NCBI GenBank assembly: GCA_937968015.1
Contig: CALBSO010000015.1
Coordinates: forward strand, 14,201-78,200
Reading direction: 5' to 3'
Source: an uncultured Thermomicrobia bacterium
Lineage (GTDB): Bacteria; Chloroflexota; Chloroflexia; Thermomicrobiales; JALYUS01
Length of the DNA stretch: 64,000 nucleotides
The position numbers were made by a program, and so were the translations under genes. The notes under the pieces are model-generated. The model was not told where the DNA came from. It was given only the letters and a program-made list of their open reading frames with translations, and searched no databases. Shown in pieces: positions 1 through 64,000 of this stretch (position 1 is the stretch's first letter; the number at the start of each line of letters is the position of its first letter).

Positions 1-1
1 C

Positions 2-901
2 GATTACCCCCTGCTGCGGGACGCGCTCGAACGGCTGAAACTGAATGACTCGTCGCTCGTCTACGAGCCGGAATCGTCCGCCGCGCTCGGCTTCGGCTTC
101 CGCTGCGGCTTCCTCGGCCTGTTGCATATGGAGATCATCCAGGAACGGTTGGAGCGCGAGTACAGTATTGACCTCCTCGCCACCGCACCGAGCGTCGAGT
201 ACCAGGTGCAGACGACGAACGGTACCGTGCTTCTGATTGACAACCCGTCCGAACTGCCGCCGATCGGCGCCATCGCGGAGATTCGCGAACCGCTGATGGA
301 CATTACGGTCATCGTCCCCGCCCGCTTCATCGGCGCGATCATGGAACTTGTCACGACGCGGCGCGGCGCCTTCGGCAAAATGGAATATCTGGACGAGCAG
401 CGCGTCCTGCTCACGTACCGCATGCCGCTCGGCGAGTTGATCGTGGACTTCTACGACCAACTGAAGTCCCGCACCCAGGGATACGCCTCGCTCGACTACC
501 AATTCGCGCAGTACGAACCCGCCGACCTCGTGAAGTTGGATGTGCTCGTCAATGCCCAGGCGGTGGATGCCCTCTCGATGATCACGCACCGCGCATTCGC
601 CCACACGAAAGGCCGTGCCCTCGTCGAGACGCTGCGGAAGTTGATCCCCCGCCAGATGTTCGACGTGCCGATCCAGGCGAGCATCGGCACCCGCATCGTC
701 GCGCGAGAGACGATCAAGGCGCTCCGCAAGAACGTCACGGCAAAGTGCTATGGCGGCGACATCACGCGCAAGCGCAAACTCTTGGAAAAACAAAAAGAGG
801 GCAAGGCGCGCATGAAGATGGTCGGCAGCGTCGAAATCCCTCAGGAAGCCTTCATGGCCGTCCTCTCGCTGGAACGTGATTTGGAGACGGCAGGCCGGTA
901 G
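2..901 (+). CDS. lepA: Elongation factor 4 (LepA), C-terminal part; 5' end outside window
   Basis: Frame is open from nt 2. Translation [54 protein letters not shown]... and the tail [18 protein letters not shown] are characteristic LepA sequence. Confidence 0.93.
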
Positions 902-982
902 CAGGTCTCTCTGCACGAACAATCATTGTTGACGCCGGATAGTACGATTGTATCATCGGTGTCGGGTGCGTTAAGGAGCGTG

Positions 983-1240
983 ATGATGGTAGAAATTTCT
1001 TTCGCGGAAGCCCGCGAGCAGTTCTCCGAGATGGTTGACCGCGCTGCGGATGACAAGGAGCGCATCGTCGTCACGCGCCGTGGCAAGCGCGTCGTTGCGA
1101 TCGTACCCATCGAAGACGTTGAGGCGATCGAAAGAATCGAAGATCGCATTGACCGCAGGGAATTACGGAAGGCTCGCGCGGAGATGGCGGCCAAGGGGAC
1201 GGTCTCACTCGCGGAATTGAAGGCGAAGTTGGGCCTGTAG
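983..1240 (+). CDS. Phd/YefM-family antitoxin
   Basis: MMVEISFAEAREQFSEMVDRAADDKERIVVTRRGKRVVAIVPIEDVEAIE is a typical Phd/YefM N-terminus. AAGGAG SD lies upstream of ATG 983/986. Stop abuts the RelE start. Confidence 0.85.
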   Translation: MMVEISFAEAREQFSEMVDRAADDKERIVVTRRGKRVVAIVPIEDVEAIERIEDRIDRRELRKARAEMAAKGTVSLAELKAKLGL

Positions 1241-1498
1241 ATGCCGTACGAGGTACGGTTCTCGTCCGCTGCGGATCGGCATATCAGCAAGCTTCCCCGG
1301 ACGATTCGCCCGCTCATCGTTGCGCGGGCCGAAGCGTTGGCGGACGATCCGCGCCCGCATGGGGCCGAGAAGATGAGCGGTGAGGAAAACGCCTATCGCG
1401 TGCGTGTTGGCGATTATCGCATCATCTATGAGATTCACGATGCCATCTTGATCGTTATCGTCGTCCGCGTCGGCCACCGCCGCGAGGTCTATCGATAG
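1241..1498 (+). CDS. RelE/ParE-family toxin
   Basis: 85 aa with ...YRVRVGDYRIIYEIHDAILIVIVVRVGHRREVY, the RelE/StbE signature. ATG directly follows the antitoxin TAG (1238-1240). Confidence 0.85.
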   Translation: MPYEVRFSSAADRHISKLPRTIRPLIVARAEALADDPRPHGAEKMSGEENAYRVRVGDYRIIYEIHDAILIVIVVRVGHRREVYR

Positions 1499-1676
1499 GG
1501 ATTGGATTGCGGGTCGTCACAGATATAGACAGGATTTGGCCGTCTCATATTGTGAGATCACGTTCCATACAAACCGTCTCAAAACCCCTGATCGCCTGGC
1601 CGTCGAACGCGCCTCGCTCGCGACATGCTCGTTCGCCGCCTCGACGATGAATTTGTACTCCGGCACTTGATCGCTG

Positions 1677-1685
1677 TGCTATACT
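1677..1685 (+). promoter_or_regulatory. Candidate extended -10 promoter (TGcTATACT)
   Basis: TGnTATACT at 1677-1685, about 72 nt upstream of ATG 1757. No good -35 at 17 nt. Confidence 0.3.
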
Positions 1686-1756
1686 CAGTCCATTAGGGAC
1701 ATCAATCAATCAGCGCCCGCCGGGGTGCGCCTGCGGGCTCGGCAAGGAGTACGGCG

Positions 1757-2872
1757 ATGCGACGTATTTGCTTCGGCGCTTTCGGGGTCTGCCTCCTCGC
1801 CGCCTCGCTCGTTATCTACGCGGCGGGTGCGGTGCAGGGGGCGTCGGGGTATGCCGATCCCGCCTTCCAAACCCAGTGGACCGCCGGTGAAGCGCTCACC
1901 CCCAACTTCTGGGGGCCCTTGTCCACCGCCAAGGATGGCCTGCAGGAGCCCTATCAGGATGTGCCCGGCGGCATGCGGCTGGTGCAGTACTTCGACAAGG
2001 GGCGGATGGAACTGCGCAACGGCATCGTCACCAACGGCCTCTTGGCCAGCGAGATTGTCCGCGGGCAGCTGCAGGTCGGTGATGCCGCCTTCGTGGCGAA
2101 GCTCTCCCCCGCCATCCCGATTGCCGGTGATCCGGACAACCCCGGCCCGACGTATCTGCACCTCGGCACGACCGCCCAGGCGCTCCTGGCGAGCACGGCG
2201 GCACAGCCGGGGGGGACGAGTGCCGCCACCGTCGGCGCGGATGGGACGCTGACGCCGGGGGCGGCAGAGTTGGTGGGGACGGTGACGCTGACGGGGTACG
2301 ACAGCCCGACGCAGCATAATGTGCCGGGAGTGTTCGTGGACTACCGGAACAAGGCGGGGTTGGGGACGATTGGCTACGCGATCAGTGAGCCATTCGGAGC
2401 GAGTGTGAAGGTAGGGGGAGTGCAGAAGGGGGTGCTGATCCAGGTGTTCGAGCGGCGGGTGCTGACGTTCACGCCGACGAACGAGGCGGCCTTTCAGGTG
2501 GAGATGGGGAACATCGGGCAGCACTATTACACCTGGCGCTACACCGGCGCGCCGGTCAGCAACGCCGCGCCGTCCGCGAGCGCCCCGTCCGGCGGCGTCA
2601 TCGGGGTGCCACCGCCGCTGGTGACGCTGCCCGTGGGAACGTACCCGCCCGGTCTCGGCGCGATCGGTCCCCAGCCGTCACTCAGTTTCTTCCCGAAGCC
2701 GCCCTACACCGGGCCGACCTACAAGTGCAGCGACTTCCCGAGCCAGGCGGTGGCACAGGCGTATCTGCGCCTCTATCCGACCGATCCGAGCGGGCTCGAC
2801 CCCGGCAGGACGGGGATCGCTTGCCCGAACAACCCGGCACCGTTCGACAAGACGCCGGTAACTCGGCACTGA
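1757..2872 (+). CDS. Secreted protein of unknown function with C-terminal Excalibur-like Cys motif
   Basis: AAGGAG SD. N-terminal signal-like MRRICFGAFGVCLLAASLVIYAAGA. Pro-rich linker, then YKCSDFPSQAVAQAYLRLYPTDPSGLDPGRTGIACPN, which resembles the Excalibur C...LD.D.DG.AC motif. Confidence 0.7.
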   Translation: MRRICFGAFGVCLLAASLVIYAAGAVQGASGYADPAFQTQWTAGEALTPNFWGPLSTAKDGLQEPYQDVPGGMRLVQYFDKGRMELRNGIVTNGLLASEIVRGQLQVGDAAFVAKLSPAIPIAGDPDNPGPTYLHLGTTAQALLASTAAQPGGTSAATVGADGTLTPGAAELVGTVTLTGYDSPTQHNVPGVFVDYRNKAGLGTIGYAISEPFGASVKVGGVQKGVLIQVFERRVLTFTPTNEAAFQVEMGNIGQHYYTWRYTGAPVSNAAPSASAPSGGVIGVPPPLVTLPVGTYPPGLGAIGPQPSLSFFPKPPYTGPTYKCSDFPSQAVAQAYLRLYPTDPSGLDPGRTGIACPNNPAPFDKTPVTRH

Positions 2873-2900
2873 GGCGTTCCGTAGACGGAAGGAGCAGACG

Positions 2901-3515
2901 ATGGTCACGAAGATAGCAGTGCACGCCCGATGGTTGCTGACCCTCGCGCTCGCCTGCTGCCTGCTCGTGAGCGGGCAGGGTAGCGCGCAGGCCGCCGCCA
3001 GCGACAAGGACATCGCGCGAATTAATAGTGTATTTCGAGCGCTCGCCGTTGCTGGTGTGGTACAACCGATAGACGCAGCGATCTGGGAAGCCAATGCGAT
3101 TGACTGCCTCAACAAGAATCCCAACCTCGACGCGACGAGTTGCGCGCTGAGGCAGGTTCCCCAGGTCTTGGCGCCCGCCATCGCCATATATTCTCAGGTG
3201 CGGTTTAGCTTACCGGGAGCATGGGCGACCCGCGACACCTACCCCGGCCTTGGGGCGTCGGACGGGTCGATGATCATCGACAACAAAAACGTGGGCACGC
3301 TCACCTCGGGCCGAGGCGCCGCTACGCTCATTTTCTCCAAGTACGATAATCCTGACGACGGTAACACCTACGCCGTCTTCGCCTATCGCACGTCGCAGGG
3401 GGATCGGGGGAGCGGGGCACTGCTCTTCTCGGACGACGGCTGCCTGATGTATGGTGGGTATCACAGCACATCGGACCCCACGACCATCGGCAATTTCTTC
3501 GCCGCGCGGTGTTGA
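2901..3515 (+). CDS. Secreted hypothetical protein
   Basis: GGAAGGAG SD. Signal peptide MVTKIAVHARWLLTLALACCLLVSGQGSAQA. No recognisable domain. Confidence 0.6.
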   Translation: MVTKIAVHARWLLTLALACCLLVSGQGSAQAAASDKDIARINSVFRALAVAGVVQPIDAAIWEANAIDCLNKNPNLDATSCALRQVPQVLAPAIAIYSQVRFSLPGAWATRDTYPGLGASDGSMIIDNKNVGTLTSGRGAATLIFSKYDNPDDGNTYAVFAYRTSQGDRGSGALLFSDDGCLMYGGYHSTSDPTTIGNFFAARC

Positions 3516-3559
3516 GGCGGGCGGTGGAACGCCGGCGGCGCGCGGCGGTCAGCGCAGCA

Positions 3560-3799
3560 CGGCGCTGAGCGCGATGCGGATGCAAGCGACGGTAGAAAAG
3601 GCGTGGAAGTTCTCTACCCTATGCGCATGCCGCACAAGCAGGCAGCGATGGGCGGGGGAGTCGTCGCCGTACTCCTCCGGTACGTCACGCCAGGCGCGCC
3701 GGTGCGCAGGACATAGAGGATCGCGTTCAGCGTGCGGCGGTCATCAGCGCGCGGACGCCCTACTCGTTTTCGGGGCGGACGCAAGGGAACGCCCCACAT
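3560..3799 (-). mobile_element. IS5-family (DUF4096-type) transposase N-terminal remnant, frameshifted and truncated
   Basis: ...KRVGRPRADDRRTLNAILYVLRTGAP then shifts frame. The +1 frame continues WRDVPEEYG, matching the usual LRTGxxWRDLP motif. No DDE domain follows. Confidence 0.65.
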
Positions 3800-3814
3800 G
3801 CGCGGCCAGCAGTG

Positions 3815-4513
3815 TTACAGACGTGCATACCGGCGGCGACACAGCGACCCGGCGGCAACCAGGACACCGCCGACCATCACGATGAAGAGTTCGCGGGTAT
3901 CCTGCCAGCGCATGCCGGTTGGCCTCCCTGTGCTCGGCAATGTCGTCACCGATGTGCCGCCGCCGGTACCGGTGAATTTGAAGGAGGTAAGGACGGTCGC
4001 CCCCTGCTGGAAGAAGGTGGCGAAGTCGTTCTCAGCGGCGGTGAAGGTGAGGATATACACGATGCCCGCTTGCAGGATAATAACCTGCGCGCCGTGCAAC
4101 TTGCTCGCTTGTGGCATGAGGAAGTAATCGTAGCGGCGTGCGGGCTGCCCACCCACCGTCAGGTTCTGGATGCCGCCCGGTCCTTCCTGGTATCCCGCGA
4201 GCGTGCTCGCAACACCGGCACGGCTCTGCGTGACGATCTGATCGAGGGTCAGACCGGCCGGTACGGCAACCGTGACGACGTTGAGGTTTCCATTCAGTGG
4301 CGCGGCGGCATTGAAGACCCCACCGAGCACGGTGCCCGCCGGGAGGTTCGTGTTCTGCGGCACGCTTCCTGGCTGCCAGCCACTTGGAACAGTGAACGAA
4401 TAGTGGCCCTGCGGATCGGTATAGGTCGCCCCTTGCGCCGCGACGGTCGCGATCGAGCAGACACCAAACAACGCGACGAAGATCAGGACCTTCCACCATC
4501 CATGTCGTGTCAC
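3815..4513 (-). CDS. Cell-surface protein with LPXTG-type sortase sorting signal
   Basis: GTG start with GGAGG SD. Signal peptide MTRHGWWKVLIFVALFGVCSIATVAAQGA. C-terminus is LPSTG, then hydrophobic FIVMVGGVLVAAGSL, then basic CRRRYARL. Confidence 0.8.
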   Translation of the reverse strand: MTRHGWWKVLIFVALFGVCSIATVAAQGATYTDPQGHYSFTVPSGWQPGSVPQNTNLPAGTVLGGVFNAAAPLNGNLNVVTVAVPAGLTLDQIVTQSRAGVASTLAGYQEGPGGIQNLTVGGQPARRYDYFLMPQASKLHGAQVIILQAGIVYILTFTAAENDFATFFQQGATVLTSFKFTGTGGGTSVTTLPSTGRPTGMRWQDTRELFIVMVGGVLVAAGSLCRRRYARL

Positions 4514-4711
4514 AGCAACCCTCCTCTGCTACATACGCCATGCTTCACCGCTTGCCACCTCGCAATACTAGTGCCGCTATGATAGCAATAATCCGCCGCC
4601 GCCGTCTGTTCTTGCCATCCCATGACATGCTCCGTATGCTACCCGCAAGGTATTCTTCTCCCGCCGCGGCGCGGGATGGGCGCCTTCGGGTCGGCACGGA
4701 GGAGGGGCAAC

Positions 4712-6052
4712 GTGACCGAAGCACAACCCACGCTCTCAGAACGCGTCGAGGCCGACAACCTGCGCGGGCTGTGGATCGTGTGGCACGATTACGCGGCGCG
4801 GGCGAATGGCCGCTGGTTTCCCGGTGCGAGCATCCCCGACGCGCTCTCCGGTGGCACGCTCTTCTGCCACGCCAACCTCAACTTCACGATTGATGACTGG
4901 CAAGTTCCGCACCCCCGCTTCGGAGCGGACGCGGGCGATTTCGTCGCGATGCCGGACCCGGAAACCTACACGCTGCTTCCCTACCACCCCGGCATCGGGC
5001 GCGTTCTCTCGTACCTCCGCACGGAGGCAGGCGAGCCGTGGGAAGGATGCCCGCGCACCCGATTACGGGATATGTTGGCTACACTGGCACGGCGGGGCCT
5101 CTCGGCGCGCGCAGCGTTCGAGCCGGAGTTCTCGCTCTTCCACAAGCGTGAAGACGGCGGATACACCCCTGCCGACGCCTTCACGATGTATTCCGTGGAG
5201 CGGATGGAGGTGGAGCATGATCTACTGGACGAGATCGAAACGATGCTCGCCGCGCAGGGCATCCGCGTCGTTGGGATGGGCGCGGAGTACGGCGCGGGTC
5301 AGTTGGAAATCAATCTGCACCACGAACGCCCCATCAAGGCGGCGGACGACCTGCTCACCTTCCGCGAAACAGTCAAGGCGCTGGCCCGGCGACGCGGTCT
5401 CATTGCCTCGTTCATGCCGAAGCCGTATGACCATCTGGCGGGCAATGGGGTCCACGTCCATCTTTCATTGTGGGACAAGGAGGGCAGCGAGGATCGCTCG
5501 GCGGGCGACGAACCGCTCGGCCTCTCGGTGGAGATGACCCGGTTCATCGCCGGCGTACTCGCTCACGCCCCCGCACTTTGCGGCGTCTTCGCCCCCACAG
5601 CCAATTCGTACAAGCGGCTCCTGCCCGGCTCGTGGGCGCCCGCGCACATCGGCTATTCGGCGGGCAACCGTGCCGCGCTCGTCCGCGTGCCGGGTGCGTC
5701 GCGCCCCCGGATGGAGTTCCGGGCGGGCGATCACACCGCGCACCCGCACCTCGCCCTCACCGCCCTGATCGCGGCGGGGGTTGACGGGCTGGACCGCCAA
5801 CTCGATCCCGGCCCGCCTGCCACCGGCGACCTCGGCCACCTGCCGGACGATGCATTAGCGCGGCAAGGTGTCCGCCTCCTCCCCCGCACCGCGCACGAGG
5901 CGCTGGACGCCATCGAAGCAGATTCCGTCGTGATGGCGGCGCTCGGCCCCGTCTGCGGCCCCGAACTCCTGCGCGTCCGGCGCGAAGAACTCGCCCGCTA
6001 TGATCGCCACGTCTCCGACTGGGAACGCACCGTCTACCTCGAACGGACATGA
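4712..6052 (+). CDS. Glutamine synthetase-family protein (gamma-glutamyl ligase type)
   Basis: GGAGGA SD plus GTG 4712. GS catalytic-domain motifs are present: FEPEFSLF, GAEYGAGQLEINL, KPYDHLAGNGVHVHLSLW, NSYKRL, RMEFRAGD. Confidence 0.85.
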   Translation: MTEAQPTLSERVEADNLRGLWIVWHDYAARANGRWFPGASIPDALSGGTLFCHANLNFTIDDWQVPHPRFGADAGDFVAMPDPETYTLLPYHPGIGRVLSYLRTEAGEPWEGCPRTRLRDMLATLARRGLSARAAFEPEFSLFHKREDGGYTPADAFTMYSVERMEVEHDLLDEIETMLAAQGIRVVGMGAEYGAGQLEINLHHERPIKAADDLLTFRETVKALARRRGLIASFMPKPYDHLAGNGVHVHLSLWDKEGSEDRSAGDEPLGLSVEMTRFIAGVLAHAPALCGVFAPTANSYKRLLPGSWAPAHIGYSAGNRAALVRVPGASRPRMEFRAGDHTAHPHLALTALIAAGVDGLDRQLDPGPPATGDLGHLPDDALARQGVRLLPRTAHEALDAIEADSVVMAALGPVCGPELLRVRREELARYDRHVSDWERTVYLERT

Positions 6053-6076
6053 TTCAATCTTTCGTCGGAGGGGTGA

Positions 6077-7270
6077 ATGATGATTGAGGGGTTGCGGGAA
6101 GGGATAGCGCAGGTGGCGTTTGTGGATCACCATGTCCATGCGCCGTACAAGCGGGGGCATGAAATCTCGCTCGATGAGTTTCGCAGGCCGTTCACGGAGG
6201 CGAGCATCCCGGCAGTCTGGACGGAGAACATCCAGACACTGATCGGCTATCGGTGGATGGTGCGGGAACTGGCACGGCTACTGGCATGCGAGCCGAACGA
6301 GAATGCAGTATTGGCGGCGCGGAACGGGATGGAGGCCGTACCGTATCACCGGCTGCTGGCGAACGCGGCGAACCTCGGCGCATGCTACGCGGACGACCTG
6401 TTCGGCTTCGGGCAGTGCTACGACATTGACGCGTGGGCGGAGATGATTGGTCGGCCCGTCGAGCGGGTCTTACGCGTTGAGACGTTCGTCGAGCAAGGCT
6501 ACGCGGCGTGCGAAACGCTGGACGACGCGCTCGAACGGCTGACACGGGAGATCGCCTCGCCCGCACGGCGGCTCGTCTCGCTCAAGAGCATCGCGGGCTA
6601 CCGATCCGGCCTCGCCTTCGATCCACCAAGCAGAGTACAACGGCAGTCAGCGGCGACGGCGTACCGCGAACTCCGCGACTCCGTACTCATCCCGCCCAAA
6701 GGGCGCCCGGAGTACTCGGCACTCGGCACTTTTCCCGGCCGCATCGCGGCGAAACCGCTCGTGGACACGATTGTCTGGACGGCGCTCGAAGCCGCCGCGC
6801 CGAAAGGGCTACCGATGCAATTCCACGTCGCCTTCGGGGACGATGACATCATCATGACAAAGAACGACCCGACGCTGATGCGCGCCCTCTTCGCGCACGA
6901 GCCGTTCCGCGCCGTGCCTCTTGTCCTGCTTCATTGCTATCCATTCCAACGGCAGGCGGGCTACCTCGCCGGCACGTACCCGAATGTCTACATGGACCTC
7001 GGCCTGACCATCCCGATCGTTGGGCCGGGCGCGGCGACGGTGCTCGCCGAAACGCTCGAACTCTGCCCGACGCGCCAACTGATCGCCTCGACCGACGGCC
7101 ACATGGAGCCGGAGTTCCAATGGTTCAGCATCTTCGTCTGGCGCTGGGCGCTCACCCGCGTCCTCGGCCAGTACATCGAGGGGGACATCCTCGATACTGA
7201 TGCCGCGCTCTCCGTCGCCCGCACCATCCTGCACGACAACGCCACCCGCATCTACCGGATGGGGACTTGA
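6077..7270 (+). CDS. Amidohydrolase-family metal-dependent hydrolase
   Basis: VDHHVHAP metal-binding start and amidohydrolase-2-like architecture. Begins 25 nt after the GS-like gene. Confidence 0.7.
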   Translation: MMIEGLREGIAQVAFVDHHVHAPYKRGHEISLDEFRRPFTEASIPAVWTENIQTLIGYRWMVRELARLLACEPNENAVLAARNGMEAVPYHRLLANAANLGACYADDLFGFGQCYDIDAWAEMIGRPVERVLRVETFVEQGYAACETLDDALERLTREIASPARRLVSLKSIAGYRSGLAFDPPSRVQRQSAATAYRELRDSVLIPPKGRPEYSALGTFPGRIAAKPLVDTIVWTALEAAAPKGLPMQFHVAFGDDDIIMTKNDPTLMRALFAHEPFRAVPLVLLHCYPFQRQAGYLAGTYPNVYMDLGLTIPIVGPGAATVLAETLELCPTRQLIASTDGHMEPEFQWFSIFVWRWALTRVLGQYIEGDILDTDAALSVARTILHDNATRIYRMGT

Positions 7271-7274
7271 ACCA

Positions 7275-7325
7275 CATGCTGCCCATGCTGCCCTTGCTGC
7301 CCAGAGGGCGCCCGCGCCCGCGCCC
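7275..7325. repeat. Short tandem repeats: 9-mer x3 (CATGCTGCC, CATGCTGCC, CTTGCTGCC) and hexamer x3 (GCGCCC)
   Basis: Read directly: 7275-7301 and 7308-7325, immediately after the stop at 7270. Confidence 0.9.
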
Positions 7326-7327
7326 GG

Positions 7328-7437
7328 CAGAGGACACAGAGGAAACGCGGAGAGGAAATTTTGAGGAAAAGAGGAGAGTTCGTCTCCCTCATCTTGTCTT
7401 TTCTTTGTCCCTCTTTGTGTCCTCCGTGTCTCTGTGG
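7328..7437. repeat. Long imperfect GA-rich/CT-rich palindrome, copy 1 (related to 59835-59947)
   Basis: GAGGACACA(7330-7338) pairs with TGTGTCCTC(7416-7424). Inner GGAAAAGA pairs with TCTTTTC and GGAGA with TCTCC. The end GTGTCTCTGTGGTTC is the reverse complement of the start of copy 2. Confidence 0.75.
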
Positions 7438-7489
7438 TTCAATCCCTTTCCTATGGCTATTCGCGCGATGCCGAGGAGGGCAAGGCACG

Positions 7490-10400
7490 ATGATCGTTGA
7501 TCCGAAACTGTTGGAGAAAGTGGAGTGGCGGCTGGTTGGGCCGTTCCGGGGCGGGCGGTGCGTGGCGGTGGCGGGCGATCCGTCCGACATGTTGACGTTT
7601 TACTTCGGCTCGACGGGCGGCGGCGTCTGGAAGACGCGGGACGGTGGCGCGACGTGGCGCAATGTCTCGGATGGCTTCTTCCACACGGCATCGGTCGGCG
7701 CGATTGCCGTCTCCGAGGCCGATCCAAATCTCCTCTACGTCGGGATGGGCGAGACGACGATTCGCGGCAATGTCGCGCACGGCGATGGAGTCTACAAGTC
7801 CACTGATGCGGGCGCGACGTGGACGCACTGCGGCCTCGCCGAGACACGGCACATCGCGAAGGTGCGCATCCACCCGACGAATCCCGATGTCGTGTACGTC
7901 GCGGCCTTCGGGCATGTCTACGGAACGAACCCGGAGCGCGGTGTGTACCGCTCGCAAGATGGCGGGAAGACGTGGGAGCGCATCCTGTTCCACAGCGAAC
8001 ATGCCGGGGCCATTGACCTCGCGATGGACCCGCACAATCCGCGCATCCTCTACGCCGCCTTCTGGGAGGCGAATCGAACGCCGTACAGCCTGACGAGCGG
8101 CGGGCCGGGCAGCAGTCTTCATACATCCACCGACGGCGGCGAGACATGGACGGAACTGACGCACGCGCCGGGGTTGCCGAAGGGGCTGCTCGGCAAGATC
8201 GGCGTCGCCTGCTCCGCCAAAAGCGACCGCGTCTGGGCCCTGATCGAGGCGGAGGGTGGCGGCCTCTTTCGCTCGGAGGATGGCGGCGCGACGTGGGAGA
8301 TGATGAGCGACAAGGCCGATCAGCGGCAGCGCCCGTGGTACTACACACACGTCATCGCCGATCCGACGGAGCCGGACACGCTCTGGGTGCCGAACGTCCA
8401 ACTCTGGAAGTCCACGGACAGCGGCCGCTCCTTCCAGCAGGTGCCGACGCCGCACGGCGACGACCACGATCTCTGGATTGACCCGCACAACTCAATGCGG
8501 ATGATCGAGGGGAACGACGGCGGCGCGTGTGTCTCGTTCAGCGGCGGGGCGGCGTGGTCCTCGATCTACAACCAGCCGACCGCCGAGTTCTATCATGTGA
8601 CGACGGACAATGCTGTCCCCTATCGCCTCTACGGCGCGCAGCAGGACAACACGACGATCTCGACGCCGAGCCGCTCCGACAACGGCGCGATTACCTGGGC
8701 GGAGTGCTACCCGATCGGCGGCGGCGAGAGCGGGTACATCGCCGTCCGGCCCGACGATCCGAACATCGTCTATGCAGGCTCGTACTGGCTCGTCACGCGG
8801 TATGACCACCGCACGCACCAGTCGCGCAACATCATGCCGTGGCCGGAAAATCCGATGGGCTGGGGCGCCAATGACCTCAAATATCGCTTCCAGTGGACGT
8901 TCCCGATTGTCGTCTCCCCACATTCTGCCCAGGGGGCGCCCGCGAACATGCTCTACGTCACCTCCAACGTCGTCCATCGCTCGACGGATGAGGGCGCGAA
9001 CTGGGAAGTGATCTCACCCGACCTGACACGCAACGATCCGACGAAGATGGGGTCGTCCGGTGGGCCGATCACGAAGGACAACACGAGCGTCGAGTATTAC
9101 TGCACGATCTTCGCCCTCGCGGAATCGCCGCTGGAAAGGGGTGTCCTCTGGGCCGGGTCGGACGACGGCCTCGTCCACGTCACCCGCGATGGCGGCAGAT
9201 CGTGGCAAAACGTCACGCCGAAGGATGTACCGGAATGGGCGATGATCTCGATCATTGAGCCCTCGCCGCACGACGCGGGAACGGCCTACATCGCGGCGAA
9301 TCGCTACAAATCGGACGATTTCGCGCCCTACCTCTACAAGACGACCGACTATGGTGCGACGTGGACGAAGATCACGGACGGCATCGCCGAGAACGCCTTC
9401 ACCCGCGTCATCCGCGCCGATCCCGACCGCAAGGAGCTGCTCTACGCGGGCACGGAGACGGGTATCTACGTCTCATTCGATGATGGCGCGCACTGGCAAT
9501 CGTTGCAGCGCAACCTGCCCGTCGTGCCGATCCACGACCTCGCGGTGAAGAGCCAGGACCTCGTCGCGGGGACGCATGGCCGCGCTTTCTGGATTCTGGA
9601 CGACCTGACTGCGCTCCACCAGATGGCGGATGGTATCGCGGACGAGACGGCGCACCTCTTCACGCCGCGTCCGACAATTCGCTTCAAGAGCGGCCTACGC
9701 CGCTTCCACAGCGGCGGCCCGGCGAGGGGCTATCTCTCGGTCGGTGGCTGGGCGCAGACGACGTATCAGGATCCGCAGCCCGGCAGCCCGCTCACCTTCT
9801 TCGAGGCGGGCCGCAACCCGACCGATGGCGTCATCATCAACTACTACCTGAAGGAGAAGCCCGACGCGCCAATCTCCCTCACCTTCCTCGACGCGCAGGG
9901 CAATGAAATCAAGACCTTCAAGAGCGAAGAGAAGAAGCCCGAAGCCGTAGGGGCGGTGCCCGAACCGCCCGCTGCCGGCGAGGAAAAGGACGATCACGGC
10001 GCGAAAAAAGAGCCGAAAGCGCCCGCTGAGGCGGGGATGAACCGCTTCGTCTGGAACATGCGCTACCCGGACGCGACGAATGTGCCCGGTGCGATCTTCT
10101 GGGCGGGTGGCGTAGACGGCCCCATCGCCGCTCCCGGTCAGTACCAGGTGCGGCTGACAGTCGGTGACACCTCGTGGACGGAGCCGTTTGAAATCCGTAA
10201 GGACCCGCGCGTCGCGGCAACGCAAGCGGATTTCGACGCGCAATTCGACCTCCTGCTGAAGATCCGCGACCAACTGACGCGTACATCGGACGGCATCAAC
10301 CGGCTGCGCGATGTCCGCGCGCAGGTCGAGGGCTGGGAGAAACGGGTCGAGGGGCGCGAGGGCGCTGAGGAAGTCCGCGCGGCGGCGACAGCCTTGAAGA

Positions 10401-10690
10401 AGACGTTGACTGAGGTCGAGGAAGAATTGATTCAGGTTCGCTCCAAGGCATTGGAGGACCCGCTGAACTTCCCCGTCAAACTGAACAACAAACTGGCAAG
10501 CCTCTCCGGCGCGGTAGCGAGCGCGGATAGTGCCCCGACGCAGCCAACCTATGCGGTCTTCGATGACCTTGCGAACAAGATCGGCCTCCAGCTCATCACG
10601 CTCTCGACGGTGATCGAGACGGACGTCTCGGAGTTCAACCAACTGGTGAGTACCCTGAATATCCCGGCGATCGTGCCGCGACAGGAGTAG
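7490..10690 (+). CDS. BNR/Asp-box repeat, sortilin (VPS10)-type beta-propeller protein
   Basis: GSTGGGVWKTRDGGATW, YKSTDAGATWT, YRSQDGGKTWE, HTSTDGGETWT, FRSEDGGATWE and more are repeated Asp-box SxDxGxTW motifs over about 1060 aa. GGAGG lies 10 nt before ATG 7490. Confidence 0.85.
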   Translation: MIVDPKLLEKVEWRLVGPFRGGRCVAVAGDPSDMLTFYFGSTGGGVWKTRDGGATWRNVSDGFFHTASVGAIAVSEADPNLLYVGMGETTIRGNVAHGDGVYKSTDAGATWTHCGLAETRHIAKVRIHPTNPDVVYVAAFGHVYGTNPERGVYRSQDGGKTWERILFHSEHAGAIDLAMDPHNPRILYAAFWEANRTPYSLTSGGPGSSLHTSTDGGETWTELTHAPGLPKGLLGKIGVACSAKSDRVWALIEAEGGGLFRSEDGGATWEMMSDKADQRQRPWYYTHVIADPTEPDTLWVPNVQLWKSTDSGRSFQQVPTPHGDDHDLWIDPHNSMRMIEGNDGGACVSFSGGAAWSSIYNQPTAEFYHVTTDNAVPYRLYGAQQDNTTISTPSRSDNGAITWAECYPIGGGESGYIAVRPDDPNIVYAGSYWLVTRYDHRTHQSRNIMPWPENPMGWGANDLKYRFQWTFPIVVSPHSAQGAPANMLYVTSNVVHRSTDEGANWEVISPDLTRNDPTKMGSSGGPITKDNTSVEYYCTIFALAESPLERGVLWAGSDDGLVHVTRDGGRSWQNVTPKDVPEWAMISIIEPSPHDAGTAYIAANRYKSDDFAPYLYKTTDYGATWTKITDGIAENAFTRVIRADPDRKELLYAGTETGIYVSFDDGAHWQSLQRNLPVVPIHDLAVKSQDLVAGTHGRAFWILDDLTALHQMADGIADETAHLFTPRPTIRFKSGLRRFHSGGPARGYLSVGGWAQTTYQDPQPGSPLTFFEAGRNPTDGVIINYYLKEKPDAPISLTFLDAQGNEIKTFKSEEKKPEAVGAVPEPPAAGEEKDDHGAKKEPKAPAEAGMNRFVWNMRYPDATNVPGAIFWAGGVDGPIAAPGQYQVRLTVGDTSWTEPFEIRKDPRVAATQADFDAQFDLLLKIRDQLTRTSDGINRLRDVRAQVEGWEKRVEGREGAEEVRAAATALKKTLTEVEEELIQVRSKALEDPLNFPVKLNNKLASLSGAVASADSAPTQPTYAVFDDLANKIGLQLITLSTVIETDVSEFNQLVSTLNIPAIVPRQE

Positions 10691-10791
10691 GGGCCGATTG
10701 CCAAACAGACGCTCCCGCTCCATCGCCCGTTCGCTTCGATACCCGAGGCATACAGCGGCGATCGAGCGGGATCGGGGATGAGGGAAAAGCC

Positions 10792-12288
10792 ATGACCTAC
10801 CGCATCGCCATCGGTGAGTTCGCGCATGAGACGAATACGTTTTGCCCGGAACCGACGACCACCGGGCCGTTCCGGGAGTATCAGTGGTTCCTTGGGGATG
10901 AGATTGTCCGCGCGCACGGCGGCAACCGCACCTACGTGGGCGGGATGCTCGCGAAGGCAGCGGAATTGGACATCGAGGCGATACCGACCTTCACGGCGGT
11001 CGCCTATCCCTCCGGCACGATTACGCGGGCAGCGTACGACGAGATTACCGGCACGCTCCTCGGTGCGATCGCGCGCGCGATGCCGGTAGACGCCGTCTGC
11101 CTGGCGCTGCACGGCGCGGGGGTCGCGGAGGGGATTGACGACCTCGAAGGCGCGGTGCTCGCGGCGGTGCGGGAGCGCGTCGGGCCGGACGTGCCAATCG
11201 CCGCCTCGCTCGACTTGCACGGCAACATCACCCCGATGATGCTCGACCACGCGAACGGCCTCTTCGGGAACTGGCTCTACCCACATACGGACAGTTTCGA
11301 GCGCGGTGCGGAGGCGATGGCCTTCCTCGTTCGCGTGCTGCGGCGTGAGATCAGGCCCGTCATGCACCTTGAACAACTGCCGGTGATGATCCCGACGTGT
11401 AGCACGGACCTCGAACCGGGCAAGCGGCTCAATGCCCTCTGCCGCGCGTGGGAGCAGCGGCCCGGCATGATTGACTGCACGATCTTTCACGGCTTCGCGT
11501 ACACCGATGTACCCGCCGTCGGCATGTCCGTCCTGACGATCACCGATCACGACCCCACGCTGGCGGCGGAGGCAGGGAAAGCGATCGCGCAAGCTATCTG
11601 GGAGGCGCGCGAGGAGTACCGGCCGGAAATCCTCACCGCCGCACAGGCAATCAGTCGCGCGCTGGCTGTGCCGGAAGGCCCCGTGGTCATTAACGACACC
11701 TCGGACAACCCCGGTGGCGGCTCACCCGGTGACAGCACGCACCTCCTGCGTGCGATGCGCGAAGCCAACCTCGAAAACGCCTGCTACGCCTACATCTTCG
11801 ACCCCGAAACTGCCCGGCAGGCACACACGGCGGGTGTTGGGGCGACGGTTGACATGCGCCTCGGCGGCAAGACGGACGACCTGCACGGCGCGCCCATCGA
11901 GGCGAACGCATACGTGAAGTGCCTCACTGATGGCCGTTTCCGCCTGACGACGCCGATGGGGCGCGGCATGCTCACGGAAATCGGCCCGATGGCGCGCGTC
12001 CAGATCGGCGGGATAGATGTGCTCATCGGTTCTCGCCGCAGTCAGGTGCTCGACGACGAAATCTTCCTCTTGCACGGCATTGATGTGCGGCGGTACCGGA
12101 TCGTCGCCGTGAAGTCCAGCGCGCACTTCCGTGCCGGATATACGCATCTTGCCACGGCAATCATCGCGGCGGACGCGCCCGGCGCGACGACGCTCGATCT
12201 CTCCGGCTTCCCGTACCACCGCATCCGCCGGACGATCTGGCCGCTCGACGCCGCCGAGATGCGTGGCGAGTACGCGCAGTATCTTTAG
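10792..12288 (+). CDS. M81-family metallopeptidase (MlrC/microcystinase C-like), copy 1
   Basis: MTYRIAIGEFAHETNTFCP N-terminus, LALHGAGV, and the C-terminal VKSSAHFRAGY motif typical of MlrC N+C domains. Confidence 0.85.
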   Translation: MTYRIAIGEFAHETNTFCPEPTTTGPFREYQWFLGDEIVRAHGGNRTYVGGMLAKAAELDIEAIPTFTAVAYPSGTITRAAYDEITGTLLGAIARAMPVDAVCLALHGAGVAEGIDDLEGAVLAAVRERVGPDVPIAASLDLHGNITPMMLDHANGLFGNWLYPHTDSFERGAEAMAFLVRVLRREIRPVMHLEQLPVMIPTCSTDLEPGKRLNALCRAWEQRPGMIDCTIFHGFAYTDVPAVGMSVLTITDHDPTLAAEAGKAIAQAIWEAREEYRPEILTAAQAISRALAVPEGPVVINDTSDNPGGGSPGDSTHLLRAMREANLENACYAYIFDPETARQAHTAGVGATVDMRLGGKTDDLHGAPIEANAYVKCLTDGRFRLTTPMGRGMLTEIGPMARVQIGGIDVLIGSRRSQVLDDEIFLLHGIDVRRYRIVAVKSSAHFRAGYTHLATAIIAADAPGATTLDLSGFPYHRIRRTIWPLDAAEMRGEYAQYL

Positions 12289-12307
12289 GTAGCACAGGAG
12301 CATATTC

Positions 12308-12535
12308 GTGTGGATTGAATGGCGCATCCACTGGCGCGGAGACGAGGAGACGGTGCGCTGGGAGAATGGCGCCCTGACGAGCGACAACGGCGCGACGGCG
12401 GCATTCGCGCGTTTCGCCGTCAGCAACGCGCCGACGACGGGTCGCCCGCCTGAAGAGCGCCTGCGCGATCCGGCAACCGCCGCGCAGATGCTCGCGGAGT
12501 TCGCGGATGCGATCCGTGAGGTCCGGAACGGGTGA
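12308..12535 (+). CDS. Small hypothetical protein (75 aa)
   Basis: GTG-started ORF 20 nt after mlrC-like stop. No recognisable domain. Coding status uncertain. Confidence 0.3.
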   Translation: MWIEWRIHWRGDEETVRWENGALTSDNGATAAFARFAVSNAPTTGRPPEERLRDPATAAQMLAEFADAIREVRNG

Positions 12536-12605
12536 TGCCGCGGATACGGGACATCGCGCGCAAAACGGCGCGCCCGGCTCGGTGCATTTGCCATGTGGAT
12601 TCCGA

Positions 12606-12635
12606 TTGACACCCCTTGCCGTGCGACTCTATACT
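12606..12635 (+). promoter_or_regulatory. Sigma70-type promoter candidate TTGACA-N18-TATACT
   Basis: TTGACA 12606-12611 and TATACT 12630-12635. About 124 nt upstream of the SBP start. Confidence 0.5.
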
Positions 12636-12759
12636 GCGGTCAAGCCCGAAGGGGAATAGCACAGGGGGTTGCATCCTGTCGAACGCAGGGCGCTGAGATA
12701 CCGATGCGTCACCGTCGTTCCCGTTGTGTGGGGGTCGTTGTTGCTCAAGGAGGATCACC

Positions 12760-14604
12760 GTGTTGTACGACGCCAATCATCCGCTCGATCTGGCCGAGGC
12801 ATTGCGGAATGCGACGCCCGCGCAGCGGCGCGAGTTCTCACGCCGCGCCGCGCTCCTCGGTATGTCGGGTTCGGTCGTCGCCGCGCTGCTCGCCGCCTGC
12901 GGTGGCTCAACCGCCGCCCCGACGAACACCCCTGCGGGCGGGACGCAGGCGGCACCGACCAAGGGGACGATTCCGACGGTCGCCGTGAACCAGTCCACCG
13001 CGCCCGCCGCCAGCGGCGTCGCATCCACGGCGGGAACCGCCCCAGCAGCGAGCGCGGCCACGAGCGGCAGCCCGACGACCGCCGCCGCCTCGTCCGGCAA
13101 GAAGCCGAAGCGGGGCGGCACCTTCATCACGATGGGCCATCAGGATGTCCCGTATCTCAGCCCGGACGATGCGGGCCCGACCGTCTGGTACGTCCTCACC
13201 TACAATGTCCACGAGGCGCTCCTCAAGGTGGACGAGAATTTCAAACTCGTCCCCGTCCTGGCGGAGAGTTATCAGGTCTCATCGGACGGCAAGACGTGGA
13301 CGTTCAAACTGCGCAAGGGCGTCAAGTTCCATGACGGGATGCCGTTCACCTCGGCGGACGTTAAGTATTACTACGACTGGCTACGTGAGCCGAAGAACGC
13401 CGCGATCAATCAATCGAACTTCAACGACGTGGCGAGCGTCGAGGCGCCCGACCCTTCCACCATCATTGTTACCTTGTCACGGGTCTTTGTTCCCTTCGGG
13501 GCCCTGAGTGCGACGATCGGCATCCCGGCCAAGCATGTGCATGAGAAGGGCGGCGAGACGGCGTACAAGAAGGGGACACCGGTCGGCACCGGGCCGTACA
13601 AACTGATGGAACTCAAATTGGGGGATCACGTCACGCTGCAGGCATTCGACGATTATTGGGCCGGCCGGCCGTGGATCGACTTCTGGCGCGAGAACATCGT
13701 GCCGGAAACCTCCGTGCGCGCGATCGCCCTCCGCACCGGCGATGCGGATTCCTCCACCTGGCCGCTCGCGCCGGAGGACACGCTGAATTTCATCAAGGAC
13801 CCGAAGTTCCAGACCTATCGCGCGCCGGGCGTCGCGGTGAACCACTTCCCGCTCAACACCACGCGCCCGCTGCTCTCCGACAAGCGCGTGCGGCAGGCGA
13901 TGATGTACGCGATGGACCGCGACGCGATGGTGAAGGACCTCCTCAAGGGGCTCGCGGTCAAGGCGACCTCAAATCTCTCGCCCGCGCTCGAGTTCTACTA
14001 CGAGCCGAACGTCACGCAGTATCCGCGCGACCTCGACAAGGCGAAGGCGCTCCTCAAGGACGCGGGCTGGACGCCGGGGCCGGACGGCATCCTCGTCAAT
14101 GCGCAGGGGCAGAAGTTCTCCGTCGTCTGCATCGTCTTCAGTGGCGATTCGCTGCGGAAGAGCGAGGCGGAGATCGCGCAGCGCAACTTCAAAGAAGTCG
14201 GCATCGACATGCAACTGAAAGAGATGGAGACGACCGCCGCACTCAACGTCGAGCGGGCGGGAGACTACGATATCGGTTTGTTCAACTGGACCTATGGCGG
14301 GAGCGGTGGCGATCCGAACGCGCAGGCACTCTACAAGGGCAACACGAACGCCTGGTCGCGTTGGGACAATCCGGACGCTCAGAAGTTGCTCGAGGCCGGC
14401 GCGGCGGAACTCGATTCAGAGAAACGCAAGAAGATTTACAGCGACCTGCAGAAACTCGTCGCGCAAGAGGTCCCCTTCCTCTACGTGATGTACTGGGAGA
14501 CGATCCTCTTCTTCAACAAGCGGATCAAGGGCATGCCGGACAAGGCGACCAACCCCTACTGGCTCTACCAGGACTTCGCCAAGTACTGGATCGAGGAAGC
14601 GTAG
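12760..14604 (+). CDS. ABC transporter substrate-binding lipoprotein, peptide/nickel (family 5) type, Tat-type signal
   Basis: AGGAGG SD plus GTG 12760. RREFSRRAALLGMSGSVVAALLAACGG is a twin-Arg plus lipobox. Family-5 SBP body: GGTFITMGHQDVPYLSP...YQVSSDGKTWTFKLRKGVKFHDG. Confidence 0.88.
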   Translation: MLYDANHPLDLAEALRNATPAQRREFSRRAALLGMSGSVVAALLAACGGSTAAPTNTPAGGTQAAPTKGTIPTVAVNQSTAPAASGVASTAGTAPAASAATSGSPTTAAASSGKKPKRGGTFITMGHQDVPYLSPDDAGPTVWYVLTYNVHEALLKVDENFKLVPVLAESYQVSSDGKTWTFKLRKGVKFHDGMPFTSADVKYYYDWLREPKNAAINQSNFNDVASVEAPDPSTIIVTLSRVFVPFGALSATIGIPAKHVHEKGGETAYKKGTPVGTGPYKLMELKLGDHVTLQAFDDYWAGRPWIDFWRENIVPETSVRAIALRTGDADSSTWPLAPEDTLNFIKDPKFQTYRAPGVAVNHFPLNTTRPLLSDKRVRQAMMYAMDRDAMVKDLLKGLAVKATSNLSPALEFYYEPNVTQYPRDLDKAKALLKDAGWTPGPDGILVNAQGQKFSVVCIVFSGDSLRKSEAEIAQRNFKEVGIDMQLKEMETTAALNVERAGDYDIGLFNWTYGGSGGDPNAQALYKGNTNAWSRWDNPDAQKLLEAGAAELDSEKRKKIYSDLQKLVAQEVPFLYVMYWETILFFNKRIKGMPDKATNPYWLYQDFAKYWIEEA

Positions 14605-14641
14605 GACGAGTGCGAGGCGCTGCGTACTGAGTGGATTTCTC

Positions 14642-14667
14642 CCCCTCTCCATTGCGATGGAGAGGGG
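14642..14667 (+). promoter_or_regulatory. Intercistronic perfect hairpin (11-bp stem, UGCG loop), REP-like
   Basis: CCCCTCTCCAT tgcg ATGGAGAGGGG, followed by CCGGGGGTGAGG. Lies between the SBP stop (14604) and the permease start (14688). Confidence 0.7.
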
Positions 14668-14687
14668 CCGGGGGTGAGGTTTTCCCA

Positions 14688-15614
14688 ATGACCCGCTATG
14701 TCATCCTGCGCGTGCTGCAGGGGATTGTCGTCATCTGGATCGTGACGCTGATGGTCTTCATGATCCTCCATCTCACGCCCGGCGACCCGGTGGACCTGAT
14801 CGTCGGCGAGGCGAACATGACGACCGAGCAGCGCGAGCAGATCAGGCACTTCTGGGGTTTGGATAAGCCAATATACGTGCAGTACTTCACCTGGTTGAAC
14901 AATGTCCTGCACGGGAACTTCGGCGAGTCCGTCAGCTTCGGCGGGCGGCCTGTCACCGATCTCCTGCGCGCCGCCGCACCGAACACGCTCAAACTCAACG
15001 GTCTCGCGCTCTTCTTCTCACTCGTTGTCGCCCTCCCGGTCGGCGTTTTCGCCGCGGTCAAGCGGTATACGCTCTTCGACGGGACGGCGACGGTCTTCTC
15101 GACGCTGGGTATCTCGATCCCGAACTTCTGGCTCGGGCTGGTCCTCATCATCCTCTTCTCGCTCAAACTCGGCTGGCTACCTCCCTTCGGCAGCAACGGC
15201 TGGAAAGCGTACATCCTGCCCGTTTTTGTCCTCGCGACGGAGCAGATGGCGCTGATCGCGCGGCTGACCCGCGCGACGACGCTCGAAGTGATGAATCAGG
15301 AGTACGTCGCGACGGCGCGGGCAAAGGGGCTGACGGAGCGCGTCGTGATGATGCGGCACATCGTCCGCAATGCCCTCTTACCGATCATCACCGTCATCGG
15401 TTTCCGGGTCGGCGTGCTCCTCAGCGGCACGATCGTGATCGAGACGGTCTTCGCATGGCCCGGGATCGGGCGGCTCCTCTTTCAGGCGATCAGCCGGCGC
15501 GACTATCTTGTTGTCCAGTCCATCGTCACGATTGGCGCCGCAGTGGTCATCCTGGCGACGCTCCTGACCGACATCATTTATGCCTACGTGGATCCTCGGA
15601 TCCGGTATCGTTAG
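14688..15614 (+). CDS. ABC transporter permease (DppB/OppB-like)
   Basis: MTRYVILRVLQGIVVIWIVTLMVF... with YVATARAKGL (EAA-loop region). Confidence 0.9.
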   Translation: MTRYVILRVLQGIVVIWIVTLMVFMILHLTPGDPVDLIVGEANMTTEQREQIRHFWGLDKPIYVQYFTWLNNVLHGNFGESVSFGGRPVTDLLRAAAPNTLKLNGLALFFSLVVALPVGVFAAVKRYTLFDGTATVFSTLGISIPNFWLGLVLIILFSLKLGWLPPFGSNGWKAYILPVFVLATEQMALIARLTRATTLEVMNQEYVATARAKGLTERVVMMRHIVRNALLPIITVIGFRVGVLLSGTIVIETVFAWPGIGRLLFQAISRRDYLVVQSIVTIGAAVVILATLLTDIIYAYVDPRIRYR

Positions 15615-15629
15615 CCGGAGGAGGATACG

Positions 15630-16532
15630 TTGTCGAGCGAATTCGTCGCCCCGCCCCAGACTCTCGCCCCGGTGCAGGCGGCCTTCCGGCGGCAGAATGA
15701 ATGGCGGCGCGCGTGGCGGCGGTTCCTCCGCTTCAAGCCGGCCGTTGCCGGCCTCGTGCTGATCGCGTTTATCGCGCTGCTGGCGATCTTCGCGCCGCTC
15801 GTCTCGCCGTACGATCCCTACGCCATTGATACGACGACGCGGGGCGCGGCGCCGTCGCTCGCTCATCCCTTCGGCATTGATGAGGTGGGGCGCGATATGC
15901 TGAGCCGCGCCATCTACGGCTCGCGCGTGGCGATGCTCGTCGGCCTCTCCGCGACGGGCATCTCGCTCATCATTGGCGTGCTCATCGGGGCGACGGCGGG
16001 CTACTTCGGCGGCTTCGTGGACGCGCTCCTGTCGCGCATCGTGGATGCACTAATCGCCTTCCCGCTCCTCGTGCTCCTGATCGCGATGGCCGCCGCGCTC
16101 GGACCGAGCCTGCGCAACGTCATCATCATCATCGGCGTGACCGTCTGGGGGCAGTACGCGCGCGTCGTGCGGGCGGAGGTGCTCAGTCTGCGCGAGCGGG
16201 AGTTTGTCACCGCCGCGCGGACCGTCGGCGCGACGGATGGCCGCATCATTGTCCGGCACATCATCCCGAACGTGCTTGGCCCGATCATCGTGCTCGCGAG
16301 TCTCTCGGTGGCGGGCATCATCTTGTTGGAAGCGGCGCTCAGTTTCCTCGGCTTGGGGGTGCAGCCACCGACGCCCTCCTGGGGTTCGATGCTCTCGGCG
16401 GGGCGTACCTACATCCTCACCTACCCACACATCGCGCTCTTCCCCGGCCTGGCGATCGTGGTGACGGTGCTCGGCTTCAACCTGCTCGGTGACGGCCTGC
16501 GGGACGCGCTGGACCCCAGAGGAAATCGGTAG
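15630..16532 (+). CDS. ABC transporter permease (DppC/OppC-like)
   Basis: GGAGGAGGA SD plus TTG 15630. AHPFGIDEVGRDMLSRAIYGSR and EFVTAARTVGA motifs. Confidence 0.9.
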   Translation: MSSEFVAPPQTLAPVQAAFRRQNEWRRAWRRFLRFKPAVAGLVLIAFIALLAIFAPLVSPYDPYAIDTTTRGAAPSLAHPFGIDEVGRDMLSRAIYGSRVAMLVGLSATGISLIIGVLIGATAGYFGGFVDALLSRIVDALIAFPLLVLLIAMAAALGPSLRNVIIIIGVTVWGQYARVVRAEVLSLREREFVTAARTVGATDGRIIVRHIIPNVLGPIIVLASLSVAGIILLEAALSFLGLGVQPPTPSWGSMLSAGRTYILTYPHIALFPGLAIVVTVLGFNLLGDGLRDALDPRGNR

Positions 16533-16656
16533 CAGGCGGCGCGTCGGGCAGCAAAGATGGTAGGCGTCGGCGGTATTGGATTGTAGTCATCGGGCGGATG
16601 AGCGGTTTGCAGGGGCGCGTTCTCGCGCTGCCCGCTGCCCGCTCGGAGGAACGACG

Positions 16657-18144
16657 ATGCGCATTGCAATCGGCGGGGTCTCGCATGAGACGAACACCTT
16701 TTCGAACATCCGGACGACCCTCGACCTCTTCCAGCAATGCGAAGGGCAGGCGATCCTCGATGCCTTCACTGGCACGAAGAGTAGCCTCGGCGGCTTCATT
16801 GATGTCGCCGCGCGGGAGAAGTTTACCATTGTCCCGACGTTCTTCGGCCGCGCGACGCCCTCCGGCACCGTCGCGGCAGACGCGATCGAGACGATGGAGC
16901 GGCGCATCCTCGACGGGATCGCCGCAGCCCGGGGGGATGGCGAACTCGACGGCGTGCTGCTCGCGCTGCACGGTGCGATGGTCACGGAAGTGGATGACGA
17001 CGGTGAGGGGCACCTCCTGCACCGCGTGCGGGCGCTCGTCGGACCGGATGTGCCAGTGGTCGCGACGCTCGATTGGCACTGCTACATCAGCGAGACGATG
17101 GTGAACGACGCCGATGCTCTTGTCACCTACGATACCTATCCGCATGTAGATACCTGGGAGCGGGCGGTCGAGGCGGGCGAAATCCTCATGCGGATAGTGC
17201 GGCACGGCCTGAAACCGACCGCCGCGCGTTCCCACCCGCCAATGCTCATTTTCGGCCCGAAGACGTACAGCGAGCAGCCGCCGATGCAAACGATGGTACG
17301 AAAGGCGCACGCGATCGAGCGCGATTCGCGCGTCGTCACGGTGACGGTCGCGCCCGGCTTCCCCTACAGCGACATTCCCGGCGCCGGGCAGTATTTCTAT
17401 GTGGTCACAGACAACGACCCCGCGCTGGCCCGGCAGTATGCCGATGAACTGGCGATGTTTATGTGGAATATGCGCCGCGAATTCGCCCCTGATCTCGCCA
17501 CGCCGGAGGCGGCGGTACGCCGCGCGATGGCCGCGCCGAAGGGGCCTGTCGTGCTCTCCGATCAGGGCGACAATCCGGGCGGCGGTACGCCCTGCGACGG
17601 CACGCTGCTGCTCGGGCCGCTCCTGGCGGCGGGCGCGAAAAACGCCGCCGTCGCGGTGATCGCTGACCCGGAAGCCGCCGCGCAGGCGATCGCGGCGGGC
17701 ATCGGTGCGCGGATCACCCTCACCATCGGCGGCAAGCGAGACAATCTGCACGGCGCGCCACTGACAGTGACGGGTGTGGTGCGCAACATCACGGACGGCA
17801 TCTATCGTAACAAGGGGCCGATGGGCACCGGCGTCCAGATGGATATGGGGCCAACGGCAGTCTTCGATGTGGATGGCGTGGAAATCCTGCTGACGACGAA
17901 GCGGACCCAGCCGACCGATCTGGAGATTTTCCGCTCGCAGGGGATCGAGCCGACCGAGAAGCAGATCGTGATGGTGAAGTCCAATGTCCACTTCCGCGCC
18001 GCCTTCATGCCGATCGCCGCGGAAATCATTGACGTGGATACGCCGGGTCTGACGACGAACCACCTCGATCAGATCCCATACCGGCGGCTCCAACACCCGA
18101 TCTTTCCCTTCGATGAGGTTGAGTGGGATGGAGAAAGCCAGTAG
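16657..18144 (+). CDS. M81-family metallopeptidase (MlrC-like), copy 2
   Basis: GGAGGA SD. MRIAIGGVSHETNTFS, LALHGAMV, VKSNVHFRAAF. Paralogous to 10792-12288. Confidence 0.85.
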   Translation: MRIAIGGVSHETNTFSNIRTTLDLFQQCEGQAILDAFTGTKSSLGGFIDVAAREKFTIVPTFFGRATPSGTVAADAIETMERRILDGIAAARGDGELDGVLLALHGAMVTEVDDDGEGHLLHRVRALVGPDVPVVATLDWHCYISETMVNDADALVTYDTYPHVDTWERAVEAGEILMRIVRHGLKPTAARSHPPMLIFGPKTYSEQPPMQTMVRKAHAIERDSRVVTVTVAPGFPYSDIPGAGQYFYVVTDNDPALARQYADELAMFMWNMRREFAPDLATPEAAVRRAMAAPKGPVVLSDQGDNPGGGTPCDGTLLLGPLLAAGAKNAAVAVIADPEAAAQAIAAGIGARITLTIGGKRDNLHGAPLTVTGVVRNITDGIYRNKGPMGTGVQMDMGPTAVFDVDGVEILLTTKRTQPTDLEIFRSQGIEPTEKQIVMVKSNVHFRAAFMPIAAEIIDVDTPGLTTNHLDQIPYRRLQHPIFPFDEVEWDGESQ

Positions 18145-18199
18145 CCGATAGTCGGTGGGAAAATCCGGGTCACTGGTGACCGCCAATCAGGGAGGATAT

Positions 18200-19531
18200 A
18201 TGGCGAAGCGAATGCGACTGACAGCAACCGGCGATGCGCTCATTACCCGTCGGATGCCGCTCTACGACGATCCTGCGTTTATCGGGATGGTCGAGTTGAT
18301 CCGTGCATGTGATGTGGCATTCACGAACACGGAGGTAACGCTGTCGCGCTTCCGTGGCTGGCCGGTCGTCGAGAGCGGCGGGATGGCACTCTCGGTTGAT
18401 CCACGCTGTGCCGATGATCTCCGCCAACTCGGGTTCAATTGCACGGCCTTCGCCAATAATCACACCCTCAATTATGGCGAGGAAGGCGTGCTGCACACGC
18501 TCGATGCCTTACGCGACGCCGACCTCGTCTGCGCCGGGGCAGGGGCCAACCTCGGCGAGGCACGCCTGCCTGCGTATATCGAAACTCCCAATGGGCGCGT
18601 GGGGTTGATCGGTTGCGCGTCGTCGTTCGCGAAGGGACAGAGCGCGGGCGATCAGTCGGCCATCCTGCCCGGCCGCCCTGGCCTCAACCCGCTCCGGGTG
18701 AAGCGCACAATCATGGTGGATACACAAGCGCTGCGTGAGATCAAGCGAATCGCGGAGGAGACGGGGCTGGAGGCGCAGCGCCAGTTCGGTGAATGGATGA
18801 ACTTCTATCCGCCCACGACGAAGGAGGGGGAGTACTCCTTCCTCAATCAGGCATACGGGATCACCGATGGCGCGATGCATCTCCGCAGTGAGCCGCACGA
18901 GGGCGATCTCGCGGAGATTGCGCGCTGGACAGCGGAAGCGAAGCGGCAGGCCGGGTTCGCAATGGTCTCGATCCACGCGCACGAGCAGGGCCGGGAGCGC
19001 TGGCTGCCGGCGGATTTCCTGCCCGCCTTCGCCCATGCGGTGATAGACGTCGGCGCGGATATCGTCGTCGGTCACGGGCCGCATCTCCTGCGCGGGCTGG
19101 AGTTCTACAAGGGGAAGCCGATCTTCTACTCGCTCGGCAACTTCATCTTCCAGTACGAGACGCTGGAGCGGTTCGCGGCGGACGACTACGACACGATGAA
19201 GCGCGACCTGGCCTGGACGCCGGGGCAGGTGACAGCGGACATCCATCAGAACCTCGAACGCTCCTTCCCGGCGGATGATCGCTACTGGGAGACGGTGCTG
19301 CCGATCTGCGAGTTCGAGGGCGACTGTGTCCGCGAAATCACCCTGTACCCGCTTACGCTCGGTTTCAAACAGCCGGTCTGGGAGCGCGGCATCCCGCGCC
19401 GCTCCTCCGGCGCGCAGGCGGCGCAGACACTCCGCCGTTTCGCCGAACTCTCCAAGCCCTTCGGCACACAGATCGAGATTGCCGATGGCATCGGGCGTGT
19501 ACGCATCCCGGAAGACGAGACGCAGATTTGA
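18200..19531 (+). CDS. CapA/PGA_cap-family metallophosphatase-fold protein
   Basis: GGGAGG SD. LTATGDALITRRM, NNHTLNYGEEG, SIHAHEQG and VVGHGPHLLRGLEFYKGKPIFYSLGNFIF are typical of the CapA family. Confidence 0.8.
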   Translation: MAKRMRLTATGDALITRRMPLYDDPAFIGMVELIRACDVAFTNTEVTLSRFRGWPVVESGGMALSVDPRCADDLRQLGFNCTAFANNHTLNYGEEGVLHTLDALRDADLVCAGAGANLGEARLPAYIETPNGRVGLIGCASSFAKGQSAGDQSAILPGRPGLNPLRVKRTIMVDTQALREIKRIAEETGLEAQRQFGEWMNFYPPTTKEGEYSFLNQAYGITDGAMHLRSEPHEGDLAEIARWTAEAKRQAGFAMVSIHAHEQGRERWLPADFLPAFAHAVIDVGADIVVGHGPHLLRGLEFYKGKPIFYSLGNFIFQYETLERFAADDYDTMKRDLAWTPGQVTADIHQNLERSFPADDRYWETVLPICEFEGDCVREITLYPLTLGFKQPVWERGIPRRSSGAQAAQTLRRFAELSKPFGTQIEIADGIGRVRIPEDETQI

Positions 19532-19635
19532 CATCATGGCGGAGGCAAATCCATACTTTCAGTGCGCCGGTGCAGGCGTGGGTGGCTCGCGGATCGCCCC
19601 TCCATAGCACGCTCCATACGGATATCGCGTATTCT

Positions 19636-20100
19636 ATGTACGAAGAGATGGACGAGTACAACGACGAGGCCGAATCTCCACTACTTCGCACGAAGCATCG
19701 CGCGCGCCGCTCGGAGCGCGTTGCGGCGCGAGAAGCCCGCGATGTACCACGGGACGCGACCAGGCACGGCCCGACGCGCGCGGTGCGCGAGGGGCGCGAA
19801 TTCTTCAAGTGCGTCCATTGCCGCGCCTTCATCGGGCCAACGATCAGCGGCGGCAAGCACCGCAATCACTGTCCGCTCTGCCTCTATTCCCGCCATGTGG
19901 ACGGCGGGCGGCCCGGCGACCGCGCGAGCGACTGCGGCGCGAAGATGGCCCCCATCGCGCGCTTCACGCGGCCCAATGGCGAGCCGATGGTCGTTCATCG
20001 CTGCCTCGGCTGCGGCTTCGAGCGCAATAACCGCCTCGCCGCCGACGACAATATGCTCCTCTTCGAGGAGTTGCCCGCGGCAGCAATGAGCACCGAGTAA
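19636..20100 (+). CDS. RNHCP domain zinc-ribbon protein
   Basis: FKCVHCRAFIGPTISGGKHRNHCPLCLYSRHVD...HRCLGCGFERNNRLAADDN contains the literal RNHCP motif and Cys pairs. Start codon is uncertain. Confidence 0.7.
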   Translation: MYEEMDEYNDEAESPLLRTKHRARRSERVAAREARDVPRDATRHGPTRAVREGREFFKCVHCRAFIGPTISGGKHRNHCPLCLYSRHVDGGRPGDRASDCGAKMAPIARFTRPNGEPMVVHRCLGCGFERNNRLAADDNMLLFEELPAAAMSTE

Positions 20101-20160
20101 CTGGCCAGTGCGATACTCGGCGCCCGGCCCTCTTCTCATGCTCAGTTCTCGATCGTGACC

Positions 20161-20199
20161 ACTCATTGCTCGTTACTCGCTACTCGCTACTCGTTACTT
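20161..20199. repeat. Tandem heptamer array (ACTCGYT x about 5), single right-arm copy of the heptamer-palindrome family
   Basis: actcatt gctcgtt actcgct actcgct actcgtt actt, ending 12 nt before ATG 20211. Near-identical to the right arms at 37150-37179 and 57957-57985. Confidence 0.85.
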
Positions 20200-20210
20200 C
20201 GGAGGTGGGA

Positions 20211-21587
20211 ATGTCGCCGCACGCCGCGCAAGATCTGAGCGATGTTTTCGCGTATGTGGATGCCCATCGGCAGGATTTCCTCGACCGCCTGATTGCCTAT
20301 CTGCGGATGCCGAGCATCAGCGCGCACGGGTTGGGGATCGCGGAAGTCGCGGCGTACATCGCCGACGTGATGAACCGGATTGGATTGGCAGCGCGGATCA
20401 TCCCGACCGCCGGATGGCCGATGGTGCTCGCCGAGCGGAACGATGTACCGGGCGCACCGACGGTGATCCTCTACGGCCATTACGATGTCCAGCCACCTGA
20501 CCCACTGGAGGAATGGCTCTCGCCCCCATTCGAGCCGACAATCCGCGATGGTCGCCTCTACGCGCGCGGCGTCGGCGACAACAAGGGGCAGCACTTCGCG
20601 CAGATTCTCGCCCTCGAATCGCTGCTCGCCTGCCGGGGCGCGCTGCCATGCAATGTCAAGGTGCTGCTCGAAGGCGAGGAGGAGATCGGCAGCCCGCAGA
20701 TGCCCGTTTTCGCCCGCGCGCACCGCGACGAACTGCACGCCGACCTCGTCATCACGAGCGACGGCCCCGTGGACGCCGATGGCCGCTCGCGTCTCCGCTT
20801 CGGCGTGCGCGGTGTCCTCAGTTTCGAACTGCGGGCGCGCGGGGCGAACCGCGACCTCCACTCCGGCAACTGGGGCGGCGTCGTGCCGAACCCGATCTGG
20901 ACACTCGTGCAACTGCTCGCGACGATGAAGAATGACCGGGGCATCGTGACGATAGATGGCTTCTACGACACTGTGGACCCGCCGACGCCGCTGGAACAGG
21001 AGACGCTGGCGAATCTGCCGATTGATGTCGCGGCGGTCAAGCAGTCACTCGATCTGGGGGAGTTCGATCAGCCGGTCGAGCGCGATTTCTACGAGCGTCT
21101 TTCCACCTGGCCGACCTTTACCATCAATGGGCTGCACGGCGGCTATGGCGGACCCGGCTCGAAGACCGTCCTGCCGCACGAGGCATTCGCGAAGTGCGAT
21201 ATCCGCCTCGTCGAGTCGCAAACCGCCGACGAGATCTTCGCGAAGGTGGAGGCGCACATCCGCCGCCACGCACCCGGTGTGCAACTGATCCGCCAAGGCT
21301 CGATGGATCCCTCGAAGACGCGGCTCGATTCTCCCTACACCGAGCCGATCCGCCGGGGCATCGCGGCAGCGCAGGACGAGGAGCCGCTGCTCGTCCCCGC
21401 GATGGGCGGCAGCCTGCCCGATTACGTCTTTACGAAGACGCTCGGCATCCCCGCCTTCGGCGTCCCGTACGCCAACGCGGATGAATCGAACCACGCCCCG
21501 AACGAGAACATGGAGATCGAGCGCTTCTACAAAGGCATCAAGACCGGCGCGGCGATGCTGGTCCATCTCGGAGCCAGCCGCGGATAG
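20211..21587 (+). CDS. M20-family dipeptidase/deacylase
   Basis: GGAGGTG SD. LYGHYDVQPPDPLEEWLSPPFEPTIRDGRLYARGVGDNKGQ and LLEGEEEIGS are M20 metal and catalytic motifs. Confidence 0.88.
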   Translation: MSPHAAQDLSDVFAYVDAHRQDFLDRLIAYLRMPSISAHGLGIAEVAAYIADVMNRIGLAARIIPTAGWPMVLAERNDVPGAPTVILYGHYDVQPPDPLEEWLSPPFEPTIRDGRLYARGVGDNKGQHFAQILALESLLACRGALPCNVKVLLEGEEEIGSPQMPVFARAHRDELHADLVITSDGPVDADGRSRLRFGVRGVLSFELRARGANRDLHSGNWGGVVPNPIWTLVQLLATMKNDRGIVTIDGFYDTVDPPTPLEQETLANLPIDVAAVKQSLDLGEFDQPVERDFYERLSTWPTFTINGLHGGYGGPGSKTVLPHEAFAKCDIRLVESQTADEIFAKVEAHIRRHAPGVQLIRQGSMDPSKTRLDSPYTEPIRRGIAAAQDEEPLLVPAMGGSLPDYVFTKTLGIPAFGVPYANADESNHAPNENMEIERFYKGIKTGAAMLVHLGASRG

Positions 21588-21614
21588 CGCCATCGTCGTC
21601 CGTGTCGGCGTGCC

Positions 21615-21643
21615 TTGATTTGTGCGACATTTTGGCATACAAT
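21615..21643 (+). promoter_or_regulatory. Sigma70-type promoter candidate TTGATT-N17-TACAAT
   Basis: TTGATT 21615-21620, 17-nt spacer, TACAAT 21638-21643. About 37 nt upstream of the DUF1778 antitoxin start. Confidence 0.55.
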
Positions 21644-21679
21644 CAGAGCGACACATTCGCGGTAGGGACGAAGAGGAGC

Positions 21680-22000
21680 ATGGTGATGGCAACGACAAAG
21701 AAGCCGCGCGCCCCGCTGGGCGCATCAAAGAGCGTGCGTATCGTGGCGCGGGTCGTGCCGGAGACGAAAGAGAAGATCGAGTACGCGGCATCGCTCGAAC
21801 AGACTTCAATCACCACGTTTATCGAACGCACCGCGCTCCGGGCAGCCGAGGAGGCGATCCGCCGTCATGAGGTCATCCCGCTCTCGGAGCGGGCGTCGCA
21901 TGCGCTGATCGAATCGTTCTTCAGCCCGCGCGAGCCGAATGCCCCGCTCAGACGTGCGCGGCAGCGCCATGCCGCACTGATCGCCGCTTCCGAGGCGTGA
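21680..22000 (+). CDS. DUF1778 (TacA-like, RHH) antitoxin
   Basis: SVRIVARVVPETKEKIEYAASLEQTSITTFIERTALRAAEEAI, then LSERASHALIESF. Alternative ATG at 21686. Stop overlaps the GNAT start. Confidence 0.8.
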   Translation: MVMATTKKPRAPLGASKSVRIVARVVPETKEKIEYAASLEQTSITTFIERTALRAAEEAIRRHEVIPLSERASHALIESFFSPREPNAPLRRARQRHAALIAASEA

Positions 22001-22557
22001 GCGCGCCGCGCTTCATTATCCAGCGACTTGCCGATCATCACGATCGAGCGGCGTTTTCGTCCGGCAATGCATCACTCGATAGCTACCTCGTGCAAGGAGC
22101 CGGGCAAGATGCGCGTCGCCGCGTGGCTGCGGTCTATATCGCGTGCGAGGAGGATACGGGAGCCGTCTGCGGATACTATACGCTCAGTGCATCCGATCTC
22201 GAAACGACCGATCTACCGGAAGCGATCCGCAAGCGGCTTCCCCGCTACCCGAGACTGCCCGCCGTTCTGCTCGGCCGTCTCGCGACTGATTTTCGCTGGC
22301 GGGGGATTGGCCTGGGGGCGGCACTTCTTTATGATGCCTTGCGGCGCTGCCACAGACATAATGCATTCGGCGTTATGTTCATCGTTGTTGACCCATTTCC
22401 CGAGGCGCGGGGGTTTTATGCGCACCATCAGTTCCGCGCTATCCCCGATCAGGAGCGTATGTATTTTCCCATGACGGAAGTAGCGAAACTTGTCGAAGGC
22501 GAGCAAAGCGCGCGCATCCCGGAGTTGCGCGAAGAAGGAGAGTCGCATGCGGAGTGA
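21997..22557 (+). CDS. GNAT-family acetyltransferase toxin (TacT-like)
   Basis: GTGA overlap with the antitoxin. DRAAFSSGNASLDSYL...RLPAVLLGRLATDFRWRGIGLGAALLYDAL is typical of DUF1778-partnered GNAT toxins. Confidence 0.8.
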   Translation: MSAPRFIIQRLADHHDRAAFSSGNASLDSYLVQGAGQDARRRVAAVYIACEEDTGAVCGYYTLSASDLETTDLPEAIRKRLPRYPRLPAVLLGRLATDFRWRGIGLGAALLYDALRRCHRHNAFGVMFIVVDPFPEARGFYAHHQFRAIPDQERMYFPMTEVAKLVEGEQSARIPELREEGESHAE

Positions 22558-24175
22558 TGTCTTGATTCGGGGCGCGCGGGTAGTGGACGGGACGGGCAAC
22601 CCGTGGTTCTACGGCGATGTCGCGCTCGTCGGGGAACGGATCGCGGCGGTCGCGCCGACAGGCCAGTTGACGGTGGAGGATGCCGGCGAGATCGTGGACG
22701 CGGCGGGGATGGTCGTCGCGCCGGGATTTATTGACATCCAGAGCCACTCGATCCTCCCCTTGATGCGCGACGCGCATTGCCTCTCGAAGATCACTCAGGG
22801 CGTGACGACGGAGATTATGGGCGAGGCATGGACGCCCGCGCCCTTCGGCGGGCTGATCCCCGCGCCGATGCGCAACGCCGTCTTCCCCACGCAACTACCG
22901 GAGTGGGAGGAACGTGCGCGGGGCTGGACGCGCTTCCGTCACTGGCTGGAGGCGATGATTGTGCGCGGTGTCTCCCCGAATGTTGGCTCCTTTCTCGGCG
23001 GTGGCACACTCCGGCAGTACGCCAAGGGGATGGCGATGGGTGACGCGAGCGCCGACGAACGGGCGACGATGCGCCGCGTGATGGCCGAGGCGATGGAGGA
23101 CGGCGCGTTCGGCGTCTCGTACGCGCTCATTTACCCACCCGATACCTACGCCGGGACGGATGAGATCGTCGCGGTCTGCGAGGTCGTCGCCCGGTACGGC
23201 GGCGTCTATATTACCCACCTGCGTTCGGAGGCGGATCAATTTCTCGAAGCGATGGCGGAGGCATTGGAGATCGGGCAGCGGGCGAATGTCGCGGTCGAGG
23301 TCTACCATCTCAAGGCGGCGGGGCGGGAGAACTGGCAGAAGATGCCCGCCGCGATCCAGATGATTAACGACGCCCGCGCGGCGGGGCAGGATGTGACGGC
23401 GGATATGTATCCGTACATCGCGGGCGGCACGGGGCTCACGTCTGTCCTGCCACCGTGGGCCGCCGCCGACGGCAAACTGTATGAGAACCTGCGCGACCCC
23501 ACGACGCGGGCAAAGATCCGCGCCGAAGCCCTCAACCCCTCCGGCGACTGGGAGGCGATGGGCGCCTTGAACGGGCCGGACGGCATCGTGCCCGTCGGCT
23601 TGGAGCGGCCCGAACTGAAGAAGTACAACGGTATGCGCCTCTCGGCGATCGCGGCGGAGCGGGGCACGCACTGGCTCGACACGGCGATTGATCTGCTCAT
23701 CGCGGAGGGGCAGCGGATCAGCACGATCTACTTCATGATGACCGAGGAGAACCTCGCCGCGCAATTGCGGCAGCCCTGGATCAAGATTTCCACCGATGCG
23801 GGCGGCGTGGATCCGGCATGGGCGGCGGAGCGCGGCCCGACCCATCCGCGCGCCTATGGTACCTATCCCCGCGTCCTCGGCAAATACGTGCGCGAAGAGA
23901 GGGTGCTGACCCTCGAAGACGCCGTCCGCAAGATGACTTCGTCCGTCGCGGATCGCCTCTCGCTGCGCGACCGTGGCCTGCTCCGCGTCGGCTGCTACGC
24001 CGATATCGTCATCTTCGACCCGGAGACCATCGCCGACCGCGCGACCTTCGACGACCCGCATCAGTTGTCAGTGGGCGTCCGCGATGTCTGGGTGAACGGC
24101 GCCCGCGTCCTCCGAGACAGCGCTCATACTGGCGCGACCCCCGGCCAGTTCGTGCGCGGGCCGGGCGCAGTCTGA
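22547..24175 (+). CDS. N-acyl-D-amino-acid deacylase (D-aminoacylase) family amidohydrolase
   Basis: MRSDVLIRGARVVDGTGNPWFYGDVALVGERIAAV...VAPGFIDIQSHS...ADIVIFDPETIADRATFDDP. Confidence 0.88.
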   Translation: MRSDVLIRGARVVDGTGNPWFYGDVALVGERIAAVAPTGQLTVEDAGEIVDAAGMVVAPGFIDIQSHSILPLMRDAHCLSKITQGVTTEIMGEAWTPAPFGGLIPAPMRNAVFPTQLPEWEERARGWTRFRHWLEAMIVRGVSPNVGSFLGGGTLRQYAKGMAMGDASADERATMRRVMAEAMEDGAFGVSYALIYPPDTYAGTDEIVAVCEVVARYGGVYITHLRSEADQFLEAMAEALEIGQRANVAVEVYHLKAAGRENWQKMPAAIQMINDARAAGQDVTADMYPYIAGGTGLTSVLPPWAAADGKLYENLRDPTTRAKIRAEALNPSGDWEAMGALNGPDGIVPVGLERPELKKYNGMRLSAIAAERGTHWLDTAIDLLIAEGQRISTIYFMMTEENLAAQLRQPWIKISTDAGGVDPAWAAERGPTHPRAYGTYPRVLGKYVREERVLTLEDAVRKMTSSVADRLSLRDRGLLRVGCYADIVIFDPETIADRATFDDPHQLSVGVRDVWVNGARVLRDSAHTGATPGQFVRGPGAV

Positions 24176-24200
24176 CGGGAAAGACGAAGACCCGCCGTGA

Positions 24201-24238
24201 AGAGAGGCCGTACCCATTCCAGCGGGCACGGCCTCTCT
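24201..24238 (+). terminator. Hairpin after D-aminoacylase (11-bp perfect stem, 16-nt loop), no U-tract
   Basis: AGAGAGGCCGT ... ACGGCCTCTCT, 26 nt after the stop at 24175. Confidence 0.45.
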
Positions 24239-24519
24239 GCTCATGTGATCTTTCAATATGGAATGATTCCTGATCTACCCCGTCACAAAAATCAGGTTCT
24301 CGCGTTCAACAGATAGAACATCCGTACGACTCATCTTCAGTCCGACCCTGCGGCAATCCAATAGTGCGTCCCTTCGTGACCACGCATCTCCGCCGATCCC
24401 CAGAGAGCAGACACCATCACGCCCGCGCTGCCTGACGATACTCTTGTACAGATTCTCTGTAACGTTCCGGGGGCGATGAACCAATAGAGAAGTAGGATAA
24501 CCGCGTAAGGGAGGGAAGC

Positions 24520-26712
24520 ATGTATCACGCGCACTCGAAGAACGCTGCGGGAGACCGACAAGAGATGGAAGATCATACGCGAAAGGTTGCCGATAAAGCA
24601 TCGCTGTTTGCGGAGCCACTCGGGGCAGGAAGCCTCGCCCGCGCAATCGGATTGCTGCATGATGTGGGCAAATACGATCCGGCGTTTCAGGCATATCTCC
24701 TTGCGTGTGAGACGAGCAGCGCCCCGCCGCGCGGACCGGATCATAAGGCGGCGGGGGCACAACTTGCGGTGCAGCGTGGTTTCGATGTCCTCGCATTGCT
24801 TATTCAGGGTCATCATGGCGGCTTGCATTGCCCAAGCGACTTGCGACAATGGCTACTCACGAAACAGGGCAATCCTGTGTTATCCAAGGCTATCGCTCTC
24901 GCAGAGCAGGATGTGCCAGAGATACAGGAAATTGCTCGACCCGTGTTGCCACCCCATATCAAATCCGAACTGGACGCCGAACTCTTTATGCGGCTCCTCT
25001 TCTCCACACTTGTAGACGCTGACTATCTCGACACCGAGCGGCACTTCACTGACTGGAAGGCGATGACGCGGGGTAGCGACCTTACCCTTGCGGCACTCCT
25101 TGAACGCTTCGACCGGCAACCACCCGCACCCGCAACCGCCTGCACAGAAACCGTACGGGCGGCGCGCGATAAGATGTACGATGCGTGCATCCGAGCGGCA
25201 GAGGAACCGCCGGGATTTTTCCGGCTGACGATGCCCACGGGTGGCGGAAAGACGCGCTCTGGTATGGCCTTTGCGCTGCGCCATGCGGTGAAGTACGGCA
25301 AACAGCGTATTATCGTTGCAGTACCATTTATCAGTATCACCCAGCAGACGGCGAAGGTATATCGCGAAATCTTCGGTGACGAGGACGACCACCACCCCGC
25401 CGTGCTCGAGCATCACAGCGCGACGGTCGGGGGTGACCCCGATGAACCGGGCTATCGCCCTGCTGACATCTGGCAGCGGCTCGCGGCGGAAAACTGGGAC
25501 GCGCCGATCATCGTGACGACCACTGTACAACTCTTCGAGAGCCTCTTTGCTAACAAGACAGGACAGTGCCGAAAACTGCACCGCCTCGCGAACAGCGTCA
25601 TTATCCTTGATGAGGTACAAGCCCTACCGCCATCTCTTCTCAAACCGATCCTCGATGCCCTCAGTCAACTCGTGCGGCACTACGGGACAACGGTCGTCAT
25701 CTCCACGGCGACACAACCTGCCTTTGAAGCAATCGCGGAGTTCCGCGAGCTCGGCGCGCGTGAGATCGTGCCAGATTCCGCCCGCTACTTCGCGGACCTG
25801 ACGCGCGTCGAGTACGAGTGGCGCACCGATCGCACCTACCCGCTCGCCGAGGTAGCAGACTGGCTGCGGGACGCGCCGCATGCCCTCGCGGTGATGAACA
25901 CGAAGCAGGACGCCCTCGACCTACTTGCTGCTCTCGACGATCCCGACGCGCTGCACCTCTCGACGCTGCTCTGCGGCAGGCACCGGATGGATGTAATCGC
26001 GGCGGTGACGCGGCGGCTACAGAAGGGTGAGCCATGCCGCCTCGTGGCGACACAGGTAATTGAGGCGGGGGTAGATCTCGACTTCCCGCTCGTGCTCCGC
26101 GCCCTCGGCCCGCTCGACAGCATCATCCAGGTGGCAGGGCGATGCAATCGGGGCGGCGTGCTAGAGCGCGGTCGCGTAATCGTTTTCCGACCCGAGGGGG
26201 AGCACGGCCCGCCCGGCACGTATCAGACGGCGACGGATGTGACACAGGCCCTTATCAACCGAGCCGACCTCGATCCGAACGACCCCGCCGTCTCCGCGCA
26301 ATACTTCGCTGCTTTCTACGGGGCGGTCAACGTAGACGCGAATGCCACCGCATCCGAGATACAGCGTCTCCGCACCACACTCGATTACCCTGCCGTTCGC
26401 AAGGCGTTCCGCATGATCGAGGACGACACCGAGACGGTCATCATCACCGACTATGGCACCGATGCGCAGCGAAAGACCGTCTCCGCCCTAAACAACCGAC
26501 TGCGGGCTGGTGGCCCCGATGCCCGGTACGTGCTGCGGAAACTCCAGCCCTTCACCGTCGCCGTGCGCCGTCGCGCCGCGCGGGAGTATCGCGAGAGCGG
26601 GTTGATCGAGGCGATCACGGACGACATCGGCGTTTGGCACGGCGGCTACCACGACCGCTACGGCGTGACAGGGAAGCCGCGTGACGCGGACTGGCTTGTT
26701 GTATCGGGATGA
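24520..26712 (+). CDS. cas3: CRISPR-associated helicase/nuclease Cas3 (HD + SF2 helicase)
   Basis: AGGGAGGGA SD. HD motif LLHDVGK, Walker A MPTGGGKT, DExQ VIILDEVQ. Confidence 0.93.
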   Translation: MYHAHSKNAAGDRQEMEDHTRKVADKASLFAEPLGAGSLARAIGLLHDVGKYDPAFQAYLLACETSSAPPRGPDHKAAGAQLAVQRGFDVLALLIQGHHGGLHCPSDLRQWLLTKQGNPVLSKAIALAEQDVPEIQEIARPVLPPHIKSELDAELFMRLLFSTLVDADYLDTERHFTDWKAMTRGSDLTLAALLERFDRQPPAPATACTETVRAARDKMYDACIRAAEEPPGFFRLTMPTGGGKTRSGMAFALRHAVKYGKQRIIVAVPFISITQQTAKVYREIFGDEDDHHPAVLEHHSATVGGDPDEPGYRPADIWQRLAAENWDAPIIVTTTVQLFESLFANKTGQCRKLHRLANSVIILDEVQALPPSLLKPILDALSQLVRHYGTTVVISTATQPAFEAIAEFRELGAREIVPDSARYFADLTRVEYEWRTDRTYPLAEVADWLRDAPHALAVMNTKQDALDLLAALDDPDALHLSTLLCGRHRMDVIAAVTRRLQKGEPCRLVATQVIEAGVDLDFPLVLRALGPLDSIIQVAGRCNRGGVLERGRVIVFRPEGEHGPPGTYQTATDVTQALINRADLDPNDPAVSAQYFAAFYGAVNVDANATASEIQRLRTTLDYPAVRKAFRMIEDDTETVIITDYGTDAQRKTVSALNNRLRAGGPDARYVLRKLQPFTVAVRRRAAREYRESGLIEAITDDIGVWHGGYHDRYGVTGKPRDADWLVVSG

Positions 26713-26911
26713 CAGATGGTTGACATGCGCGTACGGAGAAGACGGTTCACGAATCGTCCTTACGAAGCCGTTACAACTTCACGGGGGCTCAATGAGTTGC
26801 CCCGAATTTAACAACTGAGGAGCAACAATACGATCCCTGACGTACCGGGGCGGCGAGAGATCGATCCATGTGCCATATCTGCGAGTTGGGAGGTAAGAAA
26901 GGAGGTTCAGA

Positions 26912-27577
26912 ATGAGTGCATCGTATCCACCACTGGCAGTGAAGGTCTGGGGGGAGTACGCGCTCTTTACACGGCCGGAGATGAAAGTAGAACGTTTGTC
27001 CTATCCCGTGATGACGCCCTCGGCGGCGCGGGGAATCCTTGAATCGATCCTGTGGAAACCCGAGATGGAATGGAGGATCGAGGAAATCTGGGTACTCAAC
27101 CCCGTGCGGTACTTTAGCATACTACGCAACGAGGTGAACAGCCGCGCCAGCGAGCGCGCCGCACGGGGATGGGAAAAGAGCGGCGTCGGCGGGTATGACG
27201 CCACGAATGACCGCGCGCAACGCCACACGCTGGGGTTGCGCTGTGTGGCATACGTGATCCGCGCCCACATTGCCCTGCGACCTGGCGTGGCGGCGGACGT
27301 GGCGAAATATCGCGACCAGTTCCGCCGCCGGGTGGAGCGCGGGCAATGTTTCGCAATACCATACCTCGGCACACGCGAGTTCTCCGCCTCCTTCGCCCTA
27401 CCGGACGGCACCGAGCGACCCCGCGAAGAGATCAACGACGACCTCGGTCTTATGCTGCACGACCTCGATTACGCAGCGGACGGCTCCGGTCGCGGGACGC
27501 CGCGCTTCTTCAAGGCGCAAATTGATCGCGGCATCTTGCGCCCGCCACCCGTGCCGGTCATCACAGGGGGTGCCTGA
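26912..27577 (+). CDS. cas5: Cas5d/Cas5c (type I-C pre-crRNA endoribonuclease subunit)
   Basis: PLAVKVWGEYALFTRPEMKVERLSYPVMTPSAARGILESILWKPEM is a canonical Cas5d N-terminus. Confidence 0.92.
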   Translation: MSASYPPLAVKVWGEYALFTRPEMKVERLSYPVMTPSAARGILESILWKPEMEWRIEEIWVLNPVRYFSILRNEVNSRASERAARGWEKSGVGGYDATNDRAQRHTLGLRCVAYVIRAHIALRPGVAADVAKYRDQFRRRVERGQCFAIPYLGTREFSASFALPDGTERPREEINDDLGLMLHDLDYAADGSGRGTPRFFKAQIDRGILRPPPVPVITGGA

Positions 27578-29337
27578 TGCTGTTACAACGCCTCAGCGAG
27601 TACGCCGACCGCATCGGCCTGCCACCCACGCTGTACAACGAAACGCCCATCGCCTCTATCATCGACCTTGACGGAGGGAACGGGCGGGCGACGCTCATTT
27701 CCACAGTCAACCCCGCGAACCCGCGCGAAAAGCGCGGCATCCGTCGCCTCGCCCCGCAGGTGGCTCGCGCAGTCGGCATCAAGCCTCTCCTGCTCGCGGA
27801 CAATGCGGAATATACCTTCGGCCTCCCACGTCCAGTAAAGCCGGAGGATACGAATGTGGAGAAAGAGGCGAAAAGACTCGTACGTGTCGCGGAGTGTCAC
27901 GAGCAGTACATGGATATCCTCACCCGTTGCGCGACGACGACGCGCGAACCAGCAGTCGAGGCCGTCCGCGCCTTTCTCGCGTCACCGGATGCGGCGGCGC
28001 AACTCGACTTGCCGGATGATTTCGACCGGGGCGGCCTCGTCACCTTCCGGGTGCATGGAGTGTTTCCTACCGATCTCCCCGCCGTGCAAGCCTTCTGGGC
28101 GACGGAGCACGATCCAGCCGCCTCTACCACTCAACCGATCCGCACGATGCAATGCCTCGTCTGCGGTCAGGAACGCCCGGTGCTGGAGCGGTTGCAGGGG
28201 AAAATTAAGGGCGTCCCAAATGGCCAACAGGCGGGCACGTCGATCATCTCCGCGAACGCGGACGCTTTCGAGTCGTACGGCTTGGAGGCGTCGCTGATCG
28301 CGCCGACCTGCGCATCGTGCGGTGAGAAGTTCACGAAGGCACTCAATGCGCTGATCGCGGACGAGCAGCATCGCTTCTTCCTCGGCGGCTCGGTCTTCGT
28401 CTTCTGGACGCGCGAGCCGACGACCTTCTCGCTGCTCGACACCTTGAACACCCCGGACCCCGCGACAGTCAAGCGGCTGCTGGCGTCGCTGGGGCGCGGC
28501 GAGGAAACGCTTGGAGTGGACCCGAACGCCTTCTATGCCGTCTCGCTCTCCGGAAGCGGCGGGCGTGCGGTGGTGCGCGACTGGATCGACACCACGGTTG
28601 GCGATGTGCAGCAGCATCTCGCACAGTGGTTCGTGGGGCAACGGATTACGGGGGGGCAGCGGGAGCCGTTCGAGCCTTTAGGGATCTTCTCACTCGCTGC
28701 GGCTACGGTACGGGAATCGAAAGATTTGATGCCACAAACAGCTCGCACGCTACTCCACGCCGCCCTTACAGGCACCCCGTTACCGTCGGATATTCTCGCA
28801 CAGGCGGTGCGTCGCAACCGCGTGGAGCAGCGTGTCACACGGCCCCGTGCGGCACTGATAAAACTTGTTCTTAGCAGCCTCGGCAGAATTCAGGAGGGAG
28901 AGATGGAAGAACTAAACCCGGATTACGATCACCCCGCGTATCTCTGTGGGCGACTGCTCGCTGTCCTGGCAGATTTGCAGCAAGAAGCGATTGGCAAGCT
29001 GAATGCGGGTGTTGACGACCGCTTCTTTGGGATGGCGCAATCCGCTCCTGCGCTTGTCTTCCCGCGCCTGATGACGCTAGCGAAGAGCCATCTCGCCAAA
29101 ATCGAGCGCGACAAGCGCGGTGCGTATTTCCGCATTCAAGGACAACTGGACGACCTCATGCCGAAGTTGGCCGCGAAATATCCACGCACGCTCACTCTCG
29201 AGGAACAGGGACGGTTTGGCATTGGATACTTCCATCAAGTGGCGGCGAACCGTACTGGTGCGAAGGAGGGTGGCGAACGCAGGCGAGCACGACAGGCGGA
29301 ATTGACTCTCGTAGCCGATGGCGAGAATAAGGAATGA
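27577..29337 (+). CDS. cas8c: Cas8c/Csd1 large subunit
   Basis: TGATG overlap with cas5. MLLQRLSEYADRIG start. Position and size (586 aa) fit the I-C operon. Confidence 0.88.
   Translation: MLLQRLSEYADRIGLPPTLYNETPIASIIDLDGGNGRATLISTVNPANPREKRGIRRLAPQVARAVGIKPLLLADNAEYTFGLPRPVKPEDTNVEKEAKRLVRVAECHEQYMDILTRCATTTREPAVEAVRAFLASPDAAAQLDLPDDFDRGGLVTFRVHGVFPTDLPAVQAFWATEHDPAASTTQPIRTMQCLVCGQERPVLERLQGKIKGVPNGQQAGTSIISANADAFESYGLEASLIAPTCASCGEKFTKALNALIADEQHRFFLGGSVFVFWTREPTTFSLLDTLNTPDPATVKRLLASLGRGEETLGVDPNAFYAVSLSGSGGRAVVRDWIDTTVGDVQQHLAQWFVGQRITGGQREPFEPLGIFSLAAATVRESKDLMPQTARTLLHAALTGTPLPSDILAQAVRRNRVEQRVTRPRAALIKLVLSSLGRIQEGEMEELNPDYDHPAYLCGRLLAVLADLQQEAIGKLNAGVDDRFFGMAQSAPALVFPRLMTLAKSHLAKIERDKRGAYFRIQGQLDDLMPKLAAKYPRTLTLEEQGRFGIGYFHQVAANRTGAKEGGERRRARQAELTLVADGENKE
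28903..29337 (+). CDS. cas11: Predicted Cas11c small subunit from an internal in-frame start within cas8c
   Basis: AGGAGGGAG (28892-28900) lies 2 nt before in-frame ATG 28903, giving a 144-aa product MEELNPDYDHPAYLCGRLLAVLADLQ.... Internal Cas11 translation is established for type I-C. Confidence 0.55.
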   Translation: MEELNPDYDHPAYLCGRLLAVLADLQQEAIGKLNAGVDDRFFGMAQSAPALVFPRLMTLAKSHLAKIERDKRGAYFRIQGQLDDLMPKLAAKYPRTLTLEEQGRFGIGYFHQVAANRTGAKEGGERRRARQAELTLVADGENKE

Positions 29338-29385
29338 TCATCATCGAGCAATCGATGGCTGTTCAGGTGTAAGGGAGAAACTACG

Positions 29386-30303
29386 ATGGCAACGATACAG
29401 GACGTCTACACTGATGTGAATCGCCGCCACGACTTCGTGATGCTCTTCGACGTAACCGACGGCAATCCGAACGGCGATCCGGACGCAGGTAACGCCCCAC
29501 GCGTGGACCCAGAGAGTTTGCAGGGTCTTGTCACCGACGTGGCGATCAAGCGCAAAGTGCGCGACTACGTGGAAGTGGCAATAGGTGATGAAGCACGGTT
29601 CAAGATCTATGTCCAGAGTGGTCATGCGCTCAACGACCAGCATCAGCGGGCGTATACCGATCTTGGTCTCAAGTCTTCAGGTACAAGGCAGGATCGCAGT
29701 GATGTAGAAAAGGCACGCAAGTGGATGTGCGACAACTTCTACGATATCCGCATGTTCGGCGCGGTAATGACCACGGGAGTGAACTGCGGACAGGTACGCG
29801 GTCCGTTGCAGCTGACCTTTGCGCGGTCGCACGATCAAATTCTCTCGCTCGATGTGACCATTACCCGTATCGCGGTGACGAAGCCGGATGATATGAAGGT
29901 TGTCGTCTCCGAAGAAGGTGAGGGGAAGAGCGGTAAGAACACCGAGATTGGGCGCAAGGCCATAGTGCCGTACGGGCTGTACCGCGCGCATGGGTTCTTC
30001 AACCCGAATTACGCGAAGGATACTGGCGCGACGGCGGAAGACCTCGATCTCTTCTGGCAGGCGATTCAGCAGATGTGGGATCTCGATCATTCGGCGGCGC
30101 GCGGGATGATGTCGTGCCGAGGGCTGTATGTCTTCTCCCACGAAAGTCATCTCGGCAACGCGCCCGCGCACAAACTGTTCGAGCGCATCACGGTGACACG
30201 CAAGCCAGAAGTTGTGGCGCCGCGCTCCTTCGGTGATTACACCGTGACGGTCAACGACACGGAACTGCCCACCGGTGTCTCGCTGACGGCGCTGGTTGGG
30301 TAA
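29386..30303 (+). CDS. cas7: Cas7c/Csd2 backbone subunit
   Basis: HDFVMLFDVTDGNPNGDPDAGNAPRVDPESLQGLVTDVAIKRKVRDY is the canonical Csd2 motif. Confidence 0.93.
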   Translation: MATIQDVYTDVNRRHDFVMLFDVTDGNPNGDPDAGNAPRVDPESLQGLVTDVAIKRKVRDYVEVAIGDEARFKIYVQSGHALNDQHQRAYTDLGLKSSGTRQDRSDVEKARKWMCDNFYDIRMFGAVMTTGVNCGQVRGPLQLTFARSHDQILSLDVTITRIAVTKPDDMKVVVSEEGEGKSGKNTEIGRKAIVPYGLYRAHGFFNPNYAKDTGATAEDLDLFWQAIQQMWDLDHSAARGMMSCRGLYVFSHESHLGNAPAHKLFERITVTRKPEVVAPRSFGDYTVTVNDTELPTGVSLTALVG

Positions 30304-30307
30304 TGCG

Positions 30308-30949
30308 ATGCACACGCTTGATGATGACCTCGTGCTGGTGCCGATCTCCGCCATCGAGCACTACAGTTACTGCCCGCGGCAGTGCGCGCTGATCCATGTA
30401 GAGCAGACGTACGACGAGAACCTCTACACGATGCGCGGCAAGCACGCGCATGAGCGGGTCCACACCGTCGGCGGCGAGGTGCGCCGGGGCGTGACGGTGC
30501 GGCGCGGGCTGTCGCTCTGGTCGCGGCGGCTGCACCTGACGGGCAAGGCGGATGCGGTCGAGTTCCACGGCGGCGTGCCGTATCCGGTGGAGTACAAAGT
30601 CGGGGCGCGCAAGGCGGGTGGGCATGAGGAACTGCAACTCTGCGCGCAGGCGCTCTGCCTGGAGGAGATGTTCGGCATGGCGGTGCCGGAGGGGGCGATC
30701 TATTACCACGCGAGCCGCCAGCGACAAGCGATTCCGCTTGATGCCGCGCTGCGGGAGCGGACGGAGGAAGTCATCATGGCGATCCGCCAGATGCTCGACG
30801 CGAGCCGCCTGCCCGCCGCGCCGAACGACGCGCGCTGCCGCCACTGCTCGCTCTTCGAGTCCTGTCTGCCGGGCGTCGTCAGTGGCACGGCGGCGGAGCG
30901 GCGCTATCACGCCGAACTGTTCGTCATCGCGCCGGGGGCGGACGGATAA
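30308..30949 (+). CDS. cas4: Cas4 (RecB-like nuclease, 4-Cys)
   Basis: ISAIEHYSYCPRQCAL, GKADAVEF...PVEYKVG, CRHCSLFESC. Confidence 0.92.
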   Translation: MHTLDDDLVLVPISAIEHYSYCPRQCALIHVEQTYDENLYTMRGKHAHERVHTVGGEVRRGVTVRRGLSLWSRRLHLTGKADAVEFHGGVPYPVEYKVGARKAGGHEELQLCAQALCLEEMFGMAVPEGAIYYHASRQRQAIPLDAALRERTEEVIMAIRQMLDASRLPAAPNDARCRHCSLFESCLPGVVSGTAAERRYHAELFVIAPGADG

Positions 30950-30967
30950 AGGGAGGGGAGGAAGGCG

Positions 30968-31999
30968 ATGCATCAGGCGCTCAACACGCTCTATGTGATG
31001 ACGCAAGGCACCTACGCGCATCTCGATCACGATACGGTGCGGCTCGAAGTGGAGCGGGAGACGGTGCTGCGCGTGCCGCTCCTCCAACTCGGCGCAGTCG
31101 TCTGCTTCGGCAATGTTCTCGTCAGCCCGATGCTCATGCACCGCTGTGCGGAGGATGGGCGGTCGGTCGTGCTGCTTGACCGGAACGGCCGGTTCAAGGC
31201 GCGGGTAGAGGGGCCGGTGAGCGGCAATGTGCTGCTGCGGCAGGCGCAGTATGCGGCACTGACGACCGACGCCCGCGCGCTGGACATCGCCCGCTGTTTC
31301 GTGGCGGCGAAACTGCAGAACGCGCGACAGGTGCTGTTGCGCGCGGCGCGGGAGGCGGTGCAGCCCGACGATGTCGCCTTGCTCGGCGCGGCGACGAGGG
31401 AAATCGCCGAGGGGCTGACTGCCGCCGGGGAATGCCACGATCTCGATACATTGCGGGGGTGCGAGGGGAACGCCGCGCGTGTGTATTTCTCCGTTTTCGA
31501 CCGGATGATCCGCGACGACCGCGAGGTGTTCGCGCTCCGTGGGCGCTCGCGCCGGCCGCCGCTCGACCGGACGAATGCGGTGCTCTCGTTCTGCTATACC
31601 CTCGTGCTCGCGGATTGCGTCGCGGCGGTGGCAGGGGTGGGGCTCGACCCGCAGATCGGTTTCCTGCACGCGCTCCGGCCGGGACGGCCCGCGTTGGGGC
31701 TTGACCTGCTCGAAGAGTTGCGCGCCTCGGTGGCGGACCGTCTCGTGCTGACGCTGATCAACCGGCGACAACTCCAGCGCGATGATTTCGAGGAGCAGCC
31801 GGGCGGGGCGGTGTACCTTTCGGAGTCGGGGCGGCGCACAGTCGTGATCGCGTATCAGGAGCGCAAGAAGGAGGAGGTGCCCCATCGCCTGCTCGGCAAG
31901 AAGATCCCCCTCGGCCTCGTGCCGCATGTACAGGCCCGGCTGCTGGCGCGGCACCTGCGCGGCGACCTCGAACACTATCCGGCGTTCATGATTCGCTGA
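30968..31999 (+). CDS. cas1: Cas1 integrase
   Basis: LNTLYVMTQGTYAHLDHDTVRL start. Conserved FLHALRPGRPALGLDLLEELR block. Confidence 0.93.
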   Translation: MHQALNTLYVMTQGTYAHLDHDTVRLEVERETVLRVPLLQLGAVVCFGNVLVSPMLMHRCAEDGRSVVLLDRNGRFKARVEGPVSGNVLLRQAQYAALTTDARALDIARCFVAAKLQNARQVLLRAAREAVQPDDVALLGAATREIAEGLTAAGECHDLDTLRGCEGNAARVYFSVFDRMIRDDREVFALRGRSRRPPLDRTNAVLSFCYTLVLADCVAAVAGVGLDPQIGFLHALRPGRPALGLDLLEELRASVADRLVLTLINRRQLQRDDFEEQPGGAVYLSESGRRTVVIAYQERKKEEVPHRLLGKKIPLGLVPHVQARLLARHLRGDLEHYPAFMIR

Positions 32000-32013
32000 A
32001 GCGGGGGGTGGGC

Positions 32014-32304
32014 ATGGAAGTGCTGATCACGTATGATGTCGCCACCGATTCGCGCGAGGGTCGCCGACGGCTCCGGCATGTAGCGGAAACGTGCGTTGGC
32101 TTCGGCCAGCGGGTACAGAAGTCCGTCTTTGAGTGCAGCCTAACCGCCGTCCAGATGGAGGAATTGTTGCACCGCTTGCTCAGTATCATTGACGAAGACG
32201 AGGACAGTCTGCGCGTCTATCGGCTCCGGGAACCGCGTGAACGTTTCCGCAGCATCTATGGCCTACGGCCGGAGGTGAACTTCGGTGATCCACTCATCAT
32301 TTGA
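32014..32304 (+). CDS. cas2: Cas2
   Basis: MEVLITYDVATDSREGRRRLRHVAETCVGFGQRVQKSVFEC. Confidence 0.92.
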   Translation: MEVLITYDVATDSREGRRRLRHVAETCVGFGQRVQKSVFECSLTAVQMEELLHRLLSIIDEDEDSLRVYRLREPRERFRSIYGLRPEVNFGDPLII

Positions 32305-32483
32305 GCCGCGCGAACGTGGTGTGATGGCCGACAGGCAGGAGGTTCGCGCACGGAAATTCGCCAACCATAGCAACCGATCCGCCATCCGGCGCGATTCATG
32401 CCCGTTGCAAATCGGTCGCGCGACGGGAGGTTCGCGCGGAAAAGCCGAGGAATGCTTGTATAGCAAGAAAAATCCCTAGCACC
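32305..32483 (+). promoter_or_regulatory. CRISPR leader
   Basis: 179 nt between the cas2 stop and repeat 1. Contains a duplicated GGAGGTTCGCGC(A)CGGAAA motif (32338-32356 and 32427-32444) and an A-rich tract before repeat 1. Confidence 0.75.
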
Positions 32484-35369
32484 GTCGCACCCGGCCTTGC
32501 GACCGGGTGAGGATTGAAACGCCATCGCCCGCGTGCTCGAAGGCGTCCACCCCAATGTCGCACCCGGCCTTGCGACCGGGTGAGGATTGAAACCGATTGA
32601 CCGGATCGAAAAGGAGATCGTCAACGAGTCGCACCCGGCCTTGCGACCGGGTGAGGATTGAAACATCGAGCGGCCTCTGCCGACCATTGTACGGGCAAGT
32701 CGCACCCGGCCTTGCGACCGGGTGAGGATTGAAACCGAACCAAACAGATCGCCCCGGCCTCCCCCAATCGTGTCGCACCCGGCCTTGCGACCGGGTGAGG
32801 ATTGAAACACACACGGGTTGTGCGCCTTGTAGGGCGCGAGCGGTCGCACCCGGCCTTGCGACCGGGTGAGGATTGAAACGTGTCAAGAGGGGGGTGTGAG
32901 TACATGGCGAGAATCGTCGCACCCGGCCTTGCGACCGGGTGAGGATTGAAACGACGAGCACGGGCAATCGGAACGCGTCATCATCGTCACGTCGCACCCG
33001 GCCTTGCGACCGGGTGAGGATTGAAACGTATTGTTGAGGAGCGCCGTGTAGCCGTCATAGGAGGCGTCGCACCCGGCCTTGCGACCGGGTGAGGATTGAA
33101 ACGTCGCCGTTCGCCCGCTTGCCGATTGCCAGTACAGGAGTCGCACCCGGCCTTGCGACCGGGTGAGGATTGAAACAGCATCCTCGGCGCGGATCGAGTG
33201 ATACGGCGTATGAGTCGCACCCGGCCTTGCGACCGGGTGAGGATTGAAACGTGTTCGGCGGGGTGGGAATGAGCCGGTATGTGCGCGTGTCGCACCCGGC
33301 CTTGCGACCGGGTGAGGATTGAAACACGGCACATCGATGTGCGGCGGCATGCCGGCGGGCTGCGCGATGCGGGTCGCACCCGGCCTTGCGACCGGGTGAG
33401 GATTGAAACACGGCACGGCGACGGCGCCGGCGGGGGGGACGGTCTTGTCGCACCCGGCCTTGCGACCGGGTGAGGATTGAAACTGCGACTGGCAGCGCGA
33501 GGTGATTGACGCCGCGCTCGTCGCACCCGGCCTTGCGACCGGGTGAGGATTGAAACACAAGGCCGTCAGGGAAGCGCGAGTGTATGCAGACCTGTCGCAC
33601 CCGGCCTTGCGACCGGGTGAGGATTGAAACTAGTACCACCAGTCCCTTCCCCGCCGCATTTGCACCCGTCGCACCCGGCCTTGCGACCGGGTGAGGATTG
33701 AAACAACTCATGCAGGAGGCAGGAGCGTTGGCAGAACAGGCGTCGCACCCGGCCTTGCGACCGGGTGAGGATTGAAACCATTGCCACCCGGCACCCACGA
33801 GCCGACATGCCAGTCGCACCCGGCCTTGCGACCGGGTGAGGATTGAAACAAGTCGGCGACATGATTGTCAATGCATCGGGCATGTCGCACCCGGCCTTGC
33901 GACCGGGTGAGGATTGAAACCGCAAGCGACGAATGATGGCTTGGTTTGAACGTTGTCGCACCCGGCCTTGCGACCGGGTGAGGATTGAAACCCACTCCAC
34001 GCGACCCCGCCTGAGATGCTCATTCGTCGCACCCGGCCTTGCGACCGGGTGAGGATTGAAACATACCGCGAAGTGGAAGAAACACTACCACGACCTCGTC
34101 GCACCCGGCCTTGCGACCGGGTGAGGATTGAAACTTCTGGTGAGGGGGATTGTTTTCATGTTAGGAGACGTCGCACCCGGCCTTGCGACCGGGTGAGGAT
34201 TGAAACGGCTACATGATCGAGCGAAAGCAGCCCCGCCGCAAGGTCGCACCCGGCCTTGCGACCGGGTGAGGATTGAAACACGCCGAGCGCGACGGTGACG
34301 GGGATCGGGCCGAGTCGCACCCGGCCTTGCGACCGGGTGAGGATTGAAACCCCCTGCGTGAAGCCCAAGCCAATCAGGTCGGCGTCGTCGCACCCGGCCT
34401 TGCGACCGGGTGAGGATTGAAACGCCGGTGCGCACGGGAGCGTCCTGTTCGGCAGTCAGTCGCACCCGGCCTTGCGACCGGGTGAGGATTGAAACATTAT
34501 CAGCGTGGCAATCGGCGGGACGCTCCTGGCGATTGTCGCACCCGGCCTTGCGACCGGGTGAGGATTGAAACAGCGCGAGGTCGTAAAGGAGTCGCCGCCG
34601 GGATGAAGTCGCACCCGGCCTTGCGACCGGGTGAGGATTGAAACTCGGCATGGCTCTATGTCCCGACCGGCACGCCGCTCGTCGCACCCGGCCTTGCGAC
34701 CGGGTGAGGATTGAAACATCGCACCGCGATCATTGCTCCCGTCGTGCGGGCGTCGCACCCGGCCTTGCGACCGGGTGAGGATTGAAACCAGCGGAAATAG
34801 TTGCCAGCGCCGGTCGTCAGGGGTCGCACCCGGCCTTGCGACCGGGTGAGGATTGAAACGGCGTGCCAATGAAGCCGCCGTCTGACCCGTTCGCGTCGCA
34901 CCCGGCCTTGCGACCGGGTGAGGATTGAAACTATAAGGCCTGCACTTCTGCCAGTACGTGATTGGTAACGTCGCACCCGGCCTTGCGACCGGGTGAGGAT
35001 TGAAACGCTGTCGGTGACGCGACCGGAGTCGGCGGGGCAGTTGGGTCGCACCCGGCCTTGCGACCGGGTGAGGATTGAAACGACGGCGCGGTGCTGCGCC
35101 CAACGACGGTGGATACGTCGCACCCGGCCTTGCGACCGGGTGAGGATTGAAACCCCTCGGATTGCAGGTACAGGAGTTTGCCAACATGTCGCACCCGGCC
35201 TTGCGACCGGGTGAGGATTGAAACACGAACCAGATGGCGCAGGTGCAGAACGCCATCGACAGTCGCACCCGGCCTTGCGACCGGGTGAGGATTGAAACTT
35301 GCAAGATCACCTCGACGTTCCGACAATCACGCGTCGCACCCGGTCGCAAGGCCGGGTGCTCGTCGAGAC
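32484..35369 (+). CRISPR. Type I-C CRISPR array: 39 identical 37-nt repeats, 1 aberrant terminal repeat, 39 spacers
   Basis: Repeat GTCGCACCCGGCCTTGCGACCGGGTGAGGATTGAAAC, with a 7-bp stem CACCCGG/CCGGGTG and the ATTGAAAC 3' handle. I indexed every unit: spacers are 34-39 nt except one of 47 nt (33326-33372). The terminal unit is 35333-35369. Confidence 0.98.
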
Positions 35370-35435
35370 CGATCATCAGTGACAGGCGTACGATCTCGTG
35401 CGAAACCTGCGATACTGCACGGCACGGAGCGGGGC

Positions 35436-36725
35436 ATGAAACGAAAGGACATGAGAAGCATGGCTGTGGCGACACTGGACCCGATGATCGAGGCCCTCGC
35501 GGAGCGCGTGAGCAGGGAGCGGCGTTACCTGCATATGCATCCGGAACTCGGGCTCCATGAGACGAATACCGCGAACTTCGTCGCGGAGAACCTGCGCGAG
35601 GCGGGCATCCCCTTCCGCACGGGCGTCGGTGGGGACGGACGGCCTTTCTATATGAATGCCGACGCCCTGAAAGTCGCCGGGATCAAGACGCTACCGACGA
35701 CGGGGGGCACGGGCATCGTCGCCACCATCGAAGGCGCACGGCCTGGGAAATGCGTCATCTTGCGCGGTGACATGGACGCGCTGGCGATGCAGGAGGAGAC
35801 AGGCGCGGATTACGCTTCGCTCACGCCGAATGTCATGCACGCCTGCGGGCACGATGTCCACACCGCCGTGATTCTCAATACCGCCCGCGTGCTCTGGGCG
35901 CGCAGGAGTGAGTTCGCGGGGACAGTAAAATTGATGTTCCAGCCTGGCGAGGAAGGATACGGCGGCGCGCGGGCGATGATCGAGGACGGCCTGCTGGAGA
36001 ACCCGACGGTCGACGCCGCCTTCGCCCTCCATGTGGACCCGCAGGTGCCGGTCGGACAGATCGCCTACACGCCGGGGATGGCCAACGCCAACTCCGACCG
36101 CGTCTTCATCCGCGTGCATGGCAAGGGCGGGCACGCCGCCCGGCCGCACAGTGCGGTGGACAGCACGCTCGTCGCGGCGCATATCCTCATCGCGCTCCAA
36201 TCCCTGATCAGCCGTGAGACGGACCCGACCGAATCCGCGGTCATTACCATCGGCACGTTGCAGGCCGGCGTCGGTGCGGCGAATGTCATCCCCGAGTTCG
36301 CGACGCTCTTCGGCACGGTGCGGACGCTGAACCTGGAAGTTCGCGAGCATATCCGCAGGCGCATCCCCGAAGTCGCCTCCCACATCGCGCAAGCGATGGG
36401 TGCGACGGCGGAGACGGCCTATCTCACCGGCTACCCGGCGATGGTCAACAACCCGGCGATGTGCGAGGTGATCCGCCGCGCCGCGCTGCCAATCATCGGC
36501 ATGGAGAATGTGAAGGAGAAGCCGCTCGGCCTCGGCGGTGAGGATTTCTCCTTCGTGCTCGAACAGGTACCCGGTGCGATGATGCGCCTCGGTACCGGAA
36601 ACGCGGAGCGCGGCCTGACCAACGGCGTCCACCACCCCAAATTCGATGTGGACGAGCGCGCCCTCCCCCTCGGTGTCGCCATGATGACTGCGATCGCGAT
36701 GGAATATCTCGGAAGTAACGAGTAA
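35436..36725 (+). CDS. M20D-family amidohydrolase (N-acyl-amino acid / hippurate hydrolase type)
   Basis: RRYLHMHPELGLHETNTANFVAENLREAGIPF, MHACGHDVH, GEEGYGGA. ATG 35436 (alternatives 35451, 35460). The track ORF start at 35292 lies inside the CRISPR array. Confidence 0.88.
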   Translation: MKRKDMRSMAVATLDPMIEALAERVSRERRYLHMHPELGLHETNTANFVAENLREAGIPFRTGVGGDGRPFYMNADALKVAGIKTLPTTGGTGIVATIEGARPGKCVILRGDMDALAMQEETGADYASLTPNVMHACGHDVHTAVILNTARVLWARRSEFAGTVKLMFQPGEEGYGGARAMIEDGLLENPTVDAAFALHVDPQVPVGQIAYTPGMANANSDRVFIRVHGKGGHAARPHSAVDSTLVAAHILIALQSLISRETDPTESAVITIGTLQAGVGAANVIPEFATLFGTVRTLNLEVREHIRRRIPEVASHIAQAMGATAETAYLTGYPAMVNNPAMCEVIRRAALPIIGMENVKEKPLGLGGEDFSFVLEQVPGAMMRLGTGNAERGLTNGVHHPKFDVDERALPLGVAMMTAIAMEYLGSNE

Positions 36726-37179
36726 CGAGTAGCGAGTAACGAGGGTGGAGGGGAGGCGCGGTGTGTCGCAGCGAGCGCAGAGATTTGAAGACGTGATCGC
36801 GTGGCAGAAGGCCAGAGCGCTGACTCGGGAAGTGTATGAGGCGACACAGCATCGTGCATTTGCAAAGGATTATGGACTCACGAGCCAGATGCAGCATGCG
36901 TCGGTCTCCATCATGGCGAATATCGCCGAAGGTTTCGAACGCGGAAAGCCGCGAGAGTATCTACATTTTCTCTCGATTGCGAAGGCGTCATGCGCGGAAG
37001 TCCGCTCACATCTCTACGTCGCCCTGGATACGGGGCATATTGATCAGCCGACCTTCACGCATCTCTCCGATTGCGCAACTGAAATCGGACGCATCATTGC
37101 AGGAGTGCGCATGGCAATCGAGCGCCAGCAGACGGGTTAATCCTTGTCACTTGTTACTCGTTACTCGTTACTCGTTACT
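36714..37179 (+). repeat. Heptamer-palindrome cassette: 30-nt inverted arms enclosing a four-helix-bundle gene
   Basis: Left arm AGTAACGAGTAACGAGTAGCGAGTAACGAG (36714-36743). Right arm CTTGTTACTCGTTACTCGTTACTCGTTACT (37150-37179). As RNA all 30 positions pair (28 Watson-Crick plus 2 G-U). The left arm contains the upstream gene's stop. Confidence 0.85.
36763..37140 (+). CDS. Four-helix-bundle protein (23S rRNA intervening-sequence protein family; Avd-like fold)
   Basis: FEDVIAWQKARALTREVYEATQ...DYGLTSQMQHASVSIMANIAEGFERGKPREYLHFLSIAKASCAEVRSHLYVALDTGHI matches the family pattern. GGAGG SD before GTG 36763. Confidence 0.85.
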   Translation: MSQRAQRFEDVIAWQKARALTREVYEATQHRAFAKDYGLTSQMQHASVSIMANIAEGFERGKPREYLHFLSIAKASCAEVRSHLYVALDTGHIDQPTFTHLSDCATEIGRIIAGVRMAIERQQTG

Positions 37180-37195
37180 TCCCGAAGGGGGCCGA

Positions 37196-38197
37196 ATGCT
37201 CGATTTTGGTATCACCCTCAAGCCAGATATGGCGCCAGAACGCGTGGTGTCGCTGACGCGCCAAGCGGAGGCAGCGGGCTTCGCCTACGGCTGGCTCTTC
37301 GACTCGCACGTCCTCTGGTTGGAGCCATATCCGCTCCTGACGCTGATGGCGCTCAACACGACGCGGATGCGGCTCGGCACCTGCGTGACGAATCCCGCGA
37401 CGCGCGACCCGACCGTGACCGCGAGTGCCCTGGCGACGCTCAACGTGATTTCCGGCGGGCGGATGGACCTCGGCATTGGCCGGGGCGACAGCGCGCGCCG
37501 CGTGATGGGCAAGAAGCCGACGACGCTCGCTACACTGGAGCAGGCGGTGCATATCGTCCGCGACCTCGCGGGCGGGCAGCCCACCGACTACGACGGCGAG
37601 CAGATCCGCATGGCGTGGGCGGCAGGGGACCTGCCTGTCTGGATCGCCGGGTACGGCCCGAAGGCGCTGCACATGGCCGGCCGCGTCGCGGACGGCATCA
37701 TTTTGCAGTTCGCGGATCCGCACCTCATCCGCTGGTGCCTGGGTTTCGCCCGTGAAGGCGCGGAGGCGGCCGGGCGCGATTTCACTACGATCAAGATCAT
37801 GGTCGCCGCGCCCGTCTGGGTTTCGGACGATCTCACGACGGCGCGCGAGCATGTGCGCTGGTTCCCCGCGCTCGTCTCCAACCACGTCATGGACCTGATC
37901 GCGCGCTACGACCCCGCCGCACTGCCTCCCGAATTGACCGCCTATGTCCAGAACCGCGCCGGGTACGACTACCGGCACCACGCCGAAGTCGGCAGCGGCA
38001 ACGCGCAATTCGTCGCGGACGAGGTCGTGGATCGCTTCTGCATCGTCGGCCCCGTCGCGGAGCACCACCGGCGGCTGCAAGAGTTGGCCAACCTCGGCGT
38101 CCATCAGTTCAATATCTACCTGATGAGCGGCGACGAAGAAGCGACGCTCGATGTCTATGGGCGGGAGGTCATCCCGTCTTTCACGGGGATTGCCTGA
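37196..38197 (+). CDS. Luciferase-like (LLM class) oxidoreductase, probably F420-dependent
   Basis: MLDFGITLKPDMAPERVVSLTRQAEAAGFAYGWLFDSHVLW...LGTCVTNPATRDP...MDLGIGRGDSA. Confidence 0.82.
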   Translation: MLDFGITLKPDMAPERVVSLTRQAEAAGFAYGWLFDSHVLWLEPYPLLTLMALNTTRMRLGTCVTNPATRDPTVTASALATLNVISGGRMDLGIGRGDSARRVMGKKPTTLATLEQAVHIVRDLAGGQPTDYDGEQIRMAWAAGDLPVWIAGYGPKALHMAGRVADGIILQFADPHLIRWCLGFAREGAEAAGRDFTTIKIMVAAPVWVSDDLTTAREHVRWFPALVSNHVMDLIARYDPAALPPELTAYVQNRAGYDYRHHAEVGSGNAQFVADEVVDRFCIVGPVAEHHRRLQELANLGVHQFNIYLMSGDEEATLDVYGREVIPSFTGIA

Positions 38198-38217
38198 AAC
38201 ACCAAGGAGGGAGCCCG

Positions 38218-39615
38218 ATGCGTACGGTGATCAAGGGCGGCACGGTCGTGACAGCGAGCGACACCTACACGGCGGATGTATTGATCGAGGACGAGCAGAT
38301 CGCCGCGATTGGCCGCGATTTGTCCGGCGACGTGGCGATTGACGCGGGCGGCGCGTATGTCATCCCCGGCGGGATTGATGTGCATACGCATTTGGAGATG
38401 CCCTTCGGCGGCACCGTCTCGTCGGACGATTTCTTCACCGGCCACCGAGCGGCGGCGTTCGGCGGCACGACGATGCACATAGATTTCGCCATCCAGCCGA
38501 AGGGCGCGACGCTGCGCGAGACCTTCGATCTCTGGTCCGTCAAGGCGCGCGGCAAGGCGGCGATTGACTACGGGTTTCACCTCGCCATCACGGATTTACC
38601 CGACAGCGTGATGGAGGAAATCCCGCAGTGTGCTGACTGGGGCATCACGAGCCTCAAGCTCTTCATGGCCTACAAGGGCGCGCTGATGGTGGACGATGGC
38701 ACGCTTTTCCGCGCGCTCGAACAAGGGGCGGCGCACGGGCTGCTCACTCTCGTCCACGCCGAGAATGGCGACGCGATTGACGTGCTCGTCACGCAGGCCA
38801 TCGCTGCCGGGAACCGCGCGCCGAAATATCACGCCCTCACCCGCCCCCCAGCACTCGAAGCGGAGGCGACAAATCGCGCCATCCGCCTCGCGGAAGTGGC
38901 GGGCGCGCCTTTATATGTCGTTCATGTCTCGTGCGAGGGCGCGCTGGAGGCGGTGCAAATGGCGCGGCGGCGCGGGCTGCCAGTCTACGGCGAGACGTGC
39001 GTACAGTACTTCTTCTTCACAAAGGACGACCTCGCCCGCCCCGGCTTCGAGGGCGCGAAGTACGTCTGCTCGCCGCCCTTTCGCGAGCAGCGCGACCAGC
39101 AGGCGCTCTGGCGCGGCGTCGCGGAAGACGGCTTGCAGGTCATTTCTACTGACCACTGCCCCTTCTGGTACGAGGGCGGCACTGGCGGGCGGAGTGGTGG
39201 CAAGGAACTGGGCAAGGAGGATTTCGCGAAGATCCCCAACGGCTGCCCCGGCATCGAGGACCGGCTGATGGTCCTCTACACCCACGGCGTGCGCGGTGGC
39301 CGGTTCTCGCTCAATCGCTGGGTCGCACTCTGCTGCACGAACCCCGCCAAACTGTTCGGCATGTACCCACAAAAGGGCGCGATCGCCCCCGGCAGCGACG
39401 CCGATCTCGTCATCTGGGACCCGAACGCGACGCGCACGCTCTCCGCCGCCAGCCAACATCAGCGCACCGATTACAACCTCTACGAGGGAATGGAGGTAGC
39501 GGGCGTGCCGCGCGTCGTCCTGTCGCGCGGGCGCGTGCTGGTCGAAGATGGTGCATGGCAGGGCGAGCAGGGTGCGGGCCGCTTCGTGCCGCGTACGCGG
39601 TTCGCGGGGGCCTGA
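38218..39615 (+). CDS. Dihydropyrimidinase / D-hydantoinase
   Basis: MRTVIKGGTVVTASDTYTADVLIEDEQIAAIG...IPGGIDVHTHLEMPFGGT...SLKLFMAYKGALMVDD...STDHCPF. Confidence 0.92.
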   Translation: MRTVIKGGTVVTASDTYTADVLIEDEQIAAIGRDLSGDVAIDAGGAYVIPGGIDVHTHLEMPFGGTVSSDDFFTGHRAAAFGGTTMHIDFAIQPKGATLRETFDLWSVKARGKAAIDYGFHLAITDLPDSVMEEIPQCADWGITSLKLFMAYKGALMVDDGTLFRALEQGAAHGLLTLVHAENGDAIDVLVTQAIAAGNRAPKYHALTRPPALEAEATNRAIRLAEVAGAPLYVVHVSCEGALEAVQMARRRGLPVYGETCVQYFFFTKDDLARPGFEGAKYVCSPPFREQRDQQALWRGVAEDGLQVISTDHCPFWYEGGTGGRSGGKELGKEDFAKIPNGCPGIEDRLMVLYTHGVRGGRFSLNRWVALCCTNPAKLFGMYPQKGAIAPGSDADLVIWDPNATRTLSAASQHQRTDYNLYEGMEVAGVPRVVLSRGRVLVEDGAWQGEQGAGRFVPRTRFAGA

Positions 39616-39622
39616 TTCCCCC

Positions 39623-41569
39623 TTACCCCACATGCACCGCCGGGCGTCGCGCCGGGTTCGGTTCCGCCTCGCGTAGCACTTCGCGGGTGATGGGCGCGAT
39701 GTCGCCGTCGCCGAAGAGGAAGAAACGGCCGAGATAGATGACCGGATTCCCCTCGCCCCAACCGAAGTAGACATCGGGGATGATGCCCGTGGTGTCGCGC
39801 ACATACAAAAGGAAGGCGGCAATCGCGTTGGCAATCGCGGCACTCTCGACCCGCAGTACACGATAGCCGCCAACTTCCGCGCCATGCACCAGCAACTCCG
39901 GCGCGAACTCCGACGCGTCCCGGATCGTCACTTCAAGGAAGAGCACCGGGTCATCGGGCGGGATATGATTGTCCTCCCGCTGCTCCTTCTCCTTCTCGAA
40001 GTACTTGCCGATGTCGCGCGCGTCCGGCTGATTGGCGATAAAGCGGATCGCGCCGTCACGCGCCGCTTCCTCGAGGAAGCGGCGCGCCGTTTCATCGAGG
40101 ACAATCTCCGTCGCCCGCAGTTCCGTCGAGCGCCGCACGCGGGAGACGAACGACGTGACGATGATCGCGCCGATGAAGAAGGAGGCGATCTTCATGCCTT
40201 CCGGGCGCTCGAAGACATTGACGACCGTCGTGTATGCGAAGACGAGGGCGATCGCCACAAAGGCGATCGAGAGCGGTCGGCTCTTCAGCCGCCGGACGGA
40301 GAGCGCCACCGCGACCGCCGCGGAGGTGATGAGCACGAGCACGCCGGTCGCGTACGCGCCGCCTTGCTTATTGACGTCGGCGCGAAAAAGCAGTGTGACC
40401 GCAAAGGCGATCGCGGTGAAGACGAGGACGAGCGGGCGCGTCGCGCGCGTCCAGTCCGGCGCCATGCCGTAGCGCGGCAGGTAGCGCGGCACGATGTTGA
40501 GCAGCCCCGCCATCGCCGACGCGCCCGCGAACCAGAGGATGAGGATCGTGCTGATGTCATAGAGCGTGCCGAAGCCACCGCCGAGATATTGGTGGGCGAG
40601 AAACGCGAGGGCGCGCCCGTTCGCCTGACCGCCCTCCTTGAACTGATCCGCCGGGATCAGCACCGTCGTCGCGAAACTGGTGGTGATGAGGAAAATGCTC
40701 ATGATGACCGCCGCCGTGACGAGCAGTTTGCGCGTGTTCTGGATACGGCCCTCGGGATGGGCTGAATCGTCGGTGGCGCCACCGCGCACCAGTGGCATCA
40801 CCGCGACGCCCGTCTCGAACCCGGAGAGGCCGAGGGCGAGCCGAGGGAAGAGGACGAGCGAGATCGCGACCATCGCGAGTGGGTTGCCGTGGCTCGCAAA
40901 GAGCGCGTGCTGCCAGTCATGGGCGACACCCGGATGCGCGAAGATGACGCGGAAACTGGCAACGACGACGACGCAATTGAGGAGCAGATAGATGGCGACG
41001 AGGCCGACAGCGAGGGAGATCGCCTCGCCAAACCCCTTGAGAAAGACCGCGCCGAGCAGCGCGACGAGAAAGAGCGTGATCGCGATCCGCTGACCGTGGA
41101 TGAATCCCGGCACGAACGGATTCTCAATCGCGTGCGCGCTCGCATCGGCGGCGGAGAGTGTGATCGTGATGATGAAGTCGGTCGCGACGAAGCCGAGCAG
41201 GCAGAGGACGAAGAGTTTTCCCTTCCACCAACTGAGCACGCGTTCGAGCATCGCGATCGAACCCTCGCCGTGCGGGCTTTCCGCCGCGACGCGGCGATAG
41301 ATCGGCAGCGCGCCGACGAGCGTCACGAGCACGAGAATCAGCGTGGCGACCGGCGCGAGCAGGCCCGCCGCCAGCGCCGCGATCCCCGGCTGATAGCCGA
41401 GGGTGGAGAAATAGTCCACGCCGGTGAGACACATCACTTGCCACCACGGATGCGTATGATGCTCCACATGACGGACGTGGGGGCCTTCCGCTTGCCGGAC
41501 GTGCCCCTGCAACAGCCATTCCTTGAATCGCCCGTTCGTCTGCTCGGATAGGACTTGCGCCGTTGCCAC
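39623..41569 (-). CDS. Polytopic membrane transporter (APC-superfamily-like) with cytoplasmic C-terminal domain
   Basis: GTG start with [29 protein letters not shown]..., many hydrophobic segments, then a roughly 190-aa soluble tail. Substrate unknown. Confidence 0.7.
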
Positions 41570-41667
41570 CCGTCTTGCCTCCGGCGATGCGTAGCATTAT
41601 GGCGCAACGCGCCGTGATGCTCCCTTTGCACGCATGATGCCAGAATCGGCGTGCCACGCCCGTGCGG

Positions 41668-43041
41668 TCAGGCGGCGGAGTCTGCCAGATGACCGGCGGC
41701 GCTGAGAGCGAGACCGGTGACGACCGAGGTGAAGGCGTCCTGGAAGCGGAGTTTGTCGGCGCCAAACATGTCGGTGAGGAGGCGCTGGAAGCGGGGAATG
41801 GCGGAGGAGCCGCCGGTGCGGACGACCGCGTCTATCTGGCCCGGTTCGAGCGCGGCTGCGGCGAGCGCGCCGTCAATGCAGCGCCCTGCCTGTCGCACGC
41901 GCGTTTCGATCAGCGCCTCGAACTCGCGGCGCGGCAGCGGCTCGTCAATCGCGATGGCGTCAGCGCCGTAACCGATCCGCTCGATCTCGCGGGCCGAGAG
42001 GCCGATCTTCACCCGCTCGATCTCGCGGAAGAGCGACCAGCCGTGATTGCCGCGCGCGAGCGACCGCAGGGCCTGTGCCTGGCGCCGCGCGCGCCCCACC
42101 GTCTCCCGCTCCAGGTTCTCCAGAAAGGCGACGGTGCGCGGCTCGTTGAGGTCGGGGATCGTGTACCAGCGGCGGATCGAATCGAGGATATGATTCGGCA
42201 TCGGCAACTGCTGCGCGCCCCAGCGTAGGTCCTCCCCGAAGTACTTCAAGAGCCGTCCGTCCATAATCTCCTCGTCGAGGGTATTGCCACCGAGGAGGAT
42301 GCCGGCAGTCGAGAGGACGGTGCGCTCGTCGCCGCCGATCCGCATCACCGTTACGTCGAGTGTGCCGCCGCCGAAGTCGAAGACGAGGACGTTGCGCGGC
42401 GCGGGCAGGGTGGCGGCGAAGTGCAGCCCGGCAGCGATCGGCTCAGGGACGAAATGAAACTCCACGAACCCGGCCGCCCTGAGCGCCGTCTCCATCCGCC
42501 CGAGCGCCCGCGCGTCCCCCTTCGGGTCGTTCTCCGCCCAGTGGACCGGCCGCCCGACGGTCGCCCGCGTGATTGGCTGCCCCACCTCCTCCTCGGCGCG
42601 CAGGCGCATCTCGCGCATGATCGTCGCGATTAAGTCCTCCATCGTGTAGTAGCGCCCGAAGACATTCGTGCCCCGGAAGCCACGGTCGGCGAGGAACCGC
42701 TTGAGTGACTGGAAGAAGCGCCCCGGCTGGCTGACGTCCACCTCGCTCCAGACCTCCTGCGGGCCGAGGCCGGAGGTATCGGTGTCTATATACTGGCCCG
42801 TCGTCTGTCGCTTGCGAACGATCCGCCGCCCCGCCTCCGCTGCCACATAGGCCTCGATTGCCTCGTAGCCGATCCGCGCCGTGCCATCGCGCGTGAGATA
42901 GAGCACTGTCGGGATCTGCGTCGCGTGCGGTGATGTGCGATCGAGATGGAGCAATCGCGCCGCACCTTCGCCCGGCTCGGCCACGGCGATTGCCGAGTTC
43001 GAAGTGCCAAAGTCGAAACCAATCGCCAGGTCGCGCGCCAC
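41668..43041 (-). CDS. Hsp70-family (actin-fold ATPase) protein, NBD-only type
   Basis: LAIGFDFGTSNSAIAV (phosphate-1), VLVFDFGGGTLDVTVM (phosphate-2), VRTGGSSAIPRF (adenosine motif). GTG start with GGAGGGGG SD. Confidence 0.85.
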   Translation of the reverse strand: MARDLAIGFDFGTSNSAIAVAEPGEGAARLLHLDRTSPHATQIPTVLYLTRDGTARIGYEAIEAYVAAEAGRRIVRKRQTTGQYIDTDTSGLGPQEVWSEVDVSQPGRFFQSLKRFLADRGFRGTNVFGRYYTMEDLIATIMREMRLRAEEEVGQPITRATVGRPVHWAENDPKGDARALGRMETALRAAGFVEFHFVPEPIAAGLHFAATLPAPRNVLVFDFGGGTLDVTVMRIGGDERTVLSTAGILLGGNTLDEEIMDGRLLKYFGEDLRWGAQQLPMPNHILDSIRRWYTIPDLNEPRTVAFLENLERETVGRARRQAQALRSLARGNHGWSLFREIERVKIGLSAREIERIGYGADAIAIDEPLPRREFEALIETRVRQAGRCIDGALAAAALEPGQIDAVVRTGGSSAIPRFQRLLTDMFGADKLRFQDAFTSVVTGLALSAAGHLADSAA

Positions 43042-43243
43042 GAACCCCCTCCGTCCATCACACCGTCCGCATCATCGCTCGCGTCGCCGGCTGCGCCGAG
43101 CGGTCAGGAGTGTCGGATCATCGCCGAATATTCTCGGATGTCAAGTCCGTGCGCTCCTCGCGGCGCTGGGAACGTCAAAGGAGGCAAGGTGTTAAGATGG
43201 CATAGGAAGCCCGATCGCGGAACATCACGACCATGGAGGAGAA

Positions 43244-43597
43244 ATGAACTACTTTCGCATTTACGCCGGCCCCGATGGCGAAAGCCACTTTGAAGATGGG
43301 GAGATCGCGCTGAGCGGACAGCCCGGCGGCTCGGAGTATTCCGCCCTCCATCCGGCCACGGGCGTGATCTTCCGCCGCAGCCCCGCCGATCAGTTCCTGG
43401 ACTGGCATCCCGCGCCGCGCCGCCAGTTCGTCATCACGCTCTCCGGCGAGGCGGAAGTGGAAGCGAGCGACGGCGAGGTGCGCCAGATCGGGCCCGGCAC
43501 GATTATGCTGGCCGACGACCTCACCGGCAAAGGTCACATCACGCGTGGCCGGGGCGCTGAGGAACGCATCTCCCTCTTTATCCCCTTGCCCGATTGA
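43244..43597 (+). CDS. Small cupin-like protein
   Basis: 117 aa, GGAGGAG SD. WHPAPRRQFVITLSGEAEVEASDGEVRQIGPGTIMLADD resembles a cupin beta-barrel core. Confidence 0.6.
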   Translation: MNYFRIYAGPDGESHFEDGEIALSGQPGGSEYSALHPATGVIFRRSPADQFLDWHPAPRRQFVITLSGEAEVEASDGEVRQIGPGTIMLADDLTGKGHITRGRGAEERISLFIPLPD

Positions 43598-43766
43598 CGT
43601 TGCTCTCGATGAAGTCCAGCATGCGTGCCCAGGCATCCCTGCATGCGTCCTGATGCTCCGCGAATCGCCGGTCGAAGAAACTGTGCGGCGCGCCCTCGTA
43701 CGTCGTGAATGCGTGCGGCTTGCCCGCCGCAGTCAGCGCCTCGTCGAACGCATCCACCGCACTCTC
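43578..43766 (-). pseudogene. Dienelactone hydrolase-family C-terminal remnant (5'-truncated)
   Basis: Only the last ~60 aa look homologous: VDAFDEALTAAGKPHAFTTYEGAPHSFFDRR...ACRDAWARMLDFI. There is no room for the N-terminal ~170 aa before the neighbouring gene. Confidence 0.5.
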
Positions 43767-43948
43767 TCCTCTCTGCGGTTGACGAGCACTGGCAGCCACT
43801 GGCTGCTCTCCCAGGGAGCAGCAACGAGTTTCCCAGCCGGTACGCTGATCGCAGTAAACACGGAGCGCCTGCGGATCGCAACAGGTACGTACAGTGAGGG
43901 ACGCGTCCGACAATGAGAATTCTCGTCTCTGTGTTGGCGCGACAGCGA

Positions 43949-44641
43949 TTACAAGTGGCGCAACGTCGCGGCGATCGCCGCGAACTCTCCGCCCGCATCG
44001 AGCGCCTGGCGAAAGCGTCCGTCCTGGCTCTCCAGGTGCTCCGCAAGCCTCAACGCTTCCTGCACCCGCGCCGCCGGGACGACGACGATACCCGTCAGAT
44101 CGGCGATGACATAGTCGCCGTGTGAGACGCTGATTCCGCCCAGGCGCACGGTCTCGTTGATACTGACGACCTGTGCCCGCTGCTTGCCCGATACTGGCGT
44201 GACATGCCGACTCGCGACAAAGAGCGCGATTGGCCGGATCTCCTCGATGTCGCGGCAGCCGCCATCAATCACGACGCCCGCGATCCCGCGCGCCGTCGCC
44301 GCCTGTGCCGCCAGCCCGCCGAGCGTCGAGACGGCGGCGCCGCCCATATCAATGACGAGCACGTCATCCGTCGCCCCTGCCTGCAGTATCCTGCCGACCG
44401 CGAACTCCTCGACGGGATAGGCGCCGAGCGGCCGCACATCCTCGTGCACCGTCACTGCTCGCCCGGCGATCCGTTCCGACCCGGTACGCGGCGTAATCCC
44501 TTCGACCACTCCACGAATGCCTAATTGATCGAGCGCGTCACTCCAGGTACTGGTGGCGATGCGCCGACAGCGCGCAAGCACAGGATCGTCGCTTGCTGAC
44601 GATTGACCCGGCGCTCTCTCGGGATTATCGCGATGGTCCAT
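43949..44641 (-). CDS. RraA-family protein (HMG/CHA aldolase-like)
   Basis: STWSDALDQLGIRG..., LGGLAAQAATARGIAGVVIDGGCRDIEEI. Confidence 0.82.
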   Translation of the reverse strand: MDHRDNPERAPGQSSASDDPVLARCRRIATSTWSDALDQLGIRGVVEGITPRTGSERIAGRAVTVHEDVRPLGAYPVEEFAVGRILQAGATDDVLVIDMGGAAVSTLGGLAAQAATARGIAGVVIDGGCRDIEEIRPIALFVASRHVTPVSGKQRAQVVSINETVRLGGISVSHGDYVIADLTGIVVVPAARVQEALRLAEHLESQDGRFRQALDAGGEFAAIAATLRHL

Positions 44642-44668
44642 TCATGTACCTCCTTCTCACGAGCGCGC

Positions 44669-44956
44669 TCACGCCACGGGCAGGCGCACGAGCGCGGCGC
44701 ACAGGGCGTCGAGCGCGGTGCGGGGGTCGTCACCGCGCCCGATATGGACCGGCGAGGTCTGGATCACGGCGCTCCGCGGCGCGGTGAGCCAGTGGAAGCG
44801 CTCCGATGACGGCAACCGGGCGATCGGCCCGCCCTCCGCCCTCCCCTCGCAGATGACAACGAACGCGTCCAGATGGCGCTCGATCGTTGCCACATCGAGG
44901 TCCGGCGCGAAGGCGCGTAGTCGCGGGCGATCAAGCGCGATACATACCGCCGTCAC
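44669..44956 (-). CDS. Hypothetical protein (95 aa)
   Basis: ATGA overlap with the upstream ArsR-family gene stop. No recognisable domain. Confidence 0.45.
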   Translation of the reverse strand: MTAVCIALDRPRLRAFAPDLDVATIERHLDAFVVICEGRAEGGPIARLPSSERFHWLTAPRSAVIQTSPVHIGRGDDPRTALDALCAALVRLPVA

Positions 44957-45654
44957 CGCAAGGATTCGGCGGCGGTGCGCCGATTAACGCGGTGCGCGAT
45001 CCGCCAGCGCACGCCCTCTTCGCCGACGAGGCGGACGAGTTCTTCCCCTCCGTGCGGCTGCCGGTCGCCGTCCACGAGCCAGTAGACCCCGCTCTCACGC
45101 TCCATCCAGCCACCGTTGATCAACTCGCGGCGCAGCGTCGCATAATCCTCGTGATGCCGCCTGATGATCTCGTTGACTTCCTTCTCTGCGTACCGCCTGC
45201 CGACCGCAAAGCGGCCCGCGAGCCAGTTCAGGATGACATCGCGCTTCTTGCGGCTCATCGGGATTTGCTTCAGGCGCTCGCCCTCGAACGACTGTCGCAG
45301 CACCTTCCGCTCCCATGCGTCGCCCTCGACATCGTCCACGAGCGAGGCGATCCGCTCCGGTGTCAGAATCTCCCTGCTCATCTGCCGCAGGATGTTGACA
45401 TCGAGGCGATAGAGATGCGCCGTTCCCTCCGCACGCATCTGCACCAGCCCGGCGTCGCGGAGTTTGGCGAGATGATGCGAGACGGTCGGCGCTTTTAACC
45501 GAAGCGCATCAGCGAGTTCGTCCACACTCCGCTCCCCATTCGCCAGCAGCCCGACGATCTTCAGCCTGCTCTCATCCGCCAGCGCGCGAAAAAACTGCAA
45601 AGCGATCTGCTGCTCCTCGTCACCCATCGCCAGCCCCCGTTCGTCATTCGCCAC
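44953..45654 (-). CDS. ArsR/SmtB-family transcriptional regulator fused to a DUF2087-like C-terminal domain
   Basis: FFRALADESRLKIVGLLANGERSVDELADALRLKAPTVSHHLAKLRDAGLV. Alternative start is ATG 45627. Confidence 0.82.
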   Translation of the reverse strand: MANDERGLAMGDEEQQIALQFFRALADESRLKIVGLLANGERSVDELADALRLKAPTVSHHLAKLRDAGLVQMRAEGTAHLYRLDVNILRQMSREILTPERIASLVDDVEGDAWERKVLRQSFEGERLKQIPMSRKKRDVILNWLAGRFAVGRRYAEKEVNEIIRRHHEDYATLRRELINGGWMERESGVYWLVDGDRQPHGGEELVRLVGEEGVRWRIAHRVNRRTAAESLR

Positions 45655-45655
45655 C

Positions 45656-45668
45656 TATTCGACGAATA
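45656..45668. promoter_or_regulatory. Perfect 13-bp palindrome TATTCGaCGAATA (candidate ArsR-type operator)
   Basis: Lies in the divergent region between the ArsR-family gene and the DUF885 gene. An extra CGAATA half-site is at 45686-45691. Confidence 0.4.
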
Positions 45669-45800
45669 TCTATTTAGAAGTTTATCGAATAAGATTGATG
45701 GTGTCAAGCGATCCGCGGCGCTTCTTTGGAGCAGGCGTGGGCGGTATGATGCCTGGCGATGGAGAAACGGCAATGGAATGGGGACAGGGGTGAGGACCGC

Positions 45801-47465
45801 ATGGCTCAACCGTTTGCGTCGTGGCTCGATGACTTCTTCGCCTCTTACTACCGTTTTCGCCCGGTCAACGCGACGTTCATCGGTATCCATGATTTCGATT
45901 ATGCACTGCCGGATTTCTCCGCCCGGAGCGTAGACATGGTGCGCGCGGAGATGGCCTCGCTGCTCGCCCGTTTGCCGGAGACGCTGCCCGCGACGACCGA
46001 CGCGGAAGCGATTGACCGGAGGCTGGCGGAACACTACCTCCAGATCCAGCAGTGGGAGTTCGATTCGCACCATTTTCAGGCCGGCAACCCGAGCCTGTAT
46101 ACCGGCGAGGCGATCTTCGGCCTCTTTTCGCTCTTTTTGTTCCCTGCCACGCCGCTCGATCAGCGCGTCGAGGCGGCAATTGCACGAATGGCGGCGATCC
46201 CGGCGCTGCTGGCCCAGGGTGAGGAAAATCTCCGTGCCGCGCCGCCTGCATGGACGCTTCGCGCGATCCGGGAGTGCGAGGGCGCGCGCCACTTCTTCCG
46301 TCGCGGCCTCGATCTGCTCATCGCGGCGGAGGGCATCACCGATCCCCGCTTCCGCGCGGCGGCGGAGACGGCGCGGGATGCGTTCGCGGCCTATCAGCAC
46401 TGGCTCCGGCATGATCTCCTCACCCACCCGACCAACGGGTACGCGTGCGGCGGGGAAGCCTTCGACCGCTATCTGCGGATTGGCCACGAACTGGCGATGG
46501 ATGGCATGGCGGTTGATGCCTATGCGCGCGAGCAATTCGCGGCGTCACAGAGCGCGTTGGTAGCGGGCGCGGCACAATTCGGCGCGCGGGATTGGCAGGC
46601 TGCACTCGCGGGCCTGACTGAGATGCATCCAACCAGCGAGGCATATTACGGGCGGTTTCAGGAAGTCTGGGATGCCTGCCGCGCCACTGCCGAGACACAT
46701 GACCTTATCACCTGGCCCGACTTCCCGATCCACTTCGTCCCGCGGCCCGCGTGGGCGCGCGCATGCGCGCCGTACCTCTACTTTCTTTCGTATTACAGCC
46801 CCGCGCCGTATGACCACCGGCCCATGCATCGCTACCTCGTCCCGCCGATTGAGCCGTCGCTGCCGCCCGACGAACAGGTACGGCAGTTGCGCGCGATCAA
46901 CGAGAGCGTCATCAAACTCAACCACGTCATTCATCACGGCAGCATCGGGCACCACATCCAGAACTGGCACGCGCCCCACGCGGCATCGCGGATCGGGCAA
47001 ATGGCGGGTACCGACACAGCGGCGCGGATCGCGATGTTCTGCGCGGGGACGATGATCGAGGGGTGGGCATCCTACGTCGTTGATCTGATGGGCGAAGTCG
47101 GCTTCCTCACACCCCTCGAACGGTATTCCCAGCACTACGCCCGCCTTCGTGCCAGCGCCCGCGCCATCGTGGATGTCAACCTGCATCACGGACGCCTCTC
47201 GTTTGACGATGCCGTCGCCCTCTACCGCGATGACGTCGGGATGAGTATGGAAGCCGCGACGGGCGAGGCGGTCAAGAACTCGATGTTCCCCGGCGCGGCG
47301 ATGATGTATCTGATCGGGCAGGAGATGATCCACGATTTACGCCGGGAATTGGCATCGCGCGCGGGGGCGGCATTCAGCCTCCGCCGCTTCCATGACCGCT
47401 TCCTCTCGCACGGGGCGATCCCAGTCTCCCTGATCGCCCAGGCCATGCGCGCCGAAGCGCAATAG
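45801..47465 (+). CDS. DUF885-family protein
   Basis: GGTGAGGA SD before ATG 45801. FFASYYRFRPVNATFIGIHDFD N-terminus and the HHGSIGHHIQ motif region. Confidence 0.8.
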   Translation: MAQPFASWLDDFFASYYRFRPVNATFIGIHDFDYALPDFSARSVDMVRAEMASLLARLPETLPATTDAEAIDRRLAEHYLQIQQWEFDSHHFQAGNPSLYTGEAIFGLFSLFLFPATPLDQRVEAAIARMAAIPALLAQGEENLRAAPPAWTLRAIRECEGARHFFRRGLDLLIAAEGITDPRFRAAAETARDAFAAYQHWLRHDLLTHPTNGYACGGEAFDRYLRIGHELAMDGMAVDAYAREQFAASQSALVAGAAQFGARDWQAALAGLTEMHPTSEAYYGRFQEVWDACRATAETHDLITWPDFPIHFVPRPAWARACAPYLYFLSYYSPAPYDHRPMHRYLVPPIEPSLPPDEQVRQLRAINESVIKLNHVIHHGSIGHHIQNWHAPHAASRIGQMAGTDTAARIAMFCAGTMIEGWASYVVDLMGEVGFLTPLERYSQHYARLRASARAIVDVNLHHGRLSFDDAVALYRDDVGMSMEAATGEAVKNSMFPGAAMMYLIGQEMIHDLRRELASRAGAAFSLRRFHDRFLSHGAIPVSLIAQAMRAEAQ

Positions 47466-47679
47466 TGCTCGTGACGCGCCTCGCTCAAACGCCGGTTTGC
47501 AGTCTCGCGGGCAGCGCCTTCCTCACATAGTACCCATACCGCTCGACACCCTTATACAACTCGTATGCCTCAACGGGCGATCCTTACACGGTCTTAATAC
47601 CCGGCGTCCTATCCTTGCGGAAGTGAGCCGCACGTACGCGACCATGCCCTGGTTACGGCATGGGAGAGGAAGGATCGTT

Positions 47680-48102
47680 ATGCAGGTTGCCATGGATGTG
47701 CCGATATCCGGTGCCGGTGCGTCACGGGAGCGGGCCGTGCTCCTCGTCGAGGATGAGACGCCGCTGCGCACGATTATCGCGCGCAACCTCGCACGGCGCG
47801 GCCATCGCCTGATCGTGGTGGATTCGGTGGGCGATGCCATCGTGGAGATGACAACGCGGCTGCCGGACGTTGTGCTGCTCGATGTCAACCTGCCGGACGG
47901 CACGGGCTGGGAAGTGCTGCGCTGGCTGCGGGCGGTCCATCATCACGTCGCGGTGATCGTCTATTCGGCGGTACCGCCCTCCACGAAACGGATCGCGGAA
48001 TTCCGGCCCGATGCCGTCCTCACCAAACCGTTCCCGATGGATTCGTTGATCGAACTGATCGCGACGGTCGGCCTCCCCGATGCCGCCGCTGAACAGGAGT
48101 GA
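47680..48102 (+). CDS. Single-domain response regulator (CheY-like receiver)
   Basis: VLLVEDE, VVLLDVNLPDGTG, VIVYSA and LTKPF together form the full canonical acid pocket plus T/S and K. Confidence 0.88.
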   Translation: MQVAMDVPISGAGASRERAVLLVEDETPLRTIIARNLARRGHRLIVVDSVGDAIVEMTTRLPDVVLLDVNLPDGTGWEVLRWLRAVHHHVAVIVYSAVPPSTKRIAEFRPDAVLTKPFPMDSLIELIATVGLPDAAAEQE

Positions 48103-48108
48103 GGATAG

Positions 48109-48666
48109 ATGCATCTCTTCATCCCCTATTGCGATGCGATAAGCGGCGAGAATGCCCTCCACGAAGCGCGCCGGGTCGCACGACCCGGCGATCATGTCAC
48201 CGTGATGGTTCCCGTGATCGTCCCTGCGGGTCTCCCGGTGGATGTGGGCGCGGGTGCGATCTGGAAGCAAGCCTGCCAGGCCGAACGGCGCCTGTTTCAC
48301 GCGCGGGTAGCGGCGGAGCGCATCCTGCCCTGTATCGCCCTGCGTTTCGTGCGCGTGCAGGCACGGAATCGTGCGGCGGCGATCCGCGTTGGGGCGACGC
48401 AGTACGAAGCAGACGTCATCTTGCTTGGTTCGCCACCGGGGCTGCGGGGCGCACTCGTGGCGCGCTTCGGCACGACGCGTGCGCTGGCGCGGAATGCACC
48501 CTGTCCCGTGCGAATCATTGGCTCCGTGCCGATCACAGACCATGCGGCTCCGCATCGCGCACCTGAGCCGGTTTGGCAACCGGTCGAATCGCTTACCTCG
48601 CTTCGAGTGATCGCCACGAACCCTGAGATAATGCCGCCATCGCGCGGTGGAACATATCGCGTTTGA
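48109..48666 (+). CDS. Universal stress protein (UspA)-like
   Basis: Begins 6 nt after the RR stop. ...ADVILLGSPPGLRGALVARFGTTRALARNAPCPVRII is a USP-like C-terminal motif. Confidence 0.6.
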   Translation: MHLFIPYCDAISGENALHEARRVARPGDHVTVMVPVIVPAGLPVDVGAGAIWKQACQAERRLFHARVAAERILPCIALRFVRVQARNRAAAIRVGATQYEADVILLGSPPGLRGALVARFGTTRALARNAPCPVRIIGSVPITDHAAPHRAPEPVWQPVESLTSLRVIATNPEIMPPSRGGTYRV

Positions 48667-48735
48667 ACGGCGCGCCTCATGCCGCCCGTCTTTATGCCTT
48701 CTTAACGCCCCGCGTGCTAGTGTGGCCGTGAGGAT

Positions 48736-50922
48736 GTGTGCGACGATACCGACAGCACCAATGCGGAGGCGTCATTTTCCCCTATGGCAGCGGACAAACC
48801 GGAAGCGGCGTCGAAGGATGATCTATCGAACAAGCAAGCGGTAAACGGGGCGCGCGATCCGGTTGACGTGCTCGCCGACATCGAACGTGGCCCGCGCGAC
48901 GGCGCGCGCCCCCTCATCGGGCGGCGCACCGCAATGCCCGAGATTGACTGGCGGGAAGAGCGCCGGGGCGCCCTGCCCGGTAACCGGTACGTCCGCGTGC
49001 TTCGCTCGGCGGACCGGGGGTTCACGGCGCTCGGCCCGTCCACACTGCGCGCGGGCGAGAGCGCCCACGCCCCCCGCACGGGTGCCGGGCGCGTGATGAC
49101 CCGCGTCAAGCGCGCCCTGATCGGCCGCCCGATTGCCAGCGAGCATGCCATCCATGAGCGATTGACGAAGGTCAAGGCGCTCGCCGTCCTTTCCTCCGAC
49201 GCGCTCTCGTCGGTCGCCTATGCCACCGAACAAACGCTGGGTATCCTGGTGCTCGCCGGTGCGGCGGCGTTCGGCTACGTCCTGCCGATCTCCGTCGCGA
49301 TCGTTGTTCTGCTCGCGATTGTCGCGATCTCCTACCGCCAGACAATCTACGCGTACCCGAATGGTGGCGGCTCGTACATCGTTGCCAAGGATAATCTCGG
49401 CACGCTGGCCGGCCTCGTCGCGGCAGGGTCGCTGCTGATTGACTACGTCCTCACCGTCTCGGTCAGCGTCTCAGCGGGCGTGCTCGCGGTCGTCTCCGCG
49501 TTCCCCTCAACCGCCAAGTATACAGTCTCGATGGGTGTCCTTTTCATTCTCCTCATCATGCTCGGCAACCTGCGCGGCGTGCGGGAGAGCGGCACGATCT
49601 TCGCCATCCCGACCTACATCTTTGTCGTCGGCACGCTGGCGCTGATCGCCGTCGGGCTGCTGCGCGTCTTCACGGGCGACCCTGCGGCGACCTCGACCCC
49701 GCGCGACGCGATCCAATCAACGGAGGGGATCGGTATTTTCCTCATCCTGCGCGCCTTTACTTCCGGCTGTACCGCGCTGACCGGCGTGGAGGCGATCTCG
49801 AATGGCATCCCCGCCTTCAGGAAGCCGGAATCGAAGAACGCCGCGACGACGCTCATCGTCATGGTCACGCTGCTGGGCACGATGTTCATGGGCATCTCCT
49901 TCCTCGCGCACCGCTACGGCATCACCCCGCGCGACAACGACTCGGTCATCTCGCAGATCGCGGAGCATGTCTTCGGCGGTCGGAACGCGGCATACTTCGT
50001 TATCCAGCTCGCCACGACCTTGATCTTAGTGCTCGCAGCGAACACGAGCTACGCGGATTTTCCCCGCCTCGGCTCGATCCTCGCGCGGGACGGCTTTCTG
50101 CCGAAGCAGTTCCAATTTCGGGGCGACCGCCTCGCCTTCACGACGGGGATCGTCGTCCTCACCGTTCTGTCCAGCTTGTTGTATGTCGTCTTCGGCGGCC
50201 AGACGGACCGGCTGATCCCGCTCTATGCGGTCGGCGTCTTCGTCTCGTTCACGCTCTCGCAGGCGGGGATGGTGCGTCACTGGATGCGCGAGCCGGGCAA
50301 CCACACCCGCAATATGCTTATCAACGGGATCGGCGCGGTCGCAACGGGGATCGTGGCGATCCTGTTCGCCTACACGAAGTTTCTCTACGGGGCATGGCTG
50401 GTCATCATCATCATCCCGATCATCGTGCTCCTTTGCCTGGGCATCGCGCGCCACTATCGCCAGGCGACCGAGCGGGTGCGCCTGACGGACGACGACCCGC
50501 CGCTTGCGCCGCGGACGGTTGAACAAGTGATCGTCGTGCCGGTATCAGACATCAACAAGGTGACGCTCAACGCGCTCTCCTACGCCCGCTCCCTCTCCAC
50601 GCAGGTCGTCGCGGTCCATGTGACGGACGACGCGACGGCGGCGACGCCCCTGCAGGAGAAGTGGGAGCGCTGGGGCGAGGGTGTCAATCTCGTCATCCTC
50701 GAATCGCCGTATCGCTCACTCACCGGGCCACTCCTCTCGTACATTGATCTCGTCCAGCGCAAGCGACCAAAGGCGATGGTGACGGTGCTCGTGCCGGAAT
50801 ACGTGCCGCAGCACTGGTGGGAACAGATCCTCCACTCACAGACGGCACTACGCCTCAAGGCATCCCTCCTCTTCCGCCCGAACACCGTCGTCACCAGTGT
50901 GCCGTATCACAGCAAGGAGTAG
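48736..50922 (+). CDS. kimA: KimA-family K+/H+ symporter (APC superfamily), paralog 1
   Basis: Collinear with B. subtilis KimA as I recall it. Matching blocks: LTKVKALAVLSSDALSSVAYATEQ, SYRQTIYAYPNGGGSYIV, FTSGCTALTGVEAISNGIPAF, GGQTDRLIPLYAVGVF, and C-terminal LVPEYVPQHWWEQILHSQTALRLK...VPYHSKE. Start uncertain (GTG 48736 or ATG 48784). Confidence 0.85.
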   Translation: MCDDTDSTNAEASFSPMAADKPEAASKDDLSNKQAVNGARDPVDVLADIERGPRDGARPLIGRRTAMPEIDWREERRGALPGNRYVRVLRSADRGFTALGPSTLRAGESAHAPRTGAGRVMTRVKRALIGRPIASEHAIHERLTKVKALAVLSSDALSSVAYATEQTLGILVLAGAAAFGYVLPISVAIVVLLAIVAISYRQTIYAYPNGGGSYIVAKDNLGTLAGLVAAGSLLIDYVLTVSVSVSAGVLAVVSAFPSTAKYTVSMGVLFILLIMLGNLRGVRESGTIFAIPTYIFVVGTLALIAVGLLRVFTGDPAATSTPRDAIQSTEGIGIFLILRAFTSGCTALTGVEAISNGIPAFRKPESKNAATTLIVMVTLLGTMFMGISFLAHRYGITPRDNDSVISQIAEHVFGGRNAAYFVIQLATTLILVLAANTSYADFPRLGSILARDGFLPKQFQFRGDRLAFTTGIVVLTVLSSLLYVVFGGQTDRLIPLYAVGVFVSFTLSQAGMVRHWMREPGNHTRNMLINGIGAVATGIVAILFAYTKFLYGAWLVIIIIPIIVLLCLGIARHYRQATERVRLTDDDPPLAPRTVEQVIVVPVSDINKVTLNALSYARSLSTQVVAVHVTDDATAATPLQEKWERWGEGVNLVILESPYRSLTGPLLSYIDLVQRKRPKAMVTVLVPEYVPQHWWEQILHSQTALRLKASLLFRPNTVVTSVPYHSKE

Positions 50923-50992
50923 TTCGAGGTTCGGGGTTCGAGGGAGGTCAATCTACTCCGAACCTCGAACCCTGTACCCCGAAGCTCGAACT
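50921..50992. repeat. Imperfect palindrome built from GGTTCGA-type heptamers
   Basis: AGTTCGAGGTTCGGGG (50921-50936) pairs with CCCCGAAGCTCGAACT (50977-50992) with 1 mismatch. Inner TTCGAGG pairs with CCTCGAA. Overlaps the kimA-1 stop. Confidence 0.7.
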
Positions 50993-51021
50993 CCATCCAC
51001 TTTGCAAGCGGAGTATACTAT

Positions 51022-51078
51022 CCGTACGGTCACAGGGAGAGAAGCCACTTCGAAAGCGGCATCCCTGTGACGGTACGG
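51022..51078 (+). promoter_or_regulatory. 5' leader hairpin (17-bp stem, 1 mismatch) overlapping the kimA-2 SD
   Basis: CCGTACGGTCACAGGGA ... TCCCTGTGACGGTACGG. The stem's 3' end overlaps GGAGGA (51077-51082), 10 nt before ATG 51093. Confidence 0.6.
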
Positions 51079-51092
51079 AGGATTACATCCGC

Positions 51093-53210
51093 ATGCCTGC
51101 GAATCTGCCGGGCGAACCGTCGGACCCAATTGCGCCCGTCGCGCCGGAAATGGCGATTGGCGATCCCGCGCCCCCGCCCGAGTTTTATGCCGAACTGAAT
51201 GGCGAGACGACGCGGGCAGTCCGCCGCGCCACCGCGCCCCAGATAGACTTTCGGGAGGTGCGACATGGCACACTGCCCGGTAATAAATACGTCCGCATCC
51301 TGCGCGCGCAGGATCAAGTTCTCAAGCAGGTCTCGCCGGATTACCTCGTCGCGAGCGAGCAATTGACGAAGCCGCGCAGCGCCTTCGGCAAGGTGCGCCG
51401 CGCCCTCGTCGGTCGCCCGATTGCCAGCGAGCACGCGATCCACGAGCGGCTGACGAAGGTCAAGGCGCTCGCCATCTTCTCGTCGGACGCGCTCTCGTCC
51501 GTCGCGTATGCGACGGAGGCGATCCTCGGCGTGCTCATCCTCGCCGGTGGCGCGGCCTTCGGCTATACGATCCCTATTTCCATCGCCATCGCCGTGCTGC
51601 TCGCGATTGTCGGCATCTCCTACCGGCAAACGATCCACGCCTACCCGAACGGCGCGAGCGCGTACCTTGTTGCGAAGGCGAACCTCGGCACTCTGCCGAG
51701 CCTGACAGCGGGAGCGTCGCTCCTGATTGATTACACCCTGACCGTCGCCGTCAGCGTCTCGGCGGGTGTGGCGGCGATCACCTCCGCGCTGCCGTCGCTC
51801 AGTCCGTGGCGCGTCGAAATCTGTGTGGCGTTCGTCGGCCTCATTATCCTCGGCAACCTGCGTGGTATCCGGGAGAGCGGCTCGATCTTCGCGGTACCGA
51901 CCTACCTCTTCATTCTCAGCATCGCGGTGCTCGTCTTCCTCGGCGTCTTCCGCTCCCTGACGGGCGGCGATGTCGCGTTCAACACCCCGCGCGAGACGGT
52001 CAACGCGGTAGAGGGCGTCTCGCTTTTCCTGATCCTCAAAGCGTTCACGGCAGGCTGTACCGCCCTGACGGGCGTCGAGGCAATCTCGGACGGCGTGCCC
52101 GCCTTTAAGCCGCCGGAAGCGAAGAATGCCGCAACGACGCTCGTCTGGATGTGCTCGATCCTCGGGGCGATGTTCATTGGCCTCTCCTTCCTCGCACACC
52201 GCTACGGCATCGTCCCGAATGACAAAGAGACCGTTATCTCGCAGATCGCCCGGACGGTGATTGGGCACAATTTCTTCTACTATTTCATCCAGGCGATGAC
52301 CGCACTCATCCTCGTCCTCGCCGCCAACACGAGTTTCGCGGACTTCCCCCGCCTCTCGACATGGCTGGCGAAGGACCATTTCATGCCCAAGCAGTTCCTT
52401 TTCCGGGGCGACCGGCTCGCCTTCAACACCGGCATCACCGTGCTTGGCGTCCTCGCGACGATTCTGCTCGTCGCCTTCGGCGGGCAGACGGACCGGCTGC
52501 TGCCGCTCTACGCGGTCGGCGTCTTCACGGCGTTCACGCTCTCGCAATCCGGCATGGTGCTGCACTGGTACAAGGAGCGCGGCCGGGGCTGGACGCGCCG
52601 CTTCGCGCTCAACCTCGTCGGCGCGACGGCGACCTTCTTCGTCCTCGTCCTCGTCATCCTGACGAAATTCCAGGGTGGCGCGTGGATCGTCCTCGTCCTC
52701 ATGCCACTGTTGATCCTCCTCTTCCGGGGGATCAACCGGCACTACGTCCGCGCGGCGGCGGAACTGGCGCTCGGAGACGACGATGCACCCAGTTCGTACC
52801 AGAAAGCGGAGCAGGTCGTCATCATCCCGATCGCGGACATGAATAAGTCCACCGTCTACGCCCTGAACTACGCGCGCACCCTCTCGCCGAAGATCGTCGG
52901 CGTCCATGTGACGGACGATGCAGAGGAGGCGGCGCACTTGCAGGAGAAGTGGGCGCGCTGGGGCGAGGGCGTCAATCTCGTCATCTTAGAGTCGCCCTAT
53001 CGCTCGCTGATGGCGCCGCTCCTCTCGTACATTGATATGGTGCAGAAGAAACGCCCGAACGCGATGATCACTGTCCTCGTGCCGGAATACATCCCCGCCC
53101 ACTGGTGGGAACAGATTCTCCATTCGCAAACCGCCTTGCGCATGAAGGCCGCCCTTCTCCTCCGCCCCAACACCGTCGTCACCAGCGTGCCGTATCACAG
53201 CAAGAATTGA
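51093..53210 (+). CDS. kimA: KimA-family K+/H+ symporter, paralog 2
   Basis: Same conserved blocks as paralog 1 along its whole length, including the N-terminal LPGNKYVRILR extension and C-terminal LVPEYIPAHWWEQILHSQTALRMK...VPYHSKN. Confidence 0.87.
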   Translation: MPANLPGEPSDPIAPVAPEMAIGDPAPPPEFYAELNGETTRAVRRATAPQIDFREVRHGTLPGNKYVRILRAQDQVLKQVSPDYLVASEQLTKPRSAFGKVRRALVGRPIASEHAIHERLTKVKALAIFSSDALSSVAYATEAILGVLILAGGAAFGYTIPISIAIAVLLAIVGISYRQTIHAYPNGASAYLVAKANLGTLPSLTAGASLLIDYTLTVAVSVSAGVAAITSALPSLSPWRVEICVAFVGLIILGNLRGIRESGSIFAVPTYLFILSIAVLVFLGVFRSLTGGDVAFNTPRETVNAVEGVSLFLILKAFTAGCTALTGVEAISDGVPAFKPPEAKNAATTLVWMCSILGAMFIGLSFLAHRYGIVPNDKETVISQIARTVIGHNFFYYFIQAMTALILVLAANTSFADFPRLSTWLAKDHFMPKQFLFRGDRLAFNTGITVLGVLATILLVAFGGQTDRLLPLYAVGVFTAFTLSQSGMVLHWYKERGRGWTRRFALNLVGATATFFVLVLVILTKFQGGAWIVLVLMPLLILLFRGINRHYVRAAAELALGDDDAPSSYQKAEQVVIIPIADMNKSTVYALNYARTLSPKIVGVHVTDDAEEAAHLQEKWARWGEGVNLVILESPYRSLMAPLLSYIDMVQKKRPNAMITVLVPEYIPAHWWEQILHSQTALRMKAALLLRPNTVVTSVPYHSKN

Positions 53211-53233
53211 GAAGGAACGAGGAACGAGGGTAG

Positions 53234-53258
53234 GGGCGGTTCGAGCACCGCCCTTTTT
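53234..53258 (+). terminator. Rho-independent terminator
   Basis: GGGCGGT tcgagc ACCGCCC followed by TTTTT, 24 nt after the kimA-2 stop. Preceded by AGGAACG x2 heptamers (53213-53226). Confidence 0.75.
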
Positions 53259-53466
53259 GCCGTACCGCGCCCTGCTGCATACGGTATGATTATCGCGTCG
53301 TCGTTTTTCTCGCACGGATGACCGGCCGACCGCGCTGGATAGCACGATGCGCGCATGCCATCGCCTTCCGGCGGCGAACCGACCGCAACAGTAGCGTGGA
53401 AGTAGCCGTATATGATAGAAAGTGTCTGGTGTTTCGCGCGACGAATACGAAGAAGGGGGGACGGCG

Positions 53467-53631
53467 ATGTCCTATGTCGTTGAGGTGATTGACCCGCCGG
53501 ATAATGCGCTCGCCCGCCCCATGAAATTCAAACTTGGCCCCTTCGCCACACGGCCCGAGGCGGAAAAAATGGCGAAGCGCGCGCAAGAGACGAACAGCCG
53601 CGCGACAACCCGGATCGTGGAGTGCGATTGA
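53467..53631 (+). CDS. Small hypothetical protein (54 aa)
   Basis: AGGGGGG SD before ATG 53467. MSYVVEVIDPPDNALARPMKFKLGPFATRPEAEKMAKRAQE.... No known domain. Confidence 0.4.
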   Translation: MSYVVEVIDPPDNALARPMKFKLGPFATRPEAEKMAKRAQETNSRATTRIVECD

Positions 53632-53641
53632 CCGCTGTCTA

Positions 53642-54105
53642 CTACCCTCGCAAGACGTAGCCGAGCGCGGTATCCATCCGGTTGCACCACTGGCGGAGAT
53701 CGGTGACGAGCGCCTCGCGGTAGGCGGCGATTACCTCGGCGCGGCCATGATGCGCGCTGCGGATTCTCCTGGATCGCCGCGTAGTAATCCGCCGTATCGC
53801 GCACCTTCGGCGCGGAGACTGCTTAGTCGTACCCGTCCACGACCTCTTCCCAGACCGAGCGGATCGCCTCCGGCCCTCTGAGTTTGGCGAGTACGCGCGT
53901 CCGCGCGTCATGGATCGGCAGCGGCAGGTTGCGGTCCTCGGCAAGGTGCAAGGTGGCCGACGACTTCCGCCGCCTGGATCATCCGGTACGCCTGCGAGCG
54001 GCTGATGCTCCAGCGCTTCGCGCAATACTGCTCGAAGGTGGCGTCGCCATCGTCCAGATACAAACTGCGCTTCCTGCCCATTTTTCCGGGTACCCCGTCC
54101 CCCAT
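53642..54105 (-). pseudogene. Decayed HTH gene (phage/plasmid-type N-terminal domain): frameshifts plus an in-frame stop
   Basis: GRKRSLYLDDGDATFEQYCAKRWSISRSQAYRMIQAAEVVGHLA then loses frame at a 7-bp tandem duplication (CAAGGTG x2, 53942-53955). Restoring it reads ...EDRNLPLPIHDARTRVLAKLRGPEAIRSVWEEVVDGYD*. Further pieces continue in two other frames. Confidence 0.55.
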
Positions 54106-54190
54106 TCGGCTGATACGCTCCATATCAGCCCGGCGCATACTGGCGGCAACCAGGGAACGGGGGTTCCCCACGATACAGGAGGTTTTTCCA

Positions 54191-55126
54191 ATGGCATCAG
54201 TTGCTTCCGAGACACCCAGCGTCCTGCTCGATCTCTCCAACAATCTCGCGGACGCCGTGGAGCGCGCTGGGTCATCCACCGTCGCCGTCCACGCGCGGCA
54301 GCGGCACCCGGCGAGCGGCGTCCTCTGGCGACCGGGCGTGATCGTTGCGACCGATCACACCGTGGAGCGCGACGACGACATCACGGTGACATTGCCGGAT
54401 GGCAAGAGCGTTTCCGCGACGCTCGCCGGGCGCGATCCGAGCACGGATATCGCGATCCTCAAAGTGGACAGCGTGCATCTGCCCGTCGCGGCGGTTGGTG
54501 ATGCGGCGGCGCTCAAAGTCGGGCACATGGCGCTCGTGGTCGGGCGGTTCGGCGAAGGCGGCCTCGGCACGAGCCTCGGCGTCGTCAGCGCGCTCGGCGG
54601 GCCGTGGAATACATGGCGCGGCGGGCAGGTGGATCAGTTCATCCGCGCGGATGTCACGCTCTACCCCGGCTTCTCGGGTGGCCCACTCGTCAATGCGGCG
54701 GGAGAGATCGTCGGCATCAACACCTCCGGCCTGTCGCGCAATATGGGCCTGACGATCCCCGCCGCGACGGTGAATCGCGTCGTGGATCAGTTGCTTTCCA
54801 AGGGGCATATCGCGCGCGGCTACCTTGGCGTCGGCTTGCAACCCGTCCGTCTGCCCGATAGTCTCAAGCAGGCGGTCGGTGTTTCGAACGAGACGGGCGT
54901 GATCGTTATTTCGATTGAGAGCGGTGGTCCGGCGGAGAAGGCGGGGCTGTTCATCGGTGACATCCTCATCACACTCGACGGCATGGCAACGACGGACACG
55001 GACGCCGTGCAGGCGCTCCTCGGGCCGGAACGGATCGGCGCCGCGCTTGCCGCGAAGGTCGCGCGCGGGGGTGCGCCGGTGGATGTCGCGATCACGGTGG
55101 GCGAGCGCCCGCAGCGGGAGGGCTAA
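54191..55126 (+). CDS. S1C (HtrA/DegP-like) serine protease with PDZ domain, no signal peptide
   Basis: ACAGGAGG SD. Triad contexts are ATDHTV, STDIAILKV and GFSGGPLV. C-terminal PDZ-like GVIVISIESGGPAEKAGLFIGDILITLDG. Confidence 0.88.
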   Translation: MASVASETPSVLLDLSNNLADAVERAGSSTVAVHARQRHPASGVLWRPGVIVATDHTVERDDDITVTLPDGKSVSATLAGRDPSTDIAILKVDSVHLPVAAVGDAAALKVGHMALVVGRFGEGGLGTSLGVVSALGGPWNTWRGGQVDQFIRADVTLYPGFSGGPLVNAAGEIVGINTSGLSRNMGLTIPAATVNRVVDQLLSKGHIARGYLGVGLQPVRLPDSLKQAVGVSNETGVIVISIESGGPAEKAGLFIGDILITLDGMATTDTDAVQALLGPERIGAALAAKVARGGAPVDVAITVGERPQREG

Positions 55127-55131
55127 ATTCC

Positions 55132-56058
55132 ATGGTCGTTGTTGCGGACGAACTCACCCAAACACCCTCCGGCCTGACGGACGCCTTCGTGGCGATGGCC
55201 GAGCAGTTGCGCCGTGCGACGGTGCAGGTGCGTGGTCGGCGGGAGCGGGAGCCCTCTGGGCAGTATGGGCAGCAAGGTGGCGGCTCCGGTGTCATCTGGC
55301 AACCGGACGGCCTGATTATCACCAATGCGCATGTGGCGCGCGGCCCGCACGCGACGGTCGAACTCGCGGATGGCCGGAGGTTCGCGGCGACCGTCACCGC
55401 GCGGGATGAACGGCGCGATCTTGCGGCCCTGAAAGTGGACGCAGCCGATCTCCCCGCCGCGACGATCGGGGATTCCGACACGCTCCGCGTCGGGTCACTC
55501 GTCCTCGCGGTCGGCAATCCGCTTGGGTTGACGGGCGCGCTGACGACAGGTGTCGTCCATGCGGCGGCGACACCGGATGGGCCGCGCGGCCACGGCTGGG
55601 TACGGGCGGATGTCCGGCTCGCGCCCGGCAACTCCGGTGGCCCGCTGGCGGACGCCGAGGGGCGGGTAATCGGCATCAACAGCATGATTGCGGGCGGCCT
55701 CGCCCTCGCCGTGCCGAGCAACGCGGTCGAACGCTTCCTGCGCGGCTCGGCGGCGCGCCCCGCACTCGGCGTGACGATGCGGCCGGTCCGCCTCCCACTC
55801 GACGGCAAGATCGTCTTCGGCCTGCTGATTATGGACGTAGCGGTGGGCAGCCCGGCGGAAACGGTGGGTCTGCTCACCGGCGATGTCCTGATCGGCACGG
55901 GCGGTGCGCTCTTCACGCGGCCCGATACCCTGATGCAGGTGCTCTCCGGCCTCGCACTGGGCGCCATGCTCCGGCTCGACATCGTGCGAGGAGGGCGACG
56001 CATCGCGATTGACGCGCGGATCGGCACGGCAGAAAGCGACGAGGCGCAAGCGGCGTGA
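55132..56058 (+). CDS. S1C (HtrA-like) serine protease with PDZ domain, no signal peptide
   Basis: ITNAHV, RRDLAALKV, GNSGGPLADAEGRVIGINS, PDZ-like GSPAETVGLLTGDVLIG. Begins 5 nt after the previous stop. Confidence 0.88.
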   Translation: MVVVADELTQTPSGLTDAFVAMAEQLRRATVQVRGRREREPSGQYGQQGGGSGVIWQPDGLIITNAHVARGPHATVELADGRRFAATVTARDERRDLAALKVDAADLPAATIGDSDTLRVGSLVLAVGNPLGLTGALTTGVVHAAATPDGPRGHGWVRADVRLAPGNSGGPLADAEGRVIGINSMIAGGLALAVPSNAVERFLRGSAARPALGVTMRPVRLPLDGKIVFGLLIMDVAVGSPAETVGLLTGDVLIGTGGALFTRPDTLMQVLSGLALGAMLRLDIVRGGRRIAIDARIGTAESDEAQAA

Positions 56059-56699
56059 CGCGGGTGCTGGTCGCCGCGCCATCGGCGGTCGTGCGGGCGG
56101 GGTTGGAGGCATTGGTTGCCTCCAACCCCCACCTCGCCGTGGTCGGCCAGGTCGCCAGTATCGAGGCGGCAGCGCGGGCGAGCGAGACACTCCTACCGGA
56201 TGTCGTGCTTATCGAACACGAGTGGGACGACGAACTGCTCGTGCCGGGCCTGCTTGCTCTCAGCGCGGGCGGCCACGTCCCGGCTGTCGTCGTGCTGACG
56301 GAGAATCCCTCAGCGCTCTGGGTGGCGGTCGCCCTCCGCTCGCGCGTCCGGGCAGTTTTACCGCGCGAGGCGACGGCAGCGGAGATTATCGCGGCGGTGG
56401 AGGGGGCGGCAGCGGGGCTTGTCGTCCTCCACCCCGATACTGCCGAGGCGGCGCTCGCCTCGCTGTCGTCTGTGCAGACAGCGGCGGCGGATGCCCCGGT
56501 GCAGGTGCTCACGCCGCGCGAAATCGAGGTGCTGCACATGCTGGCGGAGGGATTGGGGAACAAGACGGTGGCGCGGCGGCTCGGCATCTCCGAGCACACC
56601 GTCAAGTTCCACGTCGGCTCAATCTTCTCCAAATTGAACGTCTCCAGCCGCACCGAGGCGGTCACCGTCGGCGTGCGGCAGGGGTTGGTGATGCTCTGA
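56055..56699 (+). CDS. LuxR/NarL-family regulator with a degenerate (pseudo-)receiver domain
   Basis: GTGA overlap with the protease stop. C-terminal LTPREIEVLHMLAEGLGNKTVARRLGISEHTVKFHVGSIFSKLNV. In the receiver, the DD position reads AA(PS), the phospho-Asp position reads E (VVLIEHEW), and the K position reads P/R (AVLPRE). Confidence 0.85.
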   Translation: MTRVLVAAPSAVVRAGLEALVASNPHLAVVGQVASIEAAARASETLLPDVVLIEHEWDDELLVPGLLALSAGGHVPAVVVLTENPSALWVAVALRSRVRAVLPREATAAEIIAAVEGAAAGLVVLHPDTAEAALASLSSVQTAAADAPVQVLTPREIEVLHMLAEGLGNKTVARRLGISEHTVKFHVGSIFSKLNVSSRTEAVTVGVRQGLVML

Positions 56700-56709
56700 G
56701 CAGTAACGA

Positions 56710-56766
56710 GTACTGAGTGCTGAGTATGGGATCGTCGCTCGTTGCTTTATACTCAGCACTCAGCAC
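56710..56766. repeat. Heptamer-built hairpin (ACTGAGT/GCTGAGT type), 18-bp stem with 1 mismatch
   Basis: GTACTGAGTGCTGAGTAT ... ATACTCAGCACTCAGCAC with a 21-nt loop. Lies between the LuxR stop (56699) and the TMEM175-like start (56790). Confidence 0.8.
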
Positions 56767-56789
56767 GCAGCACTTCAGAAAGGCCAGGA

Positions 56790-57443
56790 ATGCGCACCGA
56801 AGGACAAGAACGCATTGGCGAAGAGAAAGAGACCGGGCGGCTTGAGGCGTTCAGTGACGGCGTCTTCGCGATTGCGGTGACGCTGCTTGTGCTCGAATTG
56901 CGCGCCCCACTGCCGGGGACGCTCCACGAGGGCGAAAGTTTGCTCCATGCGCTCCTGCACGCGTGGCCTTCCTATCTCGCCTTCGTGACCAGCTTTGTAA
57001 CGGTACTGATTGTGTGGATCAACCACCACAATCTTTTCAAGATGATTCATCGCGCCGACCATAATTTCCTGCTCCTCAACGGGTCCCTCCTTCTTGTCGT
57101 CACCTTCATCCCCTTCCCGACCAATGTGCTCGCGGAGTATATCCGGGAGCCTGATGCGCGCACGGCAGCGATCTTCTACAGCGGCACCTTCCTCGCGATG
57201 GCCGTTGCCTTCAACTTCGTCTGGCGCTACGCGGCGCACGACGGGCGGCTCCTCGCGCGCGATGCGGACGAGCGACTGATCCGCATCATCAACAAGCAAT
57301 TCCAGATCGGTCCCCTGACCTATGTCCTCTGCGTCGTGGGCGCCGTCATCAATGCGGTCGCCGGGTTCGTGCTCGTCACTGCGCTTGCGGTCTACTGGGC
57401 CTTGCCGGAGCATGTGCGGCCGGGGCCGGGGCGGGGCGAATAG
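56790..57443 (+). CDS. TMEM175/DUF1211-family potassium channel homolog
   Basis: GRLEAFSDGVFAIAVTLLVLEL signature in TM1, plus about 6 hydrophobic helices. Confidence 0.85.
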   Translation: MRTEGQERIGEEKETGRLEAFSDGVFAIAVTLLVLELRAPLPGTLHEGESLLHALLHAWPSYLAFVTSFVTVLIVWINHHNLFKMIHRADHNFLLLNGSLLLVVTFIPFPTNVLAEYIREPDARTAAIFYSGTFLAMAVAFNFVWRYAAHDGRLLARDADERLIRIINKQFQIGPLTYVLCVVGAVINAVAGFVLVTALAVYWALPEHVRPGPGRGE

Positions 57444-57609
57444 AATCGGGCGCGGCGGTGTTGCACAGGAGATGAGGACGCGCTCTGCCGGACTACACGC
57501 AATCAGGCTCCGAGGACTGCCGCGCACGATCGGCGCGGCGGCGCGGGTGTGGGGTATCATTGCTCGTATCCGGCTCGAACGGTTCATCAGAACCAAAGGG
57601 GCAGCAACC

Positions 57610-57930
57610 ATGAACGCACACGACACCATCCGCAACGAAGTCCTCAGTTGGCCCGGTGTAACGGAGGAACCGCACCGCTTCGGCGGCATGGAGTTCCGCC
57701 TCGGCAAGCGCGAACTCGGCCACCTGCACGGCGATTACCTCGCTGACCTGCCCTTCCCCGTCCGCGTGCGGGAGGAATTGGTGCGCGAGGGGAAGGCGAT
57801 GCCGCACCATATTCTGCCGCAGAGTGGCTGGGTCAGTTACCCGATCCGCGACGCAAGCGCGATCCCCGGCGCGCTCGATCTTTTCCGCCTCGCCTACGAG
57901 CGTGCGACGAAAGTAACGAGTAGCGAGTAG
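57610..57930 (+). CDS. Small luciferase-domain family protein (DUF5519-like)
   Basis: LSWPGVTEEPHRFGGMEFRLGKRELGHLHGDYLADLPFPVRVREELVREGKAMPHHILPQSGWVSY. Confidence 0.7.
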   Translation: MNAHDTIRNEVLSWPGVTEEPHRFGGMEFRLGKRELGHLHGDYLADLPFPVRVREELVREGKAMPHHILPQSGWVSYPIRDASAIPGALDLFRLAYERATKVTSSE

Positions 57931-57985
57931 CGAGTAACGAATGGGGTTGACATCTCTCGCTACTCATTACTCGTTACTCGTTACT
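57912..57985. repeat. Empty heptamer palindrome (AGTARCG x4 / CGYTACT x4), 29-nt arms, 16-nt loop
   Basis: Left arm 57912-57940 overlaps the upstream stop TAG 57928-57930. Loop is atggggttgacatctc. Right arm is 57957-57985. 25 Watson-Crick plus 2 G-U of 29 positions pair. Confidence 0.85.
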
Positions 57986-58008
57986 CACCACCTCCGAAGG
58001 AGTCGTGA

Positions 58009-59832
58009 TTGGCACAACGTCCGGGTAGTGGGCCAGGCGGAATGACGCCGCAGCCGGGGGGCGGGAAGGCGCTTCGGCGGGCCTTGTGGTACCTGCGTGC
58101 CTACTGGCGGGACGCACTCGGCGCGCTACTCGCCCTTATCATGGTCTCGGCGGCGAACCTCGTCACGCCGCAGATGATTCGCCTCGCGATTGACAGCGGC
58201 ATCGCGCACCACCGCCGGAACGCGGTGATTCTCGCCGTCATCGGGTTAGTCGCCGTCGCGGTGGTGCGCGGGCTGTTCAACTTCCTGCAAGGGTTCCTCG
58301 CCGAACGCGCCTCGCAGGGCGTCGCATATGACCTGCGCAATGCCCTCTTCGCGCAGATCGAACGGCTCAGTTTCAGTTACTACGACCGCGTCGAGGCCGG
58401 GCAACTGCTGACGCGCGTCACGAACGATGTCGAGCAAATCCGCGCCTTTGCGGGGAGTGGCGTCGTGCAACTGGCGTCGGCGTTCGTCATGCTGCTCGGG
58501 AGCACGGTGTTGCTGCTCCTGCTGAACTGGCAACTCGCCCTCGTCGCGCTGGCGACGATCCCGCCGCTCTTCGTCCTGCTCTTGCGCTTCGTGCGGCGGA
58601 TCGGCCCCTTGTTCGGGCAAGTGCAGCAGATTCTCGGGCGGCTGAATGGCGTCTTGCAGGAGGACCTCTCCGGCATGCGCGTCATCCGTGCCTTCTCACG
58701 CGAGGAGTACGAAACGGCACGCTATCGGGCAATCAACGACGAACTGCTGAGCAAGAACCTGGCGACGATCCGCGCCTTCTCGAACAATTTCCCCTTCATC
58801 TTCTTCTTTGCCAATCTCGGCACGCTGGCAGTCGTCTGGTTCGGCGGCTGGCAGGTGATCGGCGGCACGCTGACAGTCGGGTCGCTCGTCGCCTTCAATA
58901 CCTACCTCGGCTTCCTCTTGTTCCCGATCCTGACGATTGGCTTTCAGGCGGCGGGCATCTCTCGCGCCGGGGCGAGCGCGCTCCGGGTCTTCGATGTGCT
59001 CGATGCGCCGCTCGATCTCCACGACGCACCGGACGCCGTCCCACTCCCGCCAATTACCGGGCGGGTCGTCTTCGACGAGGTTCACTTCCGCTATCCGGGG
59101 AGTGAGCGGGAGATTCTGCGTGGCGTCAGTTTCGCAATCGAGCCGGGGCAGACGGTGGCGATCCTCGGCACGACGGGTTCGGGCAAGAGCACGCTGATGA
59201 ACCTTCTGCCCCGCTTCTACGATGGGACGAGCGGCGCGGTGACGGTGGATGGCCACGATGTGCGCCAGGTGACACTCGCCAGCCTGCGCGGCCAGATCGG
59301 CATCGTTCTGCAGGAAACGCTCCTGTTCAGCGGCTCGGTGCGGGACAATATCGCTTACGGCAGGCCGGATGCAACCCAGGAGGAGATCGAAGCGGCAGCA
59401 CAGGCCGCGCAGGCGGACGGCTTCATCCGTGCCCTGCCGCAGGGGTACGAGACGACTGTTGGCGAGCGTGGCGTCGGGTTGTCTGGTGGCCAGCGGCAGC
59501 GGATCGCCATCGCCCGCGCGCTGCTTGTGGACCCGCGCCTCTTGCTGCTCGACGATAGCACCTCCGCCGTGGATGCCGAAACCGAATCGCTCATTCAGGA
59601 GGCGCTCGACCGCCTGATGCGCGACAGTCGCCGTACCGCCCTCGTGATTGCTCAGCGTATCAGCACCGTGCGGGACGCCGACCGCATCCTCGTTCTCGAT
59701 GAAGGCAAAATCGCCGCGCAGGGCACCCACGCTGCACTGCTGCGCGACAGCCCGCTCTATAACGACATCCTCGGCTCCCAACTCATCCCCGATACCCGTG
59801 ATCCCGTCGTGGTAGGGGCGGAAACCCGATGA
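58009..59832 (+). CDS. ABC exporter, fused TMD-NBD half-transporter (subunit 1)
   Basis: GAAGGAG SD plus TTG 58009. Walker A GTTGSGKST, signature LSGGQRQRIAIARAL, Walker B LLLDDSTSAVD. Confidence 0.9.
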   Translation: MAQRPGSGPGGMTPQPGGGKALRRALWYLRAYWRDALGALLALIMVSAANLVTPQMIRLAIDSGIAHHRRNAVILAVIGLVAVAVVRGLFNFLQGFLAERASQGVAYDLRNALFAQIERLSFSYYDRVEAGQLLTRVTNDVEQIRAFAGSGVVQLASAFVMLLGSTVLLLLLNWQLALVALATIPPLFVLLLRFVRRIGPLFGQVQQILGRLNGVLQEDLSGMRVIRAFSREEYETARYRAINDELLSKNLATIRAFSNNFPFIFFFANLGTLAVVWFGGWQVIGGTLTVGSLVAFNTYLGFLLFPILTIGFQAAGISRAGASALRVFDVLDAPLDLHDAPDAVPLPPITGRVVFDEVHFRYPGSEREILRGVSFAIEPGQTVAILGTTGSGKSTLMNLLPRFYDGTSGAVTVDGHDVRQVTLASLRGQIGIVLQETLLFSGSVRDNIAYGRPDATQEEIEAAAQAAQADGFIRALPQGYETTVGERGVGLSGGQRQRIAIARALLVDPRLLLLDDSTSAVDAETESLIQEALDRLMRDSRRTALVIAQRISTVRDADRILVLDEGKIAAQGTHAALLRDSPLYNDILGSQLIPDTRDPVVVGAETR

Positions 59833-59834
59833 AC

Positions 59835-59947
59835 CACAGAGACACAGAGAGCACAGAGAGATCAAGAGAAGAAATGGATAGAGATGAAACAAGGTGTCAT
59901 TCCCTTTTTCTCCTCCTTCCTCCTCTGTGTTCTCTATGTCTCTGTGG
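59835..59947. repeat. Long GA-rich/CT-rich palindrome, copy 2 (related to 7328-7437)
   Basis: CCACAGAGACACAGAGAGCACAGAG pairs with CTCTGTGTTCTCTATGTCTCTGTGG with 2 mismatches. Lies between the two ABC half-transporter genes. Confidence 0.8.
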
Positions 59948-59968
59948 GTATATCCGGGAGATTGACAC

Positions 59969-61804
59969 ATGGCGCAGGTGATGCGGGTAGCGGCGGAGAC
60001 GGCGGAGGAGCGGGCGCGACATCGGGGGGCAACGGCGCGGCGGCTCGTGGGGGAAGTGGCGCCGTATCGGGCGCGCATCCTGATTGGCTTCGGCTTCATC
60101 GTCGTCGGGGCGGCAGCGCAGGCGGCGGGGCCGTTCCTGATCGGGCGGGCGATTGACCACGCCATTCTGCGCGGTGACCGGCCGGGACTGACGCGGATCA
60201 TGCTCGCCCTGCTCGCGGTCTACGCCGTTGGGGCGCTGGCGTCACGCATGCAGGTTTGGCAGGTCGGTGCGATCGGGCAGCACGTCCTCGCGTCGCTGCG
60301 CGCCCGGCTCTTCGACCGGTTCCAGCGCCTGCCGCTCGACTACTACGACCGCCGCCCGGTCGGCGACCTGATGAGCCGCGTCATCAACGATGTGGACACG
60401 CTGAACCAGTTGCTCTCGCAGGGCTTGGTGCAACTCTTAGGCTCGCTCTTCAGCCTGATCGGCATCCTGATCGCGATGCTGGCGCTCGATCTGCCGCTCG
60501 CGCTCGTCAGTTTCCTCCTCATCCCCGTCATGCTGCTCGTGACGACCTCCTTCGCGCGCCGGGCCCGCAAAGCGTTCCGCGCGACGCGAGAGACCGTCGG
60601 CGATGTGACGGCCGAGTTGCAGGAAGAGATCACCGGCGTGCGGGAGGCGCAGGCATTCAACCGCACCGAGGAGAATATCGAGCGGTTCCGCAAGCGCAAT
60701 GCCGCCAACCGCACCGCGAATGTCCAGGCGGTCGCGATCACCTCCGCCTTCTCGCCGACGATTGATGTGCTGAGCACGCTGGCCACCGCGCTCGTGATCG
60801 GCTACGGCGGCTACCTCGTCTTTCACAATGCGCTGACCGTCGGCGTGCTGGCGGCCTTCCTGATCTATGTGCAGCAATTCTTTCGCCCGATCCAGTTGGC
60901 CTCACAGGTCTACACGCAGTTGCAGGCGGCGCTGGCAGGCGGTGAGCGGATTTACGCCATCCTCGATGAGGAGCCGGAACCCGCCGACCCGCCCGGCACA
61001 TCCACCCTCGGACACGTCGCGGGGGAGATTGCCTTCGAGGGTGTTACCTTCGCCTACAACCTCGGCAGCCCGGTGCTGCACGATGTCTCGTTCCGGATCG
61101 CGGCGGGGCAGACGGTCGCCTTGGTCGGGCAGACGGGGGCGGGCAAGACGACGATCGCCAACCTCATCCCCCGCTTCTACGATGTGACGAGCGGTGCGGT
61201 AACGGTGGACGGGCAGGATGTGCGCCAGGTGACGCGGCAGAGTTTGCGGCGGCAGATCGCCATCGTCTTGCAGGAGCCGTTCCTGTTCAGCGGCACGATT
61301 GCCGAGAACATTCGCTACGGCAATCTCGACGCGACGCGGGAGCAGATCGAGGCGGCGGCGCAGGCGGTGGACGCGCACGCCTTCATCGCTGCCCTGCCTG
61401 ACGGATACGACACCGTGCTCGGCGCGGGCGGTGGGACGCTCAGTCAGGGGCAGCGGCAACTCCTCGCCTTCGCCCGCGCCATTCTCGCGGAGCCACGCAT
61501 CCTCATCCTCGATGAGGCGACGAGCAATATTGACACACGCACCGAGGCAACGATCCAGCGCGCCCTCGGCACATTACTCGCGGGCCGGACGAGCATCGTC
61601 ATCGCCCATCGCCTCAGCACGATCAGGGGCGCCGACCTCATCCTCGTCGTTGAGGGTGGCGAGATCGTCGAACGTGGCACGCACGACGAATTGATGGGCC
61701 AGAATGGCCGGTATGCGGACCTCTCGCGGCGTCAGTTCCGGGATGTGGCGGTGGTATCCCCCCTCCCCCGTGCGCGGGCGAGCGGGCGCCCTCTGGGCAG
61801 TTAG
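59969..61804 (+). CDS. ABC exporter, fused TMD-NBD half-transporter (subunit 2)
   Basis: Walker A GQTGAGKTT, signature LSQGQRQLLAFARAI, Walker B LILDEATSNID. Confidence 0.9.
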   Translation: MAQVMRVAAETAEERARHRGATARRLVGEVAPYRARILIGFGFIVVGAAAQAAGPFLIGRAIDHAILRGDRPGLTRIMLALLAVYAVGALASRMQVWQVGAIGQHVLASLRARLFDRFQRLPLDYYDRRPVGDLMSRVINDVDTLNQLLSQGLVQLLGSLFSLIGILIAMLALDLPLALVSFLLIPVMLLVTTSFARRARKAFRATRETVGDVTAELQEEITGVREAQAFNRTEENIERFRKRNAANRTANVQAVAITSAFSPTIDVLSTLATALVIGYGGYLVFHNALTVGVLAAFLIYVQQFFRPIQLASQVYTQLQAALAGGERIYAILDEEPEPADPPGTSTLGHVAGEIAFEGVTFAYNLGSPVLHDVSFRIAAGQTVALVGQTGAGKTTIANLIPRFYDVTSGAVTVDGQDVRQVTRQSLRRQIAIVLQEPFLFSGTIAENIRYGNLDATREQIEAAAQAVDAHAFIAALPDGYDTVLGAGGGTLSQGQRQLLAFARAILAEPRILILDEATSNIDTRTEATIQRALGTLLAGRTSIVIAHRLSTIRGADLILVVEGGEIVERGTHDELMGQNGRYADLSRRQFRDVAVVSPLPRARASGRPLGS

Positions 61805-61818
61805 GGGAGGGAGAATCC

Positions 61819-63015
61819 ATGACGATTTACGGCACGCTCGGCGTCCGCACGGTGATCAATGTGGCGGGACCGGTGACGCGATTGAGCGGTGCGCCGCTCC
61901 ACCCTGATGTCGCGGCGGCAATGGCGGAGGCGGCGCAGTATTGCGTGCGCATCGAGGATGTGCAAGAGGCGGCGGGGCGGGAACTCGCCGAGGCGACGGG
62001 CGCCGAAGCGGGCTACGTGACGGCCGGGGCGGCAGCCGGACTGGCGATCGGGGTGGCGGCGTGCATCGCGGGGCTCGATGTCGCGGTGATGGATCGCCTA
62101 CCGGACACCACCGGCTTGCGCAACGAGATCGTTATCCAGCGGCCACACCTGACCGCGTACACGCACGCGCTACGCCTCGCGGGGGCACGGCTGGTGGAAG
62201 TGGGCTATCTCGGTTTTCCGGGGCAGGGCATCACCTGGCCGTGGCAAGTCGAGGCAGCGATCACCGAGCGGACGGCGGCACTCGCCTACTCCTTCGGCAG
62301 CGCGCCCGGCGTTGTGCCGCTGACGGCGGTCGTCGCCATCGCGCACCGGCACGGGCTGCCCGTCATCGTGGATGCCGCCGCCGCCTTGCCGCCCGTCGAG
62401 AACCTGCGCGCCCTGATTGCCACCGGGGCGGACCTCGTCGCCTTCAGCGGCGGCAAGGCAATTGGCGGGCCGCAGGCATCAGGCATCCTCGTCGGGCGGG
62501 CGGAATTGATCGAGTCGGTCGCCTTACAACATCAGGACATGGATGTGTATCCGGAGACGTGGACGTGGCGGACCCGCTACCTCGAATCCGGCGTGCTCCC
62601 CGGCCCGCCGCATCATGGCCTCGGGCGGCCGATGAAGGTCGGCAAGGAGGAGATCGTCGGGTTGGTCGTCGCGCTCCGCCGTTTCCTTGCCCGGGATCAC
62701 GCCGCCGAGCGCGTGGAGCAGGAGCGCCGCCTCGCCACGATCCTCGCCGCCGTGGACGGGCTGCGAGGCGTCCGTGTGGAGCAGTTGGGGGAGCGGGACG
62801 CGCCCCGCGCCTACCCGACCGGCGTGATCCGCATTGACGAAGCAATCATCGAGAAGTCCGTCGCGGCGATCGTGAACGAACTGATCGAGGGCGACCCGCC
62901 GGTTGCTGTCACACAGAACTTCCTCCACGAGCGGGCCATCGGCATCGTTACGGCGCTGCTCAAGCCGGGTGAAGAGATGATCGTCGCGGAGCGGCTGCGA
63001 GCGGTGCTGGGGTGA
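61819..63015 (+). CDS. SelA-related PLP-dependent enzyme (L-seryl-tRNA selenium transferase-like family)
   Basis: VINVAGPVTRLSGAPL start. FSGGKAIGGPQASGILVG is the Lys-PLP motif analogous to SelA FSGDKLLGGPQ. Confidence 0.7.
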   Translation: MTIYGTLGVRTVINVAGPVTRLSGAPLHPDVAAAMAEAAQYCVRIEDVQEAAGRELAEATGAEAGYVTAGAAAGLAIGVAACIAGLDVAVMDRLPDTTGLRNEIVIQRPHLTAYTHALRLAGARLVEVGYLGFPGQGITWPWQVEAAITERTAALAYSFGSAPGVVPLTAVVAIAHRHGLPVIVDAAAALPPVENLRALIATGADLVAFSGGKAIGGPQASGILVGRAELIESVALQHQDMDVYPETWTWRTRYLESGVLPGPPHHGLGRPMKVGKEEIVGLVVALRRFLARDHAAERVEQERRLATILAAVDGLRGVRVEQLGERDAPRAYPTGVIRIDEAIIEKSVAAIVNELIEGDPPVAVTQNFLHERAIGIVTALLKPGEEMIVAERLRAVLG

Positions 63016-63018
63016 CGC

Positions 63019-63081
63019 CCCCTCCCCGCATGGTATCATCCACGCCATGGACGACGGAGCGATAGACGATACGGGGAGGGG
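63019..63081 (+). promoter_or_regulatory. Intercistronic hairpin pairing the post-stop region with the downstream SD
   Basis: CCCCTCCCCG (63019-63028) is the perfect complement of CGGGGAGGGG (63072-63081). The latter is the SD 6 nt before ATG 63088. Confidence 0.55.
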
Positions 63082-63087
63082 CAAGCA

Positions 63088-63537
63088 ATGCAGTGGGTGA
63101 CGCGCGTCGGGGTGCGGCTGGACCGGGCTTCGATGATCTGGATGATCCGCAAATTCATTGACCCGCAGGCCGAGATCGCCATGCTGCCGGAGAACGAGGT
63201 GATGGCCTACGCGGAGCAGCACGGCGCGACGCCCTTCCACCACCCACAGGCGGCGATCCGCCATCAGGGATCGCGTACCGGCTTCGATGGCTTGCGCGTT
63301 GCGTACGATCTGACGGATCCGGCCATCGCCCTGATGTCTCTGGTGCTGCGCGGCGCGGAGACGAGCGACAAAGCCCTGACGCAGTGGTCGCCGGGCCTCG
63401 CGGCGGTCACCTCCGGCATGCGCAAGGTGGCGGAGTCGGACGAGGTGTATCTCACCGCCGTCACGCCGCTCCTCGATGGCCTCTACCAGTGGTGTCAGGA
63501 CCAACTCGCCAATCCGGGCAAAGCGCGAGAACAGTAG
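63088..63537 (+). CDS. ChrB C-terminal domain-containing protein (chromate resistance-associated family)
   Basis: MQWVTRVGVRLDRASMIWMIRKFIDPQAEI resembles the conserved ChrB_C N-terminal motif. Confidence 0.65.
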   Translation: MQWVTRVGVRLDRASMIWMIRKFIDPQAEIAMLPENEVMAYAEQHGATPFHHPQAAIRHQGSRTGFDGLRVAYDLTDPAIALMSLVLRGAETSDKALTQWSPGLAAVTSGMRKVAESDEVYLTAVTPLLDGLYQWCQDQLANPGKAREQ

Positions 63538-63604
63538 AGGCGGAGACAGTAGAGGAAATCTACGCCGTCCGGAGGGGTTCGTCGGCTATGCCCGAACGCG
63601 ATGA

Positions 63605-64000
63605 CTACGTTCCCGCACGGCTGAAACGTGGCAGCACGTCGGTGAGGAAGAGTTCGATCCCATCCGTGCGGGGGAAATCGAGAAAGTTCAGTTGCATGTG
63701 CCGCACGCCGACGACGGCGAACGCCTCGATCTGCGCCGTCACCGCGTCCGGGTCGCCACTGATCACATGGACCTCGCCGCGGTGGCCCATCACGCGGCGG
63801 CGGATCAGTCGCTCCGGGTCGCGGGAGATGCTGATGCCCATATAGCAGGTCGGCACGATCGCGGTGGGGTCGCGCCCGCTCGCGCGGCAGTGATCGTGGA
63901 GGATGGCGAGTTTCCGCGCGTAGTCGGCGGGGGAGTAGTAGTCGCAGTTCCACCAGTCCGCGTGACGCGCGACGACCGCGAGCGTCCGCCTCTCGCCTCC
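63605..64000 (-). CDS. LLM-class (luciferase-like) oxidoreductase, C-terminal part; start outside window
   Basis: Reverse frame is open from nt 64000: GGERRTLAVVARHADWWNCDYYSPADYARKLAILHDHCRASGRDPTAIVPTCYMGISISRDP...VRHMQLNFLDFPRTDGIELF. Confidence 0.75.
   Translation of the reverse strand, partial: GGERRTLAVVARHADWWNCDYYSPADYARKLAILHDHCRASGRDPTAIVPTCYMGISISRDPERLIRRRVMGHRGEVHVISGDPDAVTAQIEAFAVVGVRHMQLNFLDFPRTDGIELFLTDVLPRFSRAGT

Follow-up and report, generated by a model that had tools for sequence, protein, structure and literature searches.

Results

A four-helix-bundle gene enclosed by inverted heptamer arrays

The window (the whole 64,000-nucleotide stretch of DNA that we analysed, from a Chloroflexia genome) carries a small gene that is enclosed by a pair of inverted arrays of 7-nt repeats. 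This unit, which we call the cassette, lies between two protein-coding genes and outside any 23S rRNA gene. Its parts and neighbours are as follows.

35436 to 36725, + strand: upstream host gene, M20 peptidase/amidohydrolase (from the ORF list; homologues have PF01546/PF07687)
36711 to 36743, + strand: 5' arm, 4.3 tandem copies of AGTAACG (one variant, AGTAGCG) plus a GGA extension at the base of the stem (TRF, period 7)
36744 to 36762, + strand: loop spacer with the Shine-Dalgarno-like GGAGGGGAGG of the cassette gene (read from the sequence)
36763 to 37140, + strand: four-helix-bundle gene, 125 aa, GTG start, stop codon TAA at 37138-37140 (PF05635/TIGR02436)
37150 to 37182, + strand: 3' arm, ACTCGTT/CGTTACT heptamers, the reverse complement of the 5' arm
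37185 to 38197, + strand: Shine-Dalgarno (SD) site GAAGGGGG and downstream luciferase-like monooxygenase gene, ATG at 37196 (PF00296, E = 2.1e-62)

As read from the window, the left arm (36714-36743) is AGTAACGAGTAACGAGTAGCGAGTAACGAG and the right arm (37150-37179) is CTTGTTACTCGTTACTCGTTACTCGTTACT. The left arm and the reverse complement of the right arm have 28 matches and 2 G:T positions, which confirms the claim of an earlier note on this DNA that the arms are fully complementary as RNA (28 Watson-Crick and 2 G-U pairs). A repeat search extends the pair to 33 nt (36711-36743 and 37150-37182; 94% complementary) with 406 nt between them, and this interior holds, as the earlier note also said, an SD site and a 125-aa ORF. 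The ORF has an alternative GTG start at 36745. TRF gives a period of 7 for both arms, with 4.3 and 4.4 copies, and the unit at this locus is GAGTAAC, a form of the general consensus R-A-G-K-R-M-T (see below). Cyanobacterial STRRs are short tandemly repeated heptamers, and the cassette arms, each with at least three tandem 7-nt units in intergenic DNA, are STRR-like. When the occupied unit was folded, as had been proposed, the arms were predicted to pair (z = -5.4).

The stop codon of the M20 gene (TAA, 36723-36725) falls within the second heptamer of the left arm, and the gap from the end of the right arm to the ATG of the luciferase-like gene is 13 nt. Seven is not divisible by three, and the unit includes a stop triplet; ribosomes that enter the first arm from either side would therefore meet a stop in every frame.

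A long, GC-containing hairpin at the end of a gene might instead be a transcription terminator or attenuator, followed by a gene with its own promoter. We consider this quite improbable. A promoter scan of 35200-38300 found no promoter-like site, and the 19 nt from the arm to the start codon (36744-36762) are too short for a promoter. No T-tract terminator flanks the cassette: the right arm is followed by TCCCGAAGGGGG and not by a T-run, the next SD site and ATG come within 13 nt, and the terminator scan was at chance level, its sole match near the cassette being a weak 6-bp hairpin. A MITE or IS-type transposon was also considered and rejected: the arms consist of tandem repeats whose copy number varies, the flanks continue the palindrome (GGA...TCC) with no direct duplication, and there is no transposase.

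The four-helix-bundle protein

A profile search of the 125-aa ORF agreed with the family that the earlier note had assigned, matching PF05635 (E = 6.5e-34, 116.8 bits versus a cut-off of 33.8) and TIGR02436 (E = 2.2e-31, 108.3 bits versus a cut-off of 24). PF05635 is a large family, with 16,319 clusters at 50% identity. Beyond this family the only match was a weak one to bAvd (PF22296; E = 0.0044, 17.9 bits versus a cut-off of 40), and there is no recognisable nuclease, recombinase, or polymerase domain. Relatives in the PDB are 2gsc (E = 4.6e-12) and 2rld (E = 0.0079), both with five chains per entry; the structure of Xcc0516 is described in the reference list of one paper as an assembly of five four-helix bundles. 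The published family motif is GxxRxxxSxxxNxxE (Zhang & Ye 2014, PMC3936711). In the window protein, S-x3-N-x2-E is present (SIMANIAE) and the near-invariant arginine (R45 in alignment A1) is a histidine; the same position is arginine in the related loci L002 and L003.

The cassette gene is under strong purifying selection, with dN/dS of 0.04-0.09 against its orthologues. One protein, P0001, also has 125 aa and is 99% identical to it, and PF05635 relatives from different phyla share 55-65% protein identity. Searching the six-frame translation of the window with hmmsearch found one four-helix-bundle gene in total, with no second or degraded copy (for example, beside the array at 20162 described below).

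Avd, an accessory protein of diversity-generating retroelements (DGRs), has a homologous four-helix-bundle fold and works on structured RNA with a reverse transcriptase. The cassette gene could therefore be read as an Avd gene and the repeats as part of a DGR, a reading that draws on the weak bAvd match and on the homology between Avd and PF05635 proteins. We rejected it because there is no reverse transcriptase and because the bAvd score is far under its threshold. The neighbours are a peptidase, a monooxygenase, an amidohydrolase, and a transporter, with no reverse transcriptase among those scanned; the locus has no template/variable repeats; and the same synteny (M20, four-helix-bundle, luciferase) without a reverse transcriptase is found in L001-L003. 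A DGR at this locus is scarcely credible.

Empty palindromes in the same window

Matches to AGTAACGAGTAACG with at most 2 mismatches occur 18 times in the window versus 0.14 expected from shuffles. Besides the cassette, we identified these arrays.

57912 to 57985, + strand: empty sister palindrome, AGTAACG/AGTAGCG, 16-nt loop (repeat search, folding)
56702 to 56774, + strand: empty palindrome, mixed units, AGTAACG then AGTACTG/AGTGCTG, paired with CAGCACT (TRF, sequence)
50922 to 50991, + strand: empty palindrome, GTTCGAG/GTTCGGG paired with CCGAACC/TCGAACC (TRF, sequence)
20162 to 20198, + strand: solo CTC-type array, CTCGTTA/CTCGCTA heptamers (motif search, TRF)
53213 to 53229, + strand: short AGGAACG array, 2.4 copies (TRF, sequence)

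The palindrome at 57912-57985 had been described as an empty copy with a 16-nt loop, and this held up. Its arms (57912-57940 and 57957-57985) are 29 nt long and 86% complementary, and its predicted fold has an energy of -42.9 kcal/mol (z = -5.0). It lies between a Luciferase-domain gene, whose stop codon is within the arm, and an ABC transporter gene. The palindrome at 56702-56774 has a LuxR-family gene on one side and a TMEM175-like gene on the other, and the one at 50922-50991 immediately follows the TAG of an amino-acid permease gene. The array at 20162-20198 is just 5' of an SD site and ATG, and a partner arm for it was not found. The array at 53213-53229 comes after a second permease gene and is followed by a different GC-rich hairpin element.

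Occupied, empty, and rearranged forms of the orthologous site

In orthologues at 99%, 87%, and 77% protein identity, the gene and its complementary arms are kept in the same synteny between the M20 and luciferase genes, and the copy number and variants of the arm units differ among them. The earlier note had named a lack of conserved arms around orthologues as evidence against its proposal; the arms are conserved at 87% and 77% identity. Its distinction between occupied and empty forms is supported by L085, which is syntenic (M20 protein 86% identical) and has just an empty AGTAGCG/AGTAACG palindrome at the orthologous site. The difference between L085 and the window may reflect either insertion or precise loss of the ORF.

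Other palindromes occupy the same M20 gene end in L097, L099-L101, L098, L088, and L084. In L099-L101, the orthologous M20-luciferase spacer is filled by the unit type of the window's 50922-50991 palindrome, and the central 24 nt of L099 are the exact reverse complement of those of L100 (a loop inversion). L002 has the layout arm, ORF, arm, loop, arm'.

Heptamer arms flank PF05635 genes across phyla

We surveyed 80 relatives (52-87% identity) from at least 12 phyla, including Chloroflexota, Acidobacteriota, Cyanobacteria, Nitrospirota, Desulfobacterota, Planctomycetota, Verrucomicrobiota, Deinococcota, Proteobacteria, and others; 77 of the genes were testable. Arms were called if the flanking inverted-repeat score was at least 14, with the neighbouring ORFs of the same loci as controls (n = 261). 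Flanking inverted arms, which the earlier note had seen at a single gene, were present at 70 of the 77 PF05635 genes versus 3 of the 261 neighbouring ORFs. If the arms were also required to have a period of 7, the counts were 66 of 77 and 1 of 261.

The heptamer units vary from locus to locus, and both arms of one locus match. The logo of the units across loci is R-A-G-K-R-M-T, and the commonest units are GAGTGCT and GAGGACT (15 each). Of 63 upstream arms, 50 contain a stop triplet in the sense strand (31% expected), as do 53 of 61 downstream arms in the antisense strand. Orientation is biased as well: by crude longest-ORF calls, the upstream neighbour is co-directional in 68 of 76 loci, and its stop codon is within the array in 38 of these 68. 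Pairs of inverted heptamer arrays form two classes of loop size, with 11 at 0-60 nt and 53 at 351-520 nt, which hold the gene. Within a genome, the unit of an occupied palindrome is usually shared by the empty palindromes nearby, and unit type tracks protein similarity across phyla (66.1% versus 62.2% identity; 0 of 2000 permutations reached this difference, with phylogenetic non-independence ignored).

Distant members of the family (29-45% identity), on plasmids of cultured Nostoc, Riemerella, Gemmatirosa, and Picosynechococcus, have short tandem-repeat arms too. A tblastn search of 50,697 phage records gave no match. The stem is not obligatory, because some family members have direct arrays (L095 and, weakly, L091).

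The G-U pairs did not generalise. Although 2 are present at this locus, arm mismatches across 71 loci were compatible with G-U on the sense strand in 64 cases and compatible on the antisense strand (A-C) in 64. Because the mismatches have no RNA wobble bias, we do not use the 2 G-U pairs as evidence, and nothing points to selection specifically on a sense-strand RNA duplex. Slippage, template switching, or recombination acting on the DNA may be what maintains arm complementarity.

Copies inside 23S rRNA genes

Classical intervening sequences (IVSs) are located in helix 9, 25, or 45 of the 23S rRNA gene. We found that an ORF of the family in Azospirillum lipoferum lies within LSU rRNA and has arms of GAGGACN heptamers, and that 12 of 13 metagenomic relatives lie within LSU rRNA; all have inverted heptamer arms. 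The earlier note's suggestion that the IVS-like combination of stem and ORF is not confined to rRNA is thus supported from both sides, by the survey (70 of 77 versus 3 of 261) and by the same heptamer arms in true 23S copies.

The ORF-bearing 23S rRNA IVSs of Leptospira, Coxiella burnetii, Xanthomonas, and Brucella (Warrier et al. 2016, PMC4990558) resemble the cassette in that the ORF belongs to PF05635, reads in the same sense as the host transcript, and lies in the loop of a long terminal-inverted-repeat stem, to which our analysis adds tandem-heptamer arms. In the Coxiella IVS, GACAGAT heptamers are arrayed in tandem at the 5' end, and RNase III makes its 5' cut at the first of them (PMC4990558). 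ORF-bearing rRNA IVSs have a sporadic distribution, and horizontal transfer is suspected (PMC4990558). The cassette differs in its host transcript, which is an operon mRNA, and in its position, between a stop codon and the next SD site. Selection differs too: it is strongly purifying on the cassette gene, while decay is reported for the Coxiella ORF (PMC4990558). Because ORF-bearing 23S IVSs have the same architecture, the classical rRNA IVS looks, from sequence comparison, like one case of a widespread element, in which rRNA is the host transcript.

Heptamer palindromes might be ordinary intercistronic hairpins (acting in mRNA stability, processing, or translational insulation), with the small gene merely lying between two of them. 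This would fit two findings: other gene ends in the window carry empty palindromes with several different units, and the M20 gene end carries palindromes in relatives that lack the small gene. It would also fit an unrelated DUF4159 gene in L021 that is bracketed by arrays 1.3 kb apart; we considered this gene as another cargo and take it to be a host gene between two palindromes. But coincidence does not account for period-7 arms at 66 of 77 genes versus 1 of 261 neighbouring ORFs, for the two classes of loop size, or for the recurrence of the arrangement within 23S rRNA, where there is no native heptamer hairpin. This explanation is already disfavoured, and we think it very unlikely.

Discussion

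A proposed IVS-type cassette in mRNA

The cassette belongs to a widespread type of composite element, in which inverted 7-nt tandem arrays enclose a PF05635 gene that has an SD site of its own. We propose, with a probability of roughly 60%, that it is an IVS-type cassette that is expressed by read-through, is probably cut by RNase III, and is gained and lost by recombination between heptamer arrays. Lacking a promoter and sitting on the stop codon of a co-directional gene, the cassette would be transcribed by read-through as part of the M20-peptidase/luciferase-like/amidohydrolase operon mRNA. In the transcript, the arms would pair to form a near-perfect duplex of about 30 bp. RNase III needs a duplex of roughly two helical turns, and the cassette stem (30-33 bp) exceeds that length. 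RNase III would cut the duplex, as shown for the Coxiella IVS, so that the four-helix-bundle message would be released and the flanking cistrons separated. The ribosome stops in the arm would insulate the cassette from the host genes. In the DNA, the heptamer arrays would provide portable homology, and recombination between arrays would gain, lose, or flip the ORF relative to empty palindromes.

For read-through expression and for RNase III cleavage of the mRNA stem alike, we extrapolate from rRNA IVSs. Cutting could also have the opposite effect and silence the ORF: according to the authors of the Coxiella study, the protein is probably not expressed after cleavage (PMC4990558), and their view counts against our proposal.

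A possible protein partner of the repeats

REPIN/RAYT and REP (BIME) systems consist of short intercistronic palindromes at gene ends in Proteobacteria; inverted copies flank a single gene, and the repeat is also dispersed in empty form. In a similar way, the four-helix-bundle protein could be a sequence-specific binder of the heptamers (as RNA or ssDNA) that maintains, regulates, or spreads the palindromes. The empty palindromes would then be the non-autonomous form and the occupied ones the master copy, and the protein might work together with a reverse transcriptase in the manner of its relative Avd in DGRs. We view such a partnership as possible but, on balance, unlikely. The association of gene and repeat is tight across phyla, the unit core R-A-G-K-R-M-T is conserved and not arbitrary, unit type follows protein clade across phyla, and the occupied and nearby empty palindromes of a genome usually share a unit. 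The protein is highly conserved (dN/dS of 0.04-0.09, and 55-65% identity between phyla), and its solved relatives have five chains per entry; the Xcc0516 structure is cited as an assembly of five four-helix bundles. A heptamer-binding protein was postulated in a study of Nostoc (bioRxiv 10.1101/2022.06.06.494920), and Ralph and McClelland, as cited in PMC4990558, proposed that the IVS ORF is a component of mobility. Against this, the 125-aa helical bundle shows no nuclease, recombinase, or polymerase domain that we could recognise, the gene has no reverse transcriptase nearby, and the window has several palindrome unit types but a single four-helix-bundle gene. The likeness to REPIN/RAYT is also partial: the cassette protein is not an HUH/Y1 transposase (its profile matches are PF05635 and bAvd), and the cassette arms are heptamers in variable copy number and not a fixed REP sequence.

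More speculatively, PF05635 proteins might be the missing trans-acting partners of bacterial heptamers, with an oligomer that recognises R-A-G-K-R-M-T and controls or propagates the palindromes. Gene and stem, whether in mRNA spacers, cas operons, or rRNA, would then be a single ancient, horizontally mobile class, its empty derivatives would account for a large share of the heptamer repeats in cyanobacteria, Chloroflexota, Acidobacteriota, and others, and Avd would be a domesticated branch. We doubt that so broad a scheme is correct, and offer it tentatively.

Relation to known repeats and to cas operons

Intergenic TAACTGA heptamers have been reported from Beggiatoaceae, cyanobacteria, and Bacteroidetes (MacGregor 2015, PMC4679880). 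Like the cassette arms, the TAACTGA and Nostoc heptamers are intergenic 7-nt tandem units near start or stop codons, often overlapping the end of the upstream ORF (PMC4679880; bioRxiv 10.1101/2022.06.06.494920). Cyanobacterial STRRs are of the same kind. The published reports describe mainly direct arrays, whereas the cassette has inverted arms around a specific gene. They do not mention a link to PF05635 (the terms "S23", "four helix", and "intervening sequence" are absent). The earlier note knew of no description of the arrangement, and our full-text literature search, which had most subscription-journal papers beyond its reach, likewise found no paper that describes a general association of the gene with heptamer arms.

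Genes annotated as 23S_rRNA_IVP are known to lie co-directionally within operons between cas genes, a position that has been interpreted as showing functional ties to CRISPR-Cas (Zhang & Ye 2014, PMC3936711; FLSHclust, PMC10910872). The two cas-operon copies that we examined are flanked by tandem short repeats like other members of the family, and their position fits hitch-hiking in operon spacers.

What the element may mean

If gene and stem are one element that rides any highly transcribed RNA, then the fragmentation of rRNA by IVSs would be a side effect of a general hitch-hiker, and the reported association of the family with CRISPR-Cas operons would need to be re-read as hitch-hiking. Genome annotation could flag the occupied and empty units as a repeat class, and the empty forms may serve as three-frame, bidirectional translation stops plus a hairpin. 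A single testable system would then cover three puzzles: what the PF05635 "four helix bundle / S23p" family does, where ORF-bearing rRNA IVSs come from (a question since 1993), and what the tandem heptamers of cyanobacteria and other phyla mean. With cultured carriers such as Nostoc PCC 7120, Trichormus variabilis, Nostoc punctiforme, Riemerella, and Azospirillum, this system is experimentally accessible.

A four-helix-bundle gene lies within a palindrome of heptamers

The window's four-helix-bundle (4HB) gene is enclosed by two arrays of tandem heptamers (arms). These features and the other heptamer elements in the window are as follows:

36714-36743, + strand: left arm, tandem AGTAACG, 4.3 copies, including one AGTAGCG variant
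36763-37140, + strand: 4HB ORF, 125 aa, GTG start
37150-37179, + strand: right arm, reverse complement of the left arm
57912-57985, + strand: sister empty palindrome, 29-nt arms and a 16-nt loop
56702-56774, + strand: empty palindrome, units shifting from AGTAACG to AGTGCTG, at a gene end
50922-50991, + strand: empty palindrome, GTTCGAG-type units, at a gene end
20162-20198, + strand: solo array in front of a Shine-Dalgarno sequence, at a gene end
53213-53229, + strand: short AGGAACG array, at a gene end

Direct comparison of the arms gave 28 Watson-Crick and two G:T positions, exactly as the earlier note had reported. A repeat search of the window extends the inverted pair to 33 nt (94% complementary, with 406 nt between the arms), and TRF reports period 7 for both arms (4.3 and 4.4 copies). 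The 406-nt loop holds a Shine-Dalgarno sequence (GGAGGGGAGG) and the ORF, whose assignment to the family of proteins encoded in 23S rRNA intervening sequences (IVSs) was borne out by profile search (PF05635, E = 6.5e-34; TIGR02436, E = 2.2e-31). Because the match to bAvd (PF22296, an accessory protein of diversity-generating retroelements) was sub-threshold only and the neighboring genes scanned include no reverse transcriptase, we rejected the reading of this gene as an Avd. When folded, both the occupied unit (z = -5.4 versus shuffles) and the sister palindrome (z = -5.0), which does have the empty form claimed for it, have their arms paired.

The TAA stop codon of the upstream M20 peptidase gene (36723-36725) is inside the left arm, and the ATG of the downstream luciferase-like monooxygenase gene is 13 nt past the end of the right arm. 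A sequence scan of this copy gave neither a promoter-like site nor a T-tract terminator, so we rejected the reading of the palindrome as a terminator. Given this result and a start codon only 19 nt from the left arm, we infer that the 4HB gene is expressed by read-through.

The 14-mer AGTAACGAGTAACG occurs 18 times in the window with up to two mismatches (0.14 expected), and an HMM search of all six reading frames returned no second PF05635 copy there. The M20 peptidase gene is preceded, after a gap of about 140 nt, by a CRISPR array (32484-35298) in which the 37-nt repeat GTCGCACCCGGCCTTGCGACCGGGTGAGGATTGAAAC occurs about 38 times. The array's proximity may or may not be due to chance; other PF05635 genes lie in cas operons.

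Presence of the gene varies at an orthologous site

The closest proteins (99%, 87%, and 77% identity) are encoded on long metagenome-assembled contigs from Chloroflexia, and all three loci share the order M20 peptidase, 4HB, luciferase-like, amidohydrolase. Complementary AGTAACG/AGTAGCG arms are kept in all three, with varying copy numbers and variant positions. One of these orthologues (L002) is arranged as arm, ORF, arm, 17-nt loop, arm', or a full empty palindrome 3' of the gene plus an additional arm upstream. Among these orthologues, dN/dS is 0.04-0.09, which indicates strong purifying selection on the 4HB gene. Codon 45 of the window's gene encodes histidine; over 90% of relatives, including the orthologues L002 and L003, have arginine, which is the R of the family motif R...S...N..E.

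We also searched with the M20 peptidase and, for relatives of it with 78-91% identity, compared the contigs at the end of that gene.

State of the orthologous site in relatives (M20 peptidase identity in parentheses)
L085 (86%): M20-luciferase-amidohydrolase synteny kept without the 4HB gene; the spacer from the M20 stop codon to the luciferase Shine-Dalgarno sequence has an empty palindrome (GAGTAGCGAGTAACGAGTGA / 18-nt loop / CTCGTTACTCGCTACTCGCTACTC)
L097 (87%): degenerate empty palindrome of the L085 type
L099, L100, and L101 (91%): empty palindrome, GGTTCGR-type
L098 (83%): GCGCAAAG-type palindrome
L088 (78%): GAGCAAC-type palindrome; a different gene is next
L084 (91%): no heptamers; a different, GC-rich inverted element

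The proposal that the palindrome has occupied and empty forms is supported by L085, which differs from the window by either insertion or precise loss of the ORF. L099 and L100, both metagenome contigs, encode identical M20 proteins, and the central 24 nt of their palindromes (at about 2775-2798) are exactly reverse-complemented (GTTCGAGGAGTCCCTTCCCCGAAC versus GTTCGGGGAAGGGACTCCTCGAAC), which is a natural DNA inversion polymorphism between the arms of an empty palindrome. Together, the states of the spacer and this inversion show that the presence of the ORF varies relative to the palindrome, that the palindromes themselves turn over quickly, and that the arms undergo DNA recombination.

In L084, an inverted pair of a GC-rich, non-heptamer hairpin repeat (GTAGGGGCGGTTCGAGCACCGCCC; 3775-3875) stands in place of the heptamer palindrome in the M20-luciferase spacer. 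The repeat is also found in the window (53230-53253) and looks like a second REP-like family in this lineage. The window has tandem paralogous amino-acid permease genes (48736-50922 and 50817-53210) with nearly identical 3' ends; the first is followed by the GTTCGAG-type palindrome and the second by the AGGAACG array and the GC-rich hairpin.

Heptamer arms flank 4HB genes across phyla

A subfamily alignment, used in a single scan of representative genomes, yielded 80 loci (52-87% identity) from Chloroflexota, Acidobacteriota, Cyanobacteria, Nitrospirota, Desulfobacterota, Planctomycetota, Verrucomicrobiota, Deinococcota, Proteobacteria, Gemmatimonadota, Armatimonadota, and others. (PF05635 as a whole has 16,319 clusters at 50% identity, with E <= 1e-3.) For each locus, we scored the best ungapped inverted repeat between the 200 nt upstream and the 230 nt downstream of the gene, with neighboring ORFs of at least 150 aa from the same loci as controls. 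Scores of at least 14 were obtained for 70 of the 77 testable 4HB genes and for only 3 of 261 neighboring ORFs. With period-7 arms also required, the counts were 66/77 and 1/261, and on these numbers we rejected coincidence.

The unit varies by locus (GAGTGCT, GAGGACT, GAGTGAT, GAGTAAC, AAGTGGA, and others), but both arms of a locus agree, and variant units are mirrored from arm to arm (for example, in the survey locus L015). Rotated to a common phase, the units share the core R-A-G-K-R-M-T. Arms have a median length of 34-35 nt (range 18-267 nt). By loop size, the inverted heptamer pairs in 508 kb form two groups: 11 pairs at 0-60 nt and 53 pairs at 351-520 nt, with the gene inside. In L021 (4495-5911), a DUF4159 gene (434 aa) lies between a GAGTGCT array upstream and, 1.3 kb away from it, AGCACTC arrays downstream; the gene either belongs to the host and has a palindrome on each side or is an uncommon alternative cargo.

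More distant members (29-45% identity), on plasmids of cultured strains, have the same kind of flanking repeats.

Distant members: location, flanking repeat, and arm orientation
Nostoc ATCC 53789 (L089): between hypothetical genes; GGGAAAA; inverted
Riemerella (L090): after an Fe-S assembly gene; GGTTCAA; inverted
Gemmatirosa (L094): unannotated record; GGAGGGC; inverted
Picosynechococcus PCC 7003 plasmid (L096): 4HB gene at 1495-1851, between cas10/cmr2 and cmr3; GGAGATAA-type; inverted
Pseudanabaena galeata pPg_01 (L095): between cas6 and cas4; AAAAGCT x14 upstream (1393-1512) and AAAAGCC x10 downstream (1873-1990); direct

The L095 gene looks as if it was inserted within a single tandem array.

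Copies in rRNA have the same arms

The match in Azospirillum lipoferum 4B lies in a 23S rRNA gene (Rfam LSU, 2520 bits), at what we take from the flanking rRNA sequence to be helix 45, and its arms (TCAGAGGACGGATGACAGAGGACGGAGGACAGAAAG and CTATCCGTCCTCTGTCTTCTGTCATCCGTCTTCTGA) are GAGGACN heptamers. Using this ORF as the query of one metagenome scan, we found 13 relatives, 12 of them inside LSU rRNA. All of these rRNA-borne copies have inverted tandem-heptamer arms (for example, CAGAGGA/CAGATGA, GTCAGGA, GTTAGGA, TCAGATG, or ATCAGAA). There are at least two sites for the element in rRNA: the metagenomic copies occupy two, and three of them (L107, L108, and L112) share a second 23S site, probably in the helix-25 region, with flanks ..CAGTCGGAG.. 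and GACGGCGTACCTTTTGTA.. and heptamer arms there too. In Coxiella burnetii, the 5' end of the IVS contains three tandem GACAGAT heptamers, the 5' cut by RNase III maps to the first of them, and both ends are within the stem (PMC4990558). When rotated, GACAGAT reads as the CAGATGA unit of L102, a metagenomic relative.

From the arms of the Azospirillum, metagenomic, and Coxiella copies, we conclude that a heptamer stem characterizes the ORF-bearing element in rRNA and mRNA host transcripts alike. ORF-bearing 23S rRNA IVSs likewise have an ORF within a heptamer stem, but the host transcript of the window's copy is an mRNA. The suggestion of an IVS-like cassette beyond rRNA is thereby upheld by copies in both settings.

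How the cassette might work

Since native rRNA has no heptamer hairpin, the arms in rRNA must have come with the element. Across phyla, pairs of loci with the same arm unit have higher protein identity than other pairs (66.1% versus 62.2%); none of 2,000 permutations reached this difference, in a test that ignores phylogenetic non-independence. The occupied and nearby empty palindromes of a genome mostly have the same unit.

Selection on sense-strand RNA should bias arm mismatches towards G-U. The G-U pairing described in the earlier note is present in the window, but the 255 mismatches at 71 loci have no such bias (64 G:T/T:G versus 64 A:C/C:A) and so give no sign of RNA selection; the two G-U pairs of the window do not count as evidence for it. 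Complementarity may instead be kept in the DNA itself, or turnover of the arrays may be too rapid for this test.

Of 63 upstream arms, 50 have a stop triplet on the sense strand (random heptamers would give 31%), and of 61 downstream arms, 53 have one on the antisense strand and only 8 have one on the sense strand. Because a 7-nt unit shifts the reading frame from copy to copy, at least three copies put a stop in every frame, and the palindrome would present all-frame stops to ribosomes from either side. Three Verrucomicrobiota loci (L064, L077, and L083) are reversed in polarity, with CAGTCCN upstream, NGGACTG downstream, and no stop triplets in the upstream sense-strand arm. By crude longest-ORF calls, the upstream neighbor is co-directional at 68 of 76 loci and the downstream neighbor at 50 of 66. 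Of these 68 upstream neighbors, 38 have their stop codon within the array, and most of the rest have it no more than about 20 nt away.

We favor an IVS-type hitch-hiking cassette (probability roughly 0.6). It would be transcribed by read-through from the host gene, and its arms would pair as a duplex of about 30 bp that, by analogy to the same architecture in rRNA, RNase III probably cuts. The first arm would halt translation in all frames. Recombination between heptamer arrays, acting as portable homology, could move, remove, or flip the ORF, in keeping with the arm order of L002, the direct arrays at some loci, and the inversion between L099 and L100. The main rival, which we consider unlikely, is that the 4HB protein itself recognizes the heptamers and maintains or spreads the palindromes, much like RAYT/REPIN systems. 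Such putative binding would suit the five chains per entry of its solved relatives and the unknown heptamer-binding protein postulated in a study of Nostoc (bioRxiv 10.1101/2022.06.06.494920).

In the literature searched, the heptamer-repeat descriptions we found made no link to PF05635, the reports we found of the family in cas operons or rRNA insertions did not mention repeats, and heptamers had been described in a single IVS, that of Coxiella (PMC4990558). In line with the claim that the arrangement was undescribed, the full texts searched, from few subscription journals, held no statement of a general gene-heptamer association; an earlier description is possible. The IVS was already known; what seems new is its occurrence outside rRNA, together with a newly recognized universal hallmark, the heptamer stem. 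The published "CRISPR association" of the PF05635 family may reflect hitch-hiking in operon spacers.
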